A DNA stretch of 64,000 nucleotides from Schizochytrium sp. TIO01 (GCA_004764695.1 SMSO01000032.1:7472483-7536482), one strand, 5' to 3'. Shown: positions 1 through 64,000, numbered from the stretch's first letter. Made by a program: numbers and translations. Notes: generated from the letters alone by a model not told the origin.

Positions 1-1604
1 CTCAACTTGAAAGCCTAGGAACTTCGTATTCGTCTGCATGCTTTGGGGAGTTATAAAGAATCATAGGTCTTGATCAAGGAGGTCCTACAACTTGAACTTT
101 TTCTTGTTCCCGGAAGGCTAATATGATGTTCCTCGTTTCGAAATTGCATTGCAAGTACAGAAGAGTGGGCTTACCACCCTTAAGTGTGCCAAAGTTCCAC
201 TGGGGCGAGACGTTAAGTTCGTCCCGCAAAGTATGTTCCACCTCATAAGTGGTTCCCGATGCATATGTGGGTAGTAGTAGCCTTGGGCCCAACTCTCATT
301 CCCTTTTTATAGATTTCATATGTTTTCGCTTGCTAGTGATACGTAGGTGAGGCTCTCTCACTAACCAGAGGCTACATCTATCAGAATCTTATGCCGTCGC
401 AAATTCATTGTGTAACGGAGGAAGTAAAAGTACTATGGTAACTATCAGAAAAGGAAAAATGTTATAGGTCACACTTTATGCAAGTTTACTAGTAGAGGTC
501 TATGGCCTGCGTCACGCTGTAACCCTTCGACATTGTTGACACGGACAGATAAACCAATTCTTCATTTATCTAAATGTGGCAAGATGGCTCGCCATTTAAT
601 TTATACGTTTTCCAGAAGTTCACAGGCCTCAGATCAGGATTTAAGCCTCTCCCGAGTAGAGTAGCAAGCAATTGCTGCTGGCTGATTCTTCTTATGTTAC
701 CTTGTTCATAGAGAGGATTTAAGTTTGAAACGACAACAACTCAAAATCTGCCCGACCCCAGGTAGGCTTTCTCTAAAGTCACGAGAAAGAACTACTACCT
801 TTATTCGATAGTAGCAAACGGAGCCACGAAGAAACATATTAAGAGGAGAACAACCCGTTCAAGACCTGCCATGCGTCCTGCATTAGCGCCAATCGCGCCC
901 AAGTCTTGACAATCTTTATTTTGATTACTTTCCCTTTACGTTACGAATTCGCTTGACCGTCCAAAATTCATTTTTCTGTATTTAGGCTTATCACTAGAAC
1001 TGCCTATAGCTACCCCTGACCATTTCATTTTTATTTATATTGTCTCTCTTGAGGCCAGGCTTATCCCAGATTTAGGGCACGGTTTCTTATGCTAAGGCGG
1101 GTTTTAATCTGAAATTGCTTACAATGCTCGTTTTGTAATCATCTTTGTGTTTATACAACACAAAATAGAACGTTACCTGTTATCTCTTGATCGCTCCTGA
1201 CTTTCTGCTACCAAGTGATAATTGGACCTTAGTACCTTATCTTATCAATAATAGTGCAGAGTTGTCTTCGCTGGTGCGTCAGGAGGGCCGTTTACTTTGG
1301 CAGACACGGAGAAAATCGGAGACCGGAGATCGTGTCGGGCCCTTTCCTGTGCAGTTATTCTGACCTTGAGGCAGCGAATAAATGATTTCTATAGATGCCG
1401 GGTTGCTCGCTGCAAGACAGATCAATCACAGGATATTATAAAAGTGAAATTCCAACAATCATGCCATAGCATAGGGAGCGAGCTTTTATGGTACCTCAAC
1501 TCCAATCAAAATCACTGCGGCTGGACTGTTTAAACGGACAATGCTCGTCAGTACAGTGATCAAGATGGCTATGACCAGAATATATCTCGAAGCAATCTCT
1601 TTTG

Positions 1605-1910
1605 CTATTGACGACCAATTCTTCGACAACTGTTCGCCAAATTAACAATTGAATTTTTAGTCACTGCACAACTGGTCTCATCAATGCTTCGAAAATTTCT
1701 AGCAACTGCAATTAGACCTTCACGTACCAAATAGCTAAGCTTTGATATGCCAAATACTGCTTCGTTTAAATATTAGCAAAGCTAAAAGCAGACTTCCGAC
1801 ACCACGTCCAAAATTCTGTTGTCTAAAATTAGCGTACATAAGAACCTTGCTTCCGATAGAAAAGTTTTAATACCATAGTATTCTAAGCTATTTGCAAGAC
1901 CCCTGTCCAC
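1605..1910 (-). pseudogene. Decayed cysteine-containing LRR (FBXL-type) gene fragment
   Basis: One minus-strand frame reads ...LEYYGIKTFLSEARFLCTLILDNRILDVVSEVCF*LC*...YLVREGLIAVARNFRSIDETSCAVTKNSIVNLANSCRRIG. This resembles the LRR_CC consensus (iTD.gl.aia..C..L). It has internal stops and no start. Confidence 0.4.
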
Positions 1911-3917
1911 CAAAACTATTCATCCCTCAAAGACAAAGCACTATTTTCATGTACTAGTTGGCACCGAAAGATTTCTCTATGTATAATGTAAACGGATTTA
2001 TCTGGTGAAAACACCTAATTTTTTTATCTCTAGAGAATAACTACATAGGCTATTGGTATACACCTGACTTATCAGCGCCTATACAGTGGTTCACTTTAGA
2101 ATCATTGATATATCCCTATGACATACCCAATAAAAGCATTTCACTCTGGCTGGTTTGATTAATTGTGATTGATTGTGTCAACGTATTCTCAAGTTCTCCA
2201 AAAAGAAGGTATTTGTTTTTTGAAGCACAATTGCACTACAGTTCTTACCATTGTATTGAAGATCGCTGAGTTTAGGTAGAGAGTCGCAAAACTTCTGATG
2301 TAAGGAGAAAAACTGAAACCAGTATTGTGTTGTAAAGAGCTTCTTCAACTATGTGGCGGCCGAAAAATAAGGTCGCAAAATAGATGAATCAATATGAAGC
2401 TAGGCGATATTGAAACACATGATTAGTCATCTTAATAATGAAAAACGGTGGCTACGCGGATAGTCAAAGGGGCCATATTGAGGTCTCAAATTATCATTCG
2501 GTGTAGCGAAAATTCGGCTTTTGCGCATAACTCCGAGAAATGAAATAAAGCGTGCTGAATAGAAGAACTTTCCTTGGAGCATGCATCAATACATTTGCTT
2601 AACGGGAAAATAGAAGTGAAGGCAAAGCCACGCCACCTAATCTGCTGAAAACGGTATGCGCAAGATCTTTACTAGTCGGACTTAAATTTCCTGTCCATGC
2701 TAGATGTTGAATGGCTGTTTGAGAGTAGCAAAACTCCTCGAGAATAGTATAGATAGAACCATTTATTCTCAGTACCAAACCTTTTAAGGGGGGGGGGGTG
2801 CAAAGGTTTCTGTAAAAACATTAAAATCAGAAACCTCTCAGTTTGCCTTGCTGCGTCGGTACCATTATCTAAGTATCTACAAAACATGTAGCTACAGAAA
2901 CTAGTGCTTGTTTTGCCAGTGAGAGGATACTATGAATAGTATCGAAACGCCGCAGAAGAAGACGTCCTTTCTTCCAAGTTCGTTTGGTTCGTGGGCCAGT
3001 TCCGTTGGTTTCTCTTTAACAACCAATTAGGAGGTACATTTCAAAGTTGCTCGCAAGTACCTGAAAGGTGCAAAGGACAAATGTAAGAAGGTAAGCTCCT
3101 CGGCCAGTTTGCCCGCACGGGGGCTGTTTTAATTTCAAGGATCTGCTCCGCGCCGTTTAAGATTGCATCTTCTCTGCTCGTAGGACCTAGTACGAGAGTT
3201 TGTTACTAATCGAGAAGGTAAGAAATTGAGATAGTGTACCAAAATAGACTTGGGACCTTAAATAGATGCGAAGCAGAAAAAAGGAGAAAAAATGGGCCAT
3301 GTTTCCTCACATATTTATTCGTTGGATCGCAAGAGGAGAGTAGCCTTGCAGTGATCGGGTTGGATCAAAACACGAAAGACGACAGAGTTCGCTCTATGTA
3401 CAATATATTCTCGTTATGCAGAAAAAGAGAAGGTACAGAGGCCTTGCAACAGTTTCTCTCAAATAAAAGTTGTGATAGGACATAATCATACCTCGTATAT
3501 ATAATTGCACTTCGCACTGCTGCTTCGATTTGATTTACAAAAATATTAAAATTAAAATTAATATATATACTTCTTCTACCGCTATTGCTACTACTAATAT
3601 TTATTGAAGATAGCAGAGATAAATATAGATGAATGGAAACAACAATAAAGCGTAAATCCATAGTAACAAAGCCCCACTTTAAAAATGAGAGGTTTACTTT
3701 TAGTATGTTGATAGAAAACTATATTTTTTCTTTTTCATTTGACATCTTTCAAAGCAACCTGAGGATTCTCAGCAAACCCTGATTATAATTCCATGTTCGC
3801 GGCTGAAAGTATCAATCCGCATCACACATTTAAGAAACCTAGCAAGACGAGCAAATCCAAATACGATCGAGGTTTGCTTAAGCACGGCTGCGTCAGGATC
3901 TAGCAACAAAGGGGAAG

Positions 3918-6410
3918 ATGTTGGCTCGAATCAGCCTCAAAGCTAGCATTTTCTTGTTTTTGCTCAGTGTTGCTTTGCCGAGCACAAGCACAGCTACATA
4001 TGCCGTTTGTACAGAGCAATGCAATAGCTTTGTTTTGGACCGTATATGTAACGAGAATGATGTTTCAGATGATGAATTTAAACCAACTGAGAGTTCAATT
4101 CGAATTGGAGTTATAAGAAGTTTCACCGGAAATAATGGGTATGACTTTGCAATAATGTGTGCATGGGAGCACGCGACTGATAATAATACCGGTGATGGTA
4201 TGCTTGCTGACACTGTTGACAAAGATATGGTGTGGCTAGACGCAGATAGCGGCACTGCAGGTGGTGTGAAGGCTGGTTTATGTATGCGAAAGTCTGGTCT
4301 TAATTTAGCTGTGGGCCCAGGGTTTAGTACGGTCTCAGCAGGAGCGGCTCTGATCGGAAATATTTATGAGCAGAACCTTGTTAGTACTACTGCAACATCA
4401 CCTTTGCTGAGTGATACAGATGCCTATGCATACTTTTCACGGGTGATTACATCAGATGCCTATCAAGGAACTCTTCTGGCAAATTACGCGTATGAGAATA
4501 ACTGGATGCAAATCGCAATGGTATCCATCTCTCCGGATACATATTTTGATGGCATTACAGGAGCATTTAGCGATCGAGCTGTTGAGCTTGGTATAGATAT
4601 TACTAGTTATACAATAACAGATAGCTACACCACAGCACAACTTGAAGAGATACTTCGTAAAATTAGGGTCTCGGGCATTCGGATTGTCACCGCGGCTATG
4701 AAACCTCTCAAAGATCTCCTTGTAGTTGCAAATTCTACGGGAATGCTTGATGAAGGTTGGGGTTGGCTTACCACCGAATCGAGTATTTCAATTCTGAATT
4801 CAAATGTATGGGGTTTGTCACAGGACAAGATTGATGGTATGGAGGACCTTCTTGACGGCGTTATTGGCCTAGTACCTGCTATGAACACTACCGGTGAGCC
4901 TTACTCAAAATGGGAGAACTGTGTAAAATCTCATTTTAACGACACCACGGGAATGTTCGCTGACATGGGTTTGACTATTTCAACAACTGACGGCGTTGTG
5001 GATTACGATGCTGGTCTTACCGCTGCTCTGAACTTTTGGGGCGGTTATTACTACGATGGAATGTACTTTGTACTTAAAGCCTTGAATAGTCTAGATCCAA
5101 TTAATCGAACAGACCCAGTCGCTGTACGTTCCAGTATTCGTAACACATCAATGTATGGTACATCGGGCTTGATCAAGCTAAATGAAGATGGGGATCGTAC
5201 AAGTACTACGTATGAGATTGGAAATGTGTTCAATCAACAATACAATGTAATTGGAACTATTGATGCCGCTACAGGTACAATTTATATGACGCAAGAAGCA
5301 CATTTTCCCGGAGGAGTATCAACTATTCCAGTTGACATGGTTTTGGATTGTACATTGACGAGTGACTACGACCAAAATGTAACAGACTGTGTTGATGGGA
5401 AACGAACTGTGTCTTACACCCAGAATTCGGCAAAGTCAATACGATATTGCCCAGATGTAGATACGTTCGAGGCCTCTTGTGACTACGCATTATTTGCAGG
5501 CGTTAGTGCTCCTCTAATGCTTTGTGGTATTGTATACACTTTGGCAATGCTAGGTGTGGTCATCGTTCGCTGGAAGCACCGAATCATTAGGTTGGCTCAG
5601 CGAGAGTTCCTCGTTTTGATGTTGTTAGGAGCTCTCGTTGCCTTTACTGGGCCTCTCTTGGCCTTGGGCCCTTTGGACGACTTTAAATGCGCTGCTTTAC
5701 CTTGCTTCACGTCGATTGGTTACACGCTCTTATTTGGACCTTTATTTGTGAAGACATGGCGCGTTAGTGTGCTTATGCGTAATAACAAAATGAGACGCAT
5801 GAAAATCATGAACAACATGTTGTACAAACGGTTATTTGCATTGTTTGCTGCGACATCAATTATGCTTGTGGCAATGTGGATTGTAGACCCGGCGTTACCG
5901 AGTACACATTCTGAAACAGTTTCAGATGCTAGTGGCAGTATTCATTTGGTGCCTTTTCAGTCTTGCGAAGTTGATACCGGAACGATGGGTATGCTAATGA
6001 TTTTCTTACTAGGTGCAATGACTGCCTATGGATGCTTTGTTTCGTACCAAATTCGAAATGTTAGTTCTGAGCTTAGCGAGGCGCGATGGATTTTTCTATC
6101 AGTATACAACGGTGCATTGCTCTCTCTCATTACACTGGCGGTTGTTCTTGGGTTGGACTTGAGTTATTCTGTAATGCATCAATTTGCAAGTCTAGGCATC
6201 TTTCTCACCTGCACCGTGACTATATCTCTTATCATGGGGCCCAAAATCATGAATATTCATAACAATGTGTCCCTTTCTACAGGAGCAGGAACCACGACTG
6301 CAACTGGTGCTTCTACTGTACAGTCTCGCTATGGGGTCGGCTCTAATGTCGTGTCTTCCTCAGTCGCCCCTCAACAAGACACTGAGCCGAACAAACTAAT
6401 TCCGAGTTAA
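3918..6410 (+). CDS. Class C (GABA-B/mGluR-like) GPCR, paralog 1, 830 aa, intronless
   Basis: Signal peptide; Venus-flytrap (ANF-receptor) domain with AVGPGFSTVS and ATSPLLSD...YFSR; 4-Cys linker; seven hydrophobic segments with class C motifs FVKTWRV, RNVSSELSEA and MGPKI. Confidence 0.92.
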   Translation: MLARISLKASIFLFLLSVALPSTSTATYAVCTEQCNSFVLDRICNENDVSDDEFKPTESSIRIGVIRSFTGNNGYDFAIMCAWEHATDNNTGDGMLADTVDKDMVWLDADSGTAGGVKAGLCMRKSGLNLAVGPGFSTVSAGAALIGNIYEQNLVSTTATSPLLSDTDAYAYFSRVITSDAYQGTLLANYAYENNWMQIAMVSISPDTYFDGITGAFSDRAVELGIDITSYTITDSYTTAQLEEILRKIRVSGIRIVTAAMKPLKDLLVVANSTGMLDEGWGWLTTESSISILNSNVWGLSQDKIDGMEDLLDGVIGLVPAMNTTGEPYSKWENCVKSHFNDTTGMFADMGLTISTTDGVVDYDAGLTAALNFWGGYYYDGMYFVLKALNSLDPINRTDPVAVRSSIRNTSMYGTSGLIKLNEDGDRTSTTYEIGNVFNQQYNVIGTIDAATGTIYMTQEAHFPGGVSTIPVDMVLDCTLTSDYDQNVTDCVDGKRTVSYTQNSAKSIRYCPDVDTFEASCDYALFAGVSAPLMLCGIVYTLAMLGVVIVRWKHRIIRLAQREFLVLMLLGALVAFTGPLLALGPLDDFKCAALPCFTSIGYTLLFGPLFVKTWRVSVLMRNNKMRRMKIMNNMLYKRLFALFAATSIMLVAMWIVDPALPSTHSETVSDASGSIHLVPFQSCEVDTGTMGMLMIFLLGAMTAYGCFVSYQIRNVSSELSEARWIFLSVYNGALLSLITLAVVLGLDLSYSVMHQFASLGIFLTCTVTISLIMGPKIMNIHNNVSLSTGAGTTTATGASTVQSRYGVGSNVVSSSVAPQQDTEPNKLIPS

Positions 6411-7860
6411 GTATCGTTGCATTCAAGATTCCTGTAGATAAAAGTGATCGTTCAGGTTAAAAAATATATGGCTTACCACAGTCATCTCATATTACGGAAA
6501 GGAACTATGTCGATAACTTTAAAAAATGAAATTGAAAACTCTCCATTAGTAGAATTAATTTAAGATGTTTCACAAGTACATAATTCGAAGTCTTCAATGT
6601 CCATACAATGTCATTTTGCAGATAAAGCAGGAACTACTGTGGCATTTCAATCAGTCATTTACTTTCAAGATAAGCTTGAAGATTCATGGAGTTGTAATTT
6701 GTTTGGTATGTCCGTACAATTAGTTTTATTTTGGTTCTATTTAAAAATAAAGAAAGAGAAAAAAAGCACACACTGGAACCACCTCCTCCTCCTCCAAGCC
6801 GGGGGTTCCTTGATATGATTTGTACAGAGGATAGGTGATAGGGGCTCAAGCTCCGTGTGGCTTTCAGGGAAGTTTCCTATTATGCAGTCATATATTCGAA
6901 ATCTTGAAATAATCAACTTCTAGGAAGATGCCTAATAGTTCGTTTTTGTGAGTATACACGGCGGTTCTGAAACGAATTGTGTGAAGCACTGAAGAAGACG
7001 GATCGTTTAGTAGGGATTATGAGCCTTGATACGAATCTGATGATAAATTTAACCAAGGATAGCTATCTAAACTTAAATTAATAGTGCCTTGCTACCCCTA
7101 TACACACAAACAAAGAGAGTTTTTGTGAAGATTGATCATTTAGATTATAAATTACCTATCTTTTGGCTTATTCTATTGAATATGCTGAAAAAACATTGAG
7201 TCCACTTGTACATTATGATATAAGCATCTGCATGAAATATGGGACTGTGAGTGCTCGAGAGCGAATAGTAAGTTCAGGTTCATTCGTTCTGTGGCCGGGT
7301 GTATAAGAATTATCTCACAGCGTAAGTCTTTCATGAAACATGATGAACAACTAAATTTAGACCAGAGCACTGTTATTCGAATGTGGAGAGCAGGAAATTA
7401 AGACTAGGAGAAAATCAAATAAGTTTCGAACAAAAATCATTTTGCATTTTCATTCTATAGTTAGAATATTTCAATTCCTCTGATAACCTCCAGTCATCTC
7501 AATTAAGCTTTCTGACTAATCATAAGAAACTTGATAATGTTACAAAACTGAGAAACCCCCGATTTTGATGATCATATGACCATTTAGAAGAAAAGACTCC
7601 GTAAAAATAAGATCTGCTCCCATGTGTTCGCTCAAGAGCATTTTTTATAATTAAATTTATGGAAAGGCTTTTGAACTTTTGAAAGTATCACAAATACAAA
7701 TCAAACAGAGTTGGGACATGCATCAACACTGCTAAAAGTCCTTCATCTTTGCTTGTTGAAAAAGAATGTCAAGAGCAAAAGTGAGCACGCGCTGCAGGTG
7801 ATGAGATATACCTTTATTGATGTACTACACCATAATTAAAGAGAAATGCTGCGAGAATCT

Positions 7861-8057
7861 ATTGCAGGGCAGCTTGTGCTGTGAAGCGTGACTCTGACAA
7901 AGATGGCGAGCTCAGGAGAAGGATAACGAAGATGATATATGAGTTATTGGGGTTTCGGGTCTGGATACAGGCAGGATGAATGTATGGACAGGAGAGATTG
8001 GTTAGGTGAGGTGAAGTGAGGTGAGGTTAGGCAGTAGCTGTATATTACTTCATTAAT
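7861..8057 (+). repeat. ~200-bp dispersed repeat, copy A (inverted relative to 16231-16427)
   Basis: Aligns to the reverse complement of 16231-16427. Shared blocks include agcttgtgctgtgaagcgtg, atacaggcaggatgaatgtatggacaggagag and gtagctgtatatt. Confidence 0.85.
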
Positions 8058-11000
8058 ATTTGAAATCTCTCGAGTCTAATTGAGAACATCTGTTTGTTTA
8101 GTGCTAAATTTTAATTATGGATTCTATTATAAATTCATTCAGATCGTATCAAGTACAATTACTGAATAAGGTGAAGGCTCTTGCGTTAGGCAGAGGGAGC
8201 AAAGAGAGAGAGAGTTCACCTTCTTACATTTAGCCATTGTAATTTTCTTTCAATCCTTGTGCCGTTGAATCTAGGTAGAAGTATCAGGTGTCGTTACTCA
8301 GGTTAACGTATAAACCGTCTCATTGTCTGCAAGTTCATATTACATTGCGATCAATTCCCCCCTTTTGAATCATCCGAAACTTTTAGCCTTACGGCGTTAC
8401 ACCCAGGGCGAATTGTTCGACCCTTGTAAACATTTCTGTATTCATAACTGGTATTTTAGTTCATGTTTGGAGACTTACGAACGAGATTTCCAGATCGTCA
8501 TACGTTTTCAACCATTCTATTTGATAAACCTTGCTATGCTTAAACTTGAAATGCTGAAATGAAGCAGCGTAGAATGAAAGTTCGTGAGCATCAAATTCAA
8601 TACTACAGTCAAGTTGTGCATAGTTTGTATAGTCTTGTATCCCTATCTAAAACATAGTTGATCCCATCATATAGGGATAAATCAAAAGGAGTTTTCGAAG
8701 ACACCTAAAATTGAAATGGGCTCATGATTTTAAGGGAATGGTCAACATTTATATGCTCCTACTATCTTCGTTTGGAGACCACTTAAAGCATGTCTTGAAT
8801 CATTTTTATTCTCCTTGTTGACCAATTATCTATGCATATATTTATGAGGATATCACTCCTTTTAGGCTTTGAAAACAGATCAGTTACATACATTTTAATT
8901 TCATTTTAATTTCTAAAGCAAAAAATTGCAACCGAAACCCATTTAATTAAACAATAAATAAATAAGTAACATACCTAACCTATCGCACTTTCTTTCTCCA
9001 GTAAATCGTCGCGTTTGGAAGTTAATCTTATAGAGGGGAGCCTCCCTATATTTATTTCTCTCTTTGTTTAAAAACAAATTCTATGACTTTTCAAGTTTAT
9101 TTTTATTTTTTCATTCTGAAAAAAAAAAATAACCATATACTTTAGTAGTTGGTATAGGCTCCTAACTAAGAATTAATTAACAATAGGTGCTTTTTTTCTT
9201 CTTTTCTTTTCCTGAGTCTAAGTTGGTTTAGTAGAAACTAATACTTTAACATTATGACACTTCAGCGTAAAGAGCTTTGGGAGATGTAATCATGAACAAA
9301 AGCTTAGGGGTAAACATTACTGGAGATGGAAACCTTGAAAATGTTTGAGAAATCGAAGCAGTACAAAACATATTCGCTTGGCCAAACGCTGATTGTTTGC
9401 TAGCCATCTGCAGTGAATCCATTACAATTAGTAGTCAAAACTTTAATAGATAAAAAGTATAAACTTAAAAAACAAAAGCCTTAATTTGATAAGAATAGTG
9501 CTATTGCAATTTTGCAATGCTAAAACAAGTTGCAATGTGCCACAGAAGATAAGAAAGCCGCTACATAATCTACGAGCGGTCTGGTTTCCGAGCGCTTGTA
9601 AGCGAGCAAACGCCGGCTCTTGTAGTAGCTTGTAAACACAACGTTGAGCTTTGCACAGCATGGACGAGCGCCCGTGCACCCTATGGCATAGCACTCAGCA
9701 CAAATTTCAATCTTTGAGGAAGGCAATTTTATTTTATCCATCCTGATGATATATACATACATATATATCTTTAAAATAAGAAAAAGCTTTAATTGTATAA
9801 TATACTATTAGCACCTATTAAAAAAATAACACCTTGAAAAATTAAAAAGAGTAAAAAATGTTGAAGCCGTGAATGAACCCGACATCTCAGAGTCCTTACG
9901 ATTAGCTAGGCGAAATGAATAATTTTAGTTTAAAAATAAACAGCTTAAACAAGCAAACCAAAGAGTCACTATACACGTGAAAACCATTTGCCCACCTTTG
10001 CTTTGTGAATGACCAAGACGAAGCCGCTTTTTACTCCTGTTGAGTGTTGTGCACGGAAAACGTACGCGCGCCACGCATGCTCTGCACATGTTTCAAATTT
10101 ACCAATACCCCAGCTCCACCGGTAAATGGAGATTTTGGTAGCACTAACTACAATACAGATATCAAACTTGTAGTACTTCTTACCCAACTTGAGCAACTCG
10201 CCCAGGCTTTCCTGAAAAATTATGATTGATGATTGATACAGCTCAAACTGAGATGGCAAAAGTCTTTGCTGTCCTGCTATATGATTACTTCTTGTGGCAC
10301 TTTAAGCTCAAGGTATGAAATGTTCAAGTTGCACCGAGAGCTGGATGCTGCTACACAAATTAAAAGCATGGGCATAAGCTTCTCTTAGGTTGAAGAAACA
10401 TATTGAATGGCACTAAAAGCTACATTTCTAAAAAGCTTGACATGCGAGCAGGCTCACTGAAGCAGCCGGCGCGGAACGAGCGAATTTATTTAGCCCTGGC
10501 ACCTTCATTCTTAACAGGATCTGGGTAGCTCTTTTCAGAAGATGACCATATAGAGAATAAACCGTGAGGGTAGGTGCTTCGGTAGGACAATCACAAGGTA
10601 GTGAGATCTCCAGCAAGCAACGATGAGAATGTCGAGATCATTGTCTGAACACCGAAATAATTGTGAAGAGCTTGGCTATACACGCGTTTTCAACTGGAAA
10701 TTGCAAATAAATATCAGCATCACGAGTGGCCGATGCCATGTTCAGAAGGACTATATACTCAGATCGTTGAGAATTCCTTACAATTGGGGATTTGTTTTTG
10801 TTTTTTAAATTAGCAACCTGGCTAGAAAATAGTTTCTTTTCTCGAATAAACTGAAGCACGCGTACCATAGGGTAAATCCGAGCTATGTAAATGCCGTCAG
10901 GAATTACTTCGGCGAAAGCACAATCCACTCGTGTCACCGAAGTTATTGAAAGTTCAAAACCTAAGCCACTTCTTTGGCCAGGCTACATTTCATTGAGGTT

Positions 11001-11859
11001 TATTGCTTATTGACTTCCGAGTAAAAGTAAAAGTGTTGCTAGCCAGTGATAACAAACGGGCCACAAGTGTGTGATATGAGACTCCCTGACTGCCCATGCT
11101 ACTCTCAAAACTTGTTCGTTGTATATTTCTTCCTAAGGAGGCATTGTGCGTGTCTCCAAGCGGTTCATCAGAAAAGAGGTGGTAGGTAGTACTTTCTTTT
11201 CTAATCTTTCTCCGGACGCCAGGTACCTACACTTTTAGTCTGTATCAAGTTCATCTCCATCATGCCTTTAGAAAACTGAACAACTATTAAAATTAAAAAA
11301 TAATTTTTAAATATGCCTACCTTTTACTTTTACTTTTAAGAAAAATGAGAATGAGAATGTAAAAGAATGCACAGGCAACACTGCGCAACGTGGAAACGCT
11401 AAAGTTTCAAGACATTATAGATAATATTGCTCAGCAAGAGCAAGTATACCGACAGCATTCTGTGTCGGACCCTCTTCAATACTTCACTTCATGGATCCAC
11501 CTCTTCACTTTCCCCTTCCCTTCAGTTTTCTTAAAGGAGAAAAATTGAATGAAACGATATAATTTTTTTCTCGAAAATAAATAAGAGTGAAATACATTTT
11601 CCAATCCTTCTCAAGACTTGCGCGTTAGGTAGCATTGAATTCGCTATTCTTGATGACCACAGGGAGCACATATCAGGGTGTGCTCCTGCGTTCGTTCGTG
11701 CCCGGTCAAATAACTCTGACTAATCAATTTGGTACAGGGAGGAAAGCAAATGCGTGCTCGGTTCCTCTCGACACCAAAGTCTACAAATCTTGTAATGCCC
11801 TATCAGTACTTGAGAAATAGAAATATGAATAAAGGCATCAACGGAGACCAACAAAGACT

Positions 11860-12150
11860 TTGATGGATATGTGATAAAGAAAGGAATCGCTGTCATTGGT
11901 CGCAAGGACGATGGATAGAAACACTGTCCACGGCATGGATCTTTGGATCGTCATGGTGAGATGACACGTGCTCCTATCAGCACTCTCCAAGGAAAGCAAT
12001 CAGGCTCTCCAAACTTTGGATTGATACAGTTTAAGTAAAAACCCACAAAGTTTGCCAATGAAAGGGGATTGCACACAGGGGATTTGGATGATATCTTTCA
12101 TGTGTGAGGACAACTTGCATGTCAAAAGCAGAGATTTCTCCGAACAGAAT
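11860..12150 (+). pseudogene. Possible decayed protein-kinase fragment (subdomains V-VII)
   Basis: Colinear motif remnants across frameshifts and stops: DLWIVMVR (cf. LWIVMEY), KGIAHR/DL (cf. HRDL) and FMCEDNLHVKSRDFS (cf. NIFL...VKIGDFG). Confidence 0.4.
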
Positions 12151-12977
12151 TTATTCAGAACTTGAAGACCAGTGTCAACAGAGATCTTGACTTTCGACTG
12201 CTCGATTGTACTAATTCGTATAATTATTTTGGGCTAGTGAGGAAAAGCAGGCAGGGACAGCCGCCACAAGTTGAAATGTCCATGATCTGCTCGTTGTCTT
12301 AATTATTAGCAGCATTTCAAAAGAAACCTTAAAACTCCTTCTGATCTTGAAAGACTGAACCATAAGTCAATTTGAACAATATATATCTTAACCTTAATAG
12401 TTTTTACTAGGAGATGTAGCGGGATACAAAACTTTAGATACCTTCTCTTATTTGAAAATGAAGAAATCATGAAATAAAAAGTAAATATGAAAGAAATAAT
12501 AATAGTAGCAAATTTTCTAATCCTGCCATAAGACCCATGGTAGTCAGACAAACCTTTAAAGCCAAAGTAAAAGAAAAAGTGAAAACGATGTTATTTTTTC
12601 TGCACGCGCGAGCTCTTCTTGTTACCTTCAAGTTTTGCTCAAGTTTGCAGGGCTCGAAAGAGACGATTTGTTTGAAGAATGGGATGCGAGACTCCCAAAA
12701 ACAAATATTAATAAAACTTCGTGAAATGAAAGAATTCTGACTGTGCAGCAGCAATCCTGTAAAGCAACTTGCAGCACAGCAGTCTCGGGCCAAGAGCTCG
12801 TGCTGACCCGATTGGACGCCCCAAAGGGCAGGGTCGAGCTTCGCTCATCCCGGTAGATACAGGCGCACTCAGATACAGAGCGTCTCTCAGGGATTTCTTG
12901 TAGCAGCGACCAGCATATCAGAGGCCAACCTCTAGCTTTCTAACTATTAACAGGACCACATAAACAAATCTACAAGG

Positions 12978-15545
12978 ATGGCAAAAGCAAGTGCACAAGC
13001 TGGGCTGCGTGAGCTTGTTGCCACATTGTGCCTTGTCTTCGCAGCAGTGATTGTTCAAGTGACCGAAGCCACGTATGGCGAGTGCAATACTACTTGCAAC
13101 CAATATGTGCTGGACCGCATCTGTATCGAAGATGACGTGACAGAGGATGCATGGGTACCCAATGCAACTTCAGCCAAAATTGGCGTCATGCGCGATTTCT
13201 CAGGCACTAACGCAGCTGATTTTGCATCAATGTGCGCCTTGAAAAATGTACGCGAGGAAGGAGTTCTTGATGGGATTGATGTAGACCTTCGCTGGCTTGA
13301 CACAAATTCTGATATGCTTGGTGGCATGAGGGCTGGCCTATGCATGCGAAAATCTGGTATGGATGCTGCCGTTGGTCCCTTCTCTAGCGACCCCGCAGAA
13401 GGCGCAGCTCTAATCGGCAACATTTATGATATTAATACGGTTGCCACCACTGCTACTTCCCCAGACCTCAGTGATACCAGTTCTTACTCCTACTTCTCAC
13501 GTGTCATTGGATCTGATTCCAATCAAGGTAGTATGCTTGCAACCCTTGCTGCGCAATACGGTTGGACTGAGATTGCTGTACTTTACATTGCCACAGATAC
13601 ATACTTTGAGGGTGTTGCAAATGCATTTACAGATAAATGTATTGAACTTGGAATTTCTATCGACACCTACACGCTTGCCTCTACTGACTATTCCGAAAGC
13701 AAGTTGGAGGAGAACCTTCAGAAAATCCGGGAATCTGAAGTGCGCGTTGTGATGGCTTCAATGACTCCCATGCATGACACCTTAACTATCGCGAACGAAA
13801 CAGGTATGCTGGATGAAGGTTGGGCTTGGCTCACCACTGAGTCTGCAATCTCCATTCTTTGGAGTAACGGATGGAACCTTCCTGATTCTGACCTTGAAAA
13901 CATGGATGTGTTGCTCGATGGTGTGATTGGCCTTGTTCCGCAGGTGAATACCTCAAGTCAGGCTTACAATGATTGGTATGACTGCATCGTAGACCACATG
14001 AACGAAACCAACTCTAGCTCAATGTTTTATGGACTAGGAGACGCTGCTCGGGCCGCGACATACACTTCGACGGAACTTGCAAGCATGACCGAAGAAGAGA
14101 TTTACAATGGCACACTCACTGCCATGGCGACAATGTGGTATGCATTCTACTACGATGCCATGCAGATTACTCTTCGTGCTTTTGCGTCTCTTGACGCTTC
14201 TGATCGCTCAGATACAGAAAAGCTACGTGCGGCGATCCGGAACACAACCTACGATGGAGCTACTGGGTCAATTGTTCTGGACTCTGATGGTGAGCGTACG
14301 AGTATGGCATATTCGATTGGCAATATCTTTGGGAAAGAGTATCATGTGATTGGAGAAGTCACCAAGGTGGATGATTCAATTGAGATTACCTTTACACAAG
14401 ACGCGCATTTCCCGGGCAATACAACAGATGTTCCCGTGGGCTATGAAATGGATTGCGACCTTGAAGACGACTATAATCAAACAGTAAGCGAATGCCATGG
14501 TTCTAGTCGAACTGTCACCTATATTCAAAGCACAAACAAGTCTAAGCTCTATTGCCCTGATGTCACTCCCTTCGATGTAAGCTGTGATCACGCACTGTAC
14601 ACGGATGCCAGCATGCCTTTAGACATGATAGGCTATGGTTTAGTGTTCCTCACCTTGGTATTGTTCTTATGGGTGTGGAATCATCGCTTGATTAAATTGT
14701 CTCAGCGCGAGTTTCTCATTGTTATGTTATTGGGTGCATGTGTTGCTCTTACGGGACCTCTACTCTCTTTCGGCCAGTTGAACTTTTACAAATGCGCCAC
14801 ACTGCCAATTTTTACCTCCCTAGGTTATGTACTTTTGTTTGGCCCCCTCTTCGTGAAATCCTGGCGCGTTGGCGTATTGGTGCGCAACACGAAGCTGCGT
14901 CATATGAAAGTTCCAAGTTACCAACTTTATGCTCGGCTATTCGTCATGCTAGCTATTACAAGCATTCTACTCGGATTGATGTTTTATCTTGATCCTCCGC
15001 ATGTGGAATCGACGACCGAGCCTATTACCTACGATGGTGAGATTCATGTTGTGCCTTTTCAAACTTGTACTGTGGATGGCAACTTGATGAGCTCTATGCT
15101 CATTTTCGCTCTCGCGCTGTTCACTGCATACGGCTGCTATGTTTCTTACCAAATCCGCAATGTTAGTGAGGACCTAAGCGAGGCTCGTTGGATCTTTTTG
15201 TCTATTTACAACGGGGCCCTTCTCTCAGCTATCATGCTTGCCATTGTGCTCGGTTTGGATCTCACGTTCATGCAGATCCATCTCTTTGCAACTTTAGGTA
15301 TTCTGATCGTTTCTGTGTTCACAGTGGCTCTCATCATGGTTCCTAAGTTTATCAATATCTTCAAGGACCAGCCATTGTCCGAGCCGGGCCTTGGAACCTC
15401 ATCTGCGGCCTTCTCATATCGTCCAGGTACTGTAGATGTCTCGTATCTGGTTGGGCCTGACGTCACTCGTTATGGGCGGAGCAACACTCACACTGGATCA
15501 AAAGACTCTAAACATCGAGTTGAGGAATCTGAAACAGAAGTTTAA
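12978..15545 (+). CDS. Class C (GABA-B/mGluR-like) GPCR, paralog 2, 855 aa, intronless
   Basis: Colinear with paralog 1: signal peptide, VFT (AVGPFSSDPA, ATSPDLSD), 4-Cys linker and 7TM (FVKSWRV, RNVSEDLSEA, VPKF). Confidence 0.92.
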   Translation: MAKASAQAGLRELVATLCLVFAAVIVQVTEATYGECNTTCNQYVLDRICIEDDVTEDAWVPNATSAKIGVMRDFSGTNAADFASMCALKNVREEGVLDGIDVDLRWLDTNSDMLGGMRAGLCMRKSGMDAAVGPFSSDPAEGAALIGNIYDINTVATTATSPDLSDTSSYSYFSRVIGSDSNQGSMLATLAAQYGWTEIAVLYIATDTYFEGVANAFTDKCIELGISIDTYTLASTDYSESKLEENLQKIRESEVRVVMASMTPMHDTLTIANETGMLDEGWAWLTTESAISILWSNGWNLPDSDLENMDVLLDGVIGLVPQVNTSSQAYNDWYDCIVDHMNETNSSSMFYGLGDAARAATYTSTELASMTEEEIYNGTLTAMATMWYAFYYDAMQITLRAFASLDASDRSDTEKLRAAIRNTTYDGATGSIVLDSDGERTSMAYSIGNIFGKEYHVIGEVTKVDDSIEITFTQDAHFPGNTTDVPVGYEMDCDLEDDYNQTVSECHGSSRTVTYIQSTNKSKLYCPDVTPFDVSCDHALYTDASMPLDMIGYGLVFLTLVLFLWVWNHRLIKLSQREFLIVMLLGACVALTGPLLSFGQLNFYKCATLPIFTSLGYVLLFGPLFVKSWRVGVLVRNTKLRHMKVPSYQLYARLFVMLAITSILLGLMFYLDPPHVESTTEPITYDGEIHVVPFQTCTVDGNLMSSMLIFALALFTAYGCYVSYQIRNVSEDLSEARWIFLSIYNGALLSAIMLAIVLGLDLTFMQIHLFATLGILIVSVFTVALIMVPKFINIFKDQPLSEPGLGTSSAAFSYRPGTVDVSYLVGPDVTRYGRSNTHTGSKDSKHRVEESETEV

Positions 15546-16230
15546 ATCTTTCTCCTTGTGCTGAAGCAGAAAGATATTCAAGATGTGTATATCCTGCCTC
15601 TCGTGTTTTATGCACGTTTTTGTGTTTTGTTTGTTTGTTTGTTTGTTCCCAATTTGCTTCATTTTCTACTATAAATATATTACTCTTGATCGTTATTGTC
15701 ATACTGGGCCATTTCTGGCAAACTCTTGTTTCATAATATACACTATTCACAACTCATTCGGAATCACTAGAACATATTATGGACATCTTTGCTGCTGGGT
15801 CAGAGGTTCTGCACAAAGAAAGTGAATGAGCACGTGCGCATTCATACAAGTCTGTTTAAAGGTGCTCAACAATTCTTCGCAGTCATGTGGACAGATGCCT
15901 ATATCTACAGCTTTCTACATTTTTCATCCTTCTTTATACTATTTCCATGAACAGGTAATTGGAAATCTCAATTCCATTGGGTAGAGTGAACAAAATAGAA
16001 ATGGCATAGCGCAAGGCAATATGGTTTCTTAGTCAATAAGTCCGTTCTAGCCTTTCACGAATGCCACATATTATTGAGCATATGAAGACTGAGCATCCAC
16101 GATCGCGAGTTGCGCATGCATTATATGGAAGCAAACAAATTGAGGCCTGAAATCAGGTGATTTAAAGGTACTTATCTTGGGCTAACCTTTTGGGTCTGTC
16201 TACGCAGAGGATGATGTTTATTCGATTAGT

Positions 16231-16427
16231 GATTTATTGAAGAAATATACAGCTACGTGTCTAATCTAACCTTACCTAAGAAAACTCTCCTGTCCATACA
16301 TTCATCCTGCCTGTATGCAGACCCGAAGCCCCAATAATTTATATACTATCCTCTTTCTCTTTCTCCTGAGTTCGTCATCCTTGTCAGACTACGTCTGCAC
16401 GCTTCACAGCACAAGCTACCCTACAAT
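16231..16427 (-). repeat. ~200-bp dispersed repeat, copy B
   Basis: Its reverse complement matches 7861-8057 with scattered substitutions and small indels. Confidence 0.85.
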
Positions 16428-19400
16428 ATGATCTAAATTAGGTAATTGCCTATGTTAAGTTTGGAGAAAACGCATAGATATCAAGAAACATTCTAACTAT
16501 TGGAAATGTCTGGTAGAGTCTGCAAAGTTTAAAGTTAAACTTAAGAGCCCAATGAAGAATGAGAAATATCTAGTCTAGCCTACTCCACAGAAATCTGCTC
16601 GATGAAACAGAATCAAAAGATCAAGTTCGCCTGATGGTAATCTCTTGAAGTGCACCCTTCAAGAAGGTGAAATAGTGTCCTTTTCACAGCGATCAAATGG
16701 ACACAATTTCGAGGGCATTGCTTATGGTTTTGATCAAGTTTGCTTCAACACAAAAAGCAAAAAGTAAACACCTTGCTGGAGTGAATTCAAACTGGATATG
16801 CATTTTCTGGCCACCAATACTCTTTCAGTTTTAGCCTATTGGCCGAAGATTAGCATGTGGTTAATGATCTGGTTTAATTGCAACATGCCGTAATACATCG
16901 TTGAGCTGTCTCTGAGAATAAAATCATAATCTCGACTATCCATAAACGTTGCTTTTTGTACCTCATCATGTCTCACTCGCTATGAAATTAAACTTTGCAA
17001 CTTCGGGAGTACATAACACAAGGTGATTTAGTCATCTCTCTTGGAACAAGAAAATGCCTATGCCAGTGATTCAAACACTCAAGCAAACACCGGAAACAAT
17101 TGCGTTTGTGCATAGTTCTACAAAAGTAAGATGCTGCCGTGGAATTGGCTTGTCGTTTTCCGTAGGTTAGGTTAGAAGAGATTTGTTGGGAGTCTCCGAG
17201 ACTGTTCTTCCAAAAAATAAAAAATAAAATGAAAAATAAACATAAAAACCAAATGAAGAAAAGCTTTTAAAAAGGGAAAGACTTATATTCCTTTAGGCCT
17301 TAATATATAATAAGAATAAATAATAGAATTCTATAGTAGTTCTTCTGCCTATTAATAGTGCTAATACTGCGGATCATTCCACCCAATCTAAAGGGCCGAT
17401 CGATCTTTTTACTTTAGTTTTTTAACGCACATGATGGGGTGTGCGGTCTGTCTCATGTTTTAAGCGCAAACATGTTGCTGACTAAGAGGTCCCATGGTTG
17501 AATGTAGAGGTACACTCACACGAAGTGGGACAACTTGCACTTTAATTGAGGAAATTGGAATAGAATCAAGGGCGTTGGAATGGTGTGTGTTTATGGACTT
17601 AAGGCTAAGTCCGGACGCCTTCGTGGTGGCCTCAGGTTCCTCGACAATACTGAAATTTATCTGCACCTCGACTTGCAGCAACCTCGTGGTATTTTTAGAG
17701 GTAGAGGTGAGTTCACAACCTATTTTAGCTTAACTTCTCCCACCTTCACCAGCTCTACTAGCACAACCTTGGGTGAGCTGATCGCCGTTGATTATATGTT
17801 ACAATATCTGCACAAACAAAGCAAACGCTTTGTACGCGAACTTACTTACGTCTGACGATTCCTTTACAAACGACGAATTGAAAACGTGTATCCTTGCCTC
17901 AAACCGTCTTTCTCTGCAGGGAAATCAGTCGTGTTGAAAATTTGTCCTTCGTAGAGATTTTGCGCCTGCCCCATGCAAACACCTATAATTCTGTCCCAAA
18001 CATATTGAAACGCGAGAGAAAGTCCGCGACTACCCTCAGAATTCGGTACCAGCTAGGTCTATTTCATTTGATGCCGCCTCATTGCACAACAAGAAAAGTG
18101 GCACATCGAAAAAACAATTCAAAGTCCAGGCTTCTGAATTTGAGAGCTGATATTCTTTTTTAGAGCATTTCCAAAAGTTGATCCAAATCAATAACTACAT
18201 TCCACTCGAAGATGCGAAAGCTCTGAGCAGCAGGTTACTTGTTCACCACGACGAGTATACTAAACATAGACAAAGACAAAACTAAATCACAAATACAGAG
18301 CATACTTTACAACATCATGTTGATTGGCAAATCTCTTCCCGAGTATATTGCCACATTTGGAAGAGTGGTTTTAAAAGTTGCCATGATGTTAATTTGCCCG
18401 ACAATGTGTTTGTGAAGTATTATCTATGTATAATAGGCAAGTCAGGTATCAAAGCTAAAAAGAACAAAGTGATGGCGCATGACTTTGGCGCTTAGCTATA
18501 CATGATTTGGCCTTGTCAGGATTCTCCCTTGTGTGCCAGTGATTTTTGTCTAGCAGAGATTTCTCACAATTATTGCTCCTAAAGAAATAAATTTACGAGA
18601 GTACAGCATTTTAGCATTTGCTAACGAGGGAAAATGGTTGTTGAGGCATATGTTGCGTCACTGCTATTTTGCTTGCAGACGCTGCAGGCTCAGGTTACAA
18701 TATCATTCCAGGTAGGCATCCTCGTTCATTGAACTCATATTTCTCTGACAAAGGCAAAAGATTTGTATTCCATAATTGAAATGTCCAGAAAGTATGAAAA
18801 GAATGAAGAGTGAAGAGAACAGACATGTGCGCAAATTGCAACTCTAATGGCTCTAAGTTAGACGCAAGAATATTAACATTATTATGTCTTTCGTATGCCT
18901 CTTATTATACAAGACAGAGACTTTTTTATTCTTTTGGACGATACAGGTGTAGGCCTGTTTCATGGGAGTGAGTGTGTTTCAGTACTGTGCCTTTAGAACC
19001 TGGTACTACCTACTTATATTTTTGAACAGCAATATTAGCTGAGCCAGGACTGCTCCGTAGAATTAGGAAAACGCTAGGAGGGGAGACACGTTTGTGGCCA
19101 CTATGGTGTAACTAAAGGTAAATATTAAATAATTTTGGTGTATCTCAAGCTGTGCACAATTAAATTAAAAAACCAACTAGAACTTTGCACGACTAGGCCA
19201 AGAGAACAAACAGATAAAGTCTATGTTGAACGCACGCAAGGACGCCCTTTGCCATCTTGGTAGCGTCATACGAAAGCAATAGTAATGCAGCCTCATTGTC
19301 ACGGGGGAAACCACCAAAAGTGTCGTGAACTTAAGAATTGAATTTGCTACTGTGCACTACCTTTAACTTAGGCCAACATGTGTTTTGTACGGATTCAGGT

Positions 19401-22400
19401 TTCTGAGAGTGATAGTTTCAGAGTGGAGGAAACAGGCTAATACGAGCGAGGGATTTGGAATTCGCCTCAAATTGAAAGGAAGTCACAAACGCAAGTTTAC
19501 AAGTGAAACATGATTCCAGTTATAGCCAGTGGAGAAGCAACCCTCTGCAGACTGTTGAAAGTTGCAACTTGTGTAAAAAATTTAAAAAAAAAAAAAAAAA
19601 AAACAGAGAGAAAAGAAAAAAACATCTCAATCCTTTGAACTTCCAGTTGTTTTTTAGTATTGTTTTAGCAGGGAAAGGGTTAGCAAGTACTAGACTTAGA
19701 AAACCCCACTGGCCAATCAACTTTGATCCAAATCTATTGTAGGTTCCTAGTACTAACAGTGCTACCAGGAAAAAGAAAACGAAATGAGCATATTTACAAA
19801 ACAGCGCGTGCGCCATAAACAATTGAAGGAATTTTGCGTACTAAGCAATTTCACCTATTTATTGTCTGTCCCTCGGCAACAATAAGGTCAATCATTTAAA
19901 TAAATCGTATAATTGGAGTGCTTCTAATGCATCGGAAAATTTATTAGGCTCGATAACTCGTCATTACATACCGGATTTCAACTTCAGGTCTTGACTTTTC
20001 GCAACAAAAATTGATATACCTATGTACATAAATATACTTTTAGCTAGACTAGGTATGACATTTATATGAGAGAGTCCACAACTCTGAAAGATCCGAGCAC
20101 GCGCGGTACTACATTGACGATCTAATTCTGAGTTTTATTTAATCTTGAGATTTATTTAGTAAGGCAAATAGGAGCTGGTATTTTGAATAAGTAAACGACT
20201 TAAATTTTCAATAATAATATTAAAGCTTTTTAGTTATTTTTATTTTATTTAAAGGGGGTATTTCGCTGAGTTTACAAAGATCTACCCTGGTAGCAGCATT
20301 ATGCGAGAGCCCTTTCTAAACTGCTCTGTTTCTGGCTTCACCACCCTGTCAGAGAACAAGAGGCCCATCTCGATTCTCATCGCATCGACAACTCATTATG
20401 ACGACCGTGACCAACTTGAGGGAAACACACACGTACACAAGCGTACACGTTGTAAGCACATTCATTCAAGTCATTCTTCTTAAAGTTATGATCCTAGCAT
20501 AATATTTTTCTCGAGGTTATTTTACAGGAACCTAATTTGTTGATTTGAAGCTGCATGTGTTTCCCCCTCTATCTACAGTTGTCTGCATCTCTTCGCTTGC
20601 TAACAAAAAGAGGAGTAGAACAGACAAAAATCATGCACAAACAAATTGGTAGAAGAGATTCGTTTCTATTGTAGAGTCAGTATGCGAACTGAGCATCCAA
20701 GCAAATCCTGACCCCTGAAGCTTCTTTGTCAAACCAAAAAAATCACCCTTGCGTGAGGTTCGCGGCTCACAGGAGCGTTGTCAGTGTTCGTATATTTCAG
20801 GGGTACGAAATAAAGCCTGCTTTTGCTCGTCGGCTGCTCGGCTATGATATGGTTGCTGAGCTTACTTCTTGGGTACTGATTTGTGTAAGCTTGAGGTTTT
20901 ACTTTTGTCTAATCTCTTTTTTTAAAGTTAAAATTTTAAAATGTATTGTTATAGAGAGATTTTTATTTTATTTTTAAATAAAGGAAAATCAATGCTGATT
21001 CTCAAAAACAGAGAGTCGAAAGTCCAAGTCAGCATAAGATAAAAGTACCTCGCAATAGTGATGAACAGTCACAGGTTGACGTATATGGAATATCCACTAC
21101 TGTAGCTTGGTGAACAATTGGTGGCGAAGCTGGTTCTCGTATGCCAAATCACCAAGAATAAAGTTGGTAGCAAGTCAAAGGTCCTGGAAGGATGGCGAGC
21201 GGACACATTCCTCATGCCTGAGTTGTGCAGAAGAAGTCTAGAGAATAAGAAATTAATCCATCCCATCTATGCGTCTCTCTGCACTTCAAATTGATCAATT
21301 ATATTTCGTTTCTTGATTCGTTACTGGCAAGCATAGTTGCAACGTGAAACACAAATACCTAGGTTCTATTTTGCTAGATAACTTTGTCCAGGAGCTTGTA
21401 GAATACACTAAAAAGACATTCGTGTGTTTCTGTTGTTGACGACTTCACAATCGCCCTGTGGACACGCGAAGAGCTCGCATCTCACCACCCTATCGAATAT
21501 GAAACGAACGCGGAGCTGTGCATGAATAATTGTTTCTTCCACGCGTAACAAAACTCGTCACTTCGCGCTGTCGCTCTCCGAATCTTTAGCACACTCTCGC
21601 GCCAAATTACGCCTCCTTTGAAGCACTTGCTTTCCTAATCATAACTGTATTCCTTTTCCAGATCTTAGTAGAAGAAATCGTAATTACCCTAAAACCAGCT
21701 TGAAGTCTGCAAATCCAGCCGGACGCAAGGCAAATCTCTGAAGAACGCGCTAGGCGATCGGCATCATCCAAAGATTTCTCTCACAAAGATCAGCAGGTAC
21801 AATGTGCGTGCTACAATCATTTATGTAATACTCTCCCACGTGTTAATCATCAAACAATATTAATAATCAAGAAACAGCGAAAATGCGGCGGATCTGATGA
21901 GGGGTATGCATTCTATAAGAAGTCCTAGCCTGCTCCCCGTTTCCGGCAAGCTCGCGTGTGGGCCTCCTGACACATGAGAAGAAGAAAGGAAAACACATTA
22001 TTTTCGGCCCTAGCTTCCAACTACTAGCGCCGGCAACCAGCCAGCCGATAGTCGAAAGGGAGTGTAGCTTGAATACGCAAAGATACCATGCTAAAAAGCA
22101 AGGCCACCAGATTCCGTTGCCTAGCTTTGGTGAGCAATATATTTATATGCAGGCTTTATTGAGATCGAGCAGAATGCCTTCGATGAGTTCTTTATGTGTA
22201 TTTTAATTTTAATAAATAAATAAATAAAAATTTATAGGTAGCCAAAAATAACTTTTAGCGGAGAGAAAAAACTTGGGGGAAACAAAAAAACGCCTAAGGA
22301 AGTAACTTTAGTACAGAGTTTGATTAAAATATTCAAGTTTTCTAGGATAACTAAAAGTTGTCATTACAAAGTTTCTACTACTAAACGGGAACTTTGAGAT

Positions 22401-23760
22401 TGTTACTGCCTTGAGATAATCTTATAGCAGGGAGTTTACTCCGCGGCACTGCCTATGGGCAGTCCTTTCGGCAGCTTGGCTACCCACAAGAGGAGAAAAC
22501 AGCAGATAGAGCGATTATTTATGTTCCTCGACTTGTGTATTAAATCTAAAGAAAAGGATTCATAGGAGTAGCTTCTGGCAAAGAAGAAAACGATATTAAG
22601 TGACGTCGTTAGCCTCAATTGATCCAGCTGCGCTAGATGTCTTGGCAATAACGCCAGTGTAGCAGGGCACACGTATAAGTAGTGCTGGCTATCCATTGAT
22701 TCGTCTTGAATCAATAGGAGATATTCTTTCGAACTAAATATTATTGTTAGATGTAGATGCCACTAGTAGTCTTATTATTAGAAGTACCAAAGGTTTATCC
22801 AAAACCGCTGGGAGAGGTTAACCTTGATAGCTAGCCTACTTTTAGCAGAAAGAGGGCTGATGCGATCCTCTTCGAGCCGGGCATTGATTTTGCCACTTGG
22901 TTCGAGAGCTTTCGAAAGTTCACCTCTGGCAGTGTTCATAGAGTAAGCAGAATGTCTCGCAAGCTCTCAATCCGGCTGTGGTTATTGCCAAAGGTCGCTT
23001 TCCAGTCTCGCCGATCCAACACGCATAATTTTAAAGATCCAGGATCATGCATCCACATTTGGCTCAAAGAAGGCAGCGACGTAAATCGCTCCAGCAAAGG
23101 CAACTGGACTCGCGTTTCTGCCGTGCCAATTTCCTAACCTATCAGCACCAAGCAGTAAATATGTAAGCAAGTCTCTTCCCACGCAGGCTAATTTACAAGT
23201 TCATCCTGTCCAAACTTTGATGGAAGGCCCCGCTTCTAACACTGCTTCAGTCATCCTTGCTTCAAGATGTTTGCTTTCAAAGGTAAAGGTCTGCTACCTT
23301 CTAACTACTAAACCTAAATCAATAATGACACATTTCTTTATTCAGGCAGTTGTTTATTTATTTCTAAACGTAGATATCTCTGCACTTCAAGTTGTGCAGT
23401 TGTGTAAGTTTGCGGGAAAACTAACCTTGAAACTAGGGCGCCTCCTTTATAGAGGTCCTGCCACTCCAGCAGCGGTCTGCCACTTTTGCTCTCGTAAATC
23501 GACGTCTCCACGTATGTAGGCATGCTTATTCGAGCTTGGACTCCGCGTCTGAGGTCGCGAGCAATTACACTGCGTTCATAACGCAGCATCAGCGTTACAT
23601 AAGTCAACCCGGATCGCCGTGGAGTGCAAACGACGACGCAGGTGCTACCTTGTACCTACTTCTCTGCAGTGCTTCTCTTAGGTTCGTAGCATTCATCATC
23701 ATTTGAAGAGCAGTCATCGCATTAAGCGATTACTAGCACATGCTAATCACCAATCCGTGT

Positions 23761-23812
23761 TTTATTATTATTATTATTGCTATTATTATTATTATATAAT
23801 TATCATGATTAT
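23761..23812. repeat. Imperfect (TTA)n microsatellite
   Basis: tttattattattattattgctattattattatt... Confidence 0.7.
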
Positions 23813-26800
23813 TAAGTTTTTAATTAAAATTCAATTCTAAAAACAAAGCCATCTCTTTAACAGGGCAATTGATGTACACAAGAAGAAACCAAAAAAGCTG
23901 ACCAAGAGTAAATAAAAAAAGTACGAAGGATTCAATGAGACACCATTCTTGTGACTTGGGTCTATAAAAATATAAAGGCTATTGGTTTTAGTTTCAATTT
24001 TTTAAAAGAAAAGGAAAAAAACTATACCCTTTCTTAAATATCAATATGGAAAAATACTATATTTTAATTAAAAAAGCCTTTTACGGTTACTTTGATCTAG
24101 GTACCTAATAGCACTGTCTTAGATAATAGGTATGTCGACCTTTTGGCCCGTTTTCTAGCAAGATTAAAATTTTAGCTCTTAAAGAAATAATACGAGTGCT
24201 AAAGGGGATCCAGGATGAATCCATCCGCGCCGGCGGCGGAGAATCGTCGTGTACTCCGGTCGCGCGCTGTTGTGATATAGTTGAGGAAAAGGCTGCCGCT
24301 GCGATGGATGCGAACTGGAGCAGAAAGAGGGTAGATTTCTCTAGCTGGGCAGCATTGATACGGCGAGTGATCATGAAATGAGCTCCGAGCTGGCTTTGCT
24401 TGCTGATTGTTTAATATATCCTGCATTTTTGTTTTGCACACGTGCCAACAGTGAAAATCAATCAATATATATATATAGGAAACACGGATCATTGCAAATT
24501 TCCCAAATTCTAGGGTTTCCTTCGCACGAAATGAAAGCTCATGTCCCATTCTCTCGATCAAACTTGTAACACTCGTCTAAAGCTTGGCTGTAAGTTTCTG
24601 CTGCTTGGTTCAATCGGTTCGACTTCAACCTTGGGCTTTCTCAAATTAGATGCAGCAAGTTGATACAATAGGTTTCTTGAAATAAGATTGCCAAAGAAAC
24701 TTTCTAGTAGAGATAAATGCAGTATTCGTGGCGACTCCACATTCGTCCAAAAGGACAACTTCTTTTGCACAGTTGGAAATTGTGCACAGACTCCAATAAT
24801 CCTTGCAAAAAGTGAAACAATAGTATAGTAGCTATTTTGATTGTTGCGATGGTAGTACCCACCTACATACTTCATAGTTTGTATTTTTATTTACTTTTCA
24901 CCTTCAAACTTATTTTACTTCTTTTCTGATACATTTACCGCCTAGACCATGTACTAGGTACCTCGAAAGCTCTGTCTGTTCGTAGCTTCGACAGCCAGTG
25001 TCTGTCGATTGACGAAGCCGCGCTTGGCATTTATAAACCCAAGCAAACGAGGTCTATTTCTGTAATCGCAAAGAAGCCTTGAGATCTACAGTTAGGGCTA
25101 GGTTTGTGATCTCTACCTACCTCGTGATCATGACCTTGATGTTTTGTTCCCAGAATAAAGAAAACGAATTCTCGACATTGACTAAGATTGCGTCGCACCT
25201 TTCGGTTCGAAGGAAATGCATTTTTATCTATTTTCTCCTTTTAGAAATAGAATCGTTGTTGTTCATTTAAAGAAAGATGTAAATAAATTACATGAAATAA
25301 GTCTTTATACTATATTTCTTTTAATTTAGTTAATTATAAAAGTTAAGAATAAGAGGAAACTTATGAAGAAATAAGCTGTTGTTCTTTATAGTTTAACTCT
25401 GGCGAAAAAGGGGACAAAGACATAGACGTTTTCACCTCCGATGATCCGTCGAGATGTTTGCAGATGCTCGCGGGGCTCCTGGCTGGCCTTGATGCGTGCT
25501 CGCTGCTCCGACCGCGCGAGAAACCCCGCACGAGGGCTGTGATTGTTAAACCAGCTCGAGAGAATTTAGAGGGTCCCTAGCCGGCGTTTTCAAAGTATTA
25601 TTACATAATTAATACATAGAATGAAGATTGTCAATTTTTAGTTGCTGCGCATGGAAGTTGAAGGTACTACCCTACTATATACCCAGTTGCTCAAGAACAG
25701 GATAGATTTATCGCAAAGGCCTTTCCAAAGGAAAAGGTACTGACTGCTATAACTTCTTACCGCGAACAGGCCACTCTGCGATGATGGAAGTGAATGAAGG
25801 GAGCTTGGAGATGGTAAAATGTGAATATTATGGGATATTGAAAGGCTACTGAGTGATTTGCACACGGCCGGTTGCTGGCAATGCCATAGGAAAAGAAGCT
25901 TCAGCAGATTGATTCTCGTTTCGTTCGCCCCGCCGATTGACTGAGTCTGTCCGATGTCCTCCCTTTGCTTAAAAGATAAGACAAAATAGTCGAGAAACAA
26001 AAAAATAAAGAAAGAATAGTAAGTAGGTACTATAAACAAAAGAACTCCGAATAGCATTCGCTCGGATCCAGCTGTAGCTTGCTTCAGACGGCCTAGAAGG
26101 CCCCGAGGGAAGGAGCCGCACTGGGGATGGCACTGCCTGCATCCAGCAAAGTGTCTCACATACACCAAATGATAAATATGCCATGCCTTAATGCTTGCAA
26201 TTTCCATTTCCATGCTTTGTTTTGGCTGTAAAAAGATGGACACGTTTTTATATACACATTAATTAATTAATAATAATAATAGTAAACAATTTTAAAATAT
26301 CTACGATAAGAAAGTGTATACTTCCACCTCGAACTTAGTTTCCGCAGTTAGTGCTGAAGGACTTACTCTAACTCTACAGCCTCCCATTCATAGCCTCGAG
26401 CTGAGTTATTTTCTAGTTCTCCTTGTTGCAGGTACTCCTAAGAGTTGAAACAGGACACGTTGCTAGTCAACTTGGCGAGCCTAGGACGCGCAAACAATAT
26501 GCTCAAACTAACTTACAAACAAAATTCTTAAGTACTACTTGAAAAATAAACAAATGAATGAAAAGTAAAAGCGTCTTTAAAAAGACCAAATTAATAAATA
26601 AAAATTAATGAGGGGAGGTAAAAAAGAAAAAAAGAAAGAAAGAAAGAAAGTCTCGGGCACGTGCACGAGAAGAAAATGTGCTCGCTCGAAATAACAATTT
26701 ACTTCTTCATCGAAATAAACGAAAGTCCTAAACATGAAGCAAAGCAGATCCTACTGCAAGTCATTACAATTCAATCGATGTGTTCGTTCAGTTCGTAGCA

Positions 26801-27968
26801 AGCCAGTTGGCAAGCCGCAGTAGGCATCAGATCAGGCTTGCCGGAAACGTTAGATGAAAATAACCAGGAGCTTGGCCCACGCCGTCGAGTCATCGCAAAC
26901 ATCAAGCCTGCCAGAAATCAAAGATCGTAGCACGAGTCACTCTCTCGAAACTAAATTCATTCACACGCTCGGTTGCGAATCAATTTCTTTATTTGATCGC
27001 TAAGGAACTACTAACCAACCAGGTCTACCAGTATTGAGCTATTTTCTGTTTAGTTTTTGCCCTTTTGCCTTTCTGCGTGGAAGCACTCTTTGCTTTCCTT
27101 TTTTTTTAAAGGTTCTGTTAAATCAGATCTGTCTCGAAAAGTTTAAACCTGACGCAAAAGCGATTTGATTATGATGCCAAGAAGACAGCTCACAGAGGGG
27201 CTAGGCAGCGAGCTACGAGGGCCTGAACGAGCTATGTATTACTTGGGCCATCAGATTTTTCATTATTTCTTAATCTGCCATTTTATTTTTAATAAGTGGC
27301 ATTAAAGTTATCATCATCTCCATAGTTATTATTCCTAATCACAAATATATATGACTGGTGGTGATAGTAAATTAAAGGCAGTTTAGTTCGGACCAGTCGG
27401 AATCATACCCTGTGCTCGCACAGAGGTGGTAGGTAGGTAGTAGTAATGGACACATTCTTTTCTACCAGCTCGTGCACGAGCACAACTTTCATAAATGGAA
27501 GAGAAGAAGTAGAAACAACAAAAAAGGTCAGAAAAGTTTCCCCTCTCCCAATAACAACTTTGTACCTTAGAGATTATCGTAAGCGCTCTCTTTCACTCAC
27601 CCTCCTTTCTGTCTTTTTCCATTTTGAAACTAAAACTTTAAACTTTAAACTTAAATTTTTCGTTCTATTTTTGTTTTCTTTGCCTAAAAGCACTTGCCGC
27701 GAGCCAGGCAAGCAGCCCAGACAGGCCCACGACCAAAACCCTATCGTCCCCGGCAGTGCGCTGGAGGTCTGTGCAGGCCACAGACTTATTCGATTAGTTT
27801 AATTGATCATAGAACTAAAGAGGATAGGAAAACAGTCCACTGACTGGTGCTGGAGGGTCTTATCTTGCCCTGCTACGCAGCGCTCTCAGCAAAAACCTAA
27901 CTTGCCAACAATACAACCACACGAAGAAGAGACGGCAGCTCTTCGCGGAGACAACAGCAGCTAGGATC

Positions 27969-30530
27969 ATGTGGTCTCTGAGAAATGCTGTGGCGCTTGC
28001 CACAGTCTGTGCACTTGCCATCGTGCAGAGCACACAGGCAACCTATGGCGTTTGTGAAACTTGTAATGACTATGTTTTACAGCGCGTATGCCGTGAAGAG
28101 GACGTGAGCACCGATCAATATGCCACTAACTCAACAAATTTCAATATTGGTGTCCTGCGGAGTTTCACTGGTGATGGAAGCGAGGACCTTTCAGTAATGT
28201 GCGCTTACAACAAGGCACTTTCAGACTTTTACAGCACTTCGAGCTTCAGCGTCGGCCTTGTTTGGCTCGACTCTGATAGCGACGTGCAAGGTGGTGCACA
28301 GGCCGCACTCTGCATGAACAAGGCAGGTGTAGAAGTTGTGGCTGGTCCAAAGACAAGCACTGTGGCCGAGGGAGCATCCATGATTGGTAACATCTATGAC
28401 CTTAACATGGTTGCTGCAGCTGCAACTTCCCCACTTCTTAGTGACACATCTGATTATGCATACTTTTCTCGTGTAATTCCTTCTGATTCTTATCAAGGAT
28501 CTTTGCTTGCAGAGTTGGCATACGCTCTTGACTGGCAGAAAATTGCTACAATTTCAATCCCCACCAACGCCTACTTTTCTGGTATCACAGACGCCTTCAC
28601 AGATCGTGCAGAGGAGTTGGGAATCTCACTTACAACTTACACACTCCAGGAAGACTTCACAGAATCCAAGATTCGCGAACATCTGGAGGATATCAAGAGC
28701 TCAGGTATTCGTATTATCATGGCTGCTATGAAGCCCATGCATACCACATTGACTATTGCTTCTGAGCTCGGCATGCTCGAAGAAGGCTGGGGCTGGCTTA
28801 CTACCGAGACTGCCATTTCTATTCTCGAGAGCAACATCTGGAATCTAAATGAGACTTACCTCGAGAACATGGATTCTCTTCTCAATGGAGTCATCGGTCT
28901 CGTCCCAGCTATGGATACCACCTCGACTGTCTATGCTGAATGGCAAGATTGCGTTGCGGACAACTTTGAAATCACTGACACTACGTCCATGTACTATGGC
29001 ATTGGTGACATTGTGAACAAGTCCTACGACAACATGACCGAGGCTCTTGAGGAAGCTCAGGTCTTCTGGAATGGGTACATGTATGACGCTGTTTATTTCA
29101 CCATGAAGGCTCTCAGTGGCCTCTCTGAGTCTGAACTCACGAACGCTACTGCTGTACGTGAGGCTATTCACAAGACCAAGGTCAACGGCACTTCTGGTTC
29201 CATTAAGCTCAACAGCGATGGCGACCGAATTGGTGCGCAATATGAGATTGGAAATATTTACAACCTCAAGTACAACGTCGTTGGTACCGTGAACTCTAGC
29301 AACCCGACTTACGATATTTCCGAGTTAGCCCTTGTCTTCCCTGGAAATGTTACCACTATTCCTATCGATTATGTCATGGACTGCAGTCTCACTGATGACT
29401 ATAACCAGAGCGTGACTGACTGTCAAGGTAAATACCGCACCGTCACCTATACTCAAAACTCTGCTGATTCAATCCGTTACTGTGCAGATGTTGATCCCTT
29501 TGAAGTCAAGTGCGATTATGCTTTGTTTACCGATGCCAGTATGCCTCTTGTCGTGGTGGGATTTGTCATCGTCGTTACTTTTAACGTTATCCTCTTTGTA
29601 CGCTGGAACCATAAGGTGATCCGACTCTCTCAGCGCGAATTCCTTCTCATGATGATGACTGGTGCTTACATTGCTTTCATCGGCTCCCTCCTCTCTATTG
29701 GTTCCCTTGACGACTTGAAATGTGCTTCTCTGCCTGCATTTACTGCCGTCGGATATGTGCTCATGTTTGGACCTTTATTTGTGAAGTCTTGGCGCGTCAG
29801 CGTTCTCATTCGCAACAAAAAGCTTAAGCGCATGAAGATTACCAACATGTCACTTTACGCGCGCATTGCAGTCCTGCTTGCTATTGTTATTATTGTTCTT
29901 ATTGTCATGTACATTGTCGACCCTCCCCATCTTACGACAGACTCGGAGCCGACAACTCTTTCAGATGGTACGATTGCGCTTGTACCTTTCACTACCTGCA
30001 GCGTCAACAGCAACACCATGAGTCTTGTTCTCATCTTCGTGCTTGCTATGATGACGGCATATGGTTGCTTCGTCTCTTACACAATTCGCAATGTCAGTTC
30101 TGAGCTCAGTGAGGCTCACTGGATTTTCTTGTCGGTATACAACGGTGCTGTGCTTTCAATTGTTACACTCGCAGTGGTTCTTGGCATTGACCTCAACTAT
30201 GCCCAGCTTCACCTTTACGCTACGCTTGGTATTGTCTTGGTTTGCATTGTCACTGTAAGCCTAATTATGATCCCGAAGCTCATCAATATTCACAAGAATG
30301 TGACTGTTGCTAGTTCCTCTGAGGGCATGACCTTCGGAAATGGATCAATGACTAACTCCAAGGAGTCCAACGGTATCACCGCTTCGATGTTTGAGCGGAC
30401 ACTGTACCCTGGTGACTCGTCCTACGAAGGTACTTATAAGGACGGCTCTGTTGTTGAGACTACCCTCATTAGGCCACCGCCTATGTCCGAGGCAGTCACG
30501 CCGCCGCCCATGCCTCACACACATGCTTAA
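27969..30530 (+). CDS. Class C (GABA-B/mGluR-like) GPCR, paralog 3, 853 aa, intronless
   Basis: Colinear with paralogs 1 and 2: VAGPKTSTVA, ATSPLLSD, 4-Cys linker, FVKSWRV, RNVSSELSEA and IPKL; Pro-rich C-terminal tail. Confidence 0.92.
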   Translation: MWSLRNAVALATVCALAIVQSTQATYGVCETCNDYVLQRVCREEDVSTDQYATNSTNFNIGVLRSFTGDGSEDLSVMCAYNKALSDFYSTSSFSVGLVWLDSDSDVQGGAQAALCMNKAGVEVVAGPKTSTVAEGASMIGNIYDLNMVAAAATSPLLSDTSDYAYFSRVIPSDSYQGSLLAELAYALDWQKIATISIPTNAYFSGITDAFTDRAEELGISLTTYTLQEDFTESKIREHLEDIKSSGIRIIMAAMKPMHTTLTIASELGMLEEGWGWLTTETAISILESNIWNLNETYLENMDSLLNGVIGLVPAMDTTSTVYAEWQDCVADNFEITDTTSMYYGIGDIVNKSYDNMTEALEEAQVFWNGYMYDAVYFTMKALSGLSESELTNATAVREAIHKTKVNGTSGSIKLNSDGDRIGAQYEIGNIYNLKYNVVGTVNSSNPTYDISELALVFPGNVTTIPIDYVMDCSLTDDYNQSVTDCQGKYRTVTYTQNSADSIRYCADVDPFEVKCDYALFTDASMPLVVVGFVIVVTFNVILFVRWNHKVIRLSQREFLLMMMTGAYIAFIGSLLSIGSLDDLKCASLPAFTAVGYVLMFGPLFVKSWRVSVLIRNKKLKRMKITNMSLYARIAVLLAIVIIVLIVMYIVDPPHLTTDSEPTTLSDGTIALVPFTTCSVNSNTMSLVLIFVLAMMTAYGCFVSYTIRNVSSELSEAHWIFLSVYNGAVLSIVTLAVVLGIDLNYAQLHLYATLGIVLVCIVTVSLIMIPKLINIHKNVTVASSSEGMTFGNGSMTNSKESNGITASMFERTLYPGDSSYEGTYKDGSVVETTLIRPPPMSEAVTPPPMPHTHA

Positions 30531-31449
30531 CTCTCTTCGTTCGAGTGATGCATTGACCACGCGCAAACGATGTGTCGGCAATTATGTCTCGTGTTTCTCT
30601 GTGTTTTTGCCGACGTTTGCTCCTGTGTTGCTTCTGTAAAGAGGAAATTCGCATGCATGCATTCACTTTGCACAAGGTCAGAATCAAAATAACCCTTGTA
30701 AAGTTCAAGGTCGAGCCTTTCGTATGTATCGGACTCCCTTTCTCGGGACCGAGATTTCTGGGCTGAGCATTTCTTACATTTACTAAGAAATAGCTTTCCT
30801 TGCGGCTGTTTTTCTAAAGTCGAACAAAACGAGCCTGCCACTGACCATGCTATAATCAATCCTCTGACACCCCAAGGTCTCGGTCCAAATCTTTGAGGTC
30901 GCGCTGCTATCCCTTTCCGAAGGACATGTTTTCATCGACCTTCCTGTTGTGATAAATTAAATTAGTATAAGACAATTTATTCTGTGAACAATTTGCGTTA
31001 CCTGTCCTCTTTTCTTGTGTGCCTAGATACAAATCAGAATGCGAACTTTGTAATTCTCAGCCATGCAAAGCAATTTCGAAGCCAATGTATAGATTAAGAA
31101 CACTACCCATTGTACTGCCGCTGATGAAATGATGCTAGTCTTTGACATGGCAAAGTTCTAGTTTACTGCGTACTATAACTAAAGGTGCGAATAAAAAATA
31201 AAGTGCCAGTGCGCTCCTTTCATAAAAAAAAATAATAATATAAGGAAAATAGTAATTATTCCCTGTTTCTTTGGAGTTTCTTTCGTCCTCGTGCAGTGTC
31301 CAAAACCAGTTTCCTCATAGGGGTCGCTGTGACCGCTGCAGCTGACGTGACTGGGGGGGCGGTTGTTCTGACACGTACTTTTATTTTCGCCTCATTTGCG
31401 GCGCACTTGCTAAGTCTGCTGAGGTGAGGTGAAGGTTTTATTGTCAGTG

Positions 31450-32814
31450 ATGTTGCGGCCGCAACTCTCAAAATATGAATTCCAAGGACGGCCGCGGTGC
31501 CTGCGGCCACAGAGACTCTCTGTGCTCAATGTATTTCCTCTTCATGGCTTGGCTCTGCTGGTGGTTTTTGTACTTGCTACTGTCGCTAACCCCTCCTCAG
31601 CAGCTCTGACGACGCGACTTGAGTTGAAGTCTCCGTCGCAGCTGGATCTGATGGCCCTTCAAGAGCAACAAAAGAACCTTGGGCTCAAAGCTGCAGGCGA
31701 GACGAGCTTCGAAGCTGTTTTGCAGCGTAAATCGAAGTTCCTATCGACTATCAATGCGACTGTTGGTGGGCAGTCATTTGCATTTGCACTGGACACAGGT
31801 AGCGCCAACACCTGGATCACGACCACCTCGTGCTCATCTGTGGCATGCGGATTCCATCCCAATTACGACCCATCAAAGTCCACAACGCTTACCCAAGACC
31901 CAGAGGCCGAGCCCATGGTGATCACCTTTGGAACAGGCGAGATTGAGGGAAGTTTAGCGAAGGACACATTTCGTATTGAAACTCTGGACAGCGCAAGTCC
32001 TATTGTTGTTGCAGACCAAGACATTCTTCTAGTTACAGCGGAGGTCGGCAAAGGATTTCAGACGGATGACTTTGAAGGCCTCATTGGCCTTGCATTCCCT
32101 GCTCTGGCTGTGGAAAACTCCACAACATTTCTGGAAAATACGATTGCTCATGACTTGGTTAACAAACCGCAGTTCTACTTCTTCCTTGGACCTAGCGAGC
32201 AGTTTTTTGTAATGGGAGAGCCAAGTAATTTTAAGGACCAATACCTAGGGAACGATATTGTTTATCACCCTATAGCTGAGCAGTACTACTGGGCCATCAG
32301 TTTTGATGATGTGCTTTTTAATGGCGAGTCTCTTTTGACAGACGAAATTCGTTCGCAGTCGTGCGCTCCGACCGGATGCAAGCTTGTCTTCGATTCCGGA
32401 AGCACCTTCAACACTATGCCCGGACCATCGTACGCTGAACTTTCCCGGCGTCATCATACGATATGCAATGGTGCACAAACAAACTTCACGGTGTCATATG
32501 TGATAAATGGAACCATTTACGAGTTCACATCAACGGATGTCACCACCATATTGAGTAATTCTTCTGCAAGTGAATGCCCAGTTCTCTTGTTCAGTCAGAT
32601 CGATGTTCAGAATGACCACGGCCCAGTCTTTGTAGCAGGCCAGGTATTTCTTCGGAAGTTTCTCACCATATTTAATTATCAGACAAGTCAACCTACAATC
32701 GGACTAGCCCCTCTCAACATTGCGTACCACCATGGCGCCTCTAAGCAGTCCACTTCCCTACGTCAAATCTTATTGAGTCAACTAAGGCAAGAGCACGGAT
32801 CTCGAATGCTCTAG
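31450..32814 (+). CDS. Pepsin-family (A1) aspartic protease, secreted or signal-anchored
   Basis: Catalytic motifs FALDTGS and VFDSGS; flap ITFGTG; FEGLIGLAF; YYWAI; N-terminal hydrophobic segment LALLVVFVLATVA. The first in-frame ATG is at 31450 (the ORF track opens at GTG 31429), so the start is uncertain. Confidence 0.88.
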   Translation: MLRPQLSKYEFQGRPRCLRPQRLSVLNVFPLHGLALLVVFVLATVANPSSAALTTRLELKSPSQLDLMALQEQQKNLGLKAAGETSFEAVLQRKSKFLSTINATVGGQSFAFALDTGSANTWITTTSCSSVACGFHPNYDPSKSTTLTQDPEAEPMVITFGTGEIEGSLAKDTFRIETLDSASPIVVADQDILLVTAEVGKGFQTDDFEGLIGLAFPALAVENSTTFLENTIAHDLVNKPQFYFFLGPSEQFFVMGEPSNFKDQYLGNDIVYHPIAEQYYWAISFDDVLFNGESLLTDEIRSQSCAPTGCKLVFDSGSTFNTMPGPSYAELSRRHHTICNGAQTNFTVSYVINGTIYEFTSTDVTTILSNSSASECPVLLFSQIDVQNDHGPVFVAGQVFLRKFLTIFNYQTSQPTIGLAPLNIAYHHGASKQSTSLRQILLSQLRQEHGSRML

Positions 32815-33215
32815 ACGATCACTCACTCACCTTTATCACTACACCACTACACATACGATTATGTAAACTATTTGTTTTAATTTAAACATAAGAAGAGAGA
32901 TTTAAAGTCCGAAAGGAGACATCTATTTGCATGGCTCTTATTTCAATCAAATAAGAGCATCGTGTTTTCTAAAAATAGACTGATATTAAAGTCTAGTGCA
33001 TCTCAAACACATATGTCCACGGTTAAACAGAAAAATTGAAGCAACATCATCATCAACAGATACAAAAGACAAATACCTCAAACCCGTAGCAAATCAATTT
33101 TACGTGATTAAAAAAAAATGAAAGAAATGCCAGATACTCTCCAAAAAAGGCGCAGGACCATAAATAATCAAATGATTCACAAATTATAAGCAAGGAAACT
33201 TTCTGTTTTGTTTAT

Positions 33216-36200
33216 TTAGGAAAAGAAAATATAATCGTCCCCATAGCAGTCGTCATACTCATCTTCCTCGTCAAAGTATTCATCGTTCTCGTCCATGTCT
33301 TCTTCTTCACCGTCCTCACCATCGAAAAGGCGCATAAGGTCAGCAAACTCAATTTTACTGAACTCTTGTTCGGTGAACCGCCTGACAACCTCGCGAATAT
33401 ACACATCAAAGTGCTCTGGGTCGAAGATTTCATTGTCAAACATTGTCCCTTCATCGTAGCGGCGTCTCTGTAAAGGATCAGAGAGGATAGCAAAGGCTTC
33501 ACTTAAATCTTGCAGATTTTGCTTCACAACAGATTCATCCTCCTTATTAAGATTGTTCACCAAGTAAGAGCGTGCCGTCTCACGGTAGGACTCACGAATT
33601 TGATCTTCGGAGGCATTCTTCCCAAGATTCTCTAAACCCAAGATCCGATAATAGCTAGCGCACTTCGTCCTGCGCTCTTCAATACGAGCATCGCGCCTCT
33701 TCTGCGAGTACAGATTTAATAACCTCCTTTTATTTGATGAGAGGGATGCTGCAAGGCTCACATCGGCTACGTTGTTTGCTCCTTCACGAGCAGTTGTAAA
33801 CGCCTCAAATAAAGAGGCCACATCTCCTTGCTTTTCGAAATATTCAATTTTAGCCATGTAAGTGGAAAAATTCATTGGGAGGCATTCAACGGCTTCGGAG
33901 AATGCCTTCTTCGCTTGTGGAACCTTGTTCAACGCGCCAAGCGAAGCAGCAATTTCTAGAATCAATTTGCAGGCTAACCACTTCATATCTTTTGGACAAG
34001 ATGATTTGCCTGCTTCGTATTCCCTAATTGCAGCCTCGTGCTCGCCTGCCAAGGCTTTCTTTCTACCCGACTGTAGTGATTTGGCTGCTGAGGCGTACGC
34101 AGAGAGACGTTCATGGTAGTTCGGGTCTTTCATGTACGCGCGATCAAAGTGGATCATGGCTGTATCATAGTCCTCGGCTTTTTCAGCAATAGCACCCGAA
34201 AGATACCAAACCTCTGCAGAACCCCTACGCTGTGGTGTGCGCTCTTTGAGCTTGTGTACTAGGTCAAGTGCGCCAGGCAAATCAGTCCCAGTCTCAATGT
34301 GCGACCAAATCTTTGCTACCATTGAGGCTGCGTCCAACACATCTTTGGCAACCTTCACATCCTCTTGTAACTGCAAGAGCTCCTGGGCCTGAGGGACAAG
34401 TTTCAAACCCTCACGGACTACGGCAAGCGCTTTCTTGAGCTTGCCATTATCTTTGTGGTGCTTTGCACGTCCAAGTTTGTCCAAAGCTTGCTCCACATCC
34501 TTCATATCATCCTCGCACAGCTCCTTCGCATTTGTAGACAACTCAATTGCCTTTTTGAAATGATCAAACGAGGCTTGCAAATTGCCCTGCTGCATGGCAG
34601 AACGACCGAGGCCAACATAGGCTTCCGCATTGTTCGGATTTAATCCAAGGCTCTTGTTAAAAAGCCTCTCCGCCACGTTGTAATTCTTTCTAGCCAGCTC
34701 GCAAAATCCAGCAGCATTGCGAAACATTGACGAAGATGGGTAGGCCGAAATGGACTTTTCGTACCATTCCATTGCCTTGCGATACGACTTTGTTCTCATC
34801 GAATGGTCTCCCTGTTCTTTAAACTCCTTGGCGCGTAGAAATTGAGGGTTTGATTCCTCTTCAGCGACTCTTTTGTCTTCATCAGAAGTTTCAGTCTTTT
34901 TCTTTTCTTTATCCAAATTCTCGGTCTGGACATTCACCTCTTCGCATTCCACATTGTCATTCTTTTCATCAGCTAATCCAAGATCGTCACCTCCGGATTT
35001 GGCTTGGCTTTCAGAGGCGTTCTCCGTTTCCTCATTATCTGAGGAATCATCTGAGTCACTCTCCGATGAGTCTTCAGAATCAGAAGCAAAAAGGGATCTC
35101 TTGGCTTCTTCCGCAGCTAGTCGAGCCTCTACTTCAGCCTTTTCCCGTTTCTCCCGCTTGGACATTACTTTAGATTTGGTAGCTCCTGCCCGTGCGGATA
35201 AAACATGGGCGTCTTCGGAAGTTGACGTCACGTCAAGTTTGTGGTGAGGATCTAAATTTTTCCGCTCAATGAAGCAATGCGACGCCGGCGAGCTTTTCGT
35301 TTGCGCAGAAGCACCTGAGGTAGTTGTTGCGGCTATGCTCTTGATCGAAGCTGCTGCCGATGAGCCTCGAGCCAAACTTGTACCAGCCGTGTTGGTAGGA
35401 GTAATGCCAGCTGCTGACACAGAGGCATACGTACTTCCAAGGGACTTTGTAATGCTAGAAGGTTGTTGTTGTTGTTGTTGCTGCTGCTGCTGCTGCTGCG
35501 AAATGATGTCTGGGCTAGATTCATTACTCTCGCGCTTATGCCCAAGAATAACCCGGCCTTCCTTGGGTGACTCATGAGGAACAAAAGCTACAGACATATG
35601 AATTGGTTCAGCACAGACGGGACATTTCTCATAAGTAGACCTGTCACTTTGGGCCATGTGCGAGACAATGCATGTTCGATGAAAACAGTGGCCGCATTTA
35701 CCAGGTACAAGCAACCGCCGAGGTTCATCCATCTGCTCAAAGCAAATCGGACACTCATTCAATGAGGTTTGGCTTGATTTCGAACCAGCAGAAGATGGCT
35801 TTTGGTCAGCCGGAGGTAATGTTGTTGCAACTAAGGCCACCTTATTCTCTTCTTCGGTAACATTCGACCCCCAGGCATGAGTTGATGTGTTCCAAGTAGA
35901 GTCATCAGTCGGCTCCGCAAATCCTTTCAAATGGTGATTCGGAGCAAGACCCTCCCAGGCAATGCCTGCTGCGTTGTTTTCCATCCTGGTTTCACTATTA
36001 GTTTCACTTCGCAGATCAGAAGGTTCTTCAAAGTTCTGTGGTGCTTGATCCGTAGAAATGAATGTCGAGGTTGCGCTACTCTTTTGTGCTTCATGAGAAT
36101 CCTGCTGTGCGCCATAATTGGACACAGCATGTGCACCGATTCCTGGCGGTGATCTATTGTCAAGAGTTAGCGTTGACAGAGTATTAGATTTAACAGCTAA

Positions 36201-39200
36201 AACTTCATCTCTTTGAGATGCCGCAACTCCTGGCTCCTGTTCATTGTAGACACAATCATTTTTATCAATACTTGTTTCAGAGCTTGCTGAAATACCCGAT
36301 GGGAAACTGTCATTATGATATTCACCAACAGAGGCAGGAGTCATTAAGCCAAAGCCAGGTGGTGGAGTCCGTGAAGTTCGGAGAATAGATTGTACATTGC
36401 TTGCATCAGCAATTGGCGCAATAATATGATGTTGCTGTTGCGAGGATTGTAGCGGAGGTGGTGCTGATGTTAAACTCATCGGTAAGGTCAGTGAAGGTGA
36501 TCCACCAAAAGCGTTTCGTAAACTCTCACGCACCCCCTGATCACGCGATAATGACGCGCTTGAGTCTGCAGCAAAGGCACTCCCGAAGTTCGTAAAGGCC
36601 TGTCCAGAACCTGCACCATGAGCAAAGCTAAAAAGCCCCCGCCCTGCACCCAAACCGATTGGCGATTGTAAACTAAGGCTTGAAATTCCATCCAAGGGCG
36701 ATGGCAGCGGGTTTGCTGAAGAAAATAATGAGTTTTGCGAATGAATTTGATCTCCGTTTCCAGCAGACATGGACGCAGATGAAGATGGATGAGAAAGGTG
36801 AGGTGGCAGTGATGACGACCCAAAACCTGGAGGCGGTGCCCGCGACCCAGACACATTGGATACTGAAGATTGTAATGAGGTCTGCGGCGAATTGAAGGGA
36901 TATTGAGTTGCTGTCAATTCTGCGTAAATTTTGTCATGATCAAGACTTCCTTCTGTGTGATGGTTTCCCAAAAGCCAAGAAGGAATGTCATCGTCGTCTT
37001 CGTGTTGCGGATTGAGCTGCTTCTCATCGAAATGTTTTTCAGGTAAAGCTTCTTGGCTAGCAAAGGACGGCATATGACTTGTCTGAGTTGCTACCTGACC
37101 TTCACCATTTGCAGAAGTTCCCGTGGCTGATGCGGCTGCAGAACTAGGGCCGGGTGCAGGTGCTGCTAAGAAGCTTGGGAGGGTTTCTCTTGCGCTTTCA
37201 AAACCACTCGTTTCGGATCTCTCAAAGAACGGGGTAGAACTAGGCACGGTCATCGACTCGTCATCTCCACAGTTCATCCGAATAAGCTGAGAGACTTCAT
37301 GAAAGGACTTATTTTGAGCATCGGGATGCAACTCAACCCGGTATATTTGACGATGCGTACGCCACCCGCCCTTGGGACTCACATTCATGCGAGACTCAAC
37401 AAGAGAAATGAATAAAACACCATTCCGACTTGCCACAAAATCATGAATGTCCAGATCGATATCATCAAGGCCAACCAATTTGGTTGAAACACGGATACGC
37501 TGCGACTCCGTTTCGTCTAGTGCAAGCCAATAGACTCGAGTCTCTTTCATTTTCGACCAATGTGCTAATACATATGCCCTTCCGTCAGAACCCACGCTTA
37601 ATCTCATAGAGTCAGGGCGAGAGTTAGCAAAAGATATTTCGTGAAGTGTTGACTGTGAATCTCTTGTAAAAATGCGCTTGTTCATTTTCACGATAGTCAT
37701 ATCGCTAGCATTAATAGAGCTTATATCTTCATAATTTGCGAATGACTCAGGCAAGACAATAGGACCCTGGGGCGTAAAAGCAACAAAGGGCGGGACGCCA
37801 ATTTTTTCAGCTCTTGCACGATTCAGCTTAACCAGAATTCCGACGAACTGTGCATTCCGTGATACATGAATAGCCTCTGCACAGCTAGCAACATCTTTGC
37901 GCAACTCTATCGAAGTATTGTCCTGGACCCATTTTTTGCCCTGTCGTGTAAAATATACTATTTGTCCTGTCGTTGATAATAGCACTAGCAAGTTCCCACG
38001 CCGAGGATCATAGGTTAATGGGCCGCCAATAGAAGGCAACGATAGCGTAAACTGATAGTTGCCTTCAGTGGAGCTGTAAAAATTGACCTTATCAGGCTTT
38101 CCACTCAAAACGCAGACTGCAATCTCGTCGCGCATAGGATCAATGGCATAGAAAGCTTGCTCTTGAGATGCCTTTGCAGCAATACGAATAATTGGTTTCG
38201 GGTTTGGTATAAAAGGTCCACGTGCCCAATCGATAGGCCCTGGGATGTATTGTGCTCTTGGAGTGCTCACAGAATCGTCTGCACCACCGTTCCCATAAGT
38301 CGCACTAAGAGGAGTACTAGAAGATGTTTTCTTGAAAGCAGCTGCGGAACCAATACTACTTGCAGGACTAGCTTCTCGACCAGTAGTGTTGTTTCCTGAA
38401 GCTGACTTGGGCGTAGGTCCAGGTTTACTTGTGGTATCACTGTGAGAAGCTGGACTTGGACCCTTACTGGTCGATTCGACGCTTGTTTTGTTGGAAAGCT
38501 CTGTCAAGATTTTCTTACGTAAAGGGATAGGCATACTTTGCCATAAAGTGTCATCAATGCCTTCTGGGGCATTGGCAAGAGCTGTTTTACTAAAGCTAGG
38601 TTTTGCAGTATCAACTTGTGGAGGGGCAGAGGAAAAGTTACCTTTGAACTTGCTAGGCCCGGCATCTTTGGTAGGGCGCCCTGGCCCAAGTGCACTTGCA
38701 GATGGTTTATTAGGCTGACTAGAAATCTGGAATGCAGGTTTTTCGCGCTTGAACTGAGGTTGTTGTTGCTGTTGGTAAACCGTTGCACCTGCACCAAAAG
38801 CAGATGGCGAAGATGGCAAGGATGAGTTCGAGTTTTGTTTTATTGGGACAGGCCGTGGTGTCTGTGCTGTGGGTGTTGTGGCACGCATATCGCCAAGAAT
38901 CTTGCTCTTGAGCGATTGGGGCATAATGTTCCACGATGCTGGGTCTACCCCAGGGGGTGCCTCGGTGGCATCAACCACGCCATTTTTTATAGAATGAGTG
39001 TCAAAGGCATTTGCGGGAGCTCCAGAGGAGGTTGCGGCAGACATGTTTGTGTTTAAAGCAGACCCTTCGAGATCGTCAGTGTGCGCGAAGCGACACCGAC
39101 TTCCATAGCGACATCCTCCCTTCTTAGAGTGGAATCTGCATGGAATTTTTTTGACATGCGCATCATTGGCACTCTCAAAGGAATCACTGTACTTTTCACC

Positions 39201-39227
39201 ACGCTGTTTGGAATCTCCACCCGCCAT
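33216..39227 (-). CDS. 2003-aa multidomain protein: CCCH zinc finger, 2 UBM-like motifs, beta-rich region, RING-H2, polyQ, TPR repeats, HPD-less J domain
   Basis: CRFHSKKGGCRYGSRCRFAH (Cx8Cx5Cx3H); PPGVDPASWNIMPQSLKSKIL and PEGIDDTLWQSMPIPLRKKIL; CPIC...CGHCFHRTC...CPVC; TPRs (e.g. AEAYVGLGRSAMQQGNLQASFDHFKKAIEL); SYYRILGL...SEAFAILSDPLQRRRYDEG. The 6-kb ORF is uninterrupted. Confidence 0.88.
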   Translation of the reverse strand: MAGGDSKQRGEKYSDSFESANDAHVKKIPCRFHSKKGGCRYGSRCRFAHTDDLEGSALNTNMSAATSSGAPANAFDTHSIKNGVVDATEAPPGVDPASWNIMPQSLKSKILGDMRATTPTAQTPRPVPIKQNSNSSLPSSPSAFGAGATVYQQQQQPQFKREKPAFQISSQPNKPSASALGPGRPTKDAGPSKFKGNFSSAPPQVDTAKPSFSKTALANAPEGIDDTLWQSMPIPLRKKILTELSNKTSVESTSKGPSPASHSDTTSKPGPTPKSASGNNTTGREASPASSIGSAAAFKKTSSSTPLSATYGNGGADDSVSTPRAQYIPGPIDWARGPFIPNPKPIIRIAAKASQEQAFYAIDPMRDEIAVCVLSGKPDKVNFYSSTEGNYQFTLSLPSIGGPLTYDPRRGNLLVLLSTTGQIVYFTRQGKKWVQDNTSIELRKDVASCAEAIHVSRNAQFVGILVKLNRARAEKIGVPPFVAFTPQGPIVLPESFANYEDISSINASDMTIVKMNKRIFTRDSQSTLHEISFANSRPDSMRLSVGSDGRAYVLAHWSKMKETRVYWLALDETESQRIRVSTKLVGLDDIDLDIHDFVASRNGVLFISLVESRMNVSPKGGWRTHRQIYRVELHPDAQNKSFHEVSQLIRMNCGDDESMTVPSSTPFFERSETSGFESARETLPSFLAAPAPGPSSAAASATGTSANGEGQVATQTSHMPSFASQEALPEKHFDEKQLNPQHEDDDDIPSWLLGNHHTEGSLDHDKIYAELTATQYPFNSPQTSLQSSVSNVSGSRAPPPGFGSSSLPPHLSHPSSSASMSAGNGDQIHSQNSLFSSANPLPSPLDGISSLSLQSPIGLGAGRGLFSFAHGAGSGQAFTNFGSAFAADSSASLSRDQGVRESLRNAFGGSPSLTLPMSLTSAPPPLQSSQQQHHIIAPIADASNVQSILRTSRTPPPGFGLMTPASVGEYHNDSFPSGISASSETSIDKNDCVYNEQEPGVAASQRDEVLAVKSNTLSTLTLDNRSPPGIGAHAVSNYGAQQDSHEAQKSSATSTFISTDQAPQNFEEPSDLRSETNSETRMENNAAGIAWEGLAPNHHLKGFAEPTDDSTWNTSTHAWGSNVTEEENKVALVATTLPPADQKPSSAGSKSSQTSLNECPICFEQMDEPRRLLVPGKCGHCFHRTCIVSHMAQSDRSTYEKCPVCAEPIHMSVAFVPHESPKEGRVILGHKRESNESSPDIISQQQQQQQQQQQQPSSITKSLGSTYASVSAAGITPTNTAGTSLARGSSAAASIKSIAATTTSGASAQTKSSPASHCFIERKNLDPHHKLDVTSTSEDAHVLSARAGATKSKVMSKREKREKAEVEARLAAEEAKRSLFASDSEDSSESDSDDSSDNEETENASESQAKSGGDDLGLADEKNDNVECEEVNVQTENLDKEKKKTETSDEDKRVAEEESNPQFLRAKEFKEQGDHSMRTKSYRKAMEWYEKSISAYPSSSMFRNAAGFCELARKNYNVAERLFNKSLGLNPNNAEAYVGLGRSAMQQGNLQASFDHFKKAIELSTNAKELCEDDMKDVEQALDKLGRAKHHKDNGKLKKALAVVREGLKLVPQAQELLQLQEDVKVAKDVLDAASMVAKIWSHIETGTDLPGALDLVHKLKERTPQRRGSAEVWYLSGAIAEKAEDYDTAMIHFDRAYMKDPNYHERLSAYASAAKSLQSGRKKALAGEHEAAIREYEAGKSSCPKDMKWLACKLILEIAASLGALNKVPQAKKAFSEAVECLPMNFSTYMAKIEYFEKQGDVASLFEAFTTAREGANNVADVSLAASLSSNKRRLLNLYSQKRRDARIEERRTKCASYYRILGLENLGKNASEDQIRESYRETARSYLVNNLNKEDESVVKQNLQDLSEAFAILSDPLQRRRYDEGTMFDNEIFDPEHFDVYIREVVRRFTEQEFSKIEFADLMRLFDGEDGEEEDMDENDEYFDEEDEYDDCYGDDYIFFS
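35463..35498 (-). repeat. Coding CAG/CAA repeat (Q12) inside the 2003-aa gene
   Basis: (ttg)n(ctg)n on the + strand encodes QQQQQQQQQQQQ. Confidence 0.9.
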
Positions 39228-40361
39228 CTTTTTTCACCTTCGAAGCAGCTTTTGAACCCTCTCCAACGTAAATCGACCTTTTGAAGATATCAAGAAACCC
39301 CCAAAAAAACTCAACAGCCAGCAGCACGAAATCAAAAGGCCTCAAATCCGCCACGCTACTCACAAGAGTGTTCTTTGATCCGAACAATGCCTCACGAAGA
39401 AGATCGTATTTTGCTTGAGAAGAAAAAAGACGTGAGCAACAGCGTATGAAGGTCTGAACGTGGAGAGAATTCGCACAAACTTGCCGGTGAACGAATGGCC
39501 AATCGGCACAGCCACCAAGGTGGTCTCGGCCGGCCCGCTGCGATTTGAGCCTTCAGAGAGGACGCACAGACCAGAGAAACGAATAGATCGTGTAGTGACC
39601 ACGCACGCCGCTGCCCGATCCCCGCGAGCAAGCAGCGCGAGCGCGATCAAGGTCTGTCTCGTCTGCGCCACTCGCAATCTATGAAAAAAAAAAGGCCATA
39701 AAAAGCAGTGCCCAAATATGAAATAATGATTTTGATAATAACTTTAAAAAACGATTATTCGACATACAATATTTAAAAAATTAAACAAACTAGTTTTCTG
39801 TTCTTGTGAATGTTAATAAAGTGGGTTATAGAGCTATAGCCCACTTGTGAGGCAGCTGTGACAAGTGGACGAAGCTCGTGGCAGCCAGCAATGAAAGCAG
39901 TGATGTAGACTGTAGTACAACAAAGGTGAAGAAGACTGATGTGGGCATGCCAAACATTTGGAGGGATACGTACTTGGAGATGTTAGAGAGCCAAAGATGG
40001 GAATAAAGAGAGGATGCAGCTGGGGATATTTGGCCTGACTTGCAACTTTTCATCAAACTGGGGAAGCAGTTACTTCGAAATGCACGGCGAATAAGAGGAT
40101 TCTAATGTACGATGAAATGTACGAGTATGAAATGGGCTTGAAGAAAAGATAATCAGTTATATCATCTAAATTAGCAAGGGAGAGTAACTCGGAGACAATT
40201 GTTGAAACGGGGCAAAATGAAAATAAGCGCAACGAAATACTGTGATATGATGTTTTGTTTTGTTTTTAAACATGTGCGGGTAATCTTTCTTGAAATCTGC
40301 TTGTCATGGAAGGGGTCAGGGCACTTTATTACGAAAAGCAGTAATGTCTTTCTTAAGAGGC

Positions 40362-41927
40362 TTAGTCCAATTTCTTGGTCAGTGAAAAGATCAAAGAGGA
40401 AAGAACACCCTCAAAGAGCACGGAGACGGTGTAAACACCACCGAGAATAGCGCACATGGAGGTAAAACCTTCAATCCACGGTTTTGCTTCTTCAACGACA
40501 ACAATCTTAAAAGGCGCAAGATCATAGCTAAAGATAACCTGCGGCACATCTGTGTTTGTTGGGTGTGTGTTACTGGAAATAGTATACTCGTACGCATTCA
40601 CAGAGGCTCCGTGACGAGGGCGCCTGGAGGTGCCAATAACCTTAATGTAGTGCTCATGTGTCATGTTGTTCTCACTCGCGCTAAATGGGATCTCGTCGAT
40701 GCCCTCCGCCAGAACCACAGGTCGCCCCACCTGTCCAGCGTATGCGCCCTCAGTCTGAAGTGGCTGGTTTCTCACGAGTTTTGCATTGTGTTTGCCAAAG
40801 CTTAAATGACGAATAAAGTGGTCCAGCTTCAGCAAGCCGGTCTCAAAAGTGTGGCCCTTGAGCTTGGGATGAATGAGCACCCGGCCTGGCACACGGCGTA
40901 GGTTGAGGAATCCCTCCACACGACATCCTGAACTGTGGACCTTGGATTCGGGTTTGCCATCTTTTTCCACATCGTGGCCTTTGTGAGGAACAGGGAGCGC
41001 CTCCTTGTCCTTCTCCTGGACATCCTTAAGTACCGATATCGCAAACTTTGACATAGCTTCTGCATTACGAGCTCCCGTGTACTGTTCGTTGAACTTGCCT
41101 CGGGGACCTGTGACAGTGTTGACTTTACTCTGGCGGAACACAAGAATCGTCGGGAACGCTTGAATATTATTCTGCATGCAGATATTGCGGTGGGAAGGGA
41201 TCGTACAGTCGAAGGATGCGAGCGCTATGGAATGTTTATGGTGCCCATCAACCTCATGCGGAGCCTTATCGCGCACGAGGTGTGCAGCATGTTCATAAAT
41301 TGGCGCAAGGTTCTGACAGTGAGGACACCATGGCGCGTGGAAGTCTACAAGCAGCACCTCAAACTCGTCGACGGTTTTCGCAAAGTTATCCGGAGTGAGC
41401 TCAATAGCATACCTCTTCACGCCATAGATGTCCTTGTCAGTCCCATCGTAAAGGTGTTCCCAATCCTGTTCCGTTGAGTCCACAGCCGCAACCTTTCCGA
41501 CCTGAGTTCCGTCAAGAGAAAACTTGTGGAGAGAGTGGTCAATAATATCCGTGCGTCTACTACCGAGTACATTCTCGACATCTACGCCAAGGTACTCACA
41601 GCTTAGGGACTCGAATGTGATGTTGATGTTCATCTGAAAAATACTGTCTTCGCTGTGATCAACTTCAATCGATGTCGATTCACGCACAGAAATGAAGTTG
41701 GACACTTCAAGGTACAAGATCAAAGTGAAGATTAGCAGAAACACAATAGAAAGGCTTCCACCCACAGCGCTCGCCTCCGTAAGGTCCCGAGGGATCTTGC
41801 GGTACAGATCAAAAGAACGGAGTCTAGCGGACAGGCCTCCAGCCGGCACACCGATGCCACCCGAACCGCCCATGGCAGAGCCGGAGCCGCCGGAACCCAA
41901 AACACCACCACCGCTGCGCTGCTTCAT
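40362..41927 (-). CDS. Erv41/Erv46 (ERGIC)-family cargo receptor with inserted thioredoxin domain (PDI-C class), ~521 aa
   Basis: ERGIC_N (LRSFDLYRKIPRDLTEAS + TM); thioredoxin domain DFHAPWCPHC; COPII-coated ERV domain (GCRVEGFLNLRRVPG, CAILGGVYTV); C-terminal dilysine KKLD. First ATG is at 41927 (the ORF track opens at GTG 41960). Confidence 0.9.
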   Translation of the reverse strand: MKQRSGGGVLGSGGSGSAMGGSGGIGVPAGGLSARLRSFDLYRKIPRDLTEASAVGGSLSIVFLLIFTLILYLEVSNFISVRESTSIEVDHSEDSIFQMNINITFESLSCEYLGVDVENVLGSRRTDIIDHSLHKFSLDGTQVGKVAAVDSTEQDWEHLYDGTDKDIYGVKRYAIELTPDNFAKTVDEFEVLLVDFHAPWCPHCQNLAPIYEHAAHLVRDKAPHEVDGHHKHSIALASFDCTIPSHRNICMQNNIQAFPTILVFRQSKVNTVTGPRGKFNEQYTGARNAEAMSKFAISVLKDVQEKDKEALPVPHKGHDVEKDGKPESKVHSSGCRVEGFLNLRRVPGRVLIHPKLKGHTFETGLLKLDHFIRHLSFGKHNAKLVRNQPLQTEGAYAGQVGRPVVLAEGIDEIPFSASENNMTHEHYIKVIGTSRRPRHGASVNAYEYTISSNTHPTNTDVPQVIFSYDLAPFKIVVVEEAKPWIEGFTSMCAILGGVYTVSVLFEGVLSSLIFSLTKKLD

Positions 41928-42602
41928 TCTAGCAGATAGAGAAACTGAACGCAAAGGCACAGCAGGAGATCACGCCGTGGGGCGATCTCGTATGGGATAT
42001 GCAGGACATCTTCGCAAATTTATCAGCACCATCATCCGCACACAATATCTATCGGAAACAACAGTAGTTTCCGCAAATAAGTATTCACATACCCTGTAAT
42101 GGACTATACCAATTTGTTCTACTTTATTTATCTATAACTTAGTGTGTGAAGTGTTGTATAACCCATTAGACACATGAAGCGGCTACGGGACAGCTGTCAT
42201 TTTTGCTGACCCGTGTACGGGTCGGAGGGACCATCACTTTGGGCAGTTCAGGTGCAAAAGCTTTGCAACAATTTGGTTTGTAGAATTAGCATTGTTACGG
42301 ATGACGAAGCTGTATGGATGAAGTGATTACATGAGTGTAACGTAGGAGACGGTGATCTGGAAGGATTACAGGTACTGTCTCGTAAGCAGCAGTCAGAAAT
42401 TTGGAAGAAAAGTGATAAGATTCGCGTTTTCGTTTTACTTAAAGGATAAGATCATGTTTTGAAAAGGCTTCAGGATAGACTTGAGTACAGAAAGTAGTAC
42501 AAGCTGGCAACAGTATTTTAGTGTTTTTTCGTCTTTTCCAATAGATAGCGTACAGTTGAGGGGGGGGAGTTTTGATTGGTTGAGAAGTGAGTGGGAAAAG
42601 AA

Positions 42603-43552
42603 TCATCGTTTTGCCATAGCCTCTGCGGTGAACTGCATGCCAACTGAACCTAGATCTTGTTTCTTACGTTCGCGATCACGCTTACGTTGCTCAAGCTCCA
42701 AATAACGCTGTTGACGGTCGAACATGCTCCGGGAGCGACTCGACTCTTCCTCCAGCCGAGGTGCCAGAACAGCCTGGGCTTCCTTGATACCGAGATGCCA
42801 GGTCTCACGCTCCGTAGCACTTTTCAGTTGTACAGACAACAGTATCTTCCCATGGTGGTCAAGAAAGCGCAGTTCAGCCGTCCCCGCGCAGTCGATGACT
42901 TGAACAACTCTTAAAGCAAGGTTCCCTTCGTGCAGAGGTTTGTTCTGCTGTCTTTGCAAAGTTTGCCACTCGAGGCTGACTACATCTTTCTCTGTCGCAA
43001 GCCGCAGCAGGATCTCGCTTCCGCTCGCGGGATGTGCTCCAGAACTGGCAGCTGAGGCGCCAGTACTAGCACGATTCGTACCTAGAAAGTTCGTGACAGA
43101 GCGAGATACAGATCCCATCAATGATACCTTCTCTGGTTCATCGAAATCTACCAAAGTTGCATAACACCCTTCGCTCAGCATGTCGAGATAGACCCGTTCA
43201 AAGTCACGTTTCCGTTTTTCCTCAGGGGAGCTTAAGCCACTGTTTCCATACAAACCAAATCGAAAACGAACCTCGTTAGACACGCATTGGCACACACGCA
43301 GGTTCATATGCGATTATTCTCACCTCGAGCTAAAAGCTTTACAAGGCACTTGAACGTAAATACTTACACTGAGTCGGCCACAAGGTAATACATACGGTTG
43401 AGGCACCCGCATCTTGACTCAGGCTGAGCCACCGGCGCGGGAGAACCACTCGCGCTAGCTTGCACACCGTCAATAGCGCCTTGCACATTTTTAGCAACAC
43501 TTTCGTAGGCGCCTCGAGCAGAAGAGGTCGTGAGCCAGACAGCCGCCTTCAT
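42603..43552 (-). CDS. Two-exon gene for a ~273-aa PH-like domain plus C-terminal coiled-coil protein (exons 43552-43368 and 43239-42603)
   Basis: The 62-aa ORF (MKAAVWL...) joins the 234-aa ORF in frame through a 128-nt intron: GTAAGT donor at 43367, CTAAC branch-like site, CAG acceptor ending at 43240. Exon lengths 185+637=822 nt. The C-terminal helix KSATERETWHLGIKEA is PH-like. Confidence 0.7.
43240..43367 (-). other. Predicted spliceosomal GT-AG intron
   Basis: GTAAGT...TCTAAC...AAACAG. Splicing restores the frame (DSV|GLSSPEE). Confidence 0.7.
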
Positions 43553-45164
43553 CGCTATAGCTCTCTCGCACTCGAACTAACCGATCCTCGATAAATACAA
43601 AGCAGGTACGTGGGAGGCAAGCCTGGGAGTGAAGATGGACAGTTCTCCTGGCCGGAGATTGCGCTGTGCGGAGGAAGCCTCTGGTGCAAAAGAGATAGGA
43701 TTTGCATGACATAAGTTTGAGCGTGACAATTTTCTTTGACCTGCTTTTTTTTGCCTGTAAAAGTTTTTTTTTGTTCGTTCTGAGTTGCAATTCATATCCG
43801 TGAATAATAATCATGAAATATTCAAATATACGAGAGCCCTGCGCTGCTATGAGATGAGATCTTCAAAGAGGATAATACTTAAATTGGGTTGGAGTAAGTT
43901 TGAGATATAATGGTGAGTTATGTCATGATGTAATTAGCATTAATCTTATCTAAGAATTTTGTTTAACCAACCAGAAAAAACTTTGAACAACTTATTTTCA
44001 TGCCAGGGTGAACGTGCTCACTTGCATAATTTTTCATTCGACCCATAGTGCGGTGCATACTATCAAGTCAAATAATTTGGCTAGTAACTCTGCAATATGG
44101 TTTTTTACAGCGTCAGACTTCTTCGCATCGATATATATCCACGCCCATAAAAGTCGAAAACCCTGTTTTGCTATACTTTTCCGGCTCACAGAACCCTGTG
44201 CGAGGAACTTACGAGCCGAGATACACCTACTTCAACAAGCTTCTTCAACACGCACAATATGTTCTTCACTGAGGAAGTATTCATAAAGAAGCCCAGCTCA
44301 CTCACAGAAATACAGATATCTCCGGCTGTCTACTTACCTAGCTAGCCAGCACGTTCTTTCAAAAAAGGGTCCCTTCATTCACAACTCGTAGACCCAAAAA
44401 CAGAAGATAGACTTTAAAAGTGTTGCAAATTTACAAAACTGCTCAGCATTTATCATTTAACTGAATGAAACCCAACACGGAGTCACTTGATTACTGCGGA
44501 ACTTTTTTTTCCACAAACCTACAGCAACTCGAACTGGGCAGCTTCTGGTCCCCCCATCACTCTTTCAGCCAGCTCGATGCGATTGCGTCTTGTAAAAGTA
44601 CCTCCAGAACTCTATTTTGGTACGTACCTATGTCAACTTCGAAGAAGCCATCCCAAATAGACCTTTTGTTATGACATGATGCGCCCTCAATCGCATAGAT
44701 CCTTCGCCACTCTTAGTTCTCGCCAATGTCCTTTAAGAAGTCTCTTCCTATGGACATCGGCAGACTAAGGTTCAATCCCAGCTCTTAGATTTCGAAGATC
44801 CGCATGAAGCACGCCATCATCGATGCCAGCAATTGCAATTTTACACAGTGTGTACTACCCATAAAGTCCCTACTTTGACCCCTCAAAACCTAAAGCACTA
44901 CTTTCGGCAAACCTGAAGCATTCTCCACTGTGAAACTAAGTGCAACCTCTACAGGAGTCCAAACTGCCAATGCTACAGACCCACAAGGGCAATCAGCTCA
45001 GGGCTCCAACGTCAACAACGACGTTGCGCTCAACTGCCGAGGCTCAGCGTAGGTTCTTGCCGCTTCTCTTAGGTGTGTTCATTCAACCTATAACGAGGTA
45101 TTCGAGTCAATTTTTAAAGAAGTTTTTCTTCCTGTATTGGAAAGACTCTCTTCGCTCGGGGTCC

Positions 45165-46835
45165 ATGGCACCGCAGACCACGAACTCCGCTCGTCGCGGA
45201 ACTAGTGGCGCCTTCGAGCGCACCAGGAGAGGGCTGGAAAACGGGTCTGAGGCTGAAGAGACACCCGCAGAATCTGAGGGGAGCGGACTCCAAAACACTG
45301 GCGGCAGACACTTGAGGTGCGCCTCGAGATCTGACTCTGAGGAGTCTCGAGCTCAATCTGGAGCAGACCCAGACGCTAACCAATTCTTGCGAAGGGCATC
45401 AACAAGAGCAAAACAAACCTCTGTGGAAACCATTGAAGAGAATTTCGGAGCTGGTCACATATCTTCCACGCATAGGAGACCCGAAGTAGACGAGTTTGAG
45501 AGCGATAATCGGGGTGATCGAGACGAAAGTCAGAGTGATTGGGGCGAGAGTCAGGAGGTTGGGAGCTTAGGTGTCTCAAATCCAAATTCATCGCGGCCAA
45601 ATCGGCAGCTTAGACTTGAGGCTGTGAAGATACGGCGAAAAGTTCAAGAAAACTTCTGGCGACTTCCAGAGCTTTATCTGAGAAAGCAACCAAAGAAGAC
45701 AGGGCAAGATCAATCGGGTCTGGGAGACCTCGAAGAATCTGAAATGAACGGCACTCCGGGACGTTTGAAACGTCGCGGAAGCTCTCGAGCACGTGAGCAG
45801 CAACGAGCTATGAAAATCGATGCAGAGGGTTATTCCAGTGATGAAGAAGAGGAATATAATTCGGAGCTAGACAGTGAATACGATGATGATGACTGTGGTG
45901 ATGGTGGTGATGGTGGTGATTATGACGATAAAAACTTTAAAGAGCTTGCATCTTCACGTTCAAGATCTCACACGCGGAGAAGGAAACGCAAATCTCAACA
46001 CAAAAGTCAATCAGAAAGTCGGTTACGAGTACAGGAACCAGACAACCCATTGCTACGTGTCTTTATGTGGCAGGCTCGTGTTGTAAACCACTGGATCTCA
46101 GTAGTAACGGAGTCAAAGCAAATGCGCCATATCGCAGAGAAGCGTCGTGCAGGAAAAGCTGAACTAGCACGCATGCGAAATCGGTTTCTGGAGAGCTCCC
46201 AATTCATCGAGATGGTTGATAAGGCATTTGAAGAATGTGATATTGACGAGAACGGCACAATCGACAGAGCCGAGCTTTTTGCTGGAGTTCTCCTGCTCTA
46301 TCACCAGTTGAATCGTATTCCATGGGGTGGACGGAAGCCACCACCGCGCCGTAAAGACGTCATGAATATTATGGCAAAATATGACTTCAATGATGACAAA
46401 CGTCTTGATAGTGAAGAGTTTCTGGCACTCTGTCAAGATCTATGCGATAATGTTGTTTTAGATGTGGGTAAGCGTGTCATCCTCGTTATTTTCGTTTTTC
46501 CACTGCTCGCACAACCAGTGCAACAGGTCCTAGTTAGACTTTTCCAGCATCTGGGCTTGCTTGCAGCTGCTACTTTGATGGAAGGCATTCCCGACCAAAT
46601 TTTTACTTCGATTGTTGTAGCACTTTTAGTAACGGCATTGCCATATATAGAAGCCAATCTACCTGCATTCCAGGATTTTCGTTGGGAAGCTGTCGCACAA
46701 GTTGACGAAAACAAAAATCTTGAAACATTTAAGAGACAGCGGCAGCGCAAGGTCATATCCCTGCGTGCTGCAAGGCGCGGAAGAGAACGCGTAAGCCGGT
46801 TACAGTCGGTTTCTTCTGATTCGGACTCGGCATAA
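45165..46835 (+). CDS. EF-hand pair membrane protein with a long disordered charged N-terminus, ~556 aa
   Basis: EF loops DIDENGTIDRAE and DFNDDKRLDSEE, followed by hydrophobic segments VILVIFVFPLLA and IFTSIVVALLVTALPYI. The ATG at 45165 (ccATGG) is the likely start; the frame is open from 44940. Confidence 0.8.
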   Translation: MAPQTTNSARRGTSGAFERTRRGLENGSEAEETPAESEGSGLQNTGGRHLRCASRSDSEESRAQSGADPDANQFLRRASTRAKQTSVETIEENFGAGHISSTHRRPEVDEFESDNRGDRDESQSDWGESQEVGSLGVSNPNSSRPNRQLRLEAVKIRRKVQENFWRLPELYLRKQPKKTGQDQSGLGDLEESEMNGTPGRLKRRGSSRAREQQRAMKIDAEGYSSDEEEEYNSELDSEYDDDDCGDGGDGGDYDDKNFKELASSRSRSHTRRRKRKSQHKSQSESRLRVQEPDNPLLRVFMWQARVVNHWISVVTESKQMRHIAEKRRAGKAELARMRNRFLESSQFIEMVDKAFEECDIDENGTIDRAELFAGVLLLYHQLNRIPWGGRKPPPRRKDVMNIMAKYDFNDDKRLDSEEFLALCQDLCDNVVLDVGKRVILVIFVFPLLAQPVQQVLVRLFQHLGLLAAATLMEGIPDQIFTSIVVALLVTALPYIEANLPAFQDFRWEAVAQVDENKNLETFKRQRQRKVISLRAARRGRERVSRLQSVSSDSDSA

Positions 46836-47449
46836 TTAACACTTTATTTTATGACAGTGTTTTCATTTGTGTCACAATGTAGCAAAGATAGTAAAGTTAG
46901 TAAAGTTAATACGTAAAGTTAATAGGGATTTTTTAATATTTAATCTTTTATAGGAAATTTACCACCTATTACATATCATTTTTATCATTTGATGATCTTT
47001 TTACAAACACACATAAACCTGAAGCATTTTCTATATTTAGAAAGAAAGAAACCTTTATTATTTCTTCTTAAATCTAGTGTGTGGTCATATCAGGATGCCT
47101 CCTATATTTATTTTCTTTACATGGCATCACTCTGACCAAAGAGAGTATTTCTTAAGAAATCCATCCTTATGGACTATATTGTAATAGCCAATTTGATTTG
47201 ACTACTGTCAAAGAGAACAGTAAATACAATCATTGTAACAGGGGCAGGCAACAGTATAACACAACAATGCTCAATTCTGCATCAAGCCAGGTGTGGTCGT
47301 CTACCTGCCTTCCCCCAAAATGGTTTTTTAGATCGCCACGATTGGCATATTTCGCACAGAAGAAGGAGAAAATACAAGGCTTGGGTCAAGCAGATTTGCA
47401 AGGTGCCTGTCCGGTTCTACCATTGACCTTTCCTAAGACTTCATCATGC

Positions 47450-49387
47450 CTATCGATGTTCGTTGTCTAAAAAATTGTTTCCACCACCCTGAGTTGCTTG
47501 CGGGTCATCAAGGCACCCGTAGTTGCTGTCAAAGGGCATAGCATCATAAGGACCAGCATAACCTGAGTCCAGGTCAAGTTGGACTGCTGAATAGTTGTCA
47601 AAACCTCCACCTACACCGAGCCCACCACCATCACTCGAAGCTGGAAGGTACCCCTCATACTGCACAGGCGCATGCGGCCATGGTGCAGGCATTCCACTAT
47701 CCACAAGTCCAGGCTGTGGGAAACCTGGGTTAAGAGGATTCGCATCTGGCAAAGGACCATAGCGGGCCTCTTCAAAGCCCATCATTGAACCTCCAACAGG
47801 ATTATATCCAAAGCCTGGGTCTCCTACAGGCGGGAGAGTTGCGTACCCGAGGTGTGGCGGAGCCATGTGCTCGTCAAGAGCGTCACTGTTCGGATCTCCG
47901 AGAACATCAAGTGCATCATCCACAGAAAGGGGAAATTGAAGCTTGTCTCGATTCTCAGAAACCAAGGTAGAAATACGCTTGTATACACGGTCTCCAAGAA
48001 TAAATCCCCGATCGGCATCTGTAAATATTTTTGACTGCAGAGTGCCCTCAGTTTCCGTCACATATGCAACAACCAGGCAGCCATCTTGGCTCTGGCTGAA
48101 GCGGATCAAAAAAGTACCTACAGGTTTGCCCTCAAGCATATCCTCTGCCTGCTCGTACGAGAGAAAACCTCGAAACATCCGGGCAGGACCTATATTTTTG
48201 GCGTTAGGAACTACATCCATGAGAATATTTGAGTGGGTCTCTAGCAGCTCTGCGAATGAGTGGTAACCTTGCGAGCCACAAACAAAAACGGAATGATCAT
48301 TTTCATTAGGAGCATAAGCACGCACAAGAGCATGGTTAACAACTCCAGTTAATGGGTTAGCGTAGCTCACTGCCCATGTACAAACCGAGCTCTCGCTAAA
48401 GCGAACCAAAAAGGTACCTTGGCGATGTGGGGTGAGAAGGCACCTCGCTTCGTCATATGACAGTGCACCAGCAAACCATGCAGGGCTCCAGATACTTGCT
48501 TGCAGCTGAATCATAGAAACTCGTAAACCAGGTCCAAAGGTAAATAGAAAATCATCAAACTGCTGCGCAGTAACGGCCTTCTTCTCCAACGGATTGAGCG
48601 TTGATATTATGATTTCGCGAAACTCTGGATCCTCTATCATCTGTACGATCTTAGGGTCCTTATGTTCTTCCAGCGCTATAAAAAACTTATCCCATGTCGT
48701 TGCGTACACAGCTTTGCCAAAGCTAGAAATCCACCATGCGCACTCCTCTTCGTCTTCAATGAGGTGCGCAATTGTGAGAATACCCCCATTAGCCTTCAGC
48801 TGTGCGGCGAGCTTTGCATTTGTGTCATCCACGCTGCTCCCACCGTCGCCATTTGGGTTCATGAAATCCGGATAAAAGCTTGAAGATGTCAGAAACGGAG
48901 TCATGAGGTCTGCATGAGCAATGAGTTTTCGCTCGAGCCTCGTGAAAAAGAGTTTTAAGCGAGGGCCCTGCAAGGTAATATCAAGGATATTATAGTTGAC
49001 ACAATGCGTGAGCTTGGAGCGCAGCGCGTTCAGCAGCTGAAACAAAACAAGGCCCCAGCTCTGGAAGCTAATGGCACGGAGATATGTGTGCATTAAATGT
49101 GGCGAGAGAACATTTGCAAGGACCGAGCTACACAGTGTCATGGCTACTCGGAGTCCTGCCACCTCGTCGTCATTGCGATGTTTGTCAAGAATCGCAGAAA
49201 TTTCGCGTACAAACTCTACCGAAGTATGAAGAAACCTCAGGCAGATCTTCGCGTGAGGGCCGAGCTGCATGTTGTTTCCCGTCGAGGGGGGCATCCCCTC
49301 GCCACCCGCTTGTTTCAGGACCGTCTTGGCTCCCGCGCCAATTTCAGTCGCGCCATCCGGCGGCCGTCGAGTCTGCATCGCTGACAT
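47450..49387 (-). CDS. Tandem-SH2 adaptor-like protein (helical N-terminal region, Cbl-like EF-hand/SH2, second SH2, Tyr/Pro/Gly-rich tail), 645 aa
   Basis: WFAGALSYDEARCLL...GTFLVRFSES and FRGFLSYEQAEDML...GTFLIRFSQS carry FLVRES-like signatures with the betaB5 Arg. An in-frame TAG lies just upstream of the ATG. Confidence 0.85.
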   Translation of the reverse strand: MSAMQTRRPPDGATEIGAGAKTVLKQAGGEGMPPSTGNNMQLGPHAKICLRFLHTSVEFVREISAILDKHRNDDEVAGLRVAMTLCSSVLANVLSPHLMHTYLRAISFQSWGLVLFQLLNALRSKLTHCVNYNILDITLQGPRLKLFFTRLERKLIAHADLMTPFLTSSSFYPDFMNPNGDGGSSVDDTNAKLAAQLKANGGILTIAHLIEDEEECAWWISSFGKAVYATTWDKFFIALEEHKDPKIVQMIEDPEFREIIISTLNPLEKKAVTAQQFDDFLFTFGPGLRVSMIQLQASIWSPAWFAGALSYDEARCLLTPHRQGTFLVRFSESSVCTWAVSYANPLTGVVNHALVRAYAPNENDHSVFVCGSQGYHSFAELLETHSNILMDVVPNAKNIGPARMFRGFLSYEQAEDMLEGKPVGTFLIRFSQSQDGCLVVAYVTETEGTLQSKIFTDADRGFILGDRVYKRISTLVSENRDKLQFPLSVDDALDVLGDPNSDALDEHMAPPHLGYATLPPVGDPGFGYNPVGGSMMGFEEARYGPLPDANPLNPGFPQPGLVDSGMPAPWPHAPVQYEGYLPASSDGGGLGVGGGFDNYSAVQLDLDSGYAGPYDAMPFDSNYGCLDDPQATQGGGNNFLDNEHR

Positions 49388-52300
49388 GGCGCTCTACCTC
49401 AACGAAGAAACTCCGCAAACCTTCGTCAGAACCCAGTGCTGATGCTCGTGCGCCCCAATACCAGCACAGTTTCAGGATTTGCTGGCTCTGCGGCCCTCGT
49501 GGGTGTCCATTCCGTACCGCAATCAGCACCCTCGACACCGCCCTCAACGCCGTGTGCGGTTCTGCGTCAGTTCCTGATTAGTTCTCACATATTTAACCCT
49601 CTGTCCTCAGCTCTTCCAAATGAGTTATCTTCTGCTGCAAGTGCAGTATCCGCGGCATTACACTACGCTATACAGAAGCAAGCGCCGGGTCCTTTTCTGG
49701 ACCTCAGCCGTGCTCAGTTCGTGCATGGAAAGCGCAAAGCTGGCCAAGGTCTGGGCACGGCGCGTTCCAAGGTGACGTCACAGACACAATTGTGATGCTG
49801 GTCATGTCGATGGACAAGAGATATAAACTTAGGGCCTTCTTGGCGCCCACATTGAGCGAGCGACGTGGCCGCCTTCCCTGAAGACGGTTCCCGTATCGTT
49901 CCGATGTGACCAATCATTTGCTTTCACTTGGCGGTACTTGCGGACCTCTTCGTGGAAACCATGGAATGAAGGCTGTGGCAGAGGTTCTCTAGGCCTCGCG
50001 AGGCCACAAGAAAGTGCTGATGTTTGGGGAAAGCTTGATCGACGCTGCGAGGTTGTAGGCGCTCTCATTTGCCTGCAACTTGCAACTCAACCCGGTCTGC
50101 ATCGAATTGCACGCGAGAGAATTACAGAATCTACCATGAGAACGAGGCTGAAATGTAATTCTCTCTCCAGGGAAGATTGGAGATGGCGAATTCGACGGAA
50201 ACCTACGGCGTGCCCAGGACTTTGCAGATCTGCAAATTGTCACCGGCTTTGAGCGAAGTCTTGGAGTGCTGAGAGACGATGACAGCGCTCTAAAGTGCAA
50301 CGTCAATGCTTCAATCCAAATGGAAATTGGCTCGTCGGCATCGTAATAACGGAGAAGTGACATCAGGCCGTCCAAGTGACCCGGAAAATGCGGTAGGCCT
50401 GGGTCTGCACTTGAGCACTTGCTTAAGCCATTCTTGTAAACCGCAAGGAAGTAGAACCCGTTGATGATTGTGGAGCAGGCAAGGCCTTTGGAGTTCAAGA
50501 TACAATGACGTTGGTGAAGGTTATGAAAACTATTTTACTTCATTTGTCAACTTGAGGTGGACATTTGGACACCCGTCGCAGTTTCGAATGTATTGTCACG
50601 GCGTAGTTCCTCGAATAGTCTGAAACGAATGTCAAGCTTCAGAGGTTCTTCCAGACTTGCGTTCTGGTGAACGGTTCGTGCGAGAGCAAATACATTGACC
50701 TTGGAGTTATCGTTGTGCCATTAAGAACCTCGTCAAGTTACCCTGTGCAAGCTGTGGAGTGAGTGCCTTGGGTTCCCTATGCCGACGTAAGTTTATCAAC
50801 GTGACGTCACAAATTTTGTTGGCGAGAGGAGAGTTCCCGCAACCTTCTCTCCAGAGTCAGTCTAACCTGCTGCCACCGATGTCTCTGCTTGCATGCCTGC
50901 CTGCTAGTCCAAGCACAGTGAGCCTATCCAATATCCAAAGCTCAATCAAATTTCAAGCTTCTAACCTTTCGAAGGATTGTATCTCAAGCATGGCTTATCA
51001 TGGCTTGTCAGCATAAGCGAGTAATACTTCTCGCTGCACATCAATGGTCTCTAGTCAACTCGCGAAACTCTATGTCTATTGAGAAGACCAAGTCATTCAT
51101 CCAAACCTTGATCGCGCGTCATGCTATTAGAGAGCACCTTGATAATATGAACAAATAGACATATGTGTATATATTTCAATAATAAATTATGTATTTATAC
51201 TATGACACGGTCCTTGCGCGTATTCCTAAGGGTGCGACACCTTGGTATATTTATGGGTGTTTGTCAGGAACTCGTCGGGATTGTGTTCATTTGCGATAAA
51301 ACATTAACACATTTACCATGATACGACTGGATATTATCACCACGACATGTATCTTCGTCAACTAGGTACCTCCCCCTTTGCCCCAAATGGTAACAACAGT
51401 CCAGCTGGAACATACAAAGCATACATGATATCTTTCTCAGCCACAACTGGGGTGGTAGATTTCATGGTACTATATTCTTTTCTTTGGCATTTGACGCGCT
51501 TTTGAAAAGCGAGCAGACGTTGAACGAGCAGCAGCACTCCTCTTGTTGTAATAAAACACCCTCATCGCCTCATTCGTGCATGACAGTGCAGTGCTCATCA
51601 CCCCCTTCAATCCATGGCTGCACAATGGGAAGTACTAGGTACGTAACCAGCGTCATCATAGGACATGTGATGTGGACCCATCATGACCCTCCATCCCAAA
51701 GACCCCTCAAAAGCGCATCAAACTTATCTCCCACCAAGAATAAGAAGTCCTCGCTTGCTTGTTTCTGCAATGGATGCTACAGCCACGGCATCAAGCACCA
51801 TGACAGCTAGGCATGACTTCGCCACCCCATCACAACTTGAAAGCTTTAGAGTTGTGAAGTTGTGCTGTACCGGCCAGTCCCAGCTGCTCTTGCTTGAGTA
51901 AGGCGATGAAATGAATGTCCTTCCTGCAACAAATGACGTTCCATCGAGCCCTCGATTATTGCGGTTTCTCTCGACACGCACACCGCTCATACAGAGGAAG
52001 GAGCACCTGGCCCCACTCGGAGTTTGCGGCAGCGTCGCCTTCACCCTCCAGCTTGGATGGCCATACGATCGTCTCCAAGTTCTTCATGTTCTCATGTTCT
52101 TCATGTTCTTCAGTAGGCCTCGAAGACGTGTGGGAGCGCTGACCACGGCTGTTTTGGAGGCTGGCGGGCCCGACAGTCACCTCTCCAAGGAACTTACTTA
52201 CTCGCCTCCCTGAAGCAGCTGAGCCCAAACTATTCACAGGCACAATGTCAGAGGAACTGGCCAATTTGGGCAAAGGCCGCCACATTGGAGTAAAATGGAG

Positions 52301-54345
52301 CTCGCGTTCGCTTCACGCAACGGACTCAATCTTGGAGTTGAAACCCGCAAGAGATCTATCTGTCTACAAGCTCGAATGCAACTCGTTCAAGTTGAGCTCC
52401 ATCGAAGAAGAGCGCTCGGACCTCCAAGTTTACAGCGCCCAAACTAACCAACTCATCAACCAACTAACTAACTAACTAACTAACTTTCATACTTCCTGAC
52501 TTCTGGACCCTTTCGCACGCAGCCTGCAGATAAATTCATACGCAGACAACCTCTTGCTGTGCAAGCATGGATCAGCTCCGGAGCGCCAAGGCCGCATCAG
52601 CAGCCAAACCGTCGATGATGGCCGGATCCACAGCCGGGCAATTTGGCGCCGTTTTCGAGGTCGAGCTTGAATGCGCCATAGTACTCGATGATGGCGTCAC
52701 TCGCTCGATTCATAAGATAAGCAGCTTACCATTAGTACCTCCTAAACGCACCTAGCGCAGAGAAGATTCGCCCGAGCCAGCATCGTCTCGCATACAGAGG
52801 TCTCCGGCCTGCCCCCCTCGAAGCCGGGTCGCCACCAGCTTCTGCTTACCTGGCCAAGCTGCCGACGCCGAGGGGTTAGTTTGGAACTACCCAACGATAG
52901 TGTGACCACCGGGGAAACCTTGGAGTAGAAACGCCGGCGCCGTGTGTGGTGCGGAATCTGAGATGTTAATACAGGCGTGTGATTGTGGGTCTTTGGGGAG
53001 AGATGGAGGAGCCGCAAGCGACGGCCCTTAGGCTTCGAACAGGGCGGCGCGGGAGCTCTCGTGACAGCCAGATTTACAGTCTGCGGTGTTGATTGAGCCC
53101 TGGGGTTTCAGGTTTATGTGATTCTATTTTAACTTATTTTTTAGTCCTGAAAGTTACACATTTATTTTTTACTATTTATTTATTTTATTTAAATTAAAAA
53201 AAATGTTCATTTATTTCATAAGAGAAACTAATCACAATTCAAGTTCATCATTTTTCAAGTTACATGAAATAGTTTCGAAATAGGTGGTCTCCCTTTCAGC
53301 GATTGTTCACTCTTATGGTTTATGATAGAAGGGCTGACAATGGGGGCAGCTCATAAAGCAAGAGAGAGAGAGAGAGAAAGAGCGAAAAGCCTAAACTTCG
53401 AAACATTTTCCCTTTTTCTTTTCTTTTCTTTTCTTTTCTTCTCATTTCATTTGATCTGTTTGTTTCTATTCTTCGGAATTTGCATGAACGGTGGAAGCTT
53501 GCGAGTTTCCAAGAAAGGCTTATCAGAAGTGGTGGCGAAGCTCTTTCCAGCCATCGGAAATCCGCTGGCTTTGAGTCAAAACATCACTGCAAGCACCCGT
53601 CTTTCAGGTGCCTTCCGTCTGAAGGTTTTGAGCCACCTGGTGAGCTCTTGCAGCGTTTCCACGGCCGAATGAATCGAAGGCATTTCCATTCCACGAACCT
53701 CCTGACCCTTTCTCTATGCTTTATTTTTATTTTATTTTTTTAAAGGTATCTACCTATGTACTTCCCTAGCAAGGACTAGTTCCAACATTTTTCTATTTCT
53801 ATTTATTTATTTATTTATTTTTATTTGTGGTTTTGTTTGTAAAGGTTTGGATTTGGTCAAAGCCTCGGATCCAACTTGGGCGGAATCAATTCAGGTAAGA
53901 CAATCAAAGCCTTCAGGATTTGCAGCACTTTAGTACATACTGCAGAGAGTGGAGGTTAATTATGGTCCGTTGTGGTGAAGACTTTGCAAAGGTTTAACTT
54001 ACATTCGCAGGCGAGTTTTCTTTTCTGGAGCTGTCTTCCGTTTATCCAGGATGTACTTCCTTCAAATTTATTGCGCAGCATTCTTTTTGACGAGTGACCA
54101 GCGATTTTACGATTCTTATTAATTTTATTTTCAACTTAGGTACACAATGAATAAATGTTAGGAAAATAAGACAGCCTGACATCGCGTCGCTTATGCTCGA
54201 CAAATGTGGAATCTTGACATTGCGCGAGGGCCGACCCCTCTTTGGTTAACTTGCAAGCCTGCACTTGCACGAATTAGTCCATGGCTTTACATTGACAGAT
54301 TGAACCCCTTTTCAATGCTTCTTCTGTGTACTATTCAGATTAAAT

Positions 54346-54387
54346 AAGAATAAATAAATAAATAAATAAATATATAAATAATAAATA
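54346..54387. repeat. (AATA)n microsatellite
   Basis: aataaataaataaataaataaat... Confidence 0.7.
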
Positions 54388-55540
54388 GGGGAATAGCTGC
54401 AAAAGTTCCGAAGTAACCTTAGTGCCATCAATGAACGAATAAATAAGAATCAATGAATGAGTTGCAAATGATGTCTCAGGCTCCTTTGCATTGTAGTTTG
54501 TCTTTGCCTCTTATAGCCGCCTTCCCTTCCATTATGGCGGTCTTTAAGTTACATTCAAGAAAATAGCGCCGTTTGTATTCAGGTCACTTGTTCCCACGAT
54601 GGAAAATGATATGGAAATGGCAATGGGTAAATGGAAACGACAGGAATGAGCAATGCCTCTTCGTTTGCAGGCTGAGTTTGCAGGAGTAAAATATGCTTCT
54701 CTCAGGACTCGACCCGAGCAAATACCACAATGTCTCCGTTGCGATTTTGGTTTACCGGCACTGAATGATCTCCGCCGTCATTTCCTGATTGCAGAAGCTC
54801 CTCTCGTTAACAAATCAAGCAGATTATTAGCAGTAATAATAGTAATAGTAGTATTAGGAGCCTGCTATTCATAAAAACTAAGTTAAACCTGTGATAAAAG
54901 AAAAGAAAAGCTATGACTCATAATGCCGAGGTATATGGAACCTTTGGAACGGATGCTTCATTTGAATTGGATTGGTTAAAAAAAATTAACAATTTAAATT
55001 ACAATTCTGACTGATGATAGAAAAGCAAAGAACTTTGAAACTTGAAGAAGAAAAAAAGAAAAAGAAAAAGAGAGAGAAAAGAAATGGAGAAAAATGGAAA
55101 ATGAGAAGTGACGAAATAACTTTGAGCGGCAGACTGCCTTCGCTCCAGGCCCGGAGCGCGGCAGAGAGCGACGCGTTCACGCTCTTCCGCTGCCGAGGCG
55201 CCGCTGGGACTTTACGGTACGTTCGGGACTGATTTTCCGGAGGTTGGACCCCGAGGATCCTGACGAAGGTGGATGGGCAGTGATTAATGGCATGCCGATT
55301 TCGATCCAACCACGACGCTTTCTTCTGCCTTCACAGAAAAGCCAAAGGCTTGCATTGCCTTGACATGTTTGCGAGAGCGTGTTTAATTGCGCGTTTGTAT
55401 CTCGAGCTCTGTTTGACAAGAACGAGGGTTTTGCGGGGCGAGGGTGAAGCTGTGATGCCTAATGATGAACCAAGACTGACGGAATCTGGACGGGAACTGT
55501 GGAATTTTGCGCAAACAAATGTCTTGAAATTTGATTCACG

Positions 55541-55563
55541 TGGTGGTGGTGGTGGTGGTGGTG
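55541..55563. repeat. (GGT)n tract ~150 bp upstream of the metH start
   Basis: tggtggtggtggtggtggtggtg. Confidence 0.8.
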
Positions 55564-55713
55564 GATTGGATCTCACCTTGCAGGTCTCGATTTGAACGTT
55601 TATAGAGGAGCACTATCTTAATTCACTTGCTTGCAAAAGTAGTGAAGACTGGCGCTGAGTGCATCTATTCGTGCACTGGCGACAGAAACTTTGTTGTCTT
55701 TCGGTGAGACATC

Positions 55714-58700
55714 ATGGCGTCCGATAATGTGGAGAAAAAGCCTCATGTGAAGTTCTCGTGGAATTCTGGCGATGCTGCCAAGCCCAAACCACAGACAAAT
55801 GGCCCTCCGCGCCCACCTAGTGAAGCTGCTCGTAATTCTACGCCCAACCCGTACGATTACGAGGCATTCAACAACATTGAAGAAATTGCGTCTCTTCGGA
55901 AGAATGCTGACAAACTCAACTGGGCCCAGCCGGCAGACCTGTACCCTCAAAACTTTCCCGCCTTTGTCCGTGCCCGTGATAGTTTGCGTGAGTACATTAC
56001 CAAGCTCTTCACTGATGAAATTGCACTCTATGATGGTGCCATGGGTACCATGATCCAGAACTACGCCAAAGATAACACTCTTGAGGAAGCCGAGTTCCGT
56101 GGTGATCGCTTCAAAGACTGGTCTTGCTCAGTCAAGGGCAACAATGATATGCTCTCGATCACTCAGCCCAAGGTCATCAAGGACATCCACAAGGCGTACC
56201 TTGAGTCTGGCTCCCGCCTCATTGGTACCAACACTTTCTCGTCTACCACGATTGCCCAAGCTGATTACGAGATGGAAGACTTTGCGTATGAGCTGAACTA
56301 CATCAGTGCTCGTCTTGCTCGTGAGGCTTGTGATGAGGTGACCGCCGCTGACCCGACCAAGCCCCGCTTTGTTGTTGGTGCTATTGGCCCTACCAACCGC
56401 ACTGGTTCGATCTCTCCGGATGTGGAGGACCCGAGTGTCCGTAACGTCACTTTTGACGAGCTTGTGACTGCTTACTTTGAGCAGGTTGTCGGTCTGATGG
56501 ATGGTGGTGCCGATATTTTGATGGTTGAGACAATCTTTGATACCCTCAATGCCAAGGCCGCTTTGTTTGCTATCACAGAGTATCTCGAGATGACTGGTCT
56601 TGATGTGCCTGTTTTCGTTTCTGGTACATTGGTAGACCAGTCTGGTCGTACACTGTCAGGTCAGACCGGTGAGGCATTCTACGCTTCCATTCGTCATGCC
56701 AGGCCCATGTGTGTTGGTCTCAACTGTGCTCTGGGTGCTCAGCAAATGGAGCCTTTCTTGGTTCGCCTTAGCGAGGTTGTTGAGTGCTTCGTGCATGTTT
56801 ATGCCAATGCTGGTTTGCCAAACGCCATGGGAGGCTATGATGATACCCCTCACGACATGGCCTGCTACAACACACCGTTCTTTACCAAGAACCTTGTGAA
56901 TATGGTAGGTGGTTGCTGTGGTAGCACCCCGGGTCACATTGCTGCTTTGGGCGAGACAATCAAGGCGCAGGGATTCAAGCCACGTCCTCTTCCTGACCTT
57001 GGTCTTCCGAAGATGTGGCTCTCCGGTCTTGAGGACTTGATTGTTGATGATGTGCATAACCAACACGGAATGCCTTTCTTGAACGTTGGCGAACGCTGTA
57101 ACATTGCTGGCTCCCGCAAATTCAAGCGTTTGATTATGGAAGGCAACTACGGTGAGTGCATGGATATTGCCAAACAGCAGGTTGCTGATGGTGCACACGT
57201 AATCGACATCAATGTCGATGATGGTATGCTCGATGGTCTTGAGGCTATGCAAAAGTTTGTCAAGATCGCTATCACCGAACCCGAGGTCTCCAAGGTGCCC
57301 TTCATGCTCGATGCATCAAACTTTGATATCGTCCTTGCTGGTCTCAAGTGGTGCCAGGGCAAGCCTATTGTGAACAGTATCTCTCTCAAGGTCGGTGAGG
57401 AGAAGTTCAAGAAGCAGGCTACCTTGTTGCGCAAGCATGGTGCTGCTATTGTTGTGATGGCATTCGACGAGGAAGGTCAGGCAGCTACAGAGGATGAGAA
57501 GGTTCGAATCTGCAAGCGTTCGTACGACATTCTTGTGAATGAGATTCGCTTCCCGCCTGAAGATATCATCTTTGATCCCAATGTCCTGACTATTGGTACC
57601 GGAATGGAGGAGCACAACTCGTATGGTGTTGACTTTATCAACGCAGTGCGTCGTATTAAGGAGTCATGTCCGTTTGCAAAGATCAGTGGTGGTATTTCTA
57701 ACTTGAGTTTCGGATTCCGTGGTGTACAGAAGATTCGTGAGTCCATTCACGCTATTTTTCTTGAGCATGCAATTTTGGAGTCTGGTATGGATATGGGCAT
57801 TGTCAACGCTGGTGAGCTCTTGTGTGCAGACGATGTAGAGCCAGACTTGCGTGAGCTTTGCGAGGATCTCGTTCTCAACAAAATTCCTGAAGCCACTGAG
57901 CATATGCTTGAAGCGACAGCATATGAACGCAGCGTAATTGATGCTCGCAAGAAGGGCCTTCCTGCTCCGAAGAAGCCTCGTATCAAGGTGACGAAAAAGC
58001 CTCATGTGAAGTTCTCTTGGAATTCTGGTGACGCTACTAAGCCGAAGCCCCAAACGACTGGCCCCCCTCGTCCTGTCTCAGATGCTGCGCGCAACTCAAC
58101 ACCGAACCCGTACGATTACGAGGCATTCAACAACATTGAAGAAATTGCGTCTCTTCGGAAGAATGCTGACAAACTCAACTGGGCCCAGTCAGCCGACACG
58201 TACTCTTCTAGCTATCCTTCGTTTGTCCGTGCTCGGGACAGCCTGCGCGAGTACATTACCAAGCTCTTCACTGATGAAATTGCACTCTATGATGGTGCCA
58301 TGGGTACCATGATCCAGAACTACGCCAAAGATAACACTCTTGAGGAAGCCGAGTTCCGTGGTGATCGCTTCAAAGACTGGTCTTGCTCAGTCAAGGGCAA
58401 CAATGATATGCTCTCGATCACTCAGCCCAAGGTCATCAAGGACATCCACAAGGCATACCTTGAGTCTGGCTCCCGCCTCATTGGTACCAACACTTTCTCG
58501 TCTACCACGATTGCCCAAGCTGATTACGAGATGGAAGACTTTGCGTATGAGCTGAACTACATCAGTGCTCGTCTTGCTCGTGAGGCTTGTGATGAGGTGA
58601 CCGCCGCTGACCCGACCAAGCCCCGCTTTGTTGTTGGTGCTATTGGCCCTACCAACCGCACTGGTTCGATCTCTCCGGATGTGGAGGACCCGAGTGTCCG

Positions 58701-61700
58701 TAACGTCACTTTTGACGAGCTTGTGACTGCTTACTTTGAGCAGGTTGTCGGTCTGATGGATGGTGGTGCCGATATTTTGATGGTTGAGACAATTTTTGAT
58801 ACCCTCAATGCCAAAGCCGCTTTGTTTGCTATCACAGAGTATCTCGAGATGACTGGTCTTGATGTGCCTGTTTTCGTTTCTGGTACATTGGTTGACCAGT
58901 CTGGTCGTACACTGTCAGGCCAGACCGGTGAGGCATTCTACGCTTCCATTCGTCATGCCAGGCCCATGTGTGTTGGTCTCAACTGTGCTCTGGGTGCTCA
59001 GCAAATGGAGCCTTTCTTGGTTCGCCTTAGCGAGGTTGTTGAGTGTTTCGTGCATGTTTATGCCAACGCTGGTTTGCCAAACGCCATGGGAGGCTATGAT
59101 GATACCCCTCACGACATGGCCTGCTACAACACACCGTTCTTTACCAAGAACCTTGTGAACATGGTAGGTGGTTGCTGTGGTAGCACCCCGGGTCACATTG
59201 CTGCTTTGGGCGAGACAATCAAGGCGCAGGGATTCAAGCCACGTCCTCTTCCTGACCTTGGTCTTCCGAAGATGTGGCTCTCCGGTCTTGAGGACTTGAT
59301 TGTTGATGATGTGCATAACCAACACGGAATGCCTTTCTTGAACGTTGGCGAACGCTGTAACATTGCTGGCTCCCGCAAATTCAAGCGTTTGATCATGGAA
59401 GGCAACTACGGTGAGTGCATGGATATTGCCAAACAGCAGGTTGCTGATGGTGCACACGTAATCGACATCAATGTCGATGATGGTATGCTGGATGGTCTTG
59501 AGGCTATGCAAAAGTTTGTCAAGATCGCTATCACCGAACCCGAGGTCTCCAAGGTTCCCTTCATGCTCGATGCATCAAACTTTGATATCGTTCTTGCTGG
59601 TCTCAAGTGGTGCCAGGGCAAGCCTATTGTGAACAGTATCTCTCTCAAGGTCGGTGAGGAGAAGTTCAAGAAGCAAGCCACTTTGTTGCGCAAGCATGGT
59701 GCTGCTATTGTTGTGATGGCATTCGACGAGGAAGGTCAGGCAGCTACAGAGGATGAGAAGGTTCGAATCTGCAAGCGTTCGTACGACATTCTTGTGAATG
59801 AGATTCGCTTCCCGCCTGAAGATATCATCTTTGATCCCAATGTCCTGACTATTGGTACCGGAATGGAGGAGCACAACTCGTATGGTGTTGACTTTATCAA
59901 CGCAGTGCGTCGTATTAAGGAGTCATGTCCGTTTGCAAAGATCAGTGGTGGTATTTCTAACTTGAGTTTCGGATTCCGTGGTGTACAGAAGATTCGTGAG
60001 TCCATTCACGCTATTTTTCTTGAGCATGCAATTTTGGAGTCTGGTATGGATATGGGCATTGTCAACGCTGGTGAGCTCTTGTGTGCAGACGATGTAGAGC
60101 CAGACTTGCGTGAGCTTTGCGAGGATCTCGTTCTCAACAAAATTCCTGAAGCCACTGAGCATATGCTTGAAGCGACAGCATATGAACGCAGCGTAATTGA
60201 TGCTCGCAAGAAGGGCCTTCCTGCTCCGAAGAAGCCCCGTATCAAGGTGACGAAAAAGCCTCATGTGAAGTTTTCATGGAATTCTGGTGAGGCTGCGAAG
60301 CCGAAGCCCCAAACGACTGGACCTCCTCGCCCTCCCAGTAAGGCAGCCCGCGCTTCAACACCGAACCCGTACGATTACGAGGCATTCAACGACATTGAAG
60401 AAATTGCGTCTCTTCGTAAGAATGCTGACAAACTCAACTGGGCCCAGCCAGCAGACACGTACTCTTCCAGCTATCCTTCGTTTGTCCGTGCTCGGGACAG
60501 CCTGCGCGAGTACATTACCAAGCTCTTTACTGATGAAGTTGCACTCTATGATGGTGCCATGGGTACCATGATCCAGAACTACGCCAAAGATAACACTCTT
60601 GAGGAAGCCGAGTTCCGTGGTGATCGCTTCAAAGACTGGTCTTGCTCAGTCAAGGGCAACAATGATATGCTCTCGATCACTCAGCCCAAGGTCATCAAGG
60701 ACATCCACAAGGCATACCTTGAGTCTGGCTCCCGCCTCATTGGTACCAACACTTTCTCGTCTACCACGATTGCCCAAGCTGATTACGAAATGGAAGACTT
60801 TGCGTACGAGCTGAACTACATCAGTGCTCGCCTTGCTCGTGAGGCTTGTGATGAGGTGACCGCCGCTGACCCGACCAAGCCCCGCTTTGTTGTTGGTGCT
60901 ATTGGCCCTACCAACCGTACTGGTTCGATCTCTCCGGATGTGGAGGACCCGAGTGTCCGTAACGTCACTTTTGACGAGCTTGTGACTGCTTACTTTGAGC
61001 AGGTTGTCGGTCTGATGGATGGTGGTGCCGATATTTTGATGGTTGAGACAATCTTTGATACCCTCAACGCCAAGGCCGCTTTGTTTGCTATCACAGAGTA
61101 TCTCGAGATGACTGGTCTTGATGTGCCTGTTTTCGTTTCTGGTACATTGGTTGACCAGTCTGGTCGTACACTGTCAGGTCAGACCGGTGAGGCATTCTAC
61201 GCTTCCATTCGTCATGCCAGGCCCATGTGTGTTGGTCTCAACTGTGCTCTGGGTGCTCAGCAAATGGAGCCTTTCTTGGTTCGCCTTAGCGAGGTTGTTG
61301 AGTGTTTCGTGCATGTTTATGCCAACGCTGGTTTGCCAAACGCCATGGGAGGCTATGATGATACCCCTCACGACATGGCCTGCTACAACACACCGTTCTT
61401 TACCAAGAACCTTGTGAATATGGTAGGTGGTTGCTGTGGTAGCACCCCGGGTCACATTGCTGCTTTGGGCGAGACAATCAAGGCGCAGGGATTCAAGCCA
61501 CGTCCTCTTCCTGACCTTGGTCTTCCGAAGATGTGGCTCTCCGGTCTTGAGGACTTGATTGTTGATGATGTGCACAACCAGCTTGGAATGCCTTTCTTGA
61601 ACGTTGGCGAACGCTGTAACATTGCTGGCTCCCGCAAATTCAAGCGTTTGATTATGGAAGGCAAATATGGCGAGTGCATGGATATTGCCAAACAGCAGGT

Positions 61701-64000
61701 TGTAGACGGTGCACACGTAATCGACATCAATGTCGATGATGGTATGCTGGATGGTCTTGAGGCTATGCAAAAGTTTGTCAAGATCGCTATCACCGAACCC
61801 GAGGTCTCCAAGGTTCCCTTCATGCTCGATGCATCAAACTTTGATATCGTTCTTGCTGGTCTCAAGTGGTGCCAGGGCAAGCCTATTGTGAACAGTATCT
61901 CTCTCAAGGTCGGTGAGGAGAAGTTCAAGAAGCAGGCCACTTTGTTGCGCAAGCATGGTGCTGCTATTGTTGTGATGGCATTCGACGAGGAAGGTCAGGC
62001 AGCTACAGAGGATGAGAAGGTTCGAATCTGCAAGCGTTCGTACGACATTCTTGTGAATGAGATTTGCTTCCCGCCTGAAGATATCATCTTTGATCCCAAT
62101 GTCCTGACTATTGGTACCGGAATGGAGGAGCACAACTCGTATGGTGTTGACTTTATCAACGCAGTGCGTCGTATTAAGGAGTCATGTCCGTTTGCAAAGA
62201 TCAGTGGTGGTATTTCTAACTTGAGTTTCGGATTCCGTGGTGTACAGAAGATTCGTGAGTCCATTCACGCTATTTTTCTTGAGCATGCAATTTTGGAGTC
62301 TGGTATGGATATGGGCATTGTCAATGCGGGAGAACTTCTTGGCGCAGATGAGGTTGAACCTGAATTACGGAAGTATTGTGAAGACCTTGTGCTTAACAAG
62401 AATCCTCAAGCCACCGAGCGGATGCTTGAGGCTACTCAACGTGAGCGTGAACGTCTGAAGCGTTTGAAGGAGGGTGGCGGAGAAGCTGCTGCTGCAGCCA
62501 AGCCTACCGATTGGCGCTCAAAGCCTGTTAACGAGCGTCTCTCTCATGCACTGGTAAATGGTATTACAAAGTTCATTGAGAAGGATGCTGAGGAGGCTCG
62601 GCTCGCATCATCAAAACCTTTGGATGTTATCGAAGGTCCTTTGATGGACGGTATGGGCATTGTTGGTGATCTTTTTGGCGCTGGCAAGATGTTCTTGCCT
62701 CAGGTGATTAAGTCTGCTCGTGTCATGAAGAAGGCTGTTGCCTACTTGGAACCTTTCATTGAAGAAGAAAAGGAGGCAAACCTCCGTGCTCTTGGTATTA
62801 ACCCTGAGGACGCAGATCCTGATGAGGTTGCCCAAGGTACCTTCTTGATTGCCACGGTTGCTGGTGATGTTCATGATATCGGTAAAAACATTACAGCAGT
62901 TATTCTTGGTTGTAATGCCGTGAAGGTGATTGATCTTGGTGTCATGGTACCTTGCGAGGACATTATTAAGGCTGCAATTGAGAATAAGGTGGATTGTGTT
63001 GGTCTATCTGGTCTGATCACACCCAGCCTTGACGAGATGGTTAAGGTTGCAAAGGAAATGAAGAAGGCTGGCCTTAATGTGCCCCTTCTCATTGGTGGTG
63101 CAACTACAAGCAAACGCCACACCGCGATTAAGATTGCTCCTCACTACGCAACTCCCGAGCACCCTGTGATGCATGTACTTGATGCCAGTCGTGCTGTCAC
63201 TGTTGTGCAGTCTCTTCTTTCCGAAGAAGATAAGCCTGACTTCGTTGAGGAGGTCCAGGAGGAATATGAAGAGATTGTCGAAGACTACTATGCTGGTCTA
63301 GAGGAGCGCAAGTTCTACCCCTTGCCGGTGGCTCAAGAAAAGCGTCTCAACATTGACTTTGAAGCTATTCCTCCTGCACCGAAGCCACATGTGGCTCTTG
63401 GGGCGCAGAAGGCACCAGATTGCCCGATCGAGGATGTAGTACCGTACATCGACTGGGGTCCGTTCTTTCACACCTTTGAGCTGCGTGGCAGGTATCCTAA
63501 CCGCGGCTACCCGAAGATCTTCAATGATGCCAATGTTGGTGCTGAAGCCAAGAAGCTCTTTGATGAGGGACAGGAGATGCTGAAGAAAATTATGGCTGAC
63601 AAGAGTTTGTGGCTCGAAGGCACATATGGTATCTTTGCTGCCAACCGTAGTGCAGACGGCGAGGATGTTGTCATCTATGAAGATGAGAGCCGCAGCACCG
63701 AACGTGGTAAGCTCTGCATGCTCCGTCAACAGGCACAGAGCGAGTCTGCAAACATGTTTAGCCAAGCTGATTTTATTGCCCCTTCGGGCTTCCGAGATTA
63801 CATTGGTGGCATGGCCGTTGCTTGTCATGGTGTTGATGAGCTTGCTGGCAAATATAAGGCTGACAACGATGATTTCACCAGTATTCTTGTACAAGCTATT
63901 GGTGACCGTCTGGTCGAAGCTTACGCTGAGAAGCTGCATCGCGACATCCGTGTGGAGCTGTGGGGTTACGCCAAGTCTGAATCTCTTAAACACGAAGACT
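55714..64000 (+). CDS. metH: Cobalamin-dependent methionine synthase with three tandem Hcy-binding + CH3-folate-binding modules; 3' end beyond the window (at least 2762 aa)
   Basis: Start at ATG 55714 (atcATGG). The frame was read through both unit junctions without a stop. Each unit has [76 protein letters not shown] and [13 protein letters not shown]. These are followed by a single cap ([34 protein letters not shown]), the B12 motif GDVHDIGKN (His codon at 62872), [16 protein letters not shown], and the AdoMet domain ([24 protein letters not shown]). Confidence 0.95.
55734..57992 (+). repeat. metH internal repeat unit 1 (2259 bp, 753 codons)
   Basis: gaaaaagcctcatgtgaag recurs at 55734, 57993 and 60252, exactly 2259 bp apart. 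Confidence 0.95.
57993..60251 (+). repeat. metH internal repeat unit 2 (2259 bp)
   Basis: Core is near-identical to unit 1; N-terminal linker is distinct ([24 protein letters not shown]). Confidence 0.95.
60252..62460 (+). repeat. metH internal repeat unit 3 (near-identical to ~62324, then diverged)
   Basis: Same core as units 1 and 2. After ...ggcattgtcaa (62324) the sequence diverges: [34 protein letters not shown] versus [34 protein letters not shown]. Confidence 0.93.

What the first reader, a model, noticed from the sequence alone, without database searches (positions are those of the whole stretch)
55714..64000. Giant methionine synthase: three Hcy+folate catalytic modules served by one cobalamin domain
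Seen: one open frame with the architecture [ext-Hcy-Fol]x3-Cap-Cob-AdoMet, period 753 aa, at least 2762 aa in the window. All three units keep the Zn-ligand cysteines (GLNC, GGCC) and the folate-site motifs ([25 protein letters not shown]), so none looks inactivated. Known: canonical MetH/MTR (E. coli, human; ~1230-1265 aa) has one of each module, and the cobalamin domain swings between the folate, Hcy and AdoMet sites. Inference: surrounding one B12 domain with three pairs of substrate-loaded sites could raise turnover per cobalamin, a B12-sparing design for a probable marine protist. Alternatively the extra modules could act in trans or as a scaffold. I do not know of a described triplicated MetH but cannot search for one. 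The supplied ORF track misses this gene because the stop lies outside the window.
Basis: partly seen in the sequence, partly recalled or inferred. Interest (0 to 1): 0.93.

Follow-up and report, generated by a model that had tools for sequence, protein, structure and literature searches.

The report
Three-module B12 methionine synthase gene
A marine protist (probably a thraustochytrid) encodes one 2,865-residue vitamin-B12 methionine synthase whose homocysteine+folate catalytic half is repeated three times ahead of a single B12-binding half; the repeat is real, and similar 2- to 4-module enzymes are widespread in algae and protists but I found no paper describing them.

Summary
One intron-less open frame runs from window 55714 to 64311 (the stop lies 311 nt beyond the window) and encodes 2,865 aa. 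It holds three 753-aa units (N-terminal extension, Hcy barrel, folate barrel), then one Cap, one B12 domain and one AdoMet activation domain.

The repeat is not an assembly artefact:
- The core occurs exactly three times in the 64-Mb assembly.
- Contigs of four public runs from four studies carry all three unit-specific edges and the unit junction.
- Per-contig depths in the two DNA runs are close to 1:1:1:2:3.

The unit cores are homogenised (dS 0.04-0.07). The unit edges are old and under purifying selection (dS up to 0.8, dN/dS about 0.1). This is concerted evolution, as the scan's other note on this same stretch (s1-828443) also reads.

The architecture is not unique. Public protein sets hold 2-, 3- and 4-module MetH from labyrinthulomycetes, diatoms, pelagophytes, green algae and dinoflagellates, with at least three unrelated junction types. 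Distal modules keep their catalytic motifs in about 98-100% of cases. Nine literature searches found no description.

That one cobalamin domain serves all modules, saving B12, remains an inference. A separate-chain docking prediction gave only weak support.

The parts
55714..64000 (+). metH open reading frame. It continues to window coordinate 64311, beyond the window, and encodes 2,865 aa.
55714..56013 (+). Extension 1 (residues 1-100). This is the N-terminal extension found in stramenopile MetH, and it is the diverged edge of unit 1.
56026..56958 (+). Hcy barrel 1 (PF02574) with zinc-ligand motifs GLNC and GGCCG
57088..57807 (+). Folate (pterin-binding) barrel 1 (PF00809)
57829..57972 (+). 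Inter-module linker 1 (residues 706-753). It is a helix followed by a basic, proline-rich junction motif shared with diatom and pelagophyte multi-module MetH.
57973..58272 (+). Extension 2. Its first ~30 residues are predicted flexible and the rest ordered.
58285..59217 (+). Hcy barrel 2
59347..60066 (+). Folate barrel 2
60088..60231 (+). Inter-module linker 2, identical in DNA to linker 1
60232..60531 (+). Extension 3
60544..61476 (+). Hcy barrel 3
61606..62325 (+). Folate barrel 3, followed by the canonical Fol-to-Cap linker
62530..62751 (+). Cap domain (B12-binding_2, PF02607)
62839..63114 (+). Cobalamin-binding Rossmann domain (PF02310) with the GDVHDIGKN motif
63427..64000 (+). AdoMet reactivation domain (PF02965). 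It continues past the window end, and its RPAPGYP motif lies outside the window.

Best explanation
This is the organism's only cobalamin-dependent methionine synthase gene. It is read as one 2,865-residue polypeptide: three near-identical, catalytically intact Hcy+folate double-barrel modules, then one Cap-cobalamin domain and one AdoMet reactivation domain.

Shown here:
- The tandem triplication is real.
- It is old. The barrels are kept uniform by gene conversion, while the unit edges drift under purifying selection.
- The same kind of enzyme, with 2 to 4 modules, has arisen with different junctions in stramenopiles, green algae and dinoflagellates.

Inferred:
- The modules hang together like beads on tethers of about 30 flexible residues.
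- The single cobalamin domain can dock on any module's folate site to pick up a methyl group, and on any module's Hcy site to deliver it.
- Several substrate-loaded sites per bound B12 would then raise turnover per cofactor, or keep flux up when substrates or B12 are scarce.
For: Gene and repeat are real:
- The frame is open over 8,598 nt.
- The core is found exactly three times in G000, all in this gene.
- G000 has a single activation-domain match.
- Logan contigs of two DNA runs and two probable RNA runs, from four studies, hold ext1-, ext2- and ext3-specific pieces and the 237-nt piece that joins a core end to the next extension.
- Per-contig depths in X5 are 371 (upstream), 362 (ext2), 374 (ext3), 673 (junction) and 974 (core). 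In X6 they are 96, 111, 105, 167 and 314-347.

It is MetH:
- Unit 3 plus the tail passes the NCBIfam equivalogs end to end: NF007024 at 1,754 bits (cut-off 1,497) and TIGR02082 at 1,529 bits (cut-off 1,011).
- It aligns over its full length to human MTR, PDB 9ssp.

All modules are under selection:
- In the extensions dS is 0.80, 0.81 and 0.25, with dN/dS 0.09-0.24.
- In the cores dS is 0.04-0.07 and dN is at most 0.005.
- In 121 multi-module homologues, each of six catalytic motifs is present in 138-141 of 141 non-terminal modules. This includes modules that are 6-13% diverged from their siblings.

Old and recurrent:
- Modules cluster by species in the tree.
- The stramenopile junction motif is shared by labyrinthulomycetes, diatoms and pelagophytes, and is absent from the terminal linkers of multi-module proteins.
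- The extension copies are only 42% (Mucochytrium) and 61% (Epithemia) identical.
- Green and dinoflagellate junctions are unrelated to the stramenopile one.

One transcript in relatives: MMETSP transcript ORFs carry two modules (P0005; P0029, labelled 'type:complete').

Tether: in the AF2 model of Fol1-linker-ext2-Hcy2 (pLDDT 78, pTM 0.82), the inter-barrel linker and extension have only one low-confidence stretch, residues 755-784.

Docking without the covalent linker:
- Complex prediction of module 1 with Cap-Cob as separate chains gave 'weak support'. The score was 0.60 (runs 0.60, 0.60, 0.59) against a best control of 0.00. Partner pLDDT was 71-72, and the runs agree in at least 50% of contacts.
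- The mark was reached by 51 of 78 solved complexes and 2 of 108 mismatched pairs. At 0.60 or under it was reached by only 5 of the 78 solved complexes and by all 4 mismatches that passed.
- The pass may come from memory of solved MetH structures.

Precedent for one corrinoid carrier serving alternative methyltransferase modules: split MtgB/MtgE-MtgCD systems (bioRxiv 10.64898/2025.12.19.695462).
Against: - There is no direct evidence of the full-length mRNA or protein in this organism. The runs were available only as contigs, their RNA status is a guess, and contigs show neither transcript ends nor continuity over 8.6 kb.
- Gene conversion alone could keep distal barrels looking intact, so identity between modules is weaker evidence of function than it appears.
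- Many close relatives have a single module: Phaeodactylum, Skeletonema, Ectocarpus. Extra modules are therefore dispensable, unless some of those models are collapsed repeats.
- One cobalamin can be at only one site at a time. Extra modules raise turnover only if substrate binding or product release, rather than domain movement, limits the cycle. That was not tested.
- The complex prediction is weak and may reflect memorised structures.
Confidence: 0.6

Rival explanations
1. Copy-number drift without kinetic benefit. Tandem modules arise and are lost by unequal crossing-over and are homogenised by gene conversion. The enzyme works through its proximal module only, and the distal modules are tolerated passengers.
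For: - Module number varies from 1 to 3 among close stramenopile relatives.
- Homogenisation of the cores is shown directly.
Against: - The non-homogenised extensions of the distal units are under purifying selection (dN/dS 0.09-0.24).
- Distal modules that have drifted 6-13% still keep every catalytic motif.
- The junction is conserved between diatoms and labyrinthulomycetes.
- Multi-module forms arose with at least three unrelated junctions.
- Carrying 1,500 extra residues has a cost.
Confidence: 0.15
2. The distal modules work, but not through the cis cobalamin domain. They might be cut off as free Hcy-Fol enzymes. They might serve cobalamin domains of other molecules in trans. Or they might act as buffers that hold methyl-folate or homocysteine.
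For: - The inter-module junction is basic, proline-rich and predicted flexible.
- Split methionine synthases work in trans (bioRxiv 10.64898/2025.12.19.695462).
- The genome has no second cobalamin-binding MetH half.
Against: - No protease site or processing evidence was found.
- The green and dinoflagellate junctions are not basic.
- A covalent tether favours cis use.
Confidence: 0.15
3. Only one module is expressed, because transcription starts inside the array or units are spliced out.
For: None found. The test could not be run properly because only contigs were available.
Against: - The frame is unbroken.
- dN/dS of about 0.1 in all three extensions shows that each is translated.
- The probable RNA runs X3 and X18 hold the junction piece and all three extension-specific pieces.
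- Relatives' assembled transcripts carry two modules in one ORF.
Confidence: 0.05
4. Assembly artefact: the true locus has one unit, or another number of units.
For: Near-identical 1.8-kb cores are a classic source of mis-assembly.
Against: - There are three distinct unit edges, each found in independent runs at about equal contig depth. The junction sits at about 2x and the core at about 3x.
- The assembly has 37 contigs, and this one is 9 Mb.
- A 75%-identical relative (P0001) and Chrysophaeum taylorii also have three modules.
Confidence: 0.03

Closest known systems
Canonical cobalamin-dependent methionine synthase (E. coli MetH, human MTR; PDB 9ssp, 8ssc, 8g3h)
   Same: It has the same five Pfam domains in the same order, the zinc Cys triad, the folate-site motifs, the DxHxxG cobalamin motif and the RxxxGY activation motif. 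Unit 3 plus the tail passes the MetH equivalog models end to end.
   Different: Two further complete Hcy+Fol modules lie upstream. Each is preceded by an extension of about 100 residues and joined by a dedicated linker. The protein has 2,865 aa against about 1,230-1,265.
Multi-module MetH entries in public protein sets (Hondaea fermentalgiana 2,120 aa, Mucochytrium quahogii 2,102 aa, Chrysophaeum taylorii 2,877 aa, Nitzschia inconspicua 2,113 aa, Chlorella sorokiniana 2,693 aa, Volvox carteri 2,783 aa, Haematococcus lacustris 3,657 aa, Polarella glacialis 2,721 aa)
   Same: They show the same principle, (Hcy-Fol)n before one Cap-Cob-AdoMet half. Within each protein the modules are 87-100% identical. 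The stramenopile members share this gene's junction motif and extension.
   Different: Module number varies: two in Hondaea, Mucochytrium and the diatoms, three here, four in Haematococcus. Green and dinoflagellate enzymes use unrelated junctions and lack the extension. None of these entries is annotated or, as far as I could find, published as multi-module.
Split or modular corrinoid methyltransferase systems (MtgB/MtgE with MtgC-MtgD; MetH1/MetH2 of Rhodobacterales)
   Same: One corrinoid-binding unit exchanges methyl groups with more than one methyltransferase module (bioRxiv 10.64898/2025.12.19.695462).
   Different: There the modules are separate proteins with different substrates. Here they are identical and covalently chained.
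MetE, the cobalamin-independent methionine synthase
   Same: It is a methionine synthase enlarged by intragenic duplication of a barrel (PMC539065).
   Different: MetE is unrelated in sequence and its duplicated barrels have diverged. Here all copies stay near-identical and keep their catalytic motifs.
Tandem acyl-carrier domains of PUFA synthases (from my own knowledge, not tested here)
   Same: Repetition of one functional unit inside a multi-domain enzyme, thought to raise throughput. These synthases are also found in thraustochytrids.
   Different: There the carrier is multiplied and the catalysts are single. Here the catalysts are multiplied and the carrier, the cobalamin domain, is single.

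Membership tests
Cobalamin-dependent methionine synthase MetH (EC 2.1.1.13; TIGR02082 / NF007024) | Full-length match to the curated equivalog models above their cut-offs | tested here: met
   Unit 3 plus the tail scores 1,753.8 bits on NF007024 (cut-off 1,497), covering profile positions 8-1233 of 1,234. It scores 1,528.8 bits on TIGR02082 (cut-off 1,010.85).
Cobalamin-dependent methionine synthase MetH | Hcy barrel with three zinc-ligand cysteines (GLNC, GGCC) | tested here: met
   Present in all three units at residues 335/399, 1088/1152 and 1841/1905. They align to the same motifs of human MTR.
Cobalamin-dependent methionine synthase MetH | Pterin-binding barrel with conserved folate-site motifs | tested here: met
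   PF00809 is found three times. DINVDD, NSIS, DPN and [12 protein letters not shown] each occur three times.
Cobalamin-dependent methionine synthase MetH | Cap plus Rossmann B12 domain with the Asp-x-His-x-x-Gly lower-ligand motif | tested here: met
   PF02607 and PF02310 each occur once. GDVHDIGKN lies at residue 2384 and is identical to human MTR in the alignment.
Cobalamin-dependent methionine synthase MetH | AdoMet reactivation domain with the RxxxGY motif | tested here: met
   PF02965 scores 352 bits over profile positions 2-273, and RPAPGYP lies at residue 2772.
Cobalamin-dependent methionine synthase MetH | One copy of each module per polypeptide (the textbook architecture) | tested here: not met
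   There are three Hcy and three Fol modules. This departs from the described architecture, not from the catalytic definition of the family.
Cobalamin-dependent methionine synthase MetH | Methyl transfer from 5-methyl-THF to homocysteine through enzyme-bound cobalamin | not testable with these tools
   This needs an enzyme assay.
Stramenopile-type multi-module MetH (a grouping defined here, not a published family) | Inter-module junction motif (aromatic-E-R ... KK-G-L-P-x-P-basic-K-P-R) followed by the ~100-residue extension | tested here: met
   The motif is present at both junctions of this protein. A strict pattern finds it in 75 homologous junctions, and about 12 more carry looser variants. 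It is absent from the terminal linkers of 121 multi-module proteins.

The most novel reading that the evidence does not exclude
Multiplying the Hcy+folate module in front of a single cobalamin domain is a convergent, long-maintained adaptation of aquatic protists and algae. It arose with at least three independent junction types and is kept uniform by gene conversion. It raises methionine-synthase turnover per bound B12. If so, the cobalamin domain is not restricted to its own covalently adjacent barrels. B12 demand and MetH abundance inferred from peptide or transcript counts in plankton would also need re-scaling by module number.
Probability: 0.3. Interest if true: 0.85.

Novelty: new variant of a known kind. 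Interest (0 to 1): 0.7.

Why it matters
MetH is the textbook case of an enzyme whose cobalamin domain must swing between three sites. A natural enzyme that offers that domain three identical pairs of sites is a ready-made experiment. It could show how free that movement is and which step limits turnover.

B12 limits growth of much marine plankton. If extra modules give more methionine per B12 molecule, this would be a previously overlooked way of economising on the vitamin.

There are practical consequences too:
- Near-identical 1.8-kb repeats are likely to be collapsed in short-read genomes and transcriptomes, so some 'single-module' algal METH models may be wrong.
- Peptide-based quantification of MetH in cultures and in the sea would over-count molecules by the module number.
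- The locus is a clean example of intragenic concerted evolution, with sharp boundaries at the domain edges.

Tried and rejected
- The search of protein representatives with one module did not give the hoped-for census. At 50% clustering the multi-module proteins are mostly hidden behind other representatives, and only a few proteins of about 2,000 aa with 2-3 stretches appeared.
I could therefore fetch neither independent assemblies of this exact protein nor the DNA of relative P0001.
- The look-up of sequencing runs returned only Logan contigs, no raw reads, and no run on record as RNA. Transcript ends, strand and continuity could not be read, and the tool warns that contig depth is not a copy number.
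- The sigma-70 promoter and terminator scan upstream does not apply to a eukaryote, and I disregard it.
- Foldseek of the Fol1-linker-ext2-Hcy2 model matched one barrel at a time to known MetH structures and said nothing about the extension. The relative placement of the two barrels in that model cannot be trusted, because an alignment of repeated modules cannot tell intra-module from inter-module contacts.
- The extensions do not group cleanly by position across species. I therefore could not date the third module separately.
- Antisense 198-aa ORFs inside each unit are a by-product of the repeat.
Full report
**What is in the sequence**

Window 55714-64000 translates as 2,762 codons without a stop. 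The window is G000 contig C31:7472483-7536482, in a 64-Mb assembly of 37 contigs. On that contig the frame ends 311 nt past the window. The complete ORF is L003:201-8798 and encodes 2,865 aa.

Pfam finds three S-methyl_trans and three Pterin_bind stretches, then one B12-binding_2, one B12-binding and one Met_synt_B12. The repeat period is exactly 2,259 nt.

The cobalamin motif GDVHDIGKN and the activation motif RPAPGYP occur once each.

Unit 3 plus the tail is a complete MetH by the curated equivalog models, above both cut-offs and end to end. It aligns along its whole length with full-length human MTR, PDB 9ssp.

**Is the triplication real?**

The 1.7-kb core is found exactly three times in the whole assembly, all inside this gene.

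Twenty public runs from eleven studies hold most of the stretch. I laid four of them, from four studies, on window 55600-61599. All are Logan contigs.

Each run has:
- a contig joining unique upstream DNA to extension 1;
- separate 142-nt contigs specific for extension 2 and for extension 3;
- a 237-nt contig that joins the end of a core to the start of the next extension. It fits both junctions.

The core contig ends where the sequence forks. Its loose end reads the unit-3 type continuation towards the Cap domain.

In the two DNA runs the per-contig depths are:

| Run | Upstream | ext2 | ext3 | Junction | Core |
|---|---|---|---|---|---|
| X5 | 371 | 362 | 374 | 673 | 974 |
| X6 | 96 | 111 | 105 | 167 | 314-347 |

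That is close to 1:1:1:2:3. The tool warns that contig depth is not a copy number, so I take this as consistent with three units, not as proof. One of the two runs may be the assembly's own source.

A 75%-identical relative on a 1.4-Mb contig (P0001) and Chrysophaeum taylorii also have three modules. I put an assembly artefact at about 3%.

**Concerted evolution**

Along each unit, the first 150 nt are 73-86% identical between units and the next 150 nt are 86-96% identical. From nt 300 to about 2,100 identity is 98-100%. After that, unit 3 departs into the canonical Fol-Cap linker.

Nei-Gojobori estimates:

| Region | dS | dN or dN/dS |
|---|---|---|
| Extensions | 0.80, 0.81, 0.25 | dN/dS 0.09-0.24 |
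| Cores | 0.04-0.07 | dN at most 0.005 |

The duplication is therefore old. The barrels are homogenised by gene conversion with boundaries at the domain edges. All three extensions have evolved as translated, constrained protein. This agrees with the scan's other note on the same stretch (s1-828443).

**It is not unique**

A full-length search restricted to proteins of 1,576-5,014 aa returned 313 hits. I cut all 240 retrieved homologues into modules. That gave 102 proteins with two complete modules, 18 with three and at least one with four.

Named examples:
- Two modules: Hondaea fermentalgiana (87% identical to this protein), Mucochytrium quahogii, Nitzschia inconspicua, Epithemia, Mesostigma and a pedinophyte.
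- Three modules: Chrysophaeum, Chlorella sorokiniana, Volvox, Chlamydomonas eustigma and the dinoflagellates Polarella and Prorocentrum.
- Four modules: Haematococcus and Bryopsis.

Single-module MetH of 1,245-1,430 aa is also common in stramenopiles, for example Phaeodactylum, Skeletonema, Cyclotella and Ectocarpus.

Within every multi-module protein the modules are 87-100% identical, mostly 97-100%. In a maximum-likelihood tree of 58 modules they group by species and never by position (this was the quick search, with SH-aLRT 93-100 for the species groups).

**Old origin, several times over**

The junctions tell what the barrels cannot.

In labyrinthulomycetes, diatoms and pelagophytes, the non-terminal modules end in a shared motif: an aromatic residue, E-R, then KK-G-L-P-x-P-basic-K-P-R. 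This is followed by the ~100-residue extension that also heads the protein. Several of its columns are invariant across 27 proteins.

A strict pattern finds the motif in 75 junctions, and about 12 more carry looser variants. It is absent from the terminal linkers of 121 multi-module proteins.

The extension copies inside one protein can be as far apart as those of different genera: 42% identical in Mucochytrium and 61% in Epithemia.

Green algae share a different junction (L-D-P-K-S-K-P-T ... L-P-P-V-P-x-Y-K). Dinoflagellates have a third type, and two unnamed proteins (P0101, P0102) a fourth.

The multi-module state is therefore ancient in stramenopiles. It arose independently at least three times, or else diverged beyond recognition at the junctions.

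**Are the distal modules functional?**

Identity alone could be a by-product of gene conversion. Two results go further.
- The non-homogenised extensions of the distal units are under purifying selection.
- Across 121 multi-module proteins, each of six catalytic motifs is present in 138-141 of 141 non-terminal modules. That is the same rate as in terminal modules. It includes modules that have drifted 6-13% from their siblings, in C. eustigma, Mucochytrium and Haematococcus.

**How it may work**

An AF2 model of folate barrel 1, linker, extension 2 and Hcy barrel 2 was built from a 27-sequence alignment (pLDDT 78, pTM 0.82). Between the two barrels it shows a helix after the folate barrel, then one low-confidence stretch at residues 755-784. 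The rest of the extension is ordered at pLDDT 81-95. I read this as rigid double-barrel beads on tethers of about 30 residues.

Modules 1 and 2 are 99-100% identical to module 3. Any surface the cobalamin domain uses on module 3 therefore exists on the others.

I also folded module 1 and the Cap-Cob region as separate chains:
- The verdict was weak support. The score was 0.60 in three runs (0.60, 0.60, 0.59) against a best control of 0.00.
- Partner pLDDT was 71-72, and the runs agree in at least 50% of contacts.
- The mark was reached by 51 of 78 solved complexes and 2 of 108 mismatched pairs. At 0.60 or under it was reached by only 5 of the 78 solved complexes and by all 4 mismatches that passed.
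- Because MetH structures are solved, this may be memory.

Split corrinoid systems, in which one carrier serves alternative methyltransferases, are a precedent (bioRxiv 10.64898/2025.12.19.695462). From my own knowledge, not checked here: the isolated N-terminal half of E. coli MetH exchanges methyl groups with free cobalamin.

The step from 'can reach' to 'raises turnover per B12' is inference. It holds only if substrate binding or product release limits the cycle, rather than domain movement.

**Context**

The genome has one MetH activation domain and no match to the canonical MetE family PF01717. However, a related Schizochytrium is reported to carry a divergent MetE-like fusion that is induced without cobalamin (PMC9734096). 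B12 auxotrophy is documented for some thraustochytrids only (PMC12734794). Strict B12 dependence should not be assumed.

Expression evidence is indirect:
- The two probable RNA runs hold the junction piece and all three extension-specific pieces.
- Relatives' MMETSP transcripts carry two modules in one ORF.

**Is it known?**

Nine full-text searches and the papers read found no description of repeated Hcy/Fol modules. Two broad surveys of algal and dinoflagellate metH describe the enzyme as having the usual set of domains (PMC11439496, PMC11197592).

The library covers open-access papers and bioRxiv only, so a description elsewhere cannot be excluded. The sequences themselves are public and annotated as plain 'methionine synthase'.

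**Verdict**

- The locus is a real, old, homogenised triplication of the catalytic half of MetH.
- It belongs to a widespread class of multi-module methionine synthases that I could not find described.
- It is a new variant of a known enzyme, not a new kind of system.
- The mechanism remains to be tested.

Noticed in passing
Homologues P0067 (Volvox), P0054 (Chlamydomonas eustigma), P0104, P0110 (Pedinophyceae); N-terminal 60-130 residues: Green-algal multi-module MetH begin with long hydrophobic stretches that look like a transmembrane hairpin. This suggests a membrane-anchored methionine synthase. The stramenopile enzymes lack it.
   Followed up: no
Homologue P0108 (Mesostigma viride), N-terminus and inter-module linker: The region ahead of each module carries an insert of about 90 residues, listed with PF16561 (AMPK1_CBM-like) in the precomputed domains. 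It is duplicated together with the module.
   Followed up: no
Homologues P0252, P0309, P0346 (about 2,000 aa, 32-38% identical): These are distant proteins in which the Hcy-Fol match begins only at residue 420-520, with 2-3 matched stretches. They are probably other fusion architectures of the MetH catalytic half.
   Followed up: no
Module tree: Labyrinthulomycete MetH modules nest inside ochrophyte MetH: next to Ectocarpus (SH-aLRT 84) and within a clade with diatoms (SH-aLRT 99), not outside it. This could be gene transfer from an alga or a tree artefact.
   Followed up: no
G000, whole genome: The canonical MetE family PF01717 has no match anywhere in the 64-Mb assembly. Yet related thraustochytrids are reported to have a divergent MetE-like domain inside an AT-KS-MetE-CzcO fusion (PMC9734096).
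   Followed up: partly
window 50500-55713: About 5 kb upstream of the gene has no ORF longer than 116 aa. It holds microsatellites: (AATA)10 at 54349 and (GTG)8 at 55540.
   Followed up: no
window 56656-57252, 58915-59511, 61174-61770 (minus strand): A 198-aa antisense ORF recurs once per unit. This is a mechanical consequence of the repeat, and there is no evidence that it is a gene.
   Followed up: partly
Homologue P0002 (Hondaea fermentalgiana, 2,120 aa): Its two extensions are 97% identical, unlike those of the window gene and other relatives. Its model also starts with a run of eight methionines. The repeat may be partly collapsed or mis-modelled in that assembly.
   Followed up: no
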